Notes under the pieces: model-generated
The model's database searches: none
What the model saw: only the letters and a program-made list of their open reading frames with translations
Told to the model about the DNA's origin: nothing
Shown: positions 1 through 32,000 of the stretch, one piece after another
Layout: every line of letters begins with the position of its first letter
Numbering within the stretch: position 1 is the stretch's first letter
Position numbers and translations under genes: made by a program
DNA from: Candidatus Hermodarchaeota archaeon
Lineage (GTDB): Archaea > Asgardarchaeota > Heimdallarchaeia > Hodarchaeales > Hodarchaeaceae
Length of the DNA stretch: 32,000 nt
Direction of reading: 5' to 3'
NCBI GenBank assembly: GCA_048886185.1
Contig: JBHLKY010000010.1
Span: forward strand, 138,526-170,525

Positions 1-2
1 TG

Positions 3-772
3 GTAAGTAGTCCACTTGTTTTTCTTTCACGCGAAGCTGTTAAAGATTGTATTAGATTCTTTTTTACTTTACAAAATGAATCATATACCATTTCAGAAAT
101 AGCTGACGTTGTTCCTTTAAGTGGATCTTTAACTTATGACGTATATAACGCTTTTTTTGAACTTTTTCAGCACCCCCTCCAAAGGAGTTTTATTGGAATC
201 AGTAGATACCGAAAGCATGATGTTTGGGATACAGAAGTTTCTTACACCAATTTTGAGGGTCTTCCTATTAATACTAAAATAGTTTTAATTGGAGATACTA
301 TTGCAACTGGAGCTACTATTACTCAAATTATCGAATTAGTTCAAGCCCAACTTCAGGCACCAATTATCTTCGTTATCATCTCAATTGCTGGTTCATTAGT
401 AGAGCTAGAAGACTTGTTAAACTCGAGAAATCTCTTCAAAACACTTTTCCAGATACAGAGATATGGTGTCTATTTACCGAAGCTTATTTTGGACTCGAAG
501 CAAATGGAGCAGACATGCCAATTTTCCATCCAGACACGATCTCAACAGATAGCCTGAAAATACAAACAAATGAAAAAATTGGAAAATACTTAGGAAGGCA
601 TCTCTGTTCCATTCTCGACTGGGGAAAACGAACAAACTCACCCTATAAACACTTTATAGAACTTAAAAAGACTCTAGAAGGATTTACCATTGATAGAAAG
701 AATGAGTTTTATCTCTGTATGCTTAATCAATGCACGAAGTACTTAGCCACCTTAAAAAACGCAACTACGTGA
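3..772 (+). pseudogene. Type I phosphoribosyltransferase (UPRT-like), 5'-truncated by the window edge, with a frameshift at ~402
   Basis: Frame starting at nt 3 is open to 557 and contains the PRPP-binding loop IVLIGDTIATGAT. At nt 399-406 (gta ga gct) one missing base switches to the frame of ORF 515..772; that frame reads ARRLVKLEKSLQNTFPDTEIWCLFTEAYFGLEANGAD straight into MPIFHPD. Could be an assembly error rather than a true pseudogene. Confidence 0.75.
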
Positions 773-773
773 A

Positions 774-2186
774 TCATGATTCTATCGAACCTAAATTTTT
801 AAATAACATAATTGATGTTTGTACCCCTTTCTCGAACCACTCGATCATAAGATTCTCATTAGGAGCATGATTGCCTTGATCTGGTTGACCGTATGGGATG
901 ATATACATTGGTTTTCTAATGTGCTGATAAAGATTATAGAGAGGTAAACTTCCTCCTAACAATGGAACTTTTACAGGTTCTTCCCCAGAACCCTCTGTTA
1001 TTGATTTGACTAATACTTTCGTCCATTGGAGATTTACTGGGGTATAAATTGGTGCGAAACCTGCTTCAAAATTCACGGCACATCTGTCAATAATCTCTTT
1101 CCACCGTTCTGATCGTCTTTTTAGTTTTTCAAGATGCTTCAAGAATAATTTTTGGATATGAATAGGTTGTTGATGAGGGACTAGCCTGAAATCTATTTCC
1201 ACGATAGCTTCTTTTGGAATAATGGTTTTCGCATGCTCTTGAACATGCCCAGATTGAAATCCACGTACATTAAAAGTTGGTCGAAACATCACTCTATGCA
1301 CAAGGGGAGTTATATCCTGTTCTCCTCCAAAGTAGTTAATTCCGAGTAATTCTTTATACATTTTAGCAGTTCGGTTGAGCTCTTCAGCTGTTTTGATGGC
1401 TATCTCATCAGGTGTAAAGACTTCGTCATAAAATCCTTCAATAAGGCATCTACCATTTTCATCAATCATACTTTGAAGAATGTGCATCAAGTCAATAGTT
1501 GGATTTGGTTGGATACCTCCAAAATTCCCAGAATGAACGTCGCTGTTGGCGGAGATTAGATGTATCTGTGCTGTGACGATCCCTCTTGCCCCAAAACATA
1601 ATGTGGGCTTCCAAGAGGGATCCATGGGGCCATCAGACACAATTACCAGATCGATGTCTTCAAAGAAATCTTTCTCCTGAATGAGAACTTTCTCTAAATT
1701 GGGTGAACCACTTTCTTCTTCACCATCAAGTAAAAATTTAATTCTCAAACCTAGCTCTGATAATTTTGTTGTGCATTCAATTGCAACAAGATGAGCAAAA
1801 AATTGTCCTTTATTATCTCCTACCCCTCTTGCATAGATTCGCCCATCACGAATTTCAGGTTCAAATGGTGGGGAGATCCATTGATCTAAGGGTTCAGGTG
1901 ATTGAACATCATAATGTCCATAGATCAGTAGTGTCAGAATTCTTGATCCATTTTGTTCTCCAGAATTTGGTACCCATTCAGCTAAGATTACTGGATTACC
2001 TGAGGTTTCAACCATCTTGATAAAGCTGGTTGTTGAAACTAACCGTGATTTTAACCAAAGTGCTGCATTTCTTACATCTTCCTTGTGATTAGAAATACTT
2101 GGAATTTTAATCAATTGAAATAAATCATTTAGAAATATCTGCTTATGTTTACAAAAATATTCAATTACTTGAGACACAAGAATCAT
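774..2186 (-). CDS. M20/M25/M40 family metallopeptidase (ArgE/DapE-like dipeptidase)
   Basis: Motifs YGHYDVQ, ARGVGDNKG, GEEESGS, SDG and HAPNEN; 470 aa. Confidence 0.92.
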   Translation of the reverse strand: MILVSQVIEYFCKHKQIFLNDLFQLIKIPSISNHKEDVRNAALWLKSRLVSTTSFIKMVETSGNPVILAEWVPNSGEQNGSRILTLLIYGHYDVQSPEPLDQWISPPFEPEIRDGRIYARGVGDNKGQFFAHLVAIECTTKLSELGLRIKFLLDGEEESGSPNLEKVLIQEKDFFEDIDLVIVSDGPMDPSWKPTLCFGARGIVTAQIHLISANSDVHSGNFGGIQPNPTIDLMHILQSMIDENGRCLIEGFYDEVFTPDEIAIKTAEELNRTAKMYKELLGINYFGGEQDITPLVHRVMFRPTFNVRGFQSGHVQEHAKTIIPKEAIVEIDFRLVPHQQPIHIQKLFLKHLEKLKRRSERWKEIIDRCAVNFEAGFAPIYTPVNLQWTKVLVKSITEGSGEEPVKVPLLGGSLPLYNLYQHIRKPMYIIPYGQPDQGNHAPNENLMIEWFEKGVQTSIMLFKNLGSIES

Positions 2187-2347
2187 TCCTAAAAGATGTT
2201 AGTTATTCTAAGAATGGTGTATCAGGAAGAGTACACTCCTGAGAAGGAAACTAGGCCTCCCCCAGGAATTCGTATTTTCCCATTGAAATAAATACCCATA
2301 CCAACACAAAGGATAATAATAAGTTCAAGCGGTTCATTCACATATTA

Positions 2348-3256
2348 TTAGGAGCCAGTGTGGTATATTGGTTCCAAGATGACCACGGTGGTTGAATTAG
2401 CTTTCTCTAAAAATTCCGTTGCTTCTGCTAAACTACCAATCGTAATGTTTCCAAGATCTGGAAATGTCATCGGATATGTGTAATGCATTGGAACGGCATA
2501 TTTTAGGTTGGATGATACATTAAGGGATTCTAATGCTTCTGCTGCTTCCTCGGCAGTCATCATTGCCTGCCCCATCACAGGTATTAATGCAATGTCACAA
2601 GCAACCTGTTTCATCTCAGGAATATGGTCAGAGTCCCCCGTATGATAAATTCGAACATTTCCGAAATCAACAATAACTCCAGTCCAGTTTGCTTCAGGGG
2701 GGTGCCAAAGCTGGTCAGGTTGGTATGGATTATACTTATCAATATTGTATGCTGAAACGAATTCAAGCGTGATACCATATTTTTTGATAATGTCTCCTGG
2801 CTTAATATAATTTATCTCTTTAACTTCTAATTTTTGTATGTCTTCATCAGGAATGCTAAATTGATCGATTTGAATTGGTTTAGTAGTATAGAGTATTGTT
2901 TCATTTTTATCAGCAAGATTTGATATATCCTGCAATGAAAGATGGTCTATATGGCCATGGGATGCAATAATTATATCTGCTTTATCAATTTCATTCACTG
3001 GAATTGAAAACGGATCAAGATATACAATTAATTCATTTGTTTTAAGTTTGAATCCAGCAGTGCCTAGCCATGTGATATTTACACCATTATAATAGAGAAA
3101 ATTATCCTCAATTATTACTTTTTCCGTAGAAGTTTTGTATCCATTATCAAACGTCATTAAAATAAATATTAAGCCAATAGATAATCCAATAACAATAATG
3201 AACGTGGTTCCTATTAAAATCGCTCTATTAACCAAAATTGTTGCCTCGTTTTGCAC
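2348..3256 (-). CDS. Membrane-anchored metallo-beta-lactamase fold hydrolase
   Basis: N-terminal hydrophobic helix (AILIGTTFIIVIGLSIGLIFILM); HxHxDH motif SHGHIDH, YHTGDS and PMHY. Confidence 0.88.
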   Translation of the reverse strand: MQNEATILVNRAILIGTTFIIVIGLSIGLIFILMTFDNGYKTSTEKVIIEDNFLYYNGVNITWLGTAGFKLKTNELIVYLDPFSIPVNEIDKADIIIASHGHIDHLSLQDISNLADKNETILYTTKPIQIDQFSIPDEDIQKLEVKEINYIKPGDIIKKYGITLEFVSAYNIDKYNPYQPDQLWHPPEANWTGVIVDFGNVRIYHTGDSDHIPEMKQVACDIALIPVMGQAMMTAEEAAEALESLNVSSNLKYAVPMHYTYPMTFPDLGNITIGSLAEATEFLEKANSTTVVILEPIYHTGS

Positions 3257-3485
3257 TAACGTCTTTTATGTTAAATATGAATCTTCTTTTACAGTGATTG
3301 AACTGTTAGAGATCAGTATTCTTGCATATGAAACTGCTAAAAAAAATGAATAAATATATTTCCATATTATGGAATCGTGAATTTTTTGGCCAAAAACCTG
3401 ATAGCCTGCATTCAGAGAACGTGTTCACATTTTTAACTGATGAAACACTCCCACAAGGGTAATTATTTTAAGGATGCATCTCAAA

Positions 3486-3965
3486 TTACGAACCACCGCC
3501 CCATTCGACATCCTTCCAAACCCAATCCCAATATTCTTCGCCTGTAAATGTGAGTTCTTTAACCAGTTTTTTGTGGAGTTGTATGAGAAGTTTATGGTGT
3601 CTAATTTCATCGTTTAAGATGTACCGAATGATTATTTTCTCCCTTTCATCCTCAAGATCATCCTGTAATTTCCGATAAGAGTCTATCGCTTTTTTCTCTA
3701 GACGGATATGTTCCTCTAGGTTATTTTTTAATTGATCAGTCAATTCCTCATCAATCAATGCAAATTTTTCATGTAGACCAATTAGAGCGTTCAGAAGAGA
3801 CTTATGCTTACGTGAGTCCATAGCAATACCAAGAATCATTTCACGAATAATAACATTATCAATATTCTTCACTGAATTTTCAGCTGTATTTACTATTTGT
3901 TTTTCTAAATCGATTTGAGACTTGAATAACTTGATTCGTTCTTCAATATCCATTTTCCTTTTCAC
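3486..3965 (-). CDS. Ferritin-like/rubrerythrin-type four-helix bundle protein
   Basis: Duplicated E...(D/E)xxH pattern (LEKQ...DSRKH; LEKK...DEIRH), all-helical, 159 aa. Confidence 0.8.
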   Translation of the reverse strand: MKRKMDIEERIKLFKSQIDLEKQIVNTAENSVKNIDNVIIREMILGIAMDSRKHKSLLNALIGLHEKFALIDEELTDQLKNNLEEHIRLEKKAIDSYRKLQDDLEDEREKIIIRYILNDEIRHHKLLIQLHKKLVKELTFTGEEYWDWVWKDVEWGGGS

Positions 3966-4169
3966 TAACTCCTATTAAGAATCGCTGCTTAGAAGTAATA
4001 TAACTTCGAATAGTGGATTTATAGATTTATTCTTCTGAAAAGTATTAAGATAGAGAGTACTACAATTGGATTTAACTGGATAAGGTGAATAATCCATTTA
4101 AAAATGACGTAAAAATAAATGAACTGAGCATGAGCTTGTCTGAACCCGGTTTATTTTAGGAGTTATCAT

Positions 4170-4706
4170 ATGAAAGTACTGGTCGCGAATGGTACTAGAT
4201 ATGGGGCAACGCAGGGAATTGCTGAAAGAATGGTTGAATGGTTAACACAAAACCACATCGATTCAGACATTATTAATATCAGGAAAAATAAGTGGCCAGT
4301 AGCACAATATAATGGACTAATCAATGGATCTGGTATTCGAATAAGCCTGTGGACAAAAGAAGTGGAAAAATTCATTAAAGGAAAGAATGACGAAATTAAT
4401 GTGATTAGTCCCGAAATGTTCTTTATATGTTCTGGTTATGCAACTATTCCGAAAGATATCACGAAATTAAGGAGGAATATTGTAAAAAAGTACTTGATGA
4501 TCTGGAGTTGCTGTGAATAATAATGAAGCTTTTAGGGGATATTATGAATGCCTCCCCTGATTCTTCTGTAGGGTGGCTAGATAAAGAGATGTTAAAGATT
4601 ACAGGAAAAGTATCCCCTGATTTTGATCCTAATGGTATCAATGATTATCGAGATTGAAATAGAGGTATTTACCCAAGAATTCATTAAAAAAATCAAAAGG
4701 GATTAG
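4170..4706 (+). pseudogene. Degenerate flavodoxin-domain protein (Flavodoxin_5/HemG-like)
   Basis: N-terminus MKVLVANGTRYGATQGIAE and GSGI. Continuation is spread over other frames (ERYHEIKEEYCKKVLDDL; GVAVNNNEAFRG; SPDSSVGWLDKEMLKITGK...NDYRD*; IEVFTQEFIKKIKRD*). TGA sits where the DYRDW Trp is expected. Several independent lesions. Confidence 0.75.
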
Positions 4707-4707
4707 A

Positions 4708-5223
4708 ATGACAAAAAACAAAGTTAAAGTTCTCTCCGACGCTTTTGAAGAACAATACGGAGCCGCGATTGAAATGTTGGAACAAGTGGTAAAAATTTGC
4801 CCTGATGAGATTTGGAATGATCGTTCTAGCGGTCCTCCTTTTTGGCAGGTTACTTACCATACCATGTGGTTTTTAGATTGGTATTTAGGAGGATCTAAAA
4901 ACGAACGAGAGACATTCAAACCTAAGTATCAGGAAAAACCTTCTTTGCAAGAGTCACCCGAAGAGATAATCTCTCGTGAACAGTTAAAAGCATACTTATT
5001 AGATATAAAAAAGAAAGGGAAAAAAAGATTTGAAGAATTAACCCTGGATGAATTAATACAACCATCTGTGTTTGAATGGCATGGGAGTAGTATTCATAGT
5101 TCATTGATGTATAATCTACGACATGTCATGCTTCATATTGGTGCCCTCCACTCGAGACTCCTTAGAAAGGGGATAAAATTGGATAATTGGGTAAGCCAAG
5201 CTCCAATTATGGTTAAGAAATAA
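4708..5223 (+). CDS. DinB/YfiT family protein
   Basis: His in the second helix (YHTMW) and C-terminal HxxxH (RHVMLH); 171 aa. Confidence 0.82.
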   Translation: MTKNKVKVLSDAFEEQYGAAIEMLEQVVKICPDEIWNDRSSGPPFWQVTYHTMWFLDWYLGGSKNERETFKPKYQEKPSLQESPEEIISREQLKAYLLDIKKKGKKRFEELTLDELIQPSVFEWHGSSIHSSLMYNLRHVMLHIGALHSRLLRKGIKLDNWVSQAPIMVKK

Positions 5224-5238
5224 TTATTGGTGGAACAG

Positions 5239-5745
5239 ATGAGTAGTCATGAACATTCACATGGGATTGGCAAGGAACATCCACGATCTCATGAAATCCA
5301 GCTTTTTTGTTTGATTTTCTTCTTCATTGTCTGGGTATTTGATTCAATTGTATTGAATCTCACAAAACAATTATCTAATGAAATACCGTTGATAATTCGT
5401 TTGCCTGTATTCCTTATCTTAGGTCTTATTGCATTTAGGCTTGTAAATGGCTCTCATAAATTGGTTCTAGGAAAGGTTGAACTAAATGTTGTCGAGGAAG
5501 ATGTTTATGCAATATTAAGGCACCCAATGTATTCCGCTTATTTTATAGTCTTTTTAGCATTCATTCAGTTAACAATGTCATTAATATCACTTGTTCCATT
5601 TGCCATTGCCGTCTTTTTACTTAACATGATTGCTGCTCATGAGGAGAAGGAATTAATATCTATTCTCGGCCAAGAGTACATAGATTATATGAAGAGAGTT
5701 CCTCGTTGGATACCTAATCCAGTAAAATTTCTCAAAACAAGATAA
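5239..5745 (+). CDS. Isoprenylcysteine carboxyl methyltransferase/PEMT family membrane protein
   Basis: Hydrophobic segments, YAILRHPMYS, HEEKELISILGQEYIDYMKRVPRW. The ATG at 5239 is preferred over the TTG at 5227. Confidence 0.88.
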   Translation: MSSHEHSHGIGKEHPRSHEIQLFCLIFFFIVWVFDSIVLNLTKQLSNEIPLIIRLPVFLILGLIAFRLVNGSHKLVLGKVELNVVEEDVYAILRHPMYSAYFIVFLAFIQLTMSLISLVPFAIAVFLLNMIAAHEEKELISILGQEYIDYMKRVPRWIPNPVKFLKTR

Positions 5746-5900
5746 ATGACGATATTACAGTTTTATAACTCTTATTCTTTTTTTCAGAATGACCGATCAT
5801 CATATGATGTTACATCAGCCCTAATTCTTTTTCTTTTTATTTATAAAGTGAAAACGAATGTTGACTTTTTCGGTAATTTTCATTGAACCAAGGTGATATA

Positions 5901-6095
5901 ATGACTAAGCAGCATGATAACGAGCGTTGGATATTTAAATTTCTGAGAAAATGGCTTTCAGGATTTATTAGAGGTTTTAAGAGACCAATCGAGCCTTATA
6001 AAGGAAATGACAATTTATCTACTGAATTTCAGGTTTATCTTAAAGAAGCGATTGAGCTTCGTCGTGAGGTAGATAATGAGCTTATGGAGGTTTAA
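5901..6095 (+). CDS. Small hypothetical protein (64 aa)
   Basis: GGTGA RBS directly before ATG 5901; co-oriented with both neighbours; fills the gap. Confidence 0.55.
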   Translation: MTKQHDNERWIFKFLRKWLSGFIRGFKRPIEPYKGNDNLSTEFQVYLKEAIELRREVDNELMEV

Positions 6096-6170
6096 TACTT
6101 CTCAGATTGTATAAATATATATAATACGACCACGAAAAAATAGTTTCTGGCATCATGGAGAGAACCCATA

Positions 6171-6722
6171 TTGGCTGTTGAAATAGTTTACTTTGTACAT
6201 GGAACAACGATTGATAATGAAAAGAATGTCGCAACAGGGTGGGCAAATAGTCCCTTATCTGATCTAGGATTAAAGCAGACAAAACAAATGTCTGTACGGC
6301 TTAAAGATATTCCATTTGATATTGTCTTTTGTTCTGACCTGAAAAGGGCTATTTATTCCGCAAATATAATATGGGGTTCAACAGTTCAAATTGTTCATGA
6401 TATAAGGTTAAGAGAATGTAATTATGGTGACTTAACTGGTATGAACACCAAAAAATTGGGAAAGATCATGAAAAATCACATTGAAATCCCCTTTCCCAAT
6501 GGGGAAAGCTATAAAGGGGTTGAGGAAAGGATAAGGAATTTCTTGGAAGATTTGAAAAAGAATTATTCTAGAAAAAGGGTTGCTATTCTTGCACATCAAG
6601 CACCCCAACTCGCCTTAGATGTTATACTTAAGAAAAAAACATGGAAAGAAGCTATAAATGAAGATTGGAGAAAAAAACAGCCAAACGAGTGGAAACCTGG
6701 TTGGACTTACTTCTTACCCTAA
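6171..6722 (+). CDS. Histidine phosphatase (phosphoglycerate mutase-like) family protein, VHG variant
   Basis: FVHGTTxxN, LSDLG, SDLKRA, RLRECNYGDLTG, PNGES and LAH motifs. Confidence 0.88.
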   Translation: MAVEIVYFVHGTTIDNEKNVATGWANSPLSDLGLKQTKQMSVRLKDIPFDIVFCSDLKRAIYSANIIWGSTVQIVHDIRLRECNYGDLTGMNTKKLGKIMKNHIEIPFPNGESYKGVEERIRNFLEDLKKNYSRKRVAILAHQAPQLALDVILKKKTWKEAINEDWRKKQPNEWKPGWTYFLP

Positions 6723-7132
6723 TCATCTATATTTTCTTCAATTCCTCTGTCAGTCCAGTTGAGGACTAACCATTTGTTATTTTCATTCACTAAATGTAGT
6801 AATCCAGTATGAGAACCTTTGGATTGTGGCATAAACATAGAATATTTGATTTCAACAGAAGCAATTACTTCATCAACAGTTTGAAGGTGGGTTATCTCTT
6901 TTAATTCATTTTTGACCTCAATGTTATATTTTTTAATTGCTTCCACTGTAGTTTCCAGATATTCGTCTAAAGATCTAATAAATAAATCATTAGAATTTCC
7001 TATATTAGCAAATATTGCTCTAGGATGAAATAATTCCCTCAGATTGTTACTATTTCTAGAATTTAGAGAAGTGAAAAGATTTTCAATTGCTTTTTTTATT
7101 TCCATTCCTGAATTCTTGCTTGATATTCCCAT
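6719..7132 (-). CDS. NTF2/SnoaL-like fold protein
   Basis: IENLFTSLNSRNSNNLRELFHPRA N-terminal pattern; C-terminal LHLVNENNKWLV strand pair. Confidence 0.75.
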   Translation of the reverse strand: MGISSKNSGMEIKKAIENLFTSLNSRNSNNLRELFHPRAIFANIGNSNDLFIRSLDEYLETTVEAIKKYNIEVKNELKEITHLQTVDEVIASVEIKYSMFMPQSKGSHTGLLHLVNENNKWLVLNWTDRGIEENIDD

Positions 7133-7279
7133 ACAATGACCTCAGAAAAGTTAAATGCTTCTTGTGATGATCGATGGTTTTTGATATCAATAAAATATTT
7201 TGGCTTCTAAAATTAAATCCAATAAGTGATTAAGTTAATTAATCCTCCTATCTTTATTCGTTTTTCTTTAATTGCGATA

Positions 7280-8178
7280 TTATGACCTAATTTTGCATCT
7301 ATGAGATTCCAGTTCTTTTATCCAGTTCTTAATGTCTTTAGGTAACGATACAAACTGATTCTTGCTTATCCACAAACTTTGAAGGTTCTTTAGTTGAGTA
7401 ATTTTTTGGGTAGTATTTTCAACTGATTATTCTCTAATCTTAAATTTTTCAGGTTAGTCAAATTTCCAATACTATCGGGAAGAGATTCCAAGTGATTCGT
7501 GTGTAAACTCAATATTTCAAGGTTAGTTAAGTTTCCCAAACTTTCTGGAACTGAAGTTAACAAATTTTTATGTATTATTAAGTTTTTAAGCTTAGATAAG
7601 TTACCAATGCTTTCAGGTATTGATCTTAACTGATTTATGGAGGCTATTAGGTCTTGGAGGTTTATAAGGTTCCCGATACTTTCAGGAAGTGCCCTTAATT
7701 GAATATTTAACAGGCCCAGTCTTTTTAAACACTTAAGATCCCCAATACTTTCCGGTAATGTTTTTAATTTATTACGAGATAGATCCAACCTTGTAAGATG
7801 AATCAATCTTCCTATAGTATATGGTAAAGATTCTATGTGGTTGTTAAATACATCTAAATCCTGAAGACTTGTTAGATTTCCAATGATTTTAGGGAGGTTC
7901 TTGAATTGATTATCACGTAAATATAATTTCTGAAGAGATTGAAGATTACTTATACTCTGAGGGAGACTAGTCATTTCGTGTTTATGTAAGCTCAATCCAA
8001 TAACTTTTTGCTCCTCATGAATGAATCCTGTACTATACAAACCGCACTTCCCACTAGGAATTCTCATCCTAATTATTTCTTCTAGCTCATGAAGAACAGC
8101 TGCATCATCCCTCTTCAGATGGGTTCCATGATAACTAGACATTTGGATTTGTTTTTCCCTCATTTTCAGAATTCTCAT
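7280..8178 (-). pseudogene. Leucine-rich repeat protein (23-aa LPxSIGNLxxLxxLxLxxNxLxx repeats), frameshifted near the 3' end
   Basis: Eight full 23-aa repeats in 7390..8178. Adding one A to the A6 run near 7402-7407 gives LPKKITQLKNLQSLWISKNQFVS (a perfect ninth repeat) and then LPKDIKNWIKELESHRCKIRS*, ending at 7280. Could be a homopolymer error. Confidence 0.8.
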
Positions 8179-8372
8179 TGAAAAAAAAGAAAAGAAGATA
8201 ATTTAGGTTATTTACTTTTTGAAGTATTCCATTCTTCTAGAATCTTCTTTGCTTTAACTAGGTAATTTCGGAGATGTAAATACTTTAGAGACTTTTCAAT
8301 AGGAGTTCCAGGATATTCATAGGTGTGATTATTCCTAGAACTGGTGTGATAGTCACGATCTGTAATAATATT

Positions 8373-9257
8373 TCACACTTCCTTAATTGGGCAATGAAGA
8401 TCGAGAATTAAATCTTCAGGAGGTGCTTTAGGATTGATAATCTTTTCTAACCACTGATGTGATCCAAAATCATATCTATTTGATTTTTTTACCCATTCCG
8501 CGAGTTTCTTCCAGGCAGGAATAATATTAGACTCATCAATAATAATTCGTGTCGTAGTCACAGCGTATAGACCTCCTTTGAAATTTCTTTCTTTGATTTC
8601 CCCTTCTGGTTGAATTTCTGCGGGGATTTTAATCCAAAATTCATAACCATACTCCTCTTTATCAGGGGAGGGATCAGGATTGTTGAAACCAAAGACGGGG
8701 TATTCCTGAATATTATCAAGGAGTCTATATTTAGCGGCCCATGCTTGCATCTTCGTCCAAGCGTCTTGTTCAGGACTTTTACTGATAACTTGAACCCTAG
8801 CTACTCGCATTGGTTCAAGAGTTAATATCCGAACATCTAAATCCATTCCAATTTTTGGTTCTTCATTCATGACTTCATCTCCATGAGTTGTGTATTTTCC
8901 AATCAGACGACGTATTCTTTCCAACCTTTCTTGTTCCCGTAGCTTGATTTCTAGGAAGCTCTGGGCGAGATGTTGAAATATGGCTTCTCCATCATCAGTA
9001 GCTCTGTATGATCCACGATTAATCTTCTCTACCAAGTTTTCATTACTCAAAATGTTAAGGTGATTTCCCAGGGCACTCTTCTGGAGACCAGTTTGTTCCA
9101 TCAATTCCTTGAAGGTCCTTGGAACATCAATCATTAATGTGAGAATTCGTAATCGTTGTGGATGATCAATTGTCTTCACTAGAGTAATAATTTCATTAAG
9201 GGATTCCAAGACGAATTGTTCCATATTACCACGCGAATCGAAATGTGGATTGGTCAT
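8373..9257 (-). CDS. ArsR-like winged-helix plus GyrI-like effector-binding transcriptional regulator
   Basis: HPQRLRILTLM...LGNHLNILSNENLVEK...YRATDDG wHTH; C-terminal FGFNNPDP...YGYEFWI...GGLYAV GyrI-like domain; AGGAG RBS. Confidence 0.85.
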   Translation of the reverse strand: MTNPHFDSRGNMEQFVLESLNEIITLVKTIDHPQRLRILTLMIDVPRTFKELMEQTGLQKSALGNHLNILSNENLVEKINRGSYRATDDGEAIFQHLAQSFLEIKLREQERLERIRRLIGKYTTHGDEVMNEEPKIGMDLDVRILTLEPMRVARVQVISKSPEQDAWTKMQAWAAKYRLLDNIQEYPVFGFNNPDPSPDKEEYGYEFWIKIPAEIQPEGEIKERNFKGGLYAVTTTRIIIDESNIIPAWKKLAEWVKKSNRYDFGSHQWLEKIINPKAPPEDLILDLHCPIKEV

Positions 9258-9314
9258 GAATATTCTCCTGCCATCTTAAGCTTTATTTACTGAGATTTTG
9301 GATAAACGGAAGTC

Positions 9315-9408
9315 ATGAACTTCCATCTCCTAAGAATTAGTGAGCTTTTCATCAGTAATTAAAGAATCATTAATGACATAATAATATTTTTTTAAGATGG
9401 AAGTTCAT
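9315..9408. promoter_or_regulatory. Perfect 14-bp inverted repeat between divergent genes (candidate operator)
   Basis: ATGAACTTCCATCT at 9315-9328 and AGATGGAAGTTCAT at 9395-9408. The left copy also lies in the near-palindrome GGAAGTCATGAACTTCC. Confidence 0.55.
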
Positions 9409-9470
9409 AATCTTTCATAAGGTATAAATCATTAAGCGTCTTATAATCACATTCTCAAGAGAAATTAAGA

Positions 9471-10286
9471 TTGAAAATCAATTTTCGAGAAGCTAAAAGT
9501 ATAATCACTAAGAGTAATATCCCATCGATTGATTATGTAATCAATCCTTATACAGGGTGTCAGCATGGGTGTATTTATTGTTACGCTGAATTTATGATTA
9601 GATTTACTGGCCATAAAGGGGACAAATGGGGAGAATTCTTAGATATAAAGGAATTTGACATTAATAGGATTAAGCCCGAGAAATATGAGGGAAGTAGGAT
9701 ACTATTAAGTTCTGTTACCGATCCTTATTTACCGTTGGAAAAAAAATATCGAAATACACGGAAAATACTAGAAAGACTTGTTGGAACTAATGCAGAAATC
9801 TCTGTTCTCACGAAATCAAAATTGGTCACCAGAGATATTGATTTGTTTACGAAGTTTAGAAATATTGAGGTTGGAATTTCAATAAGTACATTAGACGATG
9901 TTTTCGCAAGAAAAATCGAGCAAGGAGCATCGAAACCATTGGATCGGTTAGAAGCCCTTAGAACTGTCTCTGAAGCTGGGATACAAACTTACACTTTCAT
10001 TTCTCCATTTTTCCCAGAGATAACTGATTATAAAGCAATCATTGAAGAAGCCATTGATTATACTGACAATTTTATGTTTGAGAATTTAAACTTCAGACCT
10101 CATAATGTGCCAAGAATATTGAATATCATCAAAGAAAACTACCCTAAATTACTGGCTAAATACCAAGAGATTCGAAAAAATAGAACTTATTGGGATGTTT
10201 TAGAAACCAATATTTGCCATTTTTGTGACAAGAGGGGTTTCAAATACTCTATTGAATTTCATCATGGTGGATTCTCGAAAAGTTGA
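9471..10286 (+). CDS. Radical SAM protein, spore-photoproduct-lyase-like family
   Basis: INPYTGCQHGCIYCYA (CxxxCxxC), SSVTDPY, LTKS, ISISTLD and FISPFFP; TTG start. Confidence 0.88.
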   Translation: MKINFREAKSIITKSNIPSIDYVINPYTGCQHGCIYCYAEFMIRFTGHKGDKWGEFLDIKEFDINRIKPEKYEGSRILLSSVTDPYLPLEKKYRNTRKILERLVGTNAEISVLTKSKLVTRDIDLFTKFRNIEVGISISTLDDVFARKIEQGASKPLDRLEALRTVSEAGIQTYTFISPFFPEITDYKAIIEEAIDYTDNFMFENLNFRPHNVPRILNIIKENYPKLLAKYQEIRKNRTYWDVLETNICHFCDKRGFKYSIEFHHGGFSKS

Positions 10287-10511
10287 GTCCTTTTTATCCT
10301 CCTTTTTCAGATGATGCTAGCGATAATCAGAGAAATATTTGATCCTTGGAGTTTTATTCAGTGTAAGAACTTACAAAGTTTTTGAATCTGTGTTAATTTA
10401 GAATCCTGTGTATTTATTTCTGCTTTAACAAGAAAAAGTCAAATTAACACTTATCTTAGGGATTTATAATGTTAGAGATAGGAAAAGTTATTTAAATTAG
10501 CTGCAAGGATT

Positions 10512-11621
10512 TTAGCTGGAAATAGATACGATTCTATGGTCAGGTAAGAATGAAAAATACTTATTGATGAAAATTTCCGCTTTTGAGTATTGACTGATAA
10601 CAATGGAATCGAGATTTGAGCCAAATTCATTGAAAAACTCTTTGGTGAATTCTCTTAATGCAGATCGTAACAGTAGGGAGATTTTATCAGCAATTATAAA
10701 CGTAACTACATTTTGTAGAGCCTCAAAAATGAAAATATAATTATCTGTTTGTATACATCGAATTTTCTCAGTCTGAGCAATGATTGTTTGTACAAATTGA
10801 AGATTAGCGGTCATCAGATGGGGAATTAATGTATTAACGTCTGGTCCTTGTTTTTTAGCATCAAAAAGAACATCAAAAATTGATAAACCAATATCCAAAT
10901 TCATAACAGATAATCGGTAGACATTGAAGGGTAGGAGTCTCAACACTCTATCATCAATTACAATAACCAAAATAATAACAAGTATTCCTAATGCTAGGGC
11001 AAGAATTTCGATTCCCGATATAACCAATGAGAGCTTGGTGGCAATTAATATTCCAGGTCCAATGATAGGAGAAAGACAACCAAAGAAAAATAAATATGAA
11101 ACTCCTCGGAGACCCCATGGAATATAACGTAAAAATCGGCTGATTTCATATACTATAATCAAGGTCAGGCCAATTAACTCAATAACAAATATCAATCGAG
11201 AAAAATCAGTAAAATAAGGGCCAATCTCAGGATCCCATAGAAAAGTGTCAGGTACAATGCATAGTATAATACTAACACCAGTTCCGAAAGTAACTATCAT
11301 AGTGATAATGGTAGAAGGTTTTTCTGAACGTAATGACTCAATAAACATAACAAGAAGAAATGAAACAATTGTGACGAGAATTACACTCGCGCGATAAAGA
11401 ATAATTGTTAAATCTACATCATATAACCCCAGAGTATGTAAAAGGGTATGGTAGACGTAATAGGGTACAAGGATAATATGACTTGCCACTAGAAACAATA
11501 ACGGACCTGATTTCGTTTTTCGATAAACAGATATAGTTAGATAAAGACCAATAAATGTAATAATTAGCGAAATTAAAGCAATAATTGTGTATTGGATTTG
11601 ATTGTAAGTCAGTCCGTTCAT
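10512..11621 (-). CDS. Seven-TM membrane protein with a C-terminal longin-like domain (inferred)
   Basis: Seven hydrophobic segments in residues ~10-225. The soluble tail reads beta-beta-alpha-beta-beta-beta-alpha-alpha (YRLSVMN, GLSIFDVLF, LIPHLMTANLQFVQTI, IRCIQT, YIFIFE, VVTFIIAD, LRSALREFTKEFFNEF). Confidence 0.6.
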   Translation of the reverse strand: MNGLTYNQIQYTIIALISLIITFIGLYLTISVYRKTKSGPLLFLVASHIILVPYYVYHTLLHTLGLYDVDLTIILYRASVILVTIVSFLLVMFIESLRSEKPSTIITMIVTFGTGVSIILCIVPDTFLWDPEIGPYFTDFSRLIFVIELIGLTLIIVYEISRFLRYIPWGLRGVSYLFFFGCLSPIIGPGILIATKLSLVISGIEILALALGILVIILVIVIDDRVLRLLPFNVYRLSVMNLDIGLSIFDVLFDAKKQGPDVNTLIPHLMTANLQFVQTIIAQTEKIRCIQTDNYIFIFEALQNVVTFIIADKISLLLRSALREFTKEFFNEFGSNLDSIVISQYSKAEIFINKYFSFLPDHRIVSISS

Positions 11622-11741
11622 TGTTATAAAAAAACATGGATTATATAAAAGGATTATGAAATTTTACTTAGATTTTGATAATCGGTCTGTATTTCTAGCT
11701 GAAATTTCTTTCTTATGAAATACGTCTTATAATGATTTGAT

Positions 11742-12371
11742 TTATAATTTTACGAACAATGTTAACAATCCAGATAGAATACAACCCATTGCTAACATGA
11801 TGCTTGTGTAATCAGGAAAAGCTATGCTAATGCCGAGGGAGACAATTATAATTATCAAAACTAGTGACAGAACACGGTTTCGATTGGAGTGCCATAAAAG
11901 TAGAATTGCAATGATAAAGCCAATAGCTGTTGTACCAATCGGGAGAATGAGATTGATATATTCTGGAAAAACTATAGTAATTCCCAAGGTGAGGATGACG
12001 ATCATAAGGGAGATGAAGATTGAATAATTCTGCTGTGACCCTCTGGATAATTGATACACGATCAGGAAACCAAGAATGATAATTCCAACTGACAATAATG
12101 TCGGGATTTGTTCAGGGGGAATAAGCTCCGTAAACAGACCAATCAATCCTACAACTATATAAAAGATGCTAAAAATAATAGGGATTATACGAATCACTTT
12201 AGATAATCTTGTATGCTTTGGTTTGAAAGAGAAGATTTCATGTTCTACACTATCTTTTATCATATCGTCTTGAGTTACAATCCCTGATGTTGCATCAAAA
12301 CCGTGAGTACAAGTTGAACAAAAAACAGCTCCCTCTTGAATCTGTTTCCCACATTTCTCACAATAGGCCAT
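11742..12371 (-). CDS. Zinc-ribbon domain membrane protein
   Basis: YCEKCGKQIQEGAVFCSTC zinc ribbon followed by about six hydrophobic segments; GGTGA RBS 7 nt upstream. Confidence 0.8.
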   Translation of the reverse strand: MAYCEKCGKQIQEGAVFCSTCTHGFDATSGIVTQDDMIKDSVEHEIFSFKPKHTRLSKVIRIIPIIFSIFYIVVGLIGLFTELIPPEQIPTLLSVGIIILGFLIVYQLSRGSQQNYSIFISLMIVILTLGITIVFPEYINLILPIGTTAIGFIIAILLLWHSNRNRVLSLVLIIIIVSLGISIAFPDYTSIMLAMGCILSGLLTLFVKL

Positions 12372-12584
12372 TTATTAATCACCAAAAACCTATATCAAGC
12401 TATGATCTTTCTCTTATCAAACGATATGAATTATTGATTGATATACTTATGTAAGTAATGAGGCTGAATAATTCAAAGAGTATGTAACTTCATAGTTTCT
12501 TCATGATTAACCTCCATTTTTCTCATTCTATTAGCTAAAACTTCAATCGTAAATTTAATTATACTAAATATTAAATCGACAAGC

Positions 12585-13076
12585 ATGAAGGATTCAATAA
12601 TCAATACATTCAAACTTGGTTTAGTAGGGAAAGGAATACATGTCGACCCAAGAGAAGCGCTAAAAGAGTTATCTCCTGCGATAGCTCGAAAAAAACCCGA
12701 TAATAATGAAGGAGTTCATTCGTGTTGGGAGCTATTGCATCATATTGTTGTTTGGCAAGACGCAATGATTGAGGCTATTAAGGGAAATGATGTGGATTGG
12801 GGTGATATCGCGAAGACAAGGAATTGGCCATCTGAAGATATGCTAGCAGATGACGCTAATTTTACCAATTTAGTTCTTAAATTTGAAAAAGGAATTGAAG
12901 AGGCAAAAAAGCTAATAAAAAGCGTGAATTATTATGAGCTAATGCCAGCTTGGGAAAATCATCCAAAGATTCTAGGCATTAATGTGTTGTTACAACACAA
13001 TTCTTATCATATTGGTCAGATAGTTATTGTTAGGAAACTGTTAAAAGATCATCTACCCTCAAACCATTTTTTTTAA
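12585..13076 (+). CDS. DinB family protein
   Basis: HSCWELLHHIVVWQ and LQHNSYHIGQI (HxxxH). Confidence 0.85.
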   Translation: MKDSIINTFKLGLVGKGIHVDPREALKELSPAIARKKPDNNEGVHSCWELLHHIVVWQDAMIEAIKGNDVDWGDIAKTRNWPSEDMLADDANFTNLVLKFEKGIEEAKKLIKSVNYYELMPAWENHPKILGINVLLQHNSYHIGQIVIVRKLLKDHLPSNHFF

Positions 13077-13537
13077 TGATTATATGCATGATGTGTTGGA
13101 GTTACTTTTAGTCACGATTTGTATTAATTGATGATTAATTAGTTTCCTATGATGCAGGGTAAAAATTTTGACATGGAAATCGAATATTTTGAAACATAAT
13201 CCATAAAAATTTGATAAGTTGATGATATATGTTTGAAAATCGTAAGGGATAAAGAAAAAGCTGGAATGTAAACATTCTTTAAGAATAGGTATTCTTCCAA
13301 TCACTATAAGGATGTAGTTCATAGAATAATTCTGTTTTTTTCTAGTCTTACAAAATGTGGTACAAATTAATCAAAAGCCTTTTTCCTCTAGTAATTTGAT
13401 TACGTTTATCATGTATGGAATATGTATGTATAAAAAACCTTTTAAAAACATACAAGAAAAAAAAAGAAAAATTAGGTGTGTGAATAATTTACTCACACAC
13501 AAGGAGAAATAATCCCTGCTATTTTCATATATAGCTT

Positions 13538-13879
13538 TTAAGACTCCCAAAGACTTAATTCATTCCCAAAACAATCTTGAAAAACAGCAACAAACTCCTC
13601 ATTACCATAAGGATATTTCTCTTTAACTATTTTTCCACCCTTAAGAAGTACTTTTTCTGTGGTCGCGTCTATACTCTCAACCTCAATACCAATGTTTAAC
13701 CCTTTAGGACGAACTTTATCGGATTGGAAAATTCCTACTTGGACACATCCGTTTAGTTCATAGACACTAACACTAGAATACTTATTTCGGTTAAATTTCC
13801 ATCCAAAAACAGTTTCATAAAAGTTAATTCCTTTTTCAAGATCAGGAACAGGTATTTCAAAACCTATTCTATTTTTCAT
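13538..13879 (-). CDS. VOC/glyoxalase family protein
   Basis: FEIPVPDLEKGINFYETVFGWKF, VESIDATTEKVLLKGGKIV and FQDCFGNELSLWE; ATG 13879 follows a GAGGTG RBS. Confidence 0.9.
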   Translation of the reverse strand: MKNRIGFEIPVPDLEKGINFYETVFGWKFNRNKYSSVSVYELNGCVQVGIFQSDKVRPKGLNIGIEVESIDATTEKVLLKGGKIVKEKYPYGNEEFVAVFQDCFGNELSLWES

Positions 13880-14136
13880 AACAACACCTCTTTTTAGTGA
13901 ATGATTATAATTAACAATTGTTAACACTAAATTACTTTGGTTACGATTTTCGAAAAACAAGAGAAAAATCAGACAAGCATGGTTTTTCTAGTATACCTCA
14001 GAAATGGAGAGTCCCCCAACTTCATCTAAGTATAGTTGTTCTATATTCAGCATCCTCAAAATGAAAAAATCTTTATGGAAAGTATAAACAGATACTTCAC
14101 AACTTTTTCAGTAAGAAATTCCTTTCTTCAAATACT

Positions 14137-14189
14137 AAAGTAGTGGAGGAACGTTCGACTGGCGGTGGATCTCAGTTCCTCCATACTTT
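14137..14189. other. GC-rich intergenic stem-loop (structured RNA, terminator or operator)
   Basis: AAAGTA(G)TGGAGGAAC pairs with GTTCCTCCATACTTT (15 bp, one bulge) around a 22-nt interior; followed by a T run. Confidence 0.55.
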
Positions 14190-14293
14190 TTGAATGAGAT
14201 CAAAATTTAGGAAGATCTTCTATTCATCCTCGATTTCCTTAAAGTAATATAAAAAAACAGTACACGTTTCTCACTTTTTGAGAATGACCAATA

Positions 14294-14659
14294 ATGCGTG
14301 TAACTAATCCAGTCGTGATACAAGCATTACTTAAAGCACTAGCAGATACTAATAGTTCTAACATATTAGCTTTAATGGCATCTCAGCCCTTATCTGCAAT
14401 GGATATCGCGAAAGAAACAGATATTCCAATTTCCTCTGTTTATCGAAGAATTAGTCAATTAGAAGAACAAGGATTAATTGGTCTTGATCGTACCATCATA
14501 ACTCCAGAAGGAAAATCATTTAACAAGTATAAAGCATCATTCTCACAGGTCACTATTAAATTTATGGATGGTGATTTCTTAGTGGAAGTAGTTCCCAATA
14601 AAAAAATTCTCGAAAAAGCTGCCCAGTTGTTTTATTCAATTGGTAGGAGAAAAGAGTAA
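14294..14659 (+). CDS. Winged-helix (ArsR-like) transcriptional regulator
   Basis: ALLKALADTNSSNILALM, LSAMDIAKETDIPISSVYRRISQLEEQGLI. Confidence 0.85.
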   Translation: MRVTNPVVIQALLKALADTNSSNILALMASQPLSAMDIAKETDIPISSVYRRISQLEEQGLIGLDRTIITPEGKSFNKYKASFSQVTIKFMDGDFLVEVVPNKKILEKAAQLFYSIGRRKE

Positions 14660-14931
14660 TGGATACAATGATTAGCTTTCTTTCATCTATTGTAGCAATA
14701 TTTGCCGCTATTCCAGCGTTGTATTTTGCTATCAAACTCCGTTTCCAAAACAAAACATTTGCCATACTTTCAACTTTGCTTTTTCTTGTATTTTTTACTC
14801 ACTCCCTGAATCACTTGTTAATAGCCTTACACGCAACGCTTATGGCTATCATTATGGACACCATTACAGCTATAATCCTGTTTTTTTACGCATTTTATTA
14901 TTGGAAACTCTATCGGAGTCAAGAATTATGA
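14659..14931 (+). CDS. Small three-TM membrane protein
   Basis: Three hydrophobic segments; TAATG overlap with the upstream regulator. Confidence 0.75.
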   Translation: MDTMISFLSSIVAIFAAIPALYFAIKLRFQNKTFAILSTLLFLVFFTHSLNHLLIALHATLMAIIMDTITAIILFFYAFYYWKLYRSQEL

Positions 14932-15263
14932 ATGAAGAATTGCTAATTAGTATATTAGAATCAATAGGAGTGATTTTTCTGTTTGCATCTTTAATTATTT
15001 TCAGTATTATTATTTATCTTGAAATGAGAGGGGGAAATTTAGCATTCTCCAGCCATAACCTCTTCCTCGTATTATTGTTAACCTGTTGGTTGATTATTGA
15101 TCTAATTTCACCTTGGATATTTGGTTCTGAGACCATCTTGGAACATTTAACGCACGCTATCCTTTTAATCATTTTGACAATATGGATAAATATTCGATTC
15201 TTTTGGGCACATAAGAAGGCGAAAGAGATTATCGATTCAGAGTTGAGGATCCAGCTGCAATGA
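14928..15263 (+). CDS. Small three-TM membrane protein
   Basis: Three hydrophobic segments; ATGA overlap at 14928-14931 points to start 14928 (MNEELL). Confidence 0.75.
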   Translation: MNEELLISILESIGVIFLFASLIIFSIIIYLEMRGGNLAFSSHNLFLVLLLTCWLIIDLISPWIFGSETILEHLTHAILLIILTIWINIRFFWAHKKAKEIIDSELRIQLQ

Positions 15264-15405
15264 TGTAGATCTAAACTAAACTATCTAATTAACACTTTAG
15301 TATCTTCTCAAAAGCAGTTTTACCAGAAAGAAGGCTTCATAAATCTGTAACAGAATTTTAACTTTCTTATAGTGTTTCTATTATAGGAACATAATTTACT
15401 ACATT

Positions 15406-15822
15406 TCAGGCTTCTCTCCAATCCCATTTACCTGTTTTTAACCACCGACAGTAAGCCCAAATCCATGTTTGAATCATAATTGCGGCATCATAAGCTGTAT
15501 ATGAAAAATGCCAGTCCTTTTGAGGTCGGAGGTAACATATTTCTGTATGGCCATATTTGTCTGTTCTATGAATGTGGTGTGTTTTTGCTGCTAACCTTGG
15601 TTGGGTAATCCATGCCCGAGGTGGGGCTGTTGGATAAGTGTGAGGAAATTCGATTAAAACCGAAAACACTCCACATTTATAATGTCCAGTAGTAACATAT
15701 TTAACTTGGACACAGATATTTCCATTTTCCAATCTGTAAAAATCTTCTCTACTTAAAGAGGGGAAGACTCCTTGTAATTCATGAAGCTCCTGTTCAACAG
15801 TTCTGGTACGCATCTGTCTCAC
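15406..15822 (-). CDS. Prokaryotic E2/UBC-fold protein, paralogue B (catalytic Cys present)
   Basis: IEFPHTYPTAPPRAWI, HHIH...EICYL and W...TW..AY..W.KTGKW; likely ATG start at 15813. Confidence 0.82.
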   Translation of the reverse strand: MRQMRTRTVEQELHELQGVFPSLSREDFYRLENGNICVQVKYVTTGHYKCGVFSVLIEFPHTYPTAPPRAWITQPRLAAKTHHIHRTDKYGHTEICYLRPQKDWHFSYTAYDAAIMIQTWIWAYCRWLKTGKWDWREA

Positions 15823-16260
15823 TTATCTTAATAAATGATCCCAGAAACCTGCTTCTGGAAAGTCCCAATTGCCCGTTTTAGTCCATTGACAATATGCAGT
15901 AAGCCATGTTTCAATAAGTTTAGCTGCTTCATACGATGTAAACCGTGGGTACCAGTCTTTCTTAGGACGCAAATAACAGATTAGTGCATGACCTTCTTCA
16001 TCCCATTCATAGACATGAGGTACATTTTGAGGAATTTTAGGGTTTTGGATCCATGCTTTTGGAGCGCGGAAAGGATAATTGTAGGGGTATTCAATCAAGA
16101 TATCAAACAATCCACAAGCATATTTTCCCGTCGTAATAAAGCTAACTTGAACACAATAATTTCCATTCTTAAGCTTGTGAAAATCCTTTTGTTTTAAATC
16201 AGGAAAAAGTTTTCGAAGGGGTTCTATTTCACGCTCTGGGATAGTCTGTTTCAATAACAT
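15823..16260 (-). CDS. Prokaryotic E2/UBC-fold protein, paralogue A (catalytic Cys present)
   Basis: IEYPYNYPFRAPKAWI, PHVY...LICYL and TWLTAYCQWTKTGNW. Confidence 0.82.
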   Translation of the reverse strand: MLLKQTIPEREIEPLRKLFPDLKQKDFHKLKNGNYCVQVSFITTGKYACGLFDILIEYPYNYPFRAPKAWIQNPKIPQNVPHVYEWDEEGHALICYLRPKKDWYPRFTSYEAAKLIETWLTAYCQWTKTGNWDFPEAGFWDHLLR

Positions 16261-16280
16261 TTTGAGACCCTGTATTTATT

Positions 16281-17549
16281 TTACTTTTTAGATTCTTTTT
16301 CCTGATTTTGTTTATTTATCATCTGAGTACCATGAAAAGGACAATTCTTATCTTTTCCTAAGTCTTCATAGTAATAGAGTTCAAGCCCCTCAAATTTTAC
16401 TGACGAATTATCTTTTGTCATTATCGTTCGGTTAAACCACATATAGAAATTATGCGGAAACTGATATAGACCGTGTTTTATCTCTGTGAGAAGAACATCT
16501 AGACAAAATTTAGCAAGTAATACAGTTAAATTATCTATATCTAATCCTAATCCAGGTTGAGCTAGTTCTTCTTGTAATGTGCGATCGTAGCTTATTTGTT
16601 GTTCTAGTTCAACCATTGTTGGGATCGCTTGACTTTCTATACTTCCATTCATTCCTGGTTCAGAGTAAATACAATGGTAACAATAATCATCTTGTATAGG
16701 ATCAACTCTAAACATTAATCCTCCCTTAATCCCATCGAATGTTCCTGCATAGAGTACTGGAATCTTTAGTTGATTTGAATGGATAAAATCATTAATTTCA
16801 TAATTTACATCATGTTCCCCCGATACCGCAGCTATTAAATCAACCTCGTGGAGAATGTTGAAATAAAAGTCAAAATCAGCTTTGGTATGTAGATTGAATT
16901 TCTTCTCTACTGTTTTTATTCTCATATCAGGTATTCTTGCTTCAATATAATCTTGAACTGCCTTGGTTTTAAAGCGACCAAGATCAGCTAGATCACAGAT
17001 GTGCCTGATGATATTATGAGTTTCTAGTCGATCATTATCGATGAATATTAACTCCTTCACTCCTGATTTAGCGAGGTATAATGCTAATAAAGCCCCACCA
17101 GACCCCAAACCTATGATAGCAACCTTTTTTCCGTTCAATACCTTGATTGGAGTTTCTTTCTGATCAATTCGTACGAAAAGTCGACTAAGGTTCAAGTATT
17201 CAATCTCTACTTGTATATTTGAGTCTATAATGTCTATGTTATGAAAGATATCGGCCCTAAGGATTGATAAATCCTCTTTTACATAGACATGAAGATATGG
17301 ATATTCAATCGCCTTTGCTGTAATTATGGATTTTTCTACAGGTGTGTTAGAAATAGTTAAAAACCCTATTGGATATTCATTCTTTGATAAATTGAATCCT
17401 GTAAAATGGCATACAGTGAAATCATCATGAATCCTCCCATAAAGTAAATATGTTCTTTGATGAGATTTTAGATTATAAAATTGCCTTTCAAAAGAAGGAT
17501 AAATTATAATTTTCATGTATTTCACTTTAATCCTGACATCACTTTCCAT
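16281..17549 (-). CDS. E1/ThiF-family adenylyltransferase with an uncharacterised N-terminal domain
   Basis: VAIIGLGSGG, IDNDRLETHNIIRH, GRFKTKAV, CYHC and CPFH. About 125-aa N-terminal extension. Likely start is ATG 17516 (MKIIIY), 5 nt after the upstream stop. Confidence 0.92.
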   Translation of the reverse strand: MESDVRIKVKYMKIIIYPSFERQFYNLKSHQRTYLLYGRIHDDFTVCHFTGFNLSKNEYPIGFLTISNTPVEKSIITAKAIEYPYLHVYVKEDLSILRADIFHNIDIIDSNIQVEIEYLNLSRLFVRIDQKETPIKVLNGKKVAIIGLGSGGALLALYLAKSGVKELIFIDNDRLETHNIIRHICDLADLGRFKTKAVQDYIEARIPDMRIKTVEKKFNLHTKADFDFYFNILHEVDLIAAVSGEHDVNYEINDFIHSNQLKIPVLYAGTFDGIKGGLMFRVDPIQDDYCYHCIYSEPGMNGSIESQAIPTMVELEQQISYDRTLQEELAQPGLGLDIDNLTVLLAKFCLDVLLTEIKHGLYQFPHNFYMWFNRTIMTKDNSSVKFEGLELYYYEDLGKDKNCPFHGTQMINKQNQEKESKK

Positions 17550-18490
17550 AAAGGTTTCTTCATTATTTCGGGAACAGTTTCTTCTAAATTATCTTTGAGA
17601 AGTAGAAGAAACGGTTGAATTAGCTCCTCTTCATATAAAACATTAGCAGGGTGTTTTTCAATGGTAAACTTTCTAGATAGATCTTGTGAGGAGATATCGA
17701 TATAAATTTGACCATCTGGAAAGTTTGGTGGGAAGGAAATTAAAATTAGAAGATCTAGAATTCTGTTACTCCCCTGAGTTTCAATATCAACCCGAAACGG
17801 GAATGATAATATCTTTTCATCAAAGCTAGAGCCAATAAATTGATGAATATCCTTGATAGTAAATTGTGAATTAAAAACCTGTGTTAGTTCATGTTTTATC
17901 ATAGAGATTTGGCCTTCTGTGATCCCTGTCTCCTTTTTTGGTAAATCATCATCACCTGAAAAGAAGGAAATATTACTTTTTGGGATTCTATAAGTCCGAA
18001 AAATACTTTGTTCTTCCTCTTCAAGAGTTTTATTTCTTTGATATACTTCAACTATTAATTCATGATCTTCATCTGAGAAAGCATCGAAAATTATAGATAA
18101 AACAAGGTTTTTGTGAGGATTGAGTTTAAAGAATTCCTCTATTTGTTTATGATCCCCATAACTTGGCCCCCCATATCCGAGATGCTTATGCCAATTTCCA
18201 AGATAGAGCAATTTCTCATTATCTAGCATAAATCTTGCGTATTCTGGATTTATTTCAAAGTAAGAACTATTTCTCACACAATATTCATCTGATGGGATTT
18301 GTGTTTTCTCAATTTTAATTTCTAATCTTGATTCTACTTTCGTGATCGTTCCAAACATCATGCCCCCTGTTTCCTTCCTAGCCCATTTGGTACACTCTTC
18401 AAGCATCTCATCAATCATTCGATTAGATAAAGAGATAAATATGGATTCAGCTTGATTCTGAAACAAAGATGAAGTCTCCTTCCGATTCAT
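17522..18490 (-). CDS. JAB/MPN+ metalloprotease fused to a Cys-less UBC/RWD-like domain
   Basis: ETGG...LGNWHKHLGYGGPSYGD (E, HxH, S, D intact); C-terminal LLILISFPPNFP resembles the UBC/RWD FPxxYP turn. Confidence 0.88.
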   Translation of the reverse strand: MNRKETSSLFQNQAESIFISLSNRMIDEMLEECTKWARKETGGMMFGTITKVESRLEIKIEKTQIPSDEYCVRNSSYFEINPEYARFMLDNEKLLYLGNWHKHLGYGGPSYGDHKQIEEFFKLNPHKNLVLSIIFDAFSDEDHELIVEVYQRNKTLEEEEQSIFRTYRIPKSNISFFSGDDDLPKKETGITEGQISMIKHELTQVFNSQFTIKDIHQFIGSSFDEKILSFPFRVDIETQGSNRILDLLILISFPPNFPDGQIYIDISSQDLSRKFTIEKHPANVLYEEELIQPFLLLLKDNLEETVPEIMKKPLWKVMSGLK

Positions 18491-18524
18491 TGTTAAAAGA
18501 GAAAATAAAGAAGAAAATAAAATA

Positions 18525-18626
18525 TTAATAGTGTTTAGCTATTGGAACAGTATCTTTGTTTTCTTCGGCATCTTCTGTCGCTTTTTCTTTAGATTCAGTG
18601 TCAACTCTCTTAACTGGCCTTGGCAT
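18525..18626 (-). CDS. 33-aa peptide MPRPVKRVDTESKEKATEDAEENKDTVPIAKHY, first gene of the JAB-E1-E2-E2 operon (not in the ORF track)
   Basis: Hand translation, ATG 18626 to TAA 18525. AGGAG lies 11 nt upstream and the stop is 34 nt from the JAB start on the same strand. Confidence 0.7.
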   Translation of the reverse strand: MPRPVKRVDTESKEKATEDAEENKDTVPIAKHY

Positions 18627-18795
18627 TTTAATTTAAACTCCTAAAAACTACAATTGAAGGGAAAAGACAACCATTTATTAATCTTTAGTTATGAGAACAA
18701 GGAATTTAGATATTAAAAGATAACTGAATCAAAAGTTAGAAATGTATTATAAAATTAATAGAAATCAGGAGACTAATAACAAATCGTAATATAGA

Positions 18796-18951
18796 TTATT
18801 TTTTCCGTCGAAACGTATATCTTAACTCTTTCTTAAGCTCATTTTGTCTTCTTAATAGCTTGTGACGGGCTTTAATCCCTGTTACAGTCTGTAATTGCCT
18901 ATCAATTTTTATTAGTTCTTTCTGATAGAATTTATGTTTATCATTTGTCAT
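18796..18951 (-). CDS. 51-aa basic helical protein MTNDKHKFYQKELIKIDRQLQTVTGIKARHKLLRRQNELKKELRYTFRRKK (not in the ORF track)
   Basis: Hand translation; AGGA upstream of the ATG; helix-turn-helix hairpin-like composition. Confidence 0.55.
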   Translation of the reverse strand: MTNDKHKFYQKELIKIDRQLQTVTGIKARHKLLRRQNELKKELRYTFRRKK

Positions 18952-19621
18952 TTTCTTATTCCTAGTGAGTTTAAAAGCTATTAAGAATCAATTAGCTTTA
19001 CAAATTAGTATTAATATTCCACTATATCAACTCTTCTAAAAGTTAAAGTCCCATAAAAGAAACTAAGGATATAGAAACTAATCGTATGGATTCTATATTA
19101 AAGAATTAAGGCTTATAAAAGCTAGTATCTCTGTAATTCAGGTAATTCATGTAACAGAGAATGAGATCTATTATATTAATTGATATTGTCTTAAAAATTT
19201 GTCATAAGAAATGTCGCTAATAAAATAAGCTTTCAGAATAATATTGAATAATAGAACCATTCAGGTTTGAGCTATTCTTAGGGGGATAAATTTATTATTC
19301 TTTCTTACAAGAAAAAAGGTTATAAAACGAGAGTAATATATTAGAAAGTACTTCTTGAAAGGAATGGATTTTATTCAATTATTCTCTCATTAAATTTTGA
19401 CCAATTAAGGCACTAAAGTAAGACTTAAGCTCAAACTTTAATTAAATGAAATTAAGTAAGCTTTATAAATAATGAAGGCCCATCCGTTTGCGAAGAATCT
19501 ATTGATGGATTAACAGATATGTAAAATAAAGAAAAGTTGGTTAGTTAAAGTAAATAAAGGATAAGTATTTGTGAATTTCAACAAACTACAAAATAATTGA
19601 AGGATGAACGGTGATTAAGTA

Positions 19622-19690
19622 ATGCCAAAAAAGAAAGCAACTAAGAAAAAAGAAACTGCCAAGAAAAAAACTACTACTAAGAAGAAATAA
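19622..19690 (+). CDS. 22-aa lysine-rich peptide MPKKKATKKKETAKKKTTTKKK (not in the ORF track)
   Basis: GGTGA RBS with a 7-nt spacer, the same geometry as genes starting at 12371 and 31285; four KKK blocks. Confidence 0.6.
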   Translation: MPKKKATKKKETAKKKTTTKKK

Positions 19691-20005
19691 ACTGATTCCG
19701 CAAGAAGGGAATTATGACTGCCTTACATATTCAAGAAAAGTCATTTGTAATATACTCAAAAGAGTTTCCACAAAAATGTTTTTGAAATCCACATAGATGA
19801 AAATGATGGATCCTCAAGATAATAAAAGGAGAAAAAAAGAAGAATAAAATGCTTAGAAACAAGATTGGGAAAACCAAGATCAATGGGATGATGAGGACAA
19901 TAGGGAACATCATGAAAAGTGGGAGGAAGTTGATTAAATCCTTGTTTACCCTCTATTTTCAATCACTTCTTTTTTTATTTACCAGCCAGCTAAGCGTTGA
20001 TTTTA

Positions 20006-20368
20006 ATGTTGGTGAAAAATTTGGTTAGTTTTTGTGAGATATGTGGATCAATATTAATTCCAAAACCAAAAAAGAAAGATATGAAAAAAGAAATTGTCTC
20101 TCTATTTTGCAATTCTTGTAAAAAAGGGATTCAAAGAGGTTCCAATGAAATCTCATATCTAGTAAAAACTAAGATTCCCCATAGAGCAAGTGAACGATTA
20201 ACTGTTATTGAATCAACATTCGATGTTCTTCCTACCATTCGGAATCCATGTCCCCGATGTGATAATCATGAAGCTTACTATTGGGAAGGTGGAGATCGTC
20301 GAAAGCCAGAATGGGAGTCGATGACTTATTACAAGTGTAAGAAGTGTTCATGGATTTGGTTTGAATAG
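20006..20368 (+). CDS. TFS/RpoM (RPB9-like) double zinc-ribbon paralogue lacking the acidic cleavage hairpin
   Basis: FCEICGSIL...CNSC and CPRCDNHEAYYW...TYYKCKKCSWIW. The hairpin reads EGGDRRKPEWES instead of the canonical QTRSADEP. Confidence 0.85.
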   Translation: MLVKNLVSFCEICGSILIPKPKKKDMKKEIVSLFCNSCKKGIQRGSNEISYLVKTKIPHRASERLTVIESTFDVLPTIRNPCPRCDNHEAYYWEGGDRRKPEWESMTYYKCKKCSWIWFE

Positions 20369-20440
20369 GAACTACTTAATAACATACAAATTCCTCCCTC
20401 AATAATGACTTCTAAAAGATTTTCTCATATAAGTTGAATA

Positions 20441-21193
20441 TTATAAGATTTCTAAAATTTTTGTTATTTCATTAAGTTGAGTTATGTGGAACTGACATGG
20501 AGTACTTTGGCATTCTTGGTAGTTCGTTACATGAACAATCGTTGCTCCTGCTTCTGCTGCCCATGATAACTTTTTAGGGGAGTCGTCTATAACCATTACT
20601 CCCTCATCTGGATTGACTTCACTATCATTAAAGACCTGATTATAAAACTCAACGCTCTGTTTTGCTATATTGATTAAATCAGGACCATATAGGTTAGTAA
20701 AACATTTTTCAATACCCATTCCAGTTAAGTATCCCTTCAATTCCCAAGAAACTTCACCTGATGCGGTGTGAAGAGTATATCCTTCAGTTTTGAGAAATTG
20801 CACTGTTTCAATAACTCCTGGATATGCTGCTTGCACACGGTGGGTGATCCATTCAGCAGCTTTCCTAGCGATTTTATTTCTCTGTTCATACGGAGGTGGG
20901 TCTATATTAACTATTTTGAACATATCTGTTAACCAGAAAATTAGTTCTTCATCCCAATAGGTTCTATAATCTACATATGGATTTTTTTTCATTTTATTTT
21001 CGTAACGATGCAAAAGTTGAGTTAACGCGTACTCGTTTGCAGCTTTCCATCCTTGGATTGATCCCCCGTATTGTGGGGAAAAAAATTTTCCTACAAGGTC
21101 TTTCCACTGAGAAGCACGAAGATTATTATCACTCATTACTCCCCCATCATCAATAAAAATTGTTCTAATAGGAATTGAATGCTTCATTCTCAT
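20441..21193 (-). CDS. HAD-superfamily hydrolase
   Basis: Motif I FIDDGGV, motif II TAS, motif IV VIDDSP. Confidence 0.85.
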   Translation of the reverse strand: MRMKHSIPIRTIFIDDGGVMSDNNLRASQWKDLVGKFFSPQYGGSIQGWKAANEYALTQLLHRYENKMKKNPYVDYRTYWDEELIFWLTDMFKIVNIDPPPYEQRNKIARKAAEWITHRVQAAYPGVIETVQFLKTEGYTLHTASGEVSWELKGYLTGMGIEKCFTNLYGPDLINIAKQSVEFYNQVFNDSEVNPDEGVMVIDDSPKKLSWAAEAGATIVHVTNYQECQSTPCQFHITQLNEITKILEIL

Positions 21194-21630
21194 GAAAGCG
21201 GTGATAATGTTAATTTCTTAAGAATTAGCTTGAATCAAGCTATCAGTATTTTATGATCAAAAGGATTAAGGTATGCGTTATTCCAAATCTTCATTATATC
21301 TTATTCAAAATGCTGGGTACTTTTAAGTCTCTTTTTTTTGCTAGAAACAAGTGAATTTGAATTTTTAGATCAAGTTAGTGATTCTATAGGCTTTAATTAT
21401 AGAACCATTACATTATTTCATCCTATTAAACTAACTTCACAGATTACAACAAGACAGGATATAAGCTGAACCTTGAGTGACTTTTTTTATAATATTGATG
21501 GTGAATCCACCAATTAAAAGAAGAAAAAACTGGAATTTCTATTTAGGGCTTTTATTAGGGGGAGAAATGCCAATAACGTAAACTATTTATATATAATCTA
21601 TATGAAGTACATACAAAGAATATATTTGAG

Positions 21631-22113
21631 ATGGTTGTTATGAATACTGAAAATTCTAGGAAACGTTTCCAAGGAGCTCCTCTGGAAAAGATTTCATTAA
21701 ATTTACCTGTAAGTGAACTAGGACGAATAGACGCACTTATTGAAGCTGGAATTACAACCAATCGTACAGAATTCATTAGAAATGCAGTCCGTAAGGAATT
21801 AGGAAATTATGAGGAAGAAATTGAGGCAATAGCTCCCCGTAGAATTTTTGCAATGGGAATTATTCATCTATCAAAGAAAGATGTAGAATTAGCTATTAAG
21901 AAACAAGAAAAGCTGAAGATACGGGTGATAGGATATTTAAAAGTTGCAAAAGAAATCACTCCTGATGATTTATACGAAGCAGTTCATTCTTGTCGAGTTT
22001 ATGGTACAATATCAGCCCCAAAACTTCTGAAACAAATTCTTGTAAAGAAAAAACCTCGGTACTCATTACTAGGGAGAGAGTACCAAAATAATTTATTAGA
22101 GGAAGAAGAATAA
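21631..22113 (+). CDS. CopG/ribbon-helix-helix regulator with a C-terminal extra domain
   Basis: KISLNLPVSELGRIDALIEAGITTNRTEFIRNAVRKEL. Confidence 0.82.
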   Translation: MVVMNTENSRKRFQGAPLEKISLNLPVSELGRIDALIEAGITTNRTEFIRNAVRKELGNYEEEIEAIAPRRIFAMGIIHLSKKDVELAIKKQEKLKIRVIGYLKVAKEITPDDLYEAVHSCRVYGTISAPKLLKQILVKKKPRYSLLGREYQNNLLEEEE

Positions 22114-22133
22114 AATATCAAGAATGAAGAAAA

Positions 22134-22171
22134 GAGAAAATAAAGAGAAACTCCCTATTTTCTCCTTTTTT
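22134..22171 (+). terminator. Possible terminator hairpin followed by a T tract
   Basis: GAGAAAATA (22134-22142) and TATTTTCTC (22156-22164), then a T run, 20 nt after the RHH gene stop in a convergent gap. Confidence 0.4.
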
Positions 22172-22491
22172 GATAAGTAAGTCCTACAGCGATTAGACAT
22201 AATGTTATAAGCGTTGTTAATGCTACAGAGTAATATAGAAATTTGTATGTTCTTTTCATTTTCATTGCATTTCACCAGAAATAATTATTTATTATGTTAA
22301 ACTAATTCAGAAAAAAGTGAACTTATTGGATATTTTGACCATCATTTTTAATTGTTATACATTGTTCACAGATTGTTCAAATCCTTTATAAAATCCTAAA
22401 ATGGGCTTTCTTGTGCAATTAATATGTATAATTTTTTCTCACATTCTGAATGCTATGTCGAGGTCAGGAAAAATAACAGTTTCATAGATTT

Positions 22492-23328
22492 TCAAATCAT
22501 ATCAAATTTTATGGCATTATGGGGACATATTTCTATACATCGATTACAGTAATAGCATTCCCCCTTTTGACTATCAGCAGCAGCTTCTTGAGTAGGACAA
22601 ATCCTCACACATAGTCCACAATCGGTGCAGTTCTCTGTACGTTGATACTTAATTCCTGCAAATCGGCTAAAGAAAGCTGATCCTATCCCAAATGGACACA
22701 AAAATCTACACCAAGGACGATAAAAGAAAATACTAACAATACATACTATGCCCATACCTAGAAAAGGGACAATAAGGGAGTATGTAAACCCCTTCAAAAA
22801 AGCAAACCCTGAGAGAGGATTAAAAGCTGGTAGAATTGCTGTACTCCATAAAAATGCCAAGAGAAATAAAAAACCAAAGAAAATCCATCGAATTTTACTT
22901 GAAAATTGTGAGGAGATTTCAATGCAATATTTTGCTTTCAGCTGTTCTCTTAAGTCTGATTTAAAATTAATGTACGAAATTAATTCTTGTAGGGTACCTA
23001 ATGGACAGATGAATCCACAGAAAATCCTACCGGCAATCAGTGACGAAAAAAAGAGGAGACACAAAACCAAGCTTACAAGAAAAAGATAGCTCCCATCAAT
23101 TCTTAGACTTATAGCAATGAGAATATATTGGATGGGCATTACTGCATTTGGAATTCCTCCCAATAAAATACCTCCTAAGAGGATGGTAATGAAATAAACC
23201 ACAGTTCTTACTTTGTGGCTCATCAGTTTTGGGCTAATAACAATTGTACAAAACAAGAATGTTATTATCCAAGAGAGAATCATTGGTGCTGGAGAATCAG
23301 TAGGAAGGAGTTCATTAGGGCTAGACAT
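22492..23328 (-). CDS. 4Fe-4S-binding membrane protein (NapH/MauN/YccM-like)
   Basis: GRIFCGFICPLG, RPWCRFLCPFG, CTDCGLCVRICP and CYYCNRCIEICP; TM helices. Confidence 0.9.
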   Translation of the reverse strand: MSSPNELLPTDSPAPMILSWIITFLFCTIVISPKLMSHKVRTVVYFITILLGGILLGGIPNAVMPIQYILIAISLRIDGSYLFLVSLVLCLLFFSSLIAGRIFCGFICPLGTLQELISYINFKSDLREQLKAKYCIEISSQFSSKIRWIFFGFLFLLAFLWSTAILPAFNPLSGFAFLKGFTYSLIVPFLGMGIVCIVSIFFYRPWCRFLCPFGIGSAFFSRFAGIKYQRTENCTDCGLCVRICPTQEAAADSQKGECYYCNRCIEICPHNAIKFDMI

Positions 23329-23425
23329 TGGATTTTTTATCCTTAATTGTAAAAATAATTTAAATTAGATTGTGTTAACAAACAAAGGTTGATTAATTTC
23401 ATCTGCTTAATAAAATTAGTTTATT

Positions 23426-24406
23426 TCATGACAGGATTGATCCTAGGAGAGTTGTATCAATATTTCCTCCACTTAGAACGCAAATGACTTGTGTACCCTG
23501 TTGTAATTGTATTTTTTTCGTAAGAAGGGCAGCGAAACCAGCAGCTCCTGCTGGTTCTGTTAGAATTTTACATTGAATAAGAAGAAGACGTAGGGCTTGA
23601 AGAATTTCCTCATCAGATACTAGGACAATGTCGTCTACATATTTCTTAACATGAGCTAAAGTATATACACCTGCAAAAGGAGCAGCTAATCCATCTGCAA
23701 TAGTCTCAATTTTTTCTAAAGACACCACTGTATCCTTTCGAAGACTCTGATACATCACATTCGCGCCCTCTGGCTCAACACCAATTATTTTGATCCCAGA
23801 ATTCTTTAATTTCATTGCAGAAGCGATTCCTGAAATTAATCCACCTCCTCCAACAGGTACTATCACAACCTCTGGATCTCCATCAAAGTCTTCAAATATT
23901 TCTAATCCAATAGTTCCTTGGCCTGCAATGATAAAGGGATCATCAAAAGGGTGAACTAATGTCAATCCTCTTTCTTCCATAACTTCCTGACATTGATCCA
24001 TTAAACCTTTACTGTCTTCCTGTAATATAACCTCTGCGCCATAACTTTTAGTTGCTTTAATCTTATTTTTAGCTGCATAATATGGCATGATCACCACAGC
24101 TTGAATTCCTAGCTGAGAAGCAGCATATGCAAGGCTTTGTGCATGATTTCCCGCAGAAATGGTAATTACTCCTCGATTTTTTTCTTCCTCAGTTAGATTA
24201 TTGAATTTATTAAGAACACCCCTTAGCTTAAATGAGCCAATCTTCTGAAATACTTCCGCCTTGAAATATATATTCATATCTGTAAGTTGATTTAAATTTA
24301 TACAGGAAATCAAGGGAGTATGAAAGACATGATTCCTAATGATTTTTCTAGCGTTTATAATATCTTCTAAACTGACTAATAAATCCCCAGATGGCATTCT
24401 TTTCAC
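23426..24406 (-). CDS. PLP-dependent threonine/serine dehydratase (no ACT domain)
   Basis: GSFKLRG (PLP Lys), SAGNHA, PVGGGGL, TEPAGA and SGGN. Confidence 0.92.
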   Translation of the reverse strand: MKRMPSGDLLVSLEDIINARKIIRNHVFHTPLISCINLNQLTDMNIYFKAEVFQKIGSFKLRGVLNKFNNLTEEEKNRGVITISAGNHAQSLAYAASQLGIQAVVIMPYYAAKNKIKATKSYGAEVILQEDSKGLMDQCQEVMEERGLTLVHPFDDPFIIAGQGTIGLEIFEDFDGDPEVVIVPVGGGGLISGIASAMKLKNSGIKIIGVEPEGANVMYQSLRKDTVVSLEKIETIADGLAAPFAGVYTLAHVKKYVDDIVLVSDEEILQALRLLLIQCKILTEPAGAAGFAALLTKKIQLQQGTQVICVLSGGNIDTTLLGSILS

Positions 24407-24477
24407 ACAAAGCTAGTTATTCTTTAATAATCTTTAAAATCTTTAGATTTCTGTTTTGTTACTTTTTATATCAGAAG

Positions 24478-25512
24478 TCAGTCAATATTTATAGTTGTGA
24501 AATCGGTTGTTAGAGGACTACCACGGGTAATGTGCATTTTTAAATTTATTAAATTCATTATGATGCTACATACTGTGCCTACGTTGCCTAAATCAAGATC
24601 AGGAACGTAAGGACGACAGATAGGTAGTTCATTCGTTGTTTGGTCTAATAGGATTTCCTGCATTTCACTAAGACTGCTTTTCTTGATGATAGAAGCCATT
24701 TGAATTGCGCGCTCATATCTTGTAAAGGAACTAGCCAAATCTGTGCCTCGATTTAATTCTTCATTTTCTAAATAATGATTAGTATGAATGAATACGTTAC
24801 CACCATCTTTGGGTTGAAAAACATGTTTATTGGCAAATTCAAAGTCAATGTAATCTCCATGACCATCAGCTATTAAAATATTTGCTGATTTTCCTTCTTT
24901 GAATGGTAGTATTAATTCAGCAGCTTTATTGATGGTTGGAGATTCTAGAATTCCTCTTAAGATAATGTGAATCGGCACTCCTTTACAAATTTTTCCCGAA
25001 TCTAAGAAGTTAAGACAAACACCTAATCCTTTCGAATTAAATCCAATTTTTCCGATGATTCCAGGTTCACTCATCATGAGAATCTGTGGTTTATTTTCTG
25101 GTTTAATCTTGAAAATAATAGCCAATTTCTCTAGTTCTTGAGCCCAATCCCAGTTTTGTCCCAATAAAGCCGAGTTTCGAAAAAAAACCGTTGTACATTC
25201 ATTTTTAAATGTACTCATTATTTCAGATCGAGAGTTTAATGCATAAATCCACAATGGATCAACTTCGGCTCCAGCAGCTAATGCTTCAATTTCATCACAG
25301 TAATTTGGATTAAATTCTAAAATCTCGGACCTGAAGTGGGTTGCTAGGGAAAAGATTTCAGGATCCTTTTTATGTAAAATATTCTTGTACCAATTTATTG
25401 TACTCTTAATTCGTTTTTTTAAGATTCTACCGTGTTGGAACCCAATATCAGTTGGTTTTCCTTCGAGAACGATTAAGGGAAATTTTTTCTGTTTTTTCAA
25501 AATTTCAGTCAT
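24478..25512 (-). CDS. C45 family Ntn-hydrolase (acyl-CoA:6-APA acyltransferase-like)
   Basis: LNSRSEI...ECTT (autoproteolytic Cys), GQNWDW, GFNSKGLGV and HTNHY. Confidence 0.88.
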   Translation of the reverse strand: MTEILKKQKKFPLIVLEGKPTDIGFQHGRILKKRIKSTINWYKNILHKKDPEIFSLATHFRSEILEFNPNYCDEIEALAAGAEVDPLWIYALNSRSEIMSTFKNECTTVFFRNSALLGQNWDWAQELEKLAIIFKIKPENKPQILMMSEPGIIGKIGFNSKGLGVCLNFLDSGKICKGVPIHIILRGILESPTINKAAELILPFKEGKSANILIADGHGDYIDFEFANKHVFQPKDGGNVFIHTNHYLENEELNRGTDLASSFTRYERAIQMASIIKKSSLSEMQEILLDQTTNELPICRPYVPDLDLGNVGTVCSIIMNLINLKMHITRGSPLTTDFTTINID

Positions 25513-25651
25513 GCCAATTCCTATGAATTTTTTTTCATAAAAATGATTCTGATTATATCGGCACTTTTTTCAATGTTAATGTAAGTTAACAAAGTCTATT
25601 TTTTCCTTCTCCGATCAAGAAGCTTTCAATGTTGGTTTATCTTGATGAGAA

Positions 25652-27523
25652 TCAGCTACTCGGTATTGTTATTAGAATTTCAGTTCCACGTCCATATGTA
25701 CTGCTAATCTTAATTTTTCCTTTGTGTTTCTCAATTATACCCCGACAAATGGATAATCCCAAGCCTGCGCCCTTTCCTATCGGTTTGGTTGAAAAGAAGG
25801 GTTCAAAAATTCTAGTTAAATTTGCTTTTTTAATTCCAATCCCATTATCTGCGACTTTAATTTCAATAGAATTTCCTTTTTTGGCAGCTATGATATCGAT
25901 TTGAGGTTTGGCCTTGATGTTCTCCATAGCATCTATCGAATTATTAATTACATTTTGAAATACTTGAGATAGTAATGTTTTATCGCCCTCTGCGAGAAGA
26001 TCTTCGTTGATTTGTATATCAACACTTATTTTCCTTTCAATTAACCTAGAGTTTATGGATGGGGAATTAAGAAGCTCTAATATTAAAGATTTAACGTTAA
26101 ACTTACTTGGAGTTAGATGTATTTTCCTTGAAAATTGAAGAAGTTCCATTACAATATTAGAGCAAATACTAACTTCTTTTTTAATACTCAAGAGTTCTTT
26201 TTCTAATAAGCTCTTATCTAGAGTAGGAACATCTTGATCGATAATATTCAATAAAAATTCAGCCTTAAGACTAATATTTGCCAAAGGTGAATTTATTTCA
26301 TGAGCAACTCCAGCTGCCAGCTGTCCTACTGCAGCAAGCTTGTTTTTTTCAACCAATTCCTCTTGAAGTTCTGTAATGTCTCTACCACTGAGTTGAACTT
26401 CAATTACATTCCTCGACTCATCAATAATTGGAGAGGCGTTCCAGTTAATTGCCCTTATCCCTTTTGGTACTATAAAGTTAATTGTTGTTTCTTCAATATA
26501 GTCTATATCTTTAGTTACTCGTTTTAAAAATGAATCCATTTTTTTAAGATCATTTACATGCACAAAATTTAAAATGTTTTCATTTAACATCTCGCTCTTT
26601 GGTTTTCCAAAGAACTCCATTCCTGATCGATTGATGTAGGTACATTTACCATCAGGTTTAATCCTCATTATAATTTCATGTGCTAATTCTGTGATACTTT
26701 TGAATTTCTTCTCTGACTGTTTCAATGCTTTTTCCATTCTTACACGATCAGTAACCTCTTGTAGAGTCAAAACTAATCCCACAACCGCATTATCAAAATT
26801 AAAAATTGGGATCAAACTCCAATCCCAATAAGATACTCCTCGTTCAGGGTGTTCTGCATAGCTGAAAGCTTTTGCACGTGCAAAATATGGCTTTTTTGAC
26901 TTTACTACTCGATTGAAGATATCTTCATTTTCCTTATTAGGGTACAATTCGAAGTGGTTCTGACCAGGAAAAACCTCTGGTTCTTTCTCATCAGCTCGAG
27001 CATATGCACGATTTACTTTAATGAAGTTAAACTGTGGATCCATAACGGCGATTAATATATCTGTCGTGTTTAAAATCTGCTCAAGCAGCTGACTGGTTTG
27101 ATTCAAACTCTCTTTTGATTTCTGTAGTGAATCCTCAACGTTTTTTCGTTCAGTAATTTCCCATGTGTATTCAATTACTTGTTTAACTCTTGCATTATCA
27201 TCAAATATGGGATGACAATGCAACTCATAAATTCTTAAATTTCCCTGTGTATCAAGGTGAGCATGTTCAGTAATAACTGGTTTTTTTTCTTTCTTCACCA
27301 TTTCAAGAGGACAGGGGTGTTCTTCGCCTGTACATGGTAAATTTCTCCCATGAGTGATAGAATAACATGTATCTGTAGGATCGAAATCTCCATAGATCGT
27401 AGTAACTGCTGAATTGCTTAATTTAATAGTGTAATCAGCGACATCAATGACATAAAAAGGATAATTAAGAGAATCTATCAATTTTATTTCTTGAAAATCC
27501 TTTATCAAGATCTCTGCCTCCAA
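25652..27523 (-). CDS. Cytoplasmic PAS-domain sensor histidine kinase
   Basis: Three PAS-like segments; H box VAHEINSPL; N box NVINNSIDA; DNGIGI, FEPFFSTK and GAGLGL. Confidence 0.95.
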   Translation of the reverse strand: MEAEILIKDFQEIKLIDSLNYPFYVIDVADYTIKLSNSAVTTIYGDFDPTDTCYSITHGRNLPCTGEEHPCPLEMVKKEKKPVITEHAHLDTQGNLRIYELHCHPIFDDNARVKQVIEYTWEITERKNVEDSLQKSKESLNQTSQLLEQILNTTDILIAVMDPQFNFIKVNRAYARADEKEPEVFPGQNHFELYPNKENEDIFNRVVKSKKPYFARAKAFSYAEHPERGVSYWDWSLIPIFNFDNAVVGLVLTLQEVTDRVRMEKALKQSEKKFKSITELAHEIIMRIKPDGKCTYINRSGMEFFGKPKSEMLNENILNFVHVNDLKKMDSFLKRVTKDIDYIEETTINFIVPKGIRAINWNASPIIDESRNVIEVQLSGRDITELQEELVEKNKLAAVGQLAAGVAHEINSPLANISLKAEFLLNIIDQDVPTLDKSLLEKELLSIKKEVSICSNIVMELLQFSRKIHLTPSKFNVKSLILELLNSPSINSRLIERKISVDIQINEDLLAEGDKTLLSQVFQNVINNSIDAMENIKAKPQIDIIAAKKGNSIEIKVADNGIGIKKANLTRIFEPFFSTKPIGKGAGLGLSICRGIIEKHKGKIKISSTYGRGTEILITIPSS

Positions 27524-27748
27524 TTATTATTAAAAACACTGTTGGAATAATCTAAATCCTCATTCTATTTATCATAATTTTATAAATCTGTCTGTAGAAG
27601 ATCTTGACATTAATATATATTTTGACTCACATCACATGTTAAGGGTTGGTTAAACATTCTACCAACCTAATATTGTGATTTTGATTAAAAAAAGATGAAT
27701 TTTACTAAAGAAAAAGTTTCTGAATTTAGTCTATGACCCTTTGAGGGA

Positions 27749-28882
27749 TTAGAGTTTTGTCGTTCTCCCAGTATGATTAAAAATCTTTATTTTTGATCCT
27801 GGATCAACAAAACCGATTTTTTCTAAGATGAATATGATTTCAGCAAAATAATCCCCGCGGGATGTAAGATAATATAAATTGTCATCTTTTTCTATAATAT
27901 TCTCCTCAACTAATTTTTTTAAGTGAAAAGCAAAGGAGGACGAACTTTTAACCTGTAATTCTTCAAGGATTTTATTAAAATTTAACTTTGAATCTGATTT
28001 TAATAGATTTATAATGTCTTTCCTTATAGGATGGGAAATCAGACTAATGATACTATTAAATGTGTGAATTGAAAGTAATGAGAGGGCATCATGGATCAGC
28101 GGTTGATAAACAGCATTCTCATGATTTTTTTCTTCAATTAAAAAAATAAGCGTGAAATTTGATTCAAGCAAGAGGTGGCCTAGTTCATCGATAAATCCTT
28201 TAAAGTGGCTCCAGTTGTGTACTCGATAAAGTTCTTCTAATCCTTTAAAAATAATGGTTCCTTTTTCATTTTCCTGCAAAAATTTCTCAATTTGATGTTT
28301 TAATAAGTGTAGCTTTGTTGGAGGGATTTCGTTGGCTTCCTCACTGAATCCTAATTGAATATTTACCTCATTTTTTAATTTATATAAATCGCTAATGTTC
28401 TGGGGATCATCATTAGAAATTACCAAGTATGGTTCTTCATACTCATCGAGAGAATCCTCTATTGAGAAATCAGGTAAACTTTGTTTAGTTACAAGGGGAG
28501 AAAAGGCAAAAACTGTCCTTAATTTCAATTCTTTCTGTACTTCTTTTATTTTTTCTCTTAAAGGGGAAATCTCAAATGGTTTCAACATATAATCGTAAGC
28601 CCCACTTCTCATTGCCTCTATAGCTGAATCAATGCTTCCGTATCCAGTTATTACTATACTTATCAAATCTATACCTTTTTGTCTAATTATTTTGATTAAA
28701 TCAATACCCGACAATTCTCCCATCTTTAAATCAGTTAAAAGTAAATCGAACTTTTCTTTCAGGATTAATTTTAGAGCTTCTTCCGCCGAAGTTGCGGTTG
28801 AGATTTCATGTTGATCTAAAAGTAAAATTTTTCCCATTGTATCTAGGAAAGTGGTATTATCATCAACAATTAATATCCTCAT
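27749..28882 (-). CDS. Response regulator: REC + DUF835-like + winged helix
   Basis: ILIVDDN...LTDLKM...TGYG...KPF; central TIIFKGLEELY segment like DUF835; C-terminal SHPIRKDII...FAFHLKKL...YYLTSRG. Confidence 0.88.
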   Translation of the reverse strand: MRILIVDDNTTFLDTMGKILLLDQHEISTATSAEEALKLILKEKFDLLLTDLKMGELSGIDLIKIIRQKGIDLISIVITGYGSIDSAIEAMRSGAYDYMLKPFEISPLREKIKEVQKELKLRTVFAFSPLVTKQSLPDFSIEDSLDEYEEPYLVISNDDPQNISDLYKLKNEVNIQLGFSEEANEIPPTKLHLLKHQIEKFLQENEKGTIIFKGLEELYRVHNWSHFKGFIDELGHLLLESNFTLIFLIEEKNHENAVYQPLIHDALSLLSIHTFNSIISLISHPIRKDIINLLKSDSKLNFNKILEELQVKSSSSFAFHLKKLVEENIIEKDDNLYYLTSRGDYFAEIIFILEKIGFVDPGSKIKIFNHTGRTTKL

Positions 28883-29278
28883 AGTAACAATATCCTCTTA
28901 TACGGATAATTTTGCTACATTTCCTTTATTCAATTCCTTAAAAAGATAAAATTTATAGGATTATTTAAATGATTAAGTCAAATTTGTTAAAGAAACCTCA
29001 AGCTGAGATTTCTTTTGATTACTTTTTGAATGTTTTAATATAATTATTACTTTATAATTCATTAATATCATATTTCTTACGAATTTCGCATGTTCAGTTG
29101 CTCTTATGAAACAATCCTTTAGCAATCTGATGAATCTTTTCTCAATTTGATTTGAGTTTGTTCATCTTGAGTTTTAAATTCCGTTAATCGTAATTTACAT
29201 AATAACTTAAGAGAGCTTACTCTTCTTCTATGTTTAAGCATAGATATAGTGTTATCAAAGGTGTGTGAAGGAAGATTT

Positions 29279-29734
29279 ATGTATTATGATGAAATTGATA
29301 GGAAAATTCTAGAAATTTTGGATCAAAACGGTCGAACTAAATTCACTGACATAGCTAAGTCTATTCAGAAAACTGAGGGTACAGTTAGGAATCGCATAAA
29401 ACGATTACAGAAAAAAGGAATAATCATTGGTTTCAAAGTTGTCACATTCCCTGAAAATCTTGGTTACGAGATTCAAGCTGTAATAACATTTCATCTTGAA
29501 CCTAGTTATGAGAATTATATCCAAATAGAGCATTTACCCAGTAAAGCAGAGAAAAGTAACAGTAGACTTTTATCCCTCTATCGAGCCGATGATGAAAACC
29601 TGTTTATGCTCGATGTTCTTTCTAAGAGCTTACAAGACTTAAATAACTTCATTTCACAGCTTAAAAATCTCAGAGGTGTCTCTGCAGTTTCAAAATTACT
29701 AAAAATGGAGCGAATTTACGAACATATTTCATAG
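29279..29734 (+). CDS. Lrp/AsnC family transcriptional regulator
   Basis: DEIDRKILEILDQNGRTKFTDIAKSIQKTEGTVRNRIKRLQKKGIIIGF; the ATG at 29279 is preferred. Confidence 0.92.
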   Translation: MYYDEIDRKILEILDQNGRTKFTDIAKSIQKTEGTVRNRIKRLQKKGIIIGFKVVTFPENLGYEIQAVITFHLEPSYENYIQIEHLPSKAEKSNSRLLSLYRADDENLFMLDVLSKSLQDLNNFISQLKNLRGVSAVSKLLKMERIYEHIS

Positions 29735-29796
29735 TGGAGTTTTTGATTTATCAAAACTAGAAAAATTTTCCCTCAATCCTGATTTTAAGAGAATAA

Positions 29797-30024
29797 ATGG
29801 AGGTTGTTTCTCTGACTACTAATTTTATAGAAGAATCAGATCTTCAATCGCGAGCAGAAATAGAAATTGTTTGTCCCTGGTGTCACATTCATAGTATTTC
29901 AGCCATTGTTAATCATCTTATGCTCCGCTTAAAGTGTTCTGAATGTGGAATGGATGCGTTTGTTTCTCGTCTCCCTCGCAATAAGAAGCTTAATGATTAT
30001 GTCTCACGAAGATTGATTGTATAA
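29797..30024 (+). CDS. Small zinc-finger protein
   Basis: CPWC...CSEC in 75 aa; co-oriented with the Lrp gene. Confidence 0.65.
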   Translation: MEVVSLTTNFIEESDLQSRAEIEIVCPWCHIHSISAIVNHLMLRLKCSECGMDAFVSRLPRNKKLNDYVSRRLIV

Positions 30025-30079
30025 AGTGCTGAAATTTGGAGTGTTAATCTTAGTAAAAGTCTGTTCAAGTGTAGCTTTG

Positions 30080-31285
30080 TTATATTATTGTATTTCTCTT
30101 CACCCAAGAGGAAAGCCACTTCTGAGCTAATTTATGCAAAGATTTGTTACTTTTGTGAACACAAGTGACCAGACCAGGTTCAGATCTACCTGGATGGATG
30201 AGCATAGCAAAAATACATGAATTGCAAGAGATGCACTCTGTCGTTGGCCCACCTCGTCCTTCTAACCAGCGTTTTGGTAAATCAGGTTCACGTATTATTG
30301 GTCGAGACAAAGCAATGAATTCTACTTTTCCTTGTTTAACAATCTCCTCCAATCGTTCAATGTTTCGATTTCCACCAACTAAAATAACAGGAATATCTAG
30401 GTCTAGTTTCTTTGTATATTTCAGGAAATAGCTTTGATTATCGATACTGTTTATCTGTGTATGAGATTCGGGTGCAGGGACAAGCCGAAAGCCTAACTCA
30501 TCTTCATTTCTAAACAAACACTCCCACATACCTCCACTTATTTCAATAGCGTTAACACCTGTTTGTTCAATCTTTCGTGCTAGTTTAGGAAATGTTTCAA
30601 TACTTATTCCACCTTCAAGGTAATCTGTACAATTCATCTTGATCAGGATGGGAAAATCGCTGACAGATTGTCTAGCTTTGGTTACAATCTCTTGGATGAT
30701 CCTTACTCTATTCGATGTTGAACCTCCATAAGCATCATTTCGGCGATTTGTATAAGGTGAAAGGAAACGACTCAATAATCCACCATGTGCTGAATGAAGT
30801 TGCACACCATCGAACCCAGTTTTTTTCATATCAATTATAGCTTCAACAAAAGAATTGATAATATCACTAATTTCATCCAGAGAAAGATATCTAAGTTTTC
30901 TTTTTGAGTAAGGTGAGCTTATCACAGAAGGTCGACCTGTTAGATTTCCATTCTCAAGCTGAGCTACTATCTTACAATCTTGTTGAGACTTATGTACAAT
31001 TTCAGGTAATTTTTCAATTTCATCTACCCTAAGGTCAAAATAGTTAATTATCCACTTTTTAGAATCAATATTCGCTAGTTGTTCTTGAAAGACAGGAAAT
31101 CCCCCTGTTATAATCAGGCCTACCCCTCCAAGAGCAATTTCTTGATAAAGATTGAGAACCTCGGTGTTCATCTTACGACTTCTCAAGATGGACGGATCCC
31201 AAGTCGCTGAACGAACTAGACGGTTTTTTAATTTTAATGAACCTATTTTCCCTTCTGAAAATATTGTGTAATTCGCCCGTCTCAT
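30080..31285 (-). CDS. NADH:flavin oxidoreductase (old yellow enzyme family)
   Basis: LKNRLVRSAT, GFDGVQLHSAHGGLLSRFLSPYTNRRNDAYGGS, VGGNR, LSRPIIREPDLP and CISCNSC. Confidence 0.93.
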   Translation of the reverse strand: MRRANYTIFSEGKIGSLKLKNRLVRSATWDPSILRSRKMNTEVLNLYQEIALGGVGLIITGGFPVFQEQLANIDSKKWIINYFDLRVDEIEKLPEIVHKSQQDCKIVAQLENGNLTGRPSVISSPYSKRKLRYLSLDEISDIINSFVEAIIDMKKTGFDGVQLHSAHGGLLSRFLSPYTNRRNDAYGGSTSNRVRIIQEIVTKARQSVSDFPILIKMNCTDYLEGGISIETFPKLARKIEQTGVNAIEISGGMWECLFRNEDELGFRLVPAPESHTQINSIDNQSYFLKYTKKLDLDIPVILVGGNRNIERLEEIVKQGKVEFIALSRPIIREPDLPKRWLEGRGGPTTECISCNSCIFAMLIHPGRSEPGLVTCVHKSNKSLHKLAQKWLSSWVKRNTII

Positions 31286-31552
31286 ATGAAAATCACCAAA
31301 AGAAAGTCAAAGTACTGTACAGCACATTAACAAGTGAGAAATGACGATTCTTAAGAATCTCCTATTAGGCAAGGGTAGGAAAAAGGTAGCCATTTGAAGG
31401 TATGTAGAGATAATTAAAGCTCCTATTACTTAATATAAACGAATATAATGTATTTTCAGTGAAACCAGGAAAAACACATATAATAACCAAATTCTAAAGA
31501 ATTAGGGTGATTCACTTACCCCGAAATAGAAAGTTGGCTTCTTTTCTCCCAG

Positions 31553-31879
31553 TTATGGCTTAGTAGTTTTTACTTCAGATTGAGGTAGTTTCCTTCTGGT
31601 GATTTTAAGAACAACACCAGCCGATGTGGGGTCAGGACAACGAATGAACTCTGTGGTCACTCCTTCAGAATTAATCTTTTTTTCATAAATTGTACCTGAA
31701 TAATCCCAAGGAAGCAAACCATCATATTCCAACACACGAATCATTGTGTTTGCACTATCTAAAAGCCATGAACAGATATTGGCTTTGTCTTCAGGATAAA
31801 TAAACTTTTGACCGACTTTATGATAAGGACAACCACTTTCAAAGATCTCTAGTTCAAATGAGTATTTTCTTCTAGCCAT
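31553..31879 (-). CDS. TIGR04076-like small Cys-containing protein
   Basis: CPYHKVGQKF...ICSWLL...LPW...RCPDP pattern; ATG 31879 follows an AGGAG RBS. Confidence 0.75.
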   Translation of the reverse strand: MARRKYSFELEIFESGCPYHKVGQKFIYPEDKANICSWLLDSANTMIRVLEYDGLLPWDYSGTIYEKKINSEGVTTEFIRCPDPTSAGVVLKITRRKLPQSEVKTTKP

Positions 31880-32000
31880 TTGGATTACTCTCCTATTCAT
31901 CTTGTTGAAATAATTCCAAAAAAATCATTAATTCAGCTATATATAATGTGTATAAATGTAATTATATTGGCAATGTTCCTAGATTCTTTTCTTGTCAATT

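Follow-up and report, generated by a model that had tools for sequence, protein, structure and literature searches.

A candidate peptide-conjugation operon with Cap2/Cap3-class enzymes in a Hodarchaeales archaeon

Gene order and regulatory sequences

The window analysed here is a 32,000 nt stretch of DNA from Candidatus Hermodarchaeota archaeon (Hodarchaeales; contig JBHLKY010000010.1). Five co-oriented open reading frames, encoding a short peptide, a JAB peptidase, an E1 and two E2 proteins, were found on its minus strand at the coordinates given by the original prediction (Table 1). The intergenic gaps of that prediction hold if E1 is started at its second methionine at 17516, which lies 5 nt past the JAB stop and is the start point in most orthologues. 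For JAB, the true start may be an in-frame TTG at 18466, which follows a GGAG and is where the Atlas record begins.

Table 1. Features of the operon, in order of transcription
Feature	Position	Strand	Remarks
Promoter-like box TAAAGATTAATAAAT, archaeal TATA-like	18673..18687	-	Precedes the peptide start by about 45-60 nt
Ribosome-binding site AGGAG	18638..18642	-	11 nt ahead of the peptide ATG
33-aa peptide gene, candidate modifier	18525..18626	-	MPRP...VPIAKHY + stop
T-rich spacer, peptide-JAB	18491..18524	-	T-runs past the peptide stop at all loci
JAB/JAMM metallopeptidase	17522..18490	-	With conserved C-terminal alpha/beta domain
E1-like adenylating enzyme	16281..17549	-	Cap2-linker/Atg7-NTD-like N-terminal domain + ThiF
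E2a, UBC-fold conjugating enzyme	15823..16260	-	Catalytic-type Cys in ...ALICYL...
E2b, paralogous E2	15406..15822	-	Same Cys in ...TEICYL...

The box TAAAGATTAATAAAT is near-identical across 11 Hodarchaeales loci while the sequence around it diverges, and we infer a promoter role for it. The ribosome-binding site reads AGGAG or TGGAG at the same spot in every aligned locus. We speculate that the T-rich spacer could possibly be a partial terminator, which would leave the peptide in excess over the enzymes.

Enzymes, peptide and occurrence of the module

The JAB/JAMM peptidase region covers approximately residues 10-180 and is followed by a C-terminal domain at about 185-322. The protease was predicted to be intact, and this was confirmed: all 54 sequences have the JAMM residues E40, H101, H103, S110 and D113, the PADLOC JAB models match at 9.8e-12, and the top structural match of the model (pLDDT 87) is Cap3 (9ILD; Z 15.2, rmsd 2.3, 135 residues). 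The suggestion that the C-terminal domain is UBC-like was not confirmed, as hhalign gave a probability of only 31% against the E2 profile and the structural matches were weak (Z 6-7); the fold of this alpha/beta domain is uncertain.

The E1 was likewise confirmed as a ThiF/E1 gene, with a ThiF match of 3.1e-25 and invariant nucleotide-binding and catalytic motifs. It has a single ThiF domain (residues 136-309), an N-terminal domain (about 11-118) resembling the Cap2 linker and the Atg7 NTD, and no separate Cys domain. The PADLOC E1-E2 (Cap2) models match it at 1.1e-28, and the search of the E1 profile against PDB ranked the molecule types as Cap2 (3.7e-17), MccB (1.5e-13), ThiF and PaaA, with no match to Atg7 at E <= 0.001. 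In structure, residues 7-396 of the model align with Cap2 residues 165-600 in VIA (Z 22.3), and both Foldseek and VIA match E1 to the Atg7-type architecture of NTD plus adenylation domain. None of the 59 E1 sequences has a crossover-loop Cys, and Tyr321 in this loop is invariant in all 59; the loop is modelled at low confidence, and Tyr321 may be the counterpart of Y370 of Bub. A Cys-less E1 could also stop at adenylation, as enzymes of the ThiF/MccB type do.

E2b is about 50% identical to E2a, and every Hodarchaeales locus retains both paralogues, while lineages carry 1, 2 or 4-5 of them. Both proteins stand as predicted, as E2-fold proteins with an ICYL cysteine; Cys95 and His82 do not vary among 21 sequences, and the PADLOC E2 models match E2a at 1.3e-08 and E2b at 4e-08. 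Orthologues of E2a carry the Pfam domain PF26395 (E2-CBASS), E2b has a UQ_con match of 1.3e-4, and the E2 profile matches canonical E2s with UBE2W as the best. Overall the four enzymes all have intact catalytic signatures, and their nearest relatives are Cap2, Cap3 and CBASS-type E2.

The peptide ends in Lys-His-Tyr and is probably disordered and free-standing; its gene is present in one copy in this genome. The gene is coding, with 9, 5 and 30 variable sites at the three codon positions. The dN of the peptide is 0-0.096, against 0.23-0.45 for JAB, 0.16-0.35 for E1, 0.13-0.30 for E2a and 0.10-0.21 for E2b, with dS saturated. By this estimate purifying selection on the peptide is much stronger than on the enzymes of the operon. 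All versions start with MPR and contain [VI]-x-P-x-x-[KDE]-H-[YF], either terminal or with a short tail after it, and M1, P2, R3, K13, A16, D19, P28 and H32 do not vary even between lineages with E1s of only 36% mutual identity. Conservation ends past KH[YF]; both the length and the sequence of the tail vary (none, S, RN, RQ, M, FNDS, YDS, YNGT or YLLNDL). By analogy, this is the pattern of a ubiquitin-like (Ubl) precursor trimmed by a DUB.

The conserved peptide tail was absent from the ends of all other ORFs in the genome. Searched with a profile of the peptide, 1.84 billion proteins yielded only five clusters, all stand-alone small ORFs, and JAB-E1-E2 adjoins the peptide in the two clusters whose loci were inspected and in loci with three other variants. 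Since the peptide gene is under the size limit of most gene-callers, standard annotation misses the system.

The module was found in 26 species-representative genomes and several metagenomic lineages, and this recurrence argues that the arrangement is not due to chance. The peptide lies immediately upstream of the JAB gene in 10/10 Hodarchaeales loci with flank, and upstream of it in 24 of the 25 species-representative loci that extend upstream at all (the one without it has only 123 nt there). The same order is seen in four more metagenomic loci, which cover three distinct lineages and include a form where JAB and E1 are fused; one related locus (L063) has no recognisable MPR...HY peptide upstream. 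Peptide-bearing loci occur in Hodarchaeota/Heimdall, Nitrososphaeraceae and three metagenomic lineages; an Asgard archaeon and soil ammonia-oxidising archaea carry the same type of operon. Within the genus, the module was present in only 12 of 20 genomes, several of the others being incomplete.

Only peptide-JAB-E1-E2(-E2) is conserved as a unit. The flanks differ among genomes and hold ordinary, non-syntenic genes, which in Hodarchaeales are metabolic or housekeeping. A few distant loci have defence-like neighbours (TIR-NACHT; a bacterial HORMA and AAA; an integrase). As predicted, no Ubl, CD-NTase or RING was found among the ten neighbouring ORFs, nor any defence gene; a beta-grasp Ubl was found neither in nor beside the operon, and SMODS gave no match at E <= 0.01 in this 96%-complete genome. 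The homologous operons carry the peptide and have no Ubl or CD-NTase. Neither the conserved unit nor the surroundings of the operon hold a gene for a cyclic-nucleotide-activated effector, and the module has no exporter, transporter or immunity gene. The viral contigs searched gave no match.

Proposed pathway and alternative readings

We think it probable, with some reserve, that the operon encodes a self-contained conjugation pathway of the Cap2/Cap3 (Atg7-like) class, whose modifier would be a linear peptide and neither a beta-grasp protein nor the tail of an enzyme. The original proposal that the peptide replaces ubiquitin is favoured, nearly as far as comparative evidence allows, by its recurrence, the purifying selection and the variable tail, while conjugation itself is read from the sequences.

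In this pathway the peptide would be synthesised from a conserved promoter of its own, and where its gene adds residues past KH[YF], JAB would trim these and expose a reactive C-terminus. The E1, presumably a homodimer like ThiF, MoeB and Cap2, would bind the extended tail and, judging from its intact adenylation motifs, adenylate the C-terminal carboxylate. The solved relatives Cap2, MccB and PaaA all accept extended peptide tails and not beta-grasp domains, and such a tail is the substrate in the Cap2 mechanism (bioRxiv 10.1101/2022.03.31.486616). As E1 has no crossover-loop Cys, the acyl group would be passed to Tyr321 as an oxyester, for which Bub E1s give a precedent (bioRxiv 10.1101/2024.11.21.623953), or be captured directly by the E2 cysteine. 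The N-terminal domain of E1 would dock the E2, and E2a or E2b would hold the peptide as a thioester on the invariant Cys and hand it to target amino groups without an E3. The number of E2 paralogues might determine the number of target classes, and JAB could also reverse the conjugation. The bulky aromatic C-terminus of the peptide differs from the Gly/Ala ends of characterised E1 substrates bound for E2.

As for the role, the ubiquitin-like conservation, the ordinary flanks and the clade-wide presence point more to a regulatory or degradation tag of the cell than to a defence system that evolves fast. A housekeeping role is not secure, since distant loci have defence-like neighbours. Antiviral defence by analogy with CBASS and Bil was raised as a possibility in the original prediction. 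Viral or host proteins would then be tagged upon infection, as a defence system like type II CBASS or Bil, and we hold this role to be rather unlikely. The characterised relatives (Cap2/Cap3 and Bil) are all defence systems, the best matches by sequence are to PADLOC models, and some distant loci lie near TIR-NACHT, HORMA and AAA, or integrase genes, but cyclase, effector and other defence genes are absent from the conserved unit, and the conservation of peptide and E2 is unusually high for defence genes. The patchy presence within the genus and the differing flanks also fit defence, but several genomes without a match are incomplete, and the Hodarchaeales neighbours are metabolic or housekeeping. 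In this clade, with ordinary non-syntenic flanks and blank viral contigs, the antiviral role is without support.

The peptide might also be a regulator, pseudosubstrate or assembly cofactor, the true substrate being the C-terminus of another protein or a Ubl from another locus. Seven ThiS-family genes and ubiquitin-family genes do exist elsewhere in the genome, a C-terminal Tyr is atypical among E1 substrates, and binding and adenylation of the peptide are deduced from sequence. We nevertheless judge this improbable. The two strongest ubiquitin-family matches lie on other contigs and each adjoins its own E1-like gene (such as the separate ubiquitin gene on contig C14), so these genuine ubiquitin-like genes have an E1 at hand and speak against charging by the operon's E1; the five operon products and their neighbours gave no match to the ubiquitin/ThiS family. 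Further, no other ORF ends in the conserved tail, the unconserved flanks offer no other candidate that accompanies the enzymes, and a precursor-like variable tail is expected of a substrate that uses its C-terminus.

Alternatively, the activated peptide could be joined to a non-protein acceptor, a lipid head group or a small molecule, in the way Atg7/Atg3 link Atg8 to phosphatidylethanolamine. The NTD-plus-adenylation architecture is common to E1, Atg7 and Cap2, one E1 with two E2 paralogues is reminiscent of Atg7 and its partners Atg3 and Atg10, and what Cap2-type systems modify is likewise not known. We find this distinctly improbable, as the matches of the E1 profile are to Cap2, MccB and ThiF, with none to Atg7 at E <= 0.001, the E2 profile is best matched by canonical E2s such as UBE2W, and the operon gives no hint of a membrane.

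A RiPP-like natural product, with the peptide activated for chemistry and not for conjugation as in microcin C/MccB or pantocin/PaaA, would agree with a short ribosomal substrate, a Cys-less E1 and the place of MccB and PaaA among its nearest solved relatives, but it is highly improbable, as it has no role for a JAB isopeptidase and two E2s with invariant Cys, the exporter or immunity gene is missing, the peptide is near-invariant over its full length, as RiPP cores are not, and it ends in Tyr where MccB chemistry requires the C-terminal Asn of MccA.

To our knowledge, the cargo of every known E1-E2 cascade is a beta-grasp protein (such as ubiquitin, SUMO, Atg8, SAMP, BilA and BubA) or a large enzyme's tail, the latter in CBASS. 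If the conjugation pathway is real, the beta-grasp fold would be dispensable for E1-E2 chemistry, and the peptide would join ubiquitin-likes and Pup as a third type of small protein tag, in a very small, genetically encodable tagging system. Tentatively, and with somewhat more doubt than confidence, we suggest it as the first linear non-beta-grasp 'ubiquitin', with a Cys-free E1 and an aromatic C-terminus, serving as a cellular and not a defence tag in Hodarchaeales and soil ammonia-oxidising archaea. Hodarchaeales are the closest archaeal relatives of eukaryotes, and Atg7/Cap2-like enzymes among them would bear on the origin of autophagy-type non-canonical conjugation.

Comparison with known systems

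We found no paper describing this operon, and PADLOC gave part-matches only. The original statement that the arrangement matches none of the known systems nevertheless goes too far, as the enzymes are plainly of the Cap2/Cap3 class.

The Caldiarchaeum/Asgard Ub-E1-E2-RING-Rpn11 operon has a ubiquitin gene and a RING E3 that are missing here. MccB/MccA and PaaA/PaaP are similar in that E1-superfamily enzymes bind and activate a short ribosomal peptide, but these are antibiotic makers without E2 or JAB partners and with other N-terminal peptide-clamp domains; microcin C is a heptapeptide ending in Asn and has exporter and immunity genes, against 33 residues and a Tyr end here. Pup of actinobacteria is, like our peptide, a small, acidic, probably disordered and well-conserved tag beside its own enzymes. 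The two sequences are however unrelated, Pup ending in GGQ/GGE and the peptide in KHY, and the glutamine-synthetase-like PafA ligates Pup via the side chain of the C-terminal Glu without E1, E2 or JAB.

Bil (BilABCD) has the beta-grasp Ubl BilA, missing here, and differs in its E1, ours having a single ThiF domain and no Cys domain. Bub (6E/DUF6527; BubAB-BubCD-BubE) has points of likeness: its E1 lacks the catalytic Cys and has a conserved crossover-loop Tyr (Y370, the possible counterpart of Tyr321), its JAB trims a precursor as proposed here, and the JAB-E1 fusion of one related metagenomic form resembles BubCD. In contrast, the Bub E2 has Ser for the Cys that is invariant here, and Bub has a beta-grasp Ubl and the serine protease BubE, whereas no DUF6527/BubE match was found in the operon products or neighbours. 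Atg7 with Atg3/Atg10 shares the NTD and adenylation-domain architecture and the use of one E1 with two E2 paralogues, and the operon occurs in the archaea most closely related to eukaryotes; on the other hand there is no significant sequence-profile match, Atg7 has a catalytic Cys, and the modifiers in the Atg system have a beta-grasp fold and a C-terminal Gly.

In type II CBASS, the E2-E1 fusion Cap2 and the JAB protein Cap3 act on the C-terminus of the CD-NTase. The operon has neither CD-NTase (SMODS) nor effector, its E1 lacks the crossover-loop C548 of Cap2, and its E2 is unfused and duplicated whereas Cap2 is E2-linker-E1 in one protein. The candidate substrate is a free 33-aa peptide ending in Tyr and not an enzyme tail ending in Gly/Ala, JAB has an extra C-terminal domain, and the hosts are archaeal. 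The likeness is nevertheless extensive: the adenylation and linker/NTD domains of E1 are closest to Cap2 in both sequence and structure, JAB is nearest to Cap3, the E2s match CBASS E2 models and PF26395, and both systems have no E3 and use, as proposed here, an extended non-beta-grasp C-terminal tail. Since the enzymes are of the Cap2/Cap3 class, the operon represents CBASS-type machinery without cyclase and effector, and with the E2 as a separate protein.

The operon and its peptide gene

The minus-strand ORF listing agrees with the five co-oriented genes of the original prediction, and the intergenic gaps are also as predicted, provided that the E1 gene starts at its second Met (17516), the start used by most orthologues. 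For the JAB gene an in-frame TTG at 18466, with GGAG before it, is an alternative that may be the actual start. A conserved box, TAAAGATTAATAAAT, is found about 45-60 nt 5' of the peptide start and AGGAG 11 nt 5' of it, and in all loci T-runs lie 3' of the peptide stop codon. We read the box as a putative promoter of the peptide gene itself, and the T-runs as a possible partial terminator that would give an excess of peptide over enzymes.

Genes of the operon, with their positions in the window
Feature	Length (aa)	Coordinates	Strand	Basis
Peptide ORF	33	18525-18626	-	ORF listing
JAB protein	322	17522-18490	-	ORF listing; CBASS-type JAB models
E1	422	16281-17549	-	ORF listing; ThiF and Cap2 models
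E2a	145	15823-16260	-	ORF listing; CBASS E2 models
E2b	138	15406-15822	-	ORF listing; CBASS E2 models

Two further features lie upstream of the operon. A strongly basic, helix-prone ORF of 51 aa (18796-18951, minus strand) is located 170 nt from the peptide gene. It matches no family, and other genomes gave no sign of it next to the operon. At 1.4 kb there is a TFIIS/TFS-type zinc-ribbon paralogue (19997-20368, plus strand; Pfam Zn_ribbon_TFIIS, 1.6e-4), which we rejected as a member of the system since it is non-syntenic in every related locus. As it is absent from the operon surroundings in all of these, it is probably unrelated to the operon.

The family searches gave no match for the peptide. 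Looking upstream of the homologous enzymes for a conserved short ORF, a check proposed along with the original prediction, we found a near-identical 33-aa ORF directly 5' of the JAB gene in 10/10 Hodarchaeales loci with enough flank; among 25 species-representative loci, 24 have the peptide, and for the remaining one only 123 nt of upstream sequence is available. Variable sites of the gene at codon positions 1, 2 and 3 number 9, 5 and 30, and the Nei-Gojobori dN relative to the window, a comparison in which dS is saturated, is 0-0.096 for the peptide versus 0.23-0.45 for JAB, 0.16-0.35 for E1, 0.13-0.30 for E2a and 0.10-0.21 for E2b. The codon-position pattern and the dN values together led us to reject the idea that the ORF is fortuitous or belongs to an RNA element. 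Identity between the related locus L006 and the window is 94% for the peptide, 53% for E1 and 46% for JAB. Even in distant lineages, where E1 is about 36% identical, a peptide homologue is still recognisable, with M1, P2, R3, K13, A16, D19, P28 and H32 invariant and Tyr or Phe as the final residue. Searching 1.84 billion representative proteins with the peptide profile gave only 5 clusters, all of them stand-alone small ORFs with no fusion to a larger protein. JAB-E1-E2 adjoin the two clusters whose surroundings were examined anew, as well as the loci with three other variants. The window's genome has one copy, and no other ORF in that genome has the peptide's C-terminal tail.

In most Hodarchaeales peptide genes the stop follows immediately after KHY, and in some the extra residues S, RN or M come first; the lineage with a JAB-E1 fusion has RQ after KHY. 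In 14 Nitrososphaeraceae loci the peptide is constant through ...TIPNIKHF and continues with tails of 3-6 residues, which differ in both length and sequence (YTLQ, FNDS, YDS, YNGT, YSDT, YLLNDP and others). A constant body with a variable, dispensable-looking tail is a classic mark of peptidase-trimmed ubiquitin-like precursors, and the C-terminus of the peptide appears precursor-like in its sequence. In Bil and Bub, JAB trims the Ubl precursor and thereby exposes the reactive end (Bub: bioRxiv 10.1101/2024.11.21.623953).

The conjugation enzymes

The family searches support the predicted ThiF/E1 adenylation enzyme with matches to ThiF (3.1e-25) and to the E1 part of Cap2 'E1-E2' models (1.1e-28), and the E1 family retains the GxGSGG loop, the D...N..R motif, the phosphate Lys and the Zn-site Cys pair. 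The E1 model (pLDDT 77) is confident in the N-terminal domain (11-118) and disordered in the crossover loop (298-334). It aligns with residues 165-600 of the Cap2 structure (Z 22.3, 343 residues), a stretch comprising the linker and the E1 domains without the Cap2 E2 domain. Full-length Atg7 also aligns by structure; the sequence profile ranks Cap2 (3.7e-17), MccB (1.5e-13), ThiF and PaaA in this order, and gives no match to Atg7 at E <= 0.001. Cap2, MccB and PaaA have extended peptide tails as substrates, not beta-grasp domains (Cap2: bioRxiv 10.1101/2022.03.31.486616). In Cap2 and Atg7 the E2 is positioned by the linker/NTD (bioRxiv 10.1101/2022.03.31.486616), and an Atlas feature search with the E1 N-domain gave weak leads (0.77-0.79), the Cap2 linker among them.

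A crossover-loop Cys occurs in 0/59 members of the E1 family; Tyr321 is found in all 59 sequences and Arg323 in nearly all. Since Bub E1s carry an oxyester on the crossover-loop Tyr (bioRxiv 10.1101/2024.11.21.623953) and Cap2 remains functional in vitro when it lacks the E1 Cys, by way of the E2 Cys (bioRxiv 10.1101/2022.03.31.486616), both a route through Tyr321 and one directly to E2 are possible for this E1. Prediction of the complex of E1, ATP, Mg and peptide gave scores of 0.38, 0.01 and 0.24, which we count neither in favour of binding nor against it.

For E2a and E2b the CBASS E2 models match at 1e-8 to 4e-8 and UQ_con matches weakly, and the Pfam family PF26395 (E2-CBASS) is precomputed on operon orthologues. 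Together with the invariance of Cys95, this agrees with the claim of two E2-fold proteins that each carry an ICYL Cys; His82 is likewise invariant. All Hodarchaeales loci retain both paralogues, a single E2 is present in Nitrososphaeraceae, and an acidic metagenomic lineage has four with the Cys and one without. Searched against solved structures, the E2 profile matched canonical E2s best, UBE2W first (7e-5), with the Cys aligned. UBE2W shares a PHVY...GHIC arrangement with the E2s (E2 alignment A4, window 15406-16260), and the HPN asparagine is missing. As UBE2W acts on N-terminal amines of disordered substrates, the likeness may serve, by analogy, as a lead to the target chemistry of the E2s.

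The JAB protein matches CBASS-type JAB models (9.8e-12), Cap3 is the top structural match of its JAB domain, and all JAMM residues are invariant, in line with the intact protease claimed. The conserved and confidently modelled C-terminal domain (~185-322) had been described as UBC-like. An hhalign comparison with the E2 profile gave a probability of 31% (E 5e-4, 64 columns), the VIA matches were unrelated alpha/beta folds at Z of only 6-7, and the Atlas structure neighbours were DUF families at TM ~0.5. We therefore treat the fold as uncertain and dropped the UBC/RWD-like label.

Distribution and related loci

Named homologues come from Hodarchaeota, Hodarchaeales and Heimdallarchaeota, all Asgard archaea. 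In a phylum sample of 301 genomes, where several of those without an E1 match are incomplete, E1 was detected at E <= 1e-30 in 12/20 genomes of the window's genus (its own genome excluded) and in 0/280 from other genera. Scanning 185,579 species-representative genomes for the JAB signature gave 26 loci, 11 from Hodarchaeota/Heimdall and 15 from Nitrososphaeraceae, with none from bacteria. A tblastn search of plasmids with the E1 of the L019 type found no match, and the JAB and E2 profiles found no relatives on viral contigs. As the flanking genes vary between genomes, we take the five-gene module to be the conserved unit.

In the metagenomic loci L019 and L020 the proteins are acidic and the E2 paralogues number four to five; four Cys-bearing ones are scattered on both strands around a peptide-JAB-E1 core, and a fifth E2-like domain, which lacks the Cys, continues into a long acidic tail. 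An integrase lies near the L020 operon and a DDE transposase near that of L019. The lineage of L062 (JGI 3300022697) has a single E2, and a TIR-NACHT-pentapeptide-repeat protein (7809-9173) is encoded 2.5 kb downstream of the operon. In L064 (JGI 3300012469, 132-2162) JAB and E1 are fused into one protein of 676 aa, like BubCD, and here too a small ORF lies upstream, with the C-terminus ...IPVTKHY plus RQ. L063 (JGI 3300022777) has a JAB-E1-E2 set with no recognisable MPR...HY peptide upstream; a 68-aa ORF is found 260 nt before its JAB gene, and in its vicinity are an AAA ATPase and a bacterial-HORMA gene, a pairing also seen among type III CBASS regulators.

Proposed role and relation to known systems

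The analysis shows only that the parts exist and are conserved; the chemical steps are all our inference. The peptide is proposed as the modifier. JAB would remove any extension from it, and E1 would adenylate the carboxylate of KH[YF]. With E2a or E2b docked on the N-domain of E1, the Cys of that E2 would then receive the acyl group, either through Tyr321 or directly; the E2s would move the peptide to targets with no E3, and JAB would undo the modification.

The peptide and the E2s are extremely conserved, and the flanks are ordinary and non-syntenic, which argues for an operon encoding a cellular tag and speaks against an antiviral role. The latter seems unlikely to us, even if the relation of the enzymes to defence enzymes, the patchy presence of the module and, at a few distant loci, neighbours that look defence-like lend it some weight.

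The claimed lack of ubiquitin, RING and CD-NTase in and around the operon held in our searches: no CD-NTase was found in the window's genome, and none of the operon neighbours is an effector, a Ubl, a RING protein or a defence gene. Ubiquitin-family genes of this genome are found on other contigs, adjoining their own E1-like genes. Two ubiquitin-type loci lie apart from the operon (G000 C14:39331-39929 and C8:12178-12705; L002/L022 and L004/L025). A canonical ubiquitin-family gene (PF00240, 4e-14) is directly beside an E1-like gene in one such locus, and a second, weaker ubiquitin-like match adjoins another E1-like gene. Eukaryote-like systems such as these pairs are to be expected in an Asgard archaeon, and they are distinct from the operon.

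Because of these absences, and of the ubiquitin genes being elsewhere with their own E1s, the operon fails the defining tests of type II CBASS, Bil, Bub, the eukaryote-like archaeal ubiquitin operon, Pup and microcin C. No account of a peptide-JAB-E1-E2 operon turned up in the literature covered, in which subscription journals are poorly represented. The assertion that the arrangement matches none of the established systems named with it is too strong as regards the enzymes, which are common to the operon and type II CBASS. We class the operon as a Cap2/Cap3-type conjugation system with a free-standing linear peptide as its putative cargo.

Follow-up and report, generated by a model that had tools for sequence, protein, structure and literature searches.

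The window analysed here is a stretch of 32,000 nucleotides from a Candidatus Hermodarchaeota archaeon, a member of the Hodarchaeales (Asgard), whose genome is 4.8 Mb in size and 96% complete. On its reverse strand lie five co-oriented genes that encode, in this order, a 33-residue peptide, a JAB metallopeptidase, an E1-like adenylating enzyme and two E2-like proteins. The features of the locus are listed below in the 5' to 3' direction of the coding strand. Coordinates are those of the window and (-) denotes the reverse strand.

18673..18687 (-), candidate archaeal promoter, BRE/TATA-like TAAAGATTAATAAAT, 47 nt 5' of the ATG; near-identical in 12 of 12 orthologous loci
18638..18642 (-), AGGAG ribosome-binding site, 11 nt before the ATG; AGGAG or TGGAG at the same spot in orthologues
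18525..18626 (-), gene of the 33-aa peptide, stop codon included, with an MPR(P) head, a D-A-x-G centre and a P-x-x-K-H-Y end; conserved in the genus and in distant operons
18491..18524 (-), pyrimidine/T-rich spacer after the peptide stop codon; 28 of 34 nt are pyrimidines
17522..18490 (-), JAB/MPN+ metallopeptidase, Cap3-like, 322 aa, with a C-terminal UEV/RWD-like domain; PADLOC JAB, 1e-11
16281..17549 (-), E1-like adenylating enzyme of the ThiF fold, 422 aa, with a 125-aa N-terminal domain; Pfam ThiF, 3e-25; PADLOC E1-E2, 1e-28
15823..16260 (-), E2-like protein a, CBASS-type E2, 145 aa; PADLOC E2, 1e-8
15406..15822 (-), E2-like protein b, 138 aa, a paralogue of a (about 50% identical) with the Cys kept; PADLOC E2, 4e-8

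Translation of 18525-18626 on the reverse strand gives MPRPVKRVDTESKEKATEDAEENKDTVPIAKHY, which confirms the 33-aa ORF of an initial annotation of this DNA, and both the AGGAG motif and the first position in the operon were read as described there. An in-frame stop lies three codons 5' of the ATG (stop-to-stop segment IKMPRP...), so the ORF cannot extend further. The peptide has no match in Pfam, NCBIfam or PADLOC. It had been described as having an acidic, disordered core similar to Pup, but the charge is mixed (8 acidic and 7 basic residues and 1 His, with no Cys) and the similarity to Pup holds in disorder and charge only; disorder is predicted from a pLDDT of 42-48 for the peptide as partner in a co-fold with E1. 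ORFs of this size are common by chance (144 of at least 25 aa in 14 kb) and the reality of the gene therefore rests on comparison with relatives.

We infer from its position and conservation that the BRE/TATA-like element TAAAGATTAATAAAT is a candidate promoter. This element and the AGGAG motif are kept, yet the DNA further upstream is unrelated between loci. The 34-nt tract after the stop codon is pyrimidine-rich, as the initial annotation had it, but the T-runs reach only T4 in this copy, against T5-T8 in most orthologues, and JAB may start 24 nt further on than was assumed. Orthologues conserve a purine-rich ribosome-binding site and a TTG at 18464-18466, which makes this TTG the likely true start, and the spacer would then be 58 nt long. 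The spacer sequence is not conserved, and a role as a partial terminator is possible. An RNA element in place of a gene was ruled out, as no Rfam family or tRNA overlapping the peptide region was matched, the peptide and spacer region folds no better than shuffled sequences (z 0.67), and the substitutions are mostly at third positions.

Purifying selection on the peptide gene and extent of the family

A comparable ORF, expected by the initial annotation in front of orthologous JAB genes, is found directly 5' of JAB in every orthologous locus that extends that far upstream. JAB orthologues are present in 12 of the 21 other species genomes of the genus and were not found in 39 other genomes of the class, while 378 other Asgard genomes gave one weak JAB-domain match only. 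The peptide was scored by a degenerate DNA pattern for its N-terminal third, with one match per genome. It occurs as one copy in each of the 12 genus genomes, this one included, that have JAB together with upstream DNA, and is absent from the 9 genus genomes without a JAB match and from the 39 other genomes of the class. One genome (G017), in which the contig ends inside JAB, was left out of this co-occurrence count.

Across the genus the peptide is 85-100% identical at the protein level, compared with 46-65% for JAB, 53-72% for E1, 62-79% for E2a and 71-85% for E2b, the best conserved enzyme of the cassette. Variable nucleotide sites in the peptide gene number 8, 4 and 30 at codon positions 1, 2 and 3, respectively. 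Nei-Gojobori proportions over 9 loci are 0.040 for pN and 0.612 for pS, a ratio of 0.066, and the corresponding ratios of the enzymes are 0.45 (JAB), 0.34 (E1), 0.25 (E2a) and 0.18 (E2b). Synonymous sites are thus nearly as diverged as those of the neighbouring genes while the peptide itself is near-frozen. Judged by this pattern of substitution, the peptide ORF is a real gene under strong purifying selection.

The family is not confined to the genus. Nitrososphaeraceae and several metagenomic lineages without taxonomic placement have E1 homologues at 36-47% identity, with brine metagenomes among the sources and GC contents of 27-54%, and a homologous small ORF lies 5' of a JAB-like gene in 8 of 8 contexts examined in these distant operons. 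Examples of the encoded peptides are MPRPVKPIDTTEKEKAREDAEGNKKTVPISKHY, MPRPETQLDTENKDEADKDAYGDKVDPVGEHY, MPRPIPVMKIDVTDEVSPRTDAEGQTNKVPVTEHY and MPRTPEKAFDTDDKEEARKDAEGKTKQGRPEHW, and others carry extensions (MPRPIS...DAYGKVEHTVPITHHY-NYRLKR and MPRDLKHV...GKVTIPNIKHF-YLLNDL). This microprotein family is unannotated and is missed by most gene callers. A profile of the peptides run against 1.84 billion representative proteins surfaced 12 matches, 11 of which are of this type and 33-77 aa long. A gapped IUPAC pattern scan of metagenome contigs gave 28 matches, made up of 11 true peptides and 17 out-of-frame chance matches. All 11 true peptides adjoin cassette genes and 10 have JAB within about 140-230 nt downstream; on contig L051, which ends 170 nt after the peptide ATG, E2 genes lie upstream.

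Alignment of 29 distinct peptides shows an MPR head, usually MPRP, in every one, and a common D-A-x-G centre that forms the conserved middle in distant members. The family end is P-x-x-[KEDH]-H-[YFW], with P-E-H-W as a single variant. H32 and the aromatic residue at position 33 (Y, or F/W) are conserved in 29/29. The stop codon directly follows the aromatic residue in 17 of the 29, and the other 12 have variable tails of 1-14 aa (S, RN, GN, F, M, LS, FNDS, YLLNDL, NYRLKR, YYFFNR, a 10-mer and a 14-mer) that are alike in neither length nor sequence. At the level of sequence, a sharp end of conservation at H-[YFW] followed by variable tails is the pattern of ubiquitin (Ub) and Ub-like (Ubl) precursors, in which variable residues follow the mature C-terminus and the modifier is likewise more conserved than its enzymes. 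An HbYX-type proteasome-docking end was also considered and was dropped because the Tyr is terminal rather than penultimate in most members.

These alignments separate three earlier suggestions on how the peptide might be used. One was that JAB trims KHY to expose an Ala, but most orthologues have Ser at position 30 and other peptides have Gly, Thr, Val, Ile or Asp there, and HY is the most conserved part of the molecule. Another took EEN as a core like that of pantocin; EEN is found only in this copy, the other peptides reading EKN, EQN, EGN or YGD; E22 varies even between peptides of the genus, and distant members lack the motif. As neither EEN nor Ala30 is conserved, these two suggestions fail, and direct adenylation of the terminal Tyr is favoured, as conservation stops exactly at this residue and the extensions that follow it in 12 of the 29 peptides are variable.

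The invariant MPR head is not accounted for by C-terminal activation and could be a handle or an acceptor site. If the peptide were itself the acceptor, its N-terminal Pro (after removal of Met) or a Lys would be modified by the E2 proteins, or peptides would be ligated to one another head to tail, or cyclised. Such a role would give a reason for a head that is the same in all 29 peptides. However, a donor C-terminus would still be needed and the sole conserved one at hand is that of the peptide, and no Lys is conserved family-wide among the 29. We regard an acceptor role as quite improbable.

A short ORF in first position that is followed by a T-rich tract might also be a cis-acting leader, where the nascent peptide would stall the ribosome and, with the spacer, tune the transcription or translation of the enzyme genes but have no function in trans. 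Several observations speak against this. Residues at the N-terminus are conserved no less than those at the C-terminus, between 0 and 14 codons separate the motif from the stop codon, and the spacer has neither a conserved sequence nor a detected RNA structure. The weak co-fold support for binding to E1, the invariant E2 Cys and JAMM site, and the lack of transport and tailoring genes in the cassette (all described below) point the same way, and a leader ORF is very improbable.

The cassette and its enzymes

The peptide, JAB, E1 and two E2 genes are the sole conserved unit of the locus. The genes flanking it in the window recur at none of the other loci, and its neighbours at the other Hodarchaeales loci are unrelated housekeeping genes; the five-gene cassette moves as a unit between unrelated neighbourhoods. 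Within the cassette there is no beta-grasp or Ubl gene, no gene for a target, reader or effector, and no transporter, immunity or tailoring gene. A CD-NTase was found neither in the window nor at the related loci examined, and the genome has no match to PF18144 (SMODS). A role in defence would fit the patchy, cassette-like distribution, but the Hodarchaeales neighbourhoods do not support it. Near some of the distant copies lie an integrase, a TIR-NACHT protein and a HEPN/MNT pair, which is suggestive only.

The JAMM residues of JAB (E40, H101, H103, S110 and D113) are invariant in 16 JAB sequences, distant ones included. Its AlphaFold model (pLDDT 84.5) is best matched by Cap3 in complex with CD-NTase (9ild_A, Z 15.5, rmsd 2.3, 135 residues aligned), and other deubiquitinating MPN+ domains rank next. 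Residues 187-322 have weak matches to the Tsg101 UEV domain (Z 6.5) and to RWD (Z 5.9), while Foldseek matched the MPN domain of the model only.

In a profile comparison with the PDB, E1 is nearest to Cap2 (3e-17), followed by MccB (1e-14), PaaA (4e-13) and then ThiF and MoeB. The adenylation domain matches all E1s in structure (MoeB Z 25.5, MccB Z 22.7, PaaA Z 21.8). Cap2 (7to3_A, Z 21.6) has by far the most residues aligned among the best 50 structural matches listed, with 324 aligned over model residues 7-396, and reaches into the N-domain. Among the matches listed only the Cap2 linker region did so, and no RRE or clamp fold appeared there, in a domain that was barely probed; a search of the atlas also gave the Cap2 linker for this domain (score 0.77), as a lead only. 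E1 has conserved zinc ligands and lacks a conserved Cys in its crossover loop; at C185, next to the NxxR motif, 88% of sequences have Cys and 9% have Ser.

E2 orthologues carry the Pfam domain PF26395 (E2-CBASS), for example in L027, and all of 22 sequences, which include both paralogues and distant homologues, keep H82 and C95. Comparison by hhalign gave no significant relationship of the E1 N-domain to the JAB domain (E 0.4) or to E2 (E 0.26), or of the JAB C-domain to E2 (E 0.012).

The enzyme set is the type II CBASS Cap2/Cap3 module (PMC10097602) in split form. By sequence the closest match of the cassette's E1 is Cap2, with whose linker region the E1 N-domain aligns, and by structure the closest match of JAB is Cap3. 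The E2 proteins belong to the E2-CBASS family, and the substrate activated in CBASS is a disordered tail and not a beta-grasp fold. In type II CBASS, Cap2 adenylates and conjugates the disordered C-terminal tail of the CD-NTase, the E1 cysteine of Cap2 being dispensable in vitro, and the cut made by Cap3 falls exactly behind the final residue of this tail (bioRxiv 10.1101/2022.03.31.486616). The cassette differs in that neither a CD-NTase (SMODS) nor a nucleotide-activated effector was found with it, and its tail is a free-standing 33-aa product. The E2 is split from E1 and duplicated, whereas Cap2 is an E2-linker-E1 fusion; the E1 here has no conserved crossover-loop Cys and the JAB has an extra UEV/RWD-like domain. 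Its substrate ends in His-Tyr/Phe/Trp in place of Gly or Ala, and its hosts are archaea.

The 6A-MBL antiphage system (NCBIfam NF058523), an E2-E1-JAB triple fusion, is a further point of comparison, as JAB, E1 and E2a each match the corresponding segment of the fusion. The matches are of 18-54 bits against a cut-off of 320, however, and in the cassette the proteins are separate and there is no MBL gene.

The closeness of E1 to MccB and PaaA raises the possibility that the peptide is the precursor of a RiPP or cofactor, in which case E1 would act on its C-terminus or centre in the manner of these enzymes, JAB would be a leader or follower peptidase, and the product would be a small molecule. 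Their profile scores fall just behind that of Cap2, and in the MccA/MccB and PaaP/PaaA systems, as here, an E1-fold enzyme with an extra N-terminal domain is encoded alongside a short peptide. The precursor would be short, first in its operon and conserved in its C-terminal aromatic residue; the mycofactocin precursor likewise ends in Tyr. Several features do not fit. The core motifs of microcin C7 and pantocin A (a C-terminal Asn and EEN, respectively) are absent or not conserved, conservation is found at the head, centre and end and not as a leader plus core, and the peptide is Cys-free and highly charged. The operons always include one or two E2 proteins, in which a Cys and a His are invariant. 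The MccA/MccB and PaaP/PaaA pathways have neither E2 nor JAB, and we know of no E1-type RiPP pathway that needs an E2. The invariant E2 Cys and the JAMM site also argue against a RiPP, as does the absence from the cassette of the export, immunity and tailoring genes of E1-dependent RiPP systems, the flanking genes being unrelated. A RiPP or cofactor precursor is thus unlikely.

A proposed peptide tag

We propose that the peptide is a disordered, tail-only modifier and the dedicated substrate of the four enzymes, with JAB maturing and removing it, E1 adenylating it and an E2 Cys receiving it. The idea of a minimal modifier was already part of the initial annotation, and as a proposal it fits all of the comparative data; we give this reading of the sequences an even chance of being correct. 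The peptide gene, first in the operon, would be transcribed from a conserved promoter of its own, and JAB would remove any short extension after H-[Y/F/W] to expose the aromatic C-terminus. The Cap2-like E1 would bind the tail and adenylate the terminal carboxylate, and the acyl group would then pass to the invariant Cys of one or both CBASS-type E2 proteins, perhaps without an E1 thioester since the E1 has no conserved crossover-loop Cys. Transfer to an amine on a target protein would complete the conjugation, which JAB could also reverse. The MPR(P) head and D-A-x-G centre may serve as handles for the UEV/RWD-like domain of JAB, the N-domain of E1 or a reader. Such a system could have evolved by the taking apart of a type II CBASS Cap2/Cap3 set, with a free-standing tail replacing the CD-NTase and its C-terminal tail.

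A co-fold of the E1 dimer with ATP and the peptide scored 0.44, against 0.01 for the best control, and gives weak support, in a score range where a pass is more often wrong than right unless the guess is already likely; no interface is reported from it. In calibration, 58 of 80 solved complexes and 2 of 110 mismatched pairs reached the mark, but at scores of 0.60 or less it was reached by just 7 of those 80 and by both of the mismatches. At least 45% of the contacts agree in the co-fold runs, and the pLDDT of the partner is at least 41.

The weak support from the co-fold concerns binding to E1 only, and the peptide could instead be a non-covalent regulator or pseudo-substrate that gates or scaffolds JAB, E1 or E2, the substrate that is conjugated being encoded elsewhere. 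The extreme conservation of the peptide over its full length would fit several binding partners, and variable tails could follow H-[YFW] if it were no more than a binding motif. On the other hand, the cassette is accompanied by no second candidate substrate. A search of the genome for further credible ORFs with the end motif of the peptide found none, and neither a Ubl nor a CD-NTase came to light. Conservation stops exactly at the aromatic residue, and in most peptides (17 of 29) this residue is the true C-terminus. We consider a regulator unlikely, though by no means negligible.

If the peptide is a modifier, it would be a disordered covalent protein tag of about 30 residues that ends in His-Tyr/Phe/Trp and is handled by an E1-E2-E2-JAB cascade in several archaeal lineages, including Hodarchaeales. 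We hold this peptide tag to be a serious candidate, with the balance tipped a little against it. The channel of an E1 normally takes Gly or Ala, and a bulky aromatic C-terminus is unusual. If H-[YFW] were only a binding element with an irrelevant carboxylate, one would likewise expect a variable tail behind it. The E1 has, in addition, clear kinship with MccB and PaaA, two makers of peptide-derived small molecules.

The operon logic of modifier, E1, E2 and JAB is shared with the Ub-Rpn11 system of Caldiarchaeum (PMC6043591) and the bacterial Bil and Bub systems (PMC10557695, PMC11601596), where a JAMM peptidase encoded alongside matures the precursor. The modifiers of those systems and others (Ub, SAMP, ThiS/MoaD, BilA/BubA) are beta-grasp proteins of about 70 aa or more, whereas the peptide has 33 residues and is predicted to be disordered. 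Ub and Ubl proteins end in Gly-Gly, or in Gly, where this peptide ends in K-H-Y and its family in H-[YFW]. Pup is likewise a short, charged and disordered tag, but the likeness goes no further. Pup ends in GGQ or GGE and is ligated through its Glu side chain by PafA after the action of Dop, both of which are glutamine-synthetase-like enzymes. The peptide ends in KHY and is encoded beside E1, E2 and JAB, so that chemistry, enzymes and sequence all differ.

To our knowledge, all E1-E2 conjugation systems described so far transfer beta-grasp proteins, apart from CBASS, where a large enzyme's tail is transferred. The free-standing, glycine-less and fold-less substrate proposed here for a Cap2/Cap3-type E1-E2-JAB conjugation system would be unprecedented. 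The literature searched contained no account of such a peptide or operon, which is not proof of absence. If the proposal is correct, it would amount to ubiquitination without a ubiquitin fold or a glycine end, and E1/E2 machinery could run on a bare tail. A 33-residue tag with an aromatic end would be smaller than any modifier known to use this chemistry, would widen the range of ends that E1 active sites accept, and would mean that the Cap2/Cap3 module has been re-used outside nucleotide signalling.

The peptide family spans Asgard archaea, among them the Hodarchaeales, the group proposed as closest to eukaryotes, and relatives of soil ammonia-oxidisers, and antiviral tagging, proteostasis or other roles are conceivable. 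Tryptic digestion of K-H-Y conjugates would leave a His-Tyr remnant on target lysines, a calculated shift of +300.12 Da, and this diagnostic remnant makes the tag idea directly testable by proteomics.

Translation start of the JAB gene and the upstream region

The open reading frame used for the JAB (Cap3-like peptidase) gene begins at an ATG that, judging from the orthologues, is probably not the real start. Downstream of it lies a purine-rich ribosome-binding site (GGAAGGAG in the window copy), followed by a TTG codon and the residues LFQNQAE, and all three elements are kept in orthologues. With initiation at the TTG, the spacer between the peptide and JAB genes would be 58 nt. A Lys/Arg-rich ORF of 51 aa (MTNDKHKFYQKELIKIDRQ...) is also present upstream of the cassette. 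No counterpart of it was found at any of the other cassette loci, and it is therefore placed outside the peptide-JAB-E1-E2-E2 system.

18464-18490, minus strand, region of the JAB start (ATG at 18490, TTG at 18466-18464)
18796-18951, minus strand, Lys/Arg-rich 51-aa ORF

Conserved residues of the E1 and E2 proteins

Outside the zinc ligands, E1 has a single conserved cysteine, C185, which adjoins the NxxR nucleotide motif and lies outside the crossover loop. Among 76 homologues this position is Cys in 88% and Ser in 9%. C185 may serve as a catalytic nucleophile of an unusual kind, or its role may be structural only. The E2b protein always ends in W-D-W-x-E-A, whereas E2a continues beyond the shared E-A with G-[FVM]-[WLI]-[DN]-H-x-x, so that what sets the paralogues apart is a C-terminal tail that is short and conserved.

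16995-16997, minus strand, codon of E1 C185
15823-16260, minus strand, E2a
15406-15822, minus strand, E2b

Distant relatives of the cassette

GC-rich relatives (L025:1-11299 and L029; GC 50-54%) have a peptide-JAB-E1 core surrounded by E2-CBASS genes, four or five in number, each separate and distributed over both strands, a repertoire far larger than the Hodarchaeales E2 set. The edge of L025 also carries an integrase gene.

On L032, a contig of only 1.5 kb, a 309-aa protein (P0133; L032:459-1388) begins with MPRPSKQ and repeats the peptide motif internally (...ARPETQLDTGEKEQQDTDSYGDEVEPAGQHY); GGYVGG comes next, and then a DUF4145-like domain of 130 aa. With a weak match (E 8.5e-4), P0133 may be a fused precursor and a candidate substrate for JAB cleavage.

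Defence-type genes occur near some distant cassette copies (L030:7809-9173; L027:6755-7622), where the neighbours encode a TIR-NACHT-pentapeptide protein or, together with an Hcp-like gene, a HEPN/nucleotidyltransferase pair.

Follow-up and report, generated by a model that had tools for sequence, protein, structure and literature searches.

The window (the whole stretch of 32,000 nucleotides analysed) contains on its + strand an open reading frame, ending at 20368, for a TFS-like protein. The protein is 115 amino acids long if translation begins at TTG 20021, and 120 if it begins at ATG 20006 (+ strand), an in-frame upstream codon that would lengthen it by 5 residues. Its N-terminus and some later stretches read MLVKN-LVSFCEICG...CNSCKK...CPRCDNHEAYYWEGGDRRKPEWESMTYYKCKKCSWIWFE. 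The gene is here called C10-type. It likely starts at TTG 20021 (20021..20368, + strand), because this codon is aligned with the ATG of the orthologues, which begin MVNFCE, and lies 5 nt downstream of a conserved Shine-Dalgarno-like GGTGA (20011..20015, + strand; kept in G010 and G012). The extent of 20006-20368 given in an earlier note on this DNA is therefore correct for the reading frame and probably not for the start. About 40 nt before the start, a T-rich TATA-like block, TTTTTTTATTTA (19970..19981, + strand), is kept in the two closest species (G010 and G012) and is a candidate for the gene's own promoter. A scan of the DNA with bacterial promoter and terminator models, which are not applicable to archaea, returned the same counts as in shuffled sequences. 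Comparison of the gene with seven orthologues gave dN/dS values of 0.13-0.35, i.e. purifying selection, and its sequence is identical in contigs from 4 DNA runs; among the runs listed for this stretch, none was of RNA. The gene is therefore real and under selection.

The neighbourhood of the gene

The gene is part of a conserved module of about 1.6 kb (window positions ~18786-20378), which consists of a divergent basic ORF, the TFS gene itself, and, between them, about 1 kb of DNA that is conserved and poor in ORFs. This module was found in unrelated genomic contexts in six species. The divergent ORF (18796..18951, - strand) encodes 51 very basic residues and forms the outer edge of the module; in five other species, too, it precedes the orthologous TFS paralogue by about 1 kb. 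Between the two genes lie two micro-ORFs. A Lys-rich micro-ORF of 22 aa (19622..19690, + strand) is preceded by GGTGA and kept in G010 and G012. An acidic, Trp-rich micro-ORF (19797..19937, + strand) is intact in the same two species (36 and 43 aa) and is a frame-broken remnant in the window. The frame break is present in 4 DNA runs, with no indel variants there, and the GGTGA of this micro-ORF is mutated to GATGA in the window, which also has an insertion of ~80 nt between the two micro-ORFs.

In G003, G008, and G015 the ~1-kb slot is occupied by the gene for a histone of 74 aa whose N-terminal tail is basic (PF00808, E 3.5e-13). The G003 histone (L049:6008-6232, + strand) starts MTKKPKRKAG..., and 118 nt separate its gene from the TFS paralogue, which follows downstream on that strand. 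Further downstream at this locus, whose slot is shared by G008 and G015, there is a GGACT/AIG2-like gene. A second module copy, of the histone type and decaying, occurs in G010, and G019 has the basic ORF with neither the histone gene nor the TFS gene beside it. No integrase was found in the flanks, nor any viral or known defence gene. Rfam searches of the window returned nothing at the gathering threshold, and those of the 1.5-kb ORF-poor stretch only sub-threshold matches at chance level.

The earlier note had drawn attention to a nearby "conjugation operon" and to a possible shared role. In the window this operon is a ubiquitin-like set of genes (JAB, ThiF/E1, and two E2-like genes). When the orthologous loci of five related genomes (G010, G012, G003, G008, and G015; ±8 kb where available) were compared with the window, no window ORF of at least 90 aa was shared except the TFS gene. 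None of the window's other genes of this size recurs at these loci, and the closeness of the studied gene to the ubiquitin-like operon is therefore incidental.

Zinc ribbons and hairpin

All eight cysteines of a TFS protein are present (C5, C8, C30, and C33, and C77, C80, C106, and C109 in the numbering of the 115-aa protein). As the earlier note had stated, both zinc ribbons are intact, each with a complete CxxC...CxxC pattern in the translation. The N-terminal ribbon (20033..20119, + strand) carries a Lys-rich loop, PKPKKKDMKKE, with 4 residues more than in the sister paralogue described below. It is followed by a linker (20165..20215, + strand) with the pattern K-I-x-H ... T-V-I-E, in which I, H, and E are invariant and which is common to the studied protein, the sister paralogue, and the canonical factor of the same genome (TFS1). 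In the structure of Sulfolobus TFS4 bound to RNA polymerase, the linker is the element that docks on the polymerase jaw (PMC8448823). The C-terminal TFIIS-type ribbon (20249..20347, + strand) matches the Pfam family Zn_ribbon_TFIIS (PF01096) at 21.9 bits, with a cut-off of 21. The archaeal TFS model of NCBIfam (TIGR01384, TFS_arch) matches the protein end to end at 43.8 bits, below the equivalog cut-off of 64.75. In a scan of the genome with TIGR01384, the studied protein scored 43.4 bits vs 81.9 for TFS1.

The hairpin of the C-terminal ribbon reads YYWEGGDRRKPEWESMTYYKC, with the loop GDRRKPEWES. According to alignments and AF2 models, its remodelled part is W88-EGGDRRKPEWE-S100 (20282..20320, + strand). 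In a MAFFT alignment of 103 TFS-like sequences, R93 falls on the Arg of TFS, and E97 on the catalytic Glu, with which it is aligned in more than 90% of these sequences. The Asp of the DE pair is replaced by P96 in the studied protein, by Q, E, S, or D in its orthologues, and by Glu in the C9-type sister. W98 is an inserted residue relative to TFS. The hairpin thus does not match the canonical Q-T-R-S-A-D-E: Arg and Glu are kept, Asp has become Pro, and Q and T are lost. The earlier note had contrasted this hairpin with the one that carries the DE pair in TFS/TFIIS; of that pair the Asp is lost and the Glu retained, and a second Glu (E99) is conserved as well. The canonical QxQTRSADE motif is lost (GDRRKPEWES in place of the QTRSADEAS of TFS1). 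With this motif gone, normal stimulation of transcript cleavage by the studied protein appears doubtful.

Across 24 family members Y87, W88, E89, K95, W98, and E99 never vary and R93 and E97 hardly do, whereas the position equivalent to the Asp varies (P/Q/E/S/D). No other part of the protein is as conserved as the hairpin, with its motif Y-W-E-x-x-[DN]-R-[RK]-K-x(1,2)-E-W-E. AF2 models of the studied protein (pLDDT 78) and of its own TFS1 (pLDDT 83) have the same strand-loop-strand layout, with loops of 10 residues (GDRRKPEWES) vs 9 in TFS1 (QTRSADEAS). The two cysteine pairs of the C-terminal ribbon are separated by 25 residues in the studied protein vs 24 in TFS1. The net charge of the hairpin is -1, the same as in canonical TFS1, and that of the C-terminal ribbon is 0; the whole protein has +7, largely from the Lys-rich loop of the N-terminal ribbon. 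The label "basic hairpin" given to the protein by the earlier note is therefore only superficially right. The analysis thus confirms a non-canonical TFS paralogue that is maintained by selection and has a conserved hairpin of a distinctive kind; the functions considered below are inferred.

Paralogues, distribution, and phylogeny

The host genome (4.84 Mb, 96% complete) has four TFS-like genes. One is the canonical TFS1 with WQLQTRSADEAS (QTRSADEA), which scores 81.9 bits and adjoins fibrillarin on a separate contig. Another is the C9-type sister copy with YWEAENRKKTEEWETT (64.6 bits), whose hairpin segment is WEAENRKKTEEWET and which has EE at the position of the DE pair. The studied C10-type gene is the third. 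It was therefore rightly called a TFS paralogue by the earlier note, and it is not the only, canonical TFS of its genome. The fourth gene (L004:1387-1851, - strand, contig C3) encodes 154 aa with an intact N-terminal ribbon and a degenerate C-terminal ribbon, in which the first CxxC knuckle is gone and S-R-G-D-E-A-S is kept, and ends in a long C-terminal tail rich in Lys. Similarly weak matches were found in several genus members. In TFS1 of the genus (own copy L001:1495-1833, + strand; G006 L036), the first N-terminal ribbon knuckle is C-x-C (FCECG/FCSCG), the usual form being C-x-x-C.

The genus was sampled through the host genome and 21 related MAGs labelled Candidatus Hodarchaeota, Heimdallarchaeota, or Promethearchaeota. 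Of the 21 related genomes searched, 20 have C9-type genes (21/22 with the host's own) and 7 have C10-type genes (8/22). Six of the seven C10-type genes were called by identity (57-72%) and the seventh by its position in the tree; the overall range of identity for orthologues is 56-73%. In other families of the class, the sole full-length match is a canonical TFS (QTRSGDEA). A word-indexed homologue search returned two close relatives only, and an exhaustive search of 1.84 billion representative proteins detected only four others with an RRKxEWE-type hairpin. When 185,579 species genomes were scanned with the motif pattern, the hits were confined to MAGs labelled Hodarchaeota or Heimdallarchaeota and one labelled Thorarchaeota.

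In a careful maximum-likelihood tree, C9-type and C10-type proteins form a clade (support 100/97). This clade is joined, again with support 100/97, by four non-canonical paralogues that are more distant and have E-[FY]-E loops; a MAG labelled Odinarchaeota is the source of two of the four. The family as a whole nests among Asgard and other archaeal TFS, in a tree built without the Sulfolobus TFS1-4 sequences. Because of the C9-type plus C10-type clade and the wider E-[FY]-E clade around it, the studied gene arose, by its place in the tree, through recent duplication of a non-canonical Asgard TFS that is itself older. The protein carries the R-[RK]-K-x-E-W-E motif of the Hodarchaeota family and falls into its clade. 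Its sequence is best explained if the gene belongs, as a lineage-specific member, to a family of non-canonical TFS proteins of Hodarchaeota (Asgard archaea). The tfs genes are known to have multiplied independently in Loki-, Thor-, and Heimdallarchaea (Fouqueau et al., PMC5715097), and no study of these multiplied Asgard copies was found in the literature.

Altered TFS paralogues also occur outside the family. G022 and G023 (another Hodarchaeales family) have second paralogues (L076 and L077) with the acidic-aromatic loops TKEDFEE and QTDEYDE. They were considered as members of the studied family and rejected, as a quick tree did not join them to it, which suggests that the hairpin was remodelled repeatedly. 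In G031 (another Heimdallarchaeia family), a protein of 105 aa (L080:193-507, + strand) has a TFS N-terminal ribbon and linker, with a Glu-rich tail replacing the C-terminal ribbon. Its layout recalls that of crenarchaeal TFS2 as described in PMC5715097.

Possible action on RNA polymerase

In the TFS/TFIIS fold, a small alteration at the tip of one hairpin converts a rescue factor into one that regulates RNA polymerase. Among such altered-tip factors only Sulfolobus TFS4 has, to our knowledge, been studied so far. The family described here has a different, strongly conserved solution, in which a hairpin of full length carries a basic triplet and Glu-Trp-Glu. Almost all genomes of the genus have a member of this family, and in some it has been duplicated again. 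The studied protein would probably bind RNA polymerase but not stimulate transcript cleavage in the normal way.

The earlier note had compared the protein with TFS4, an RNA polymerase inhibitor that is induced by virus infection. Like TFS4 of Sulfolobales (PDB 7OQY), the studied protein is a TFS paralogue with intact ribbons, without the DE dyad as such (although its Glu and a second Glu are conserved), and with three consecutive basic residues in the hairpin. However, the hairpin of TFS4 is about 8 residues shorter (tip of 7 residues vs 15 in TFS1) and carries KKK (PMC5715097), and the surface of its C-terminal ribbon is strongly positive (PMC8448823). TFS4 binds the rim of the funnel without reaching the active site and opens the DNA channel allosterically (PMC5715097, PMC8448823). 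A swap of the tip alone makes TFS1 an inhibitor (Fouqueau et al. 2017, PMC5715097). In the studied protein the hairpin is not shortened, the C-terminal ribbon is not positive, and E-W-E is conserved. The two proteins are of independent origin, and descent from a common TFS4 ancestor was considered and rejected: a phmmer search of the PDB with the studied protein found no TFS4 chain at E<=1, Foldseek placed the TFS4 chain 7oqy_Y only at rank 46 (E 1.8e-3, 16% identity), and the family nests among Asgard and archaeal TFS in the tree without TFS4. The analogy drawn by the earlier note is thus only partial. It holds for an altered-tip TFS paralogue that would regulate the polymerase, and fails for a factor of the TFS4 kind, given the full-length hairpin, the neutral C-terminal ribbon, and the retained Glu.

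Our preferred reading, which is tentative and falls a little short of an even chance, is that the protein is a secondary-channel factor that reaches through the pore, competes with TFS1, and most likely has no cleavage activity. Its binding to the polymerase is inferred from homology only. Since the ribbons and the K-I-x-H ... T-V-I-E linker are conserved, the protein would dock on RNA polymerase at the site of TFS1. As the hairpin is of full length, it could enter the NTP-entry pore and reach the active centre, with Arg93 and Glu97 in their usual places; the extra Arg/Lys, Trp98, and Glu99 would replace the geometry that is competent for cleavage. The protein would then compete with TFS1 and keep the polymerase paused or non-rescued. 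TFIIS lacking its DE pair (D290A/E291A) is a dominant inhibitor (PMC6863433), and this reading is favoured because inhibition by the mutant, too, comes from a hairpin that extends to the active site but has lost the dyad. The studied protein may therefore be seen as a natural counterpart of this mutant rather than as a rim binder of the TFS4 type. It differs from the laboratory mutant in that its tip is conserved and selected, one Glu is kept, and Arg/Lys, Trp, and Glu have been added. The TATA-like box before the C10-type copy and the scattered occurrence of this copy among species suggest that it is used conditionally, unlike the genus-wide sister copy.

The conserved glutamates also allow for a cleavage factor with a shifted acidic pair, in which E97 and E99, on either side of W98, would hold metal B instead of D-E; invariant at the tip, the two could still hold a catalytic metal. 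The added Arg/Lys and Trp would then change substrate preference (e.g. the depth of backtracking or the type of mismatch), and the genome would have specialised cleavage factors and no inhibitor. The alignment of the catalytic Glu with E97 in most TFS-like sequences, the invariance of W98 and E99, the EE that the sister paralogue keeps at the DE position, and a hairpin long enough to reach the active site are all consistent with this. However, the Asp-equivalent position is free to vary in the subfamily (P, Q, S, E, D) and the Q-x-Q-T portion of the motif is gone. Moreover, even conservative changes of the TFIIS Asp-Glu reportedly abolish activity (Jeon et al., 1994). A shifted pair is rather unlikely, and if it were true that the protein is an ordinary variant cleavage factor, the interest of the family would be modest. 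A global RNA polymerase inhibitor like TFS4, acting in stress or antiviral defence through positively charged binding at the funnel rim and allosteric opening of the DNA channel, is improbable. The RRK triplet, the lost Asp, the +7 charge of the whole protein, and the patchy species distribution (8 of 22 genomes) would fit it, and TFS4-RRR inhibits as TFS4-KKK does (PMC5715097). Against it stand the spacing of 25 residues between the cysteine pairs (24 in TFS1, with the TFS4 tip 8 residues shorter), the C-terminal ribbon of zero net charge where the TFS4 surface is strongly positive, the absence of a specific sequence relation in the phmmer and Foldseek searches given above, and flanks free of defence or viral genes. 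The logic by which positive charge inhibits in TFS4 does not transfer directly, because the charge of the hairpin is that of TFS1.

Eukaryotic RPB9 offers another model, that of a non-cleaving two-ribbon factor bound stably to the lobe/jaw and funnel surface of the polymerase, in which case the family might be kin to the ancestor of RPB9. The host lineage, Hodarchaeota, which is widely regarded as close kin of eukaryotes, would suit this reading. The domain layout is the same, some RPB9 hairpins read R-R-x-E-E in alignments, and RPB9 chains are the best full-length PDB matches of the studied protein both by sequence and by fold. The last result would be explained by the lack of a full-length archaeal TFS1 among the PDB matches: only a 57-aa C-terminal TFS fragment (1qyp) was matched by sequence, and TFS4 (7oqy) by fold. 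The studied protein scores 74-75 bits with a profile of archaeal TFS vs 41-42 with one of RPB9 and 43-49 with one of RPC10; in the wider ranges of the same comparison, the archaeal TFS profile gave 68-77 bits and the RPB9 profile 33-42. The preference for archaeal TFS holds with or without the hairpin columns, by a margin of 20-60 bits. In the careful tree RPB9 and RPC10 group together (92/75) and lie outside the clade of the paralogues. A forced clade of the paralogues and RPB9 was not rejected by AU tests (p-AU 0.75 in the quick tree and 0.30 in the careful one), which is expected of an alignment of ~115 columns. Two trees, two AU tests, and profile scoring thus leave orthology with RPB9 unsupported, and an RPB9-like role is very unlikely. 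The phylogeny that the earlier note had proposed as a check, carried out with RPB9 and RPC10 and without Sulfolobus TFS1-4, places the protein within archaeal TFS and speaks against kinship with RPB9. A broader version, which we consider highly unlikely, is that the R-[RK]-K-x-E-W-E and E-[FY]-E clade represents an old, non-cleaving, permanently bound two-ribbon partner of the Asgard polymerase. Such a partner could be the archaeal counterpart of RPB9 in function and perhaps in history.

Among known systems, canonical archaeal TFS/TFS1 (TIGR01384) is close to the studied protein, which gets its best score from an archaeal TFS profile. The two share two Cys4 ribbons, the linker motif, the hairpin architecture, and the Arg and Glu of R-S-A-D-E. 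The studied protein differs by E-G-G-D-R-R-K-P-E-W-E in place of Q-x-Q-T-R-S-A-D-E, an extra Trp, a score below the cut-off, and its coexistence with a true TFS1. The bacterial secondary-channel regulators Gfh1 and DksA, which are derived from or resemble Gre factors (PMC8448823), share the evolutionary logic of a cleavage-factor fold that regulates through an altered tip instead of rescuing. Their fold is unrelated, with a coiled coil in place of a zinc ribbon. The family bears on whether inhibition through the secondary channel arose repeatedly through different chemistry, and on whether Asgard polymerases already had RPB9-like non-cleaving partners. A further reading, which we also consider highly unlikely, is that the C10-type copy, with a tailed histone or charged micro-proteins encoded directly upstream, depending on the species, might couple polymerase pausing to chromatin.
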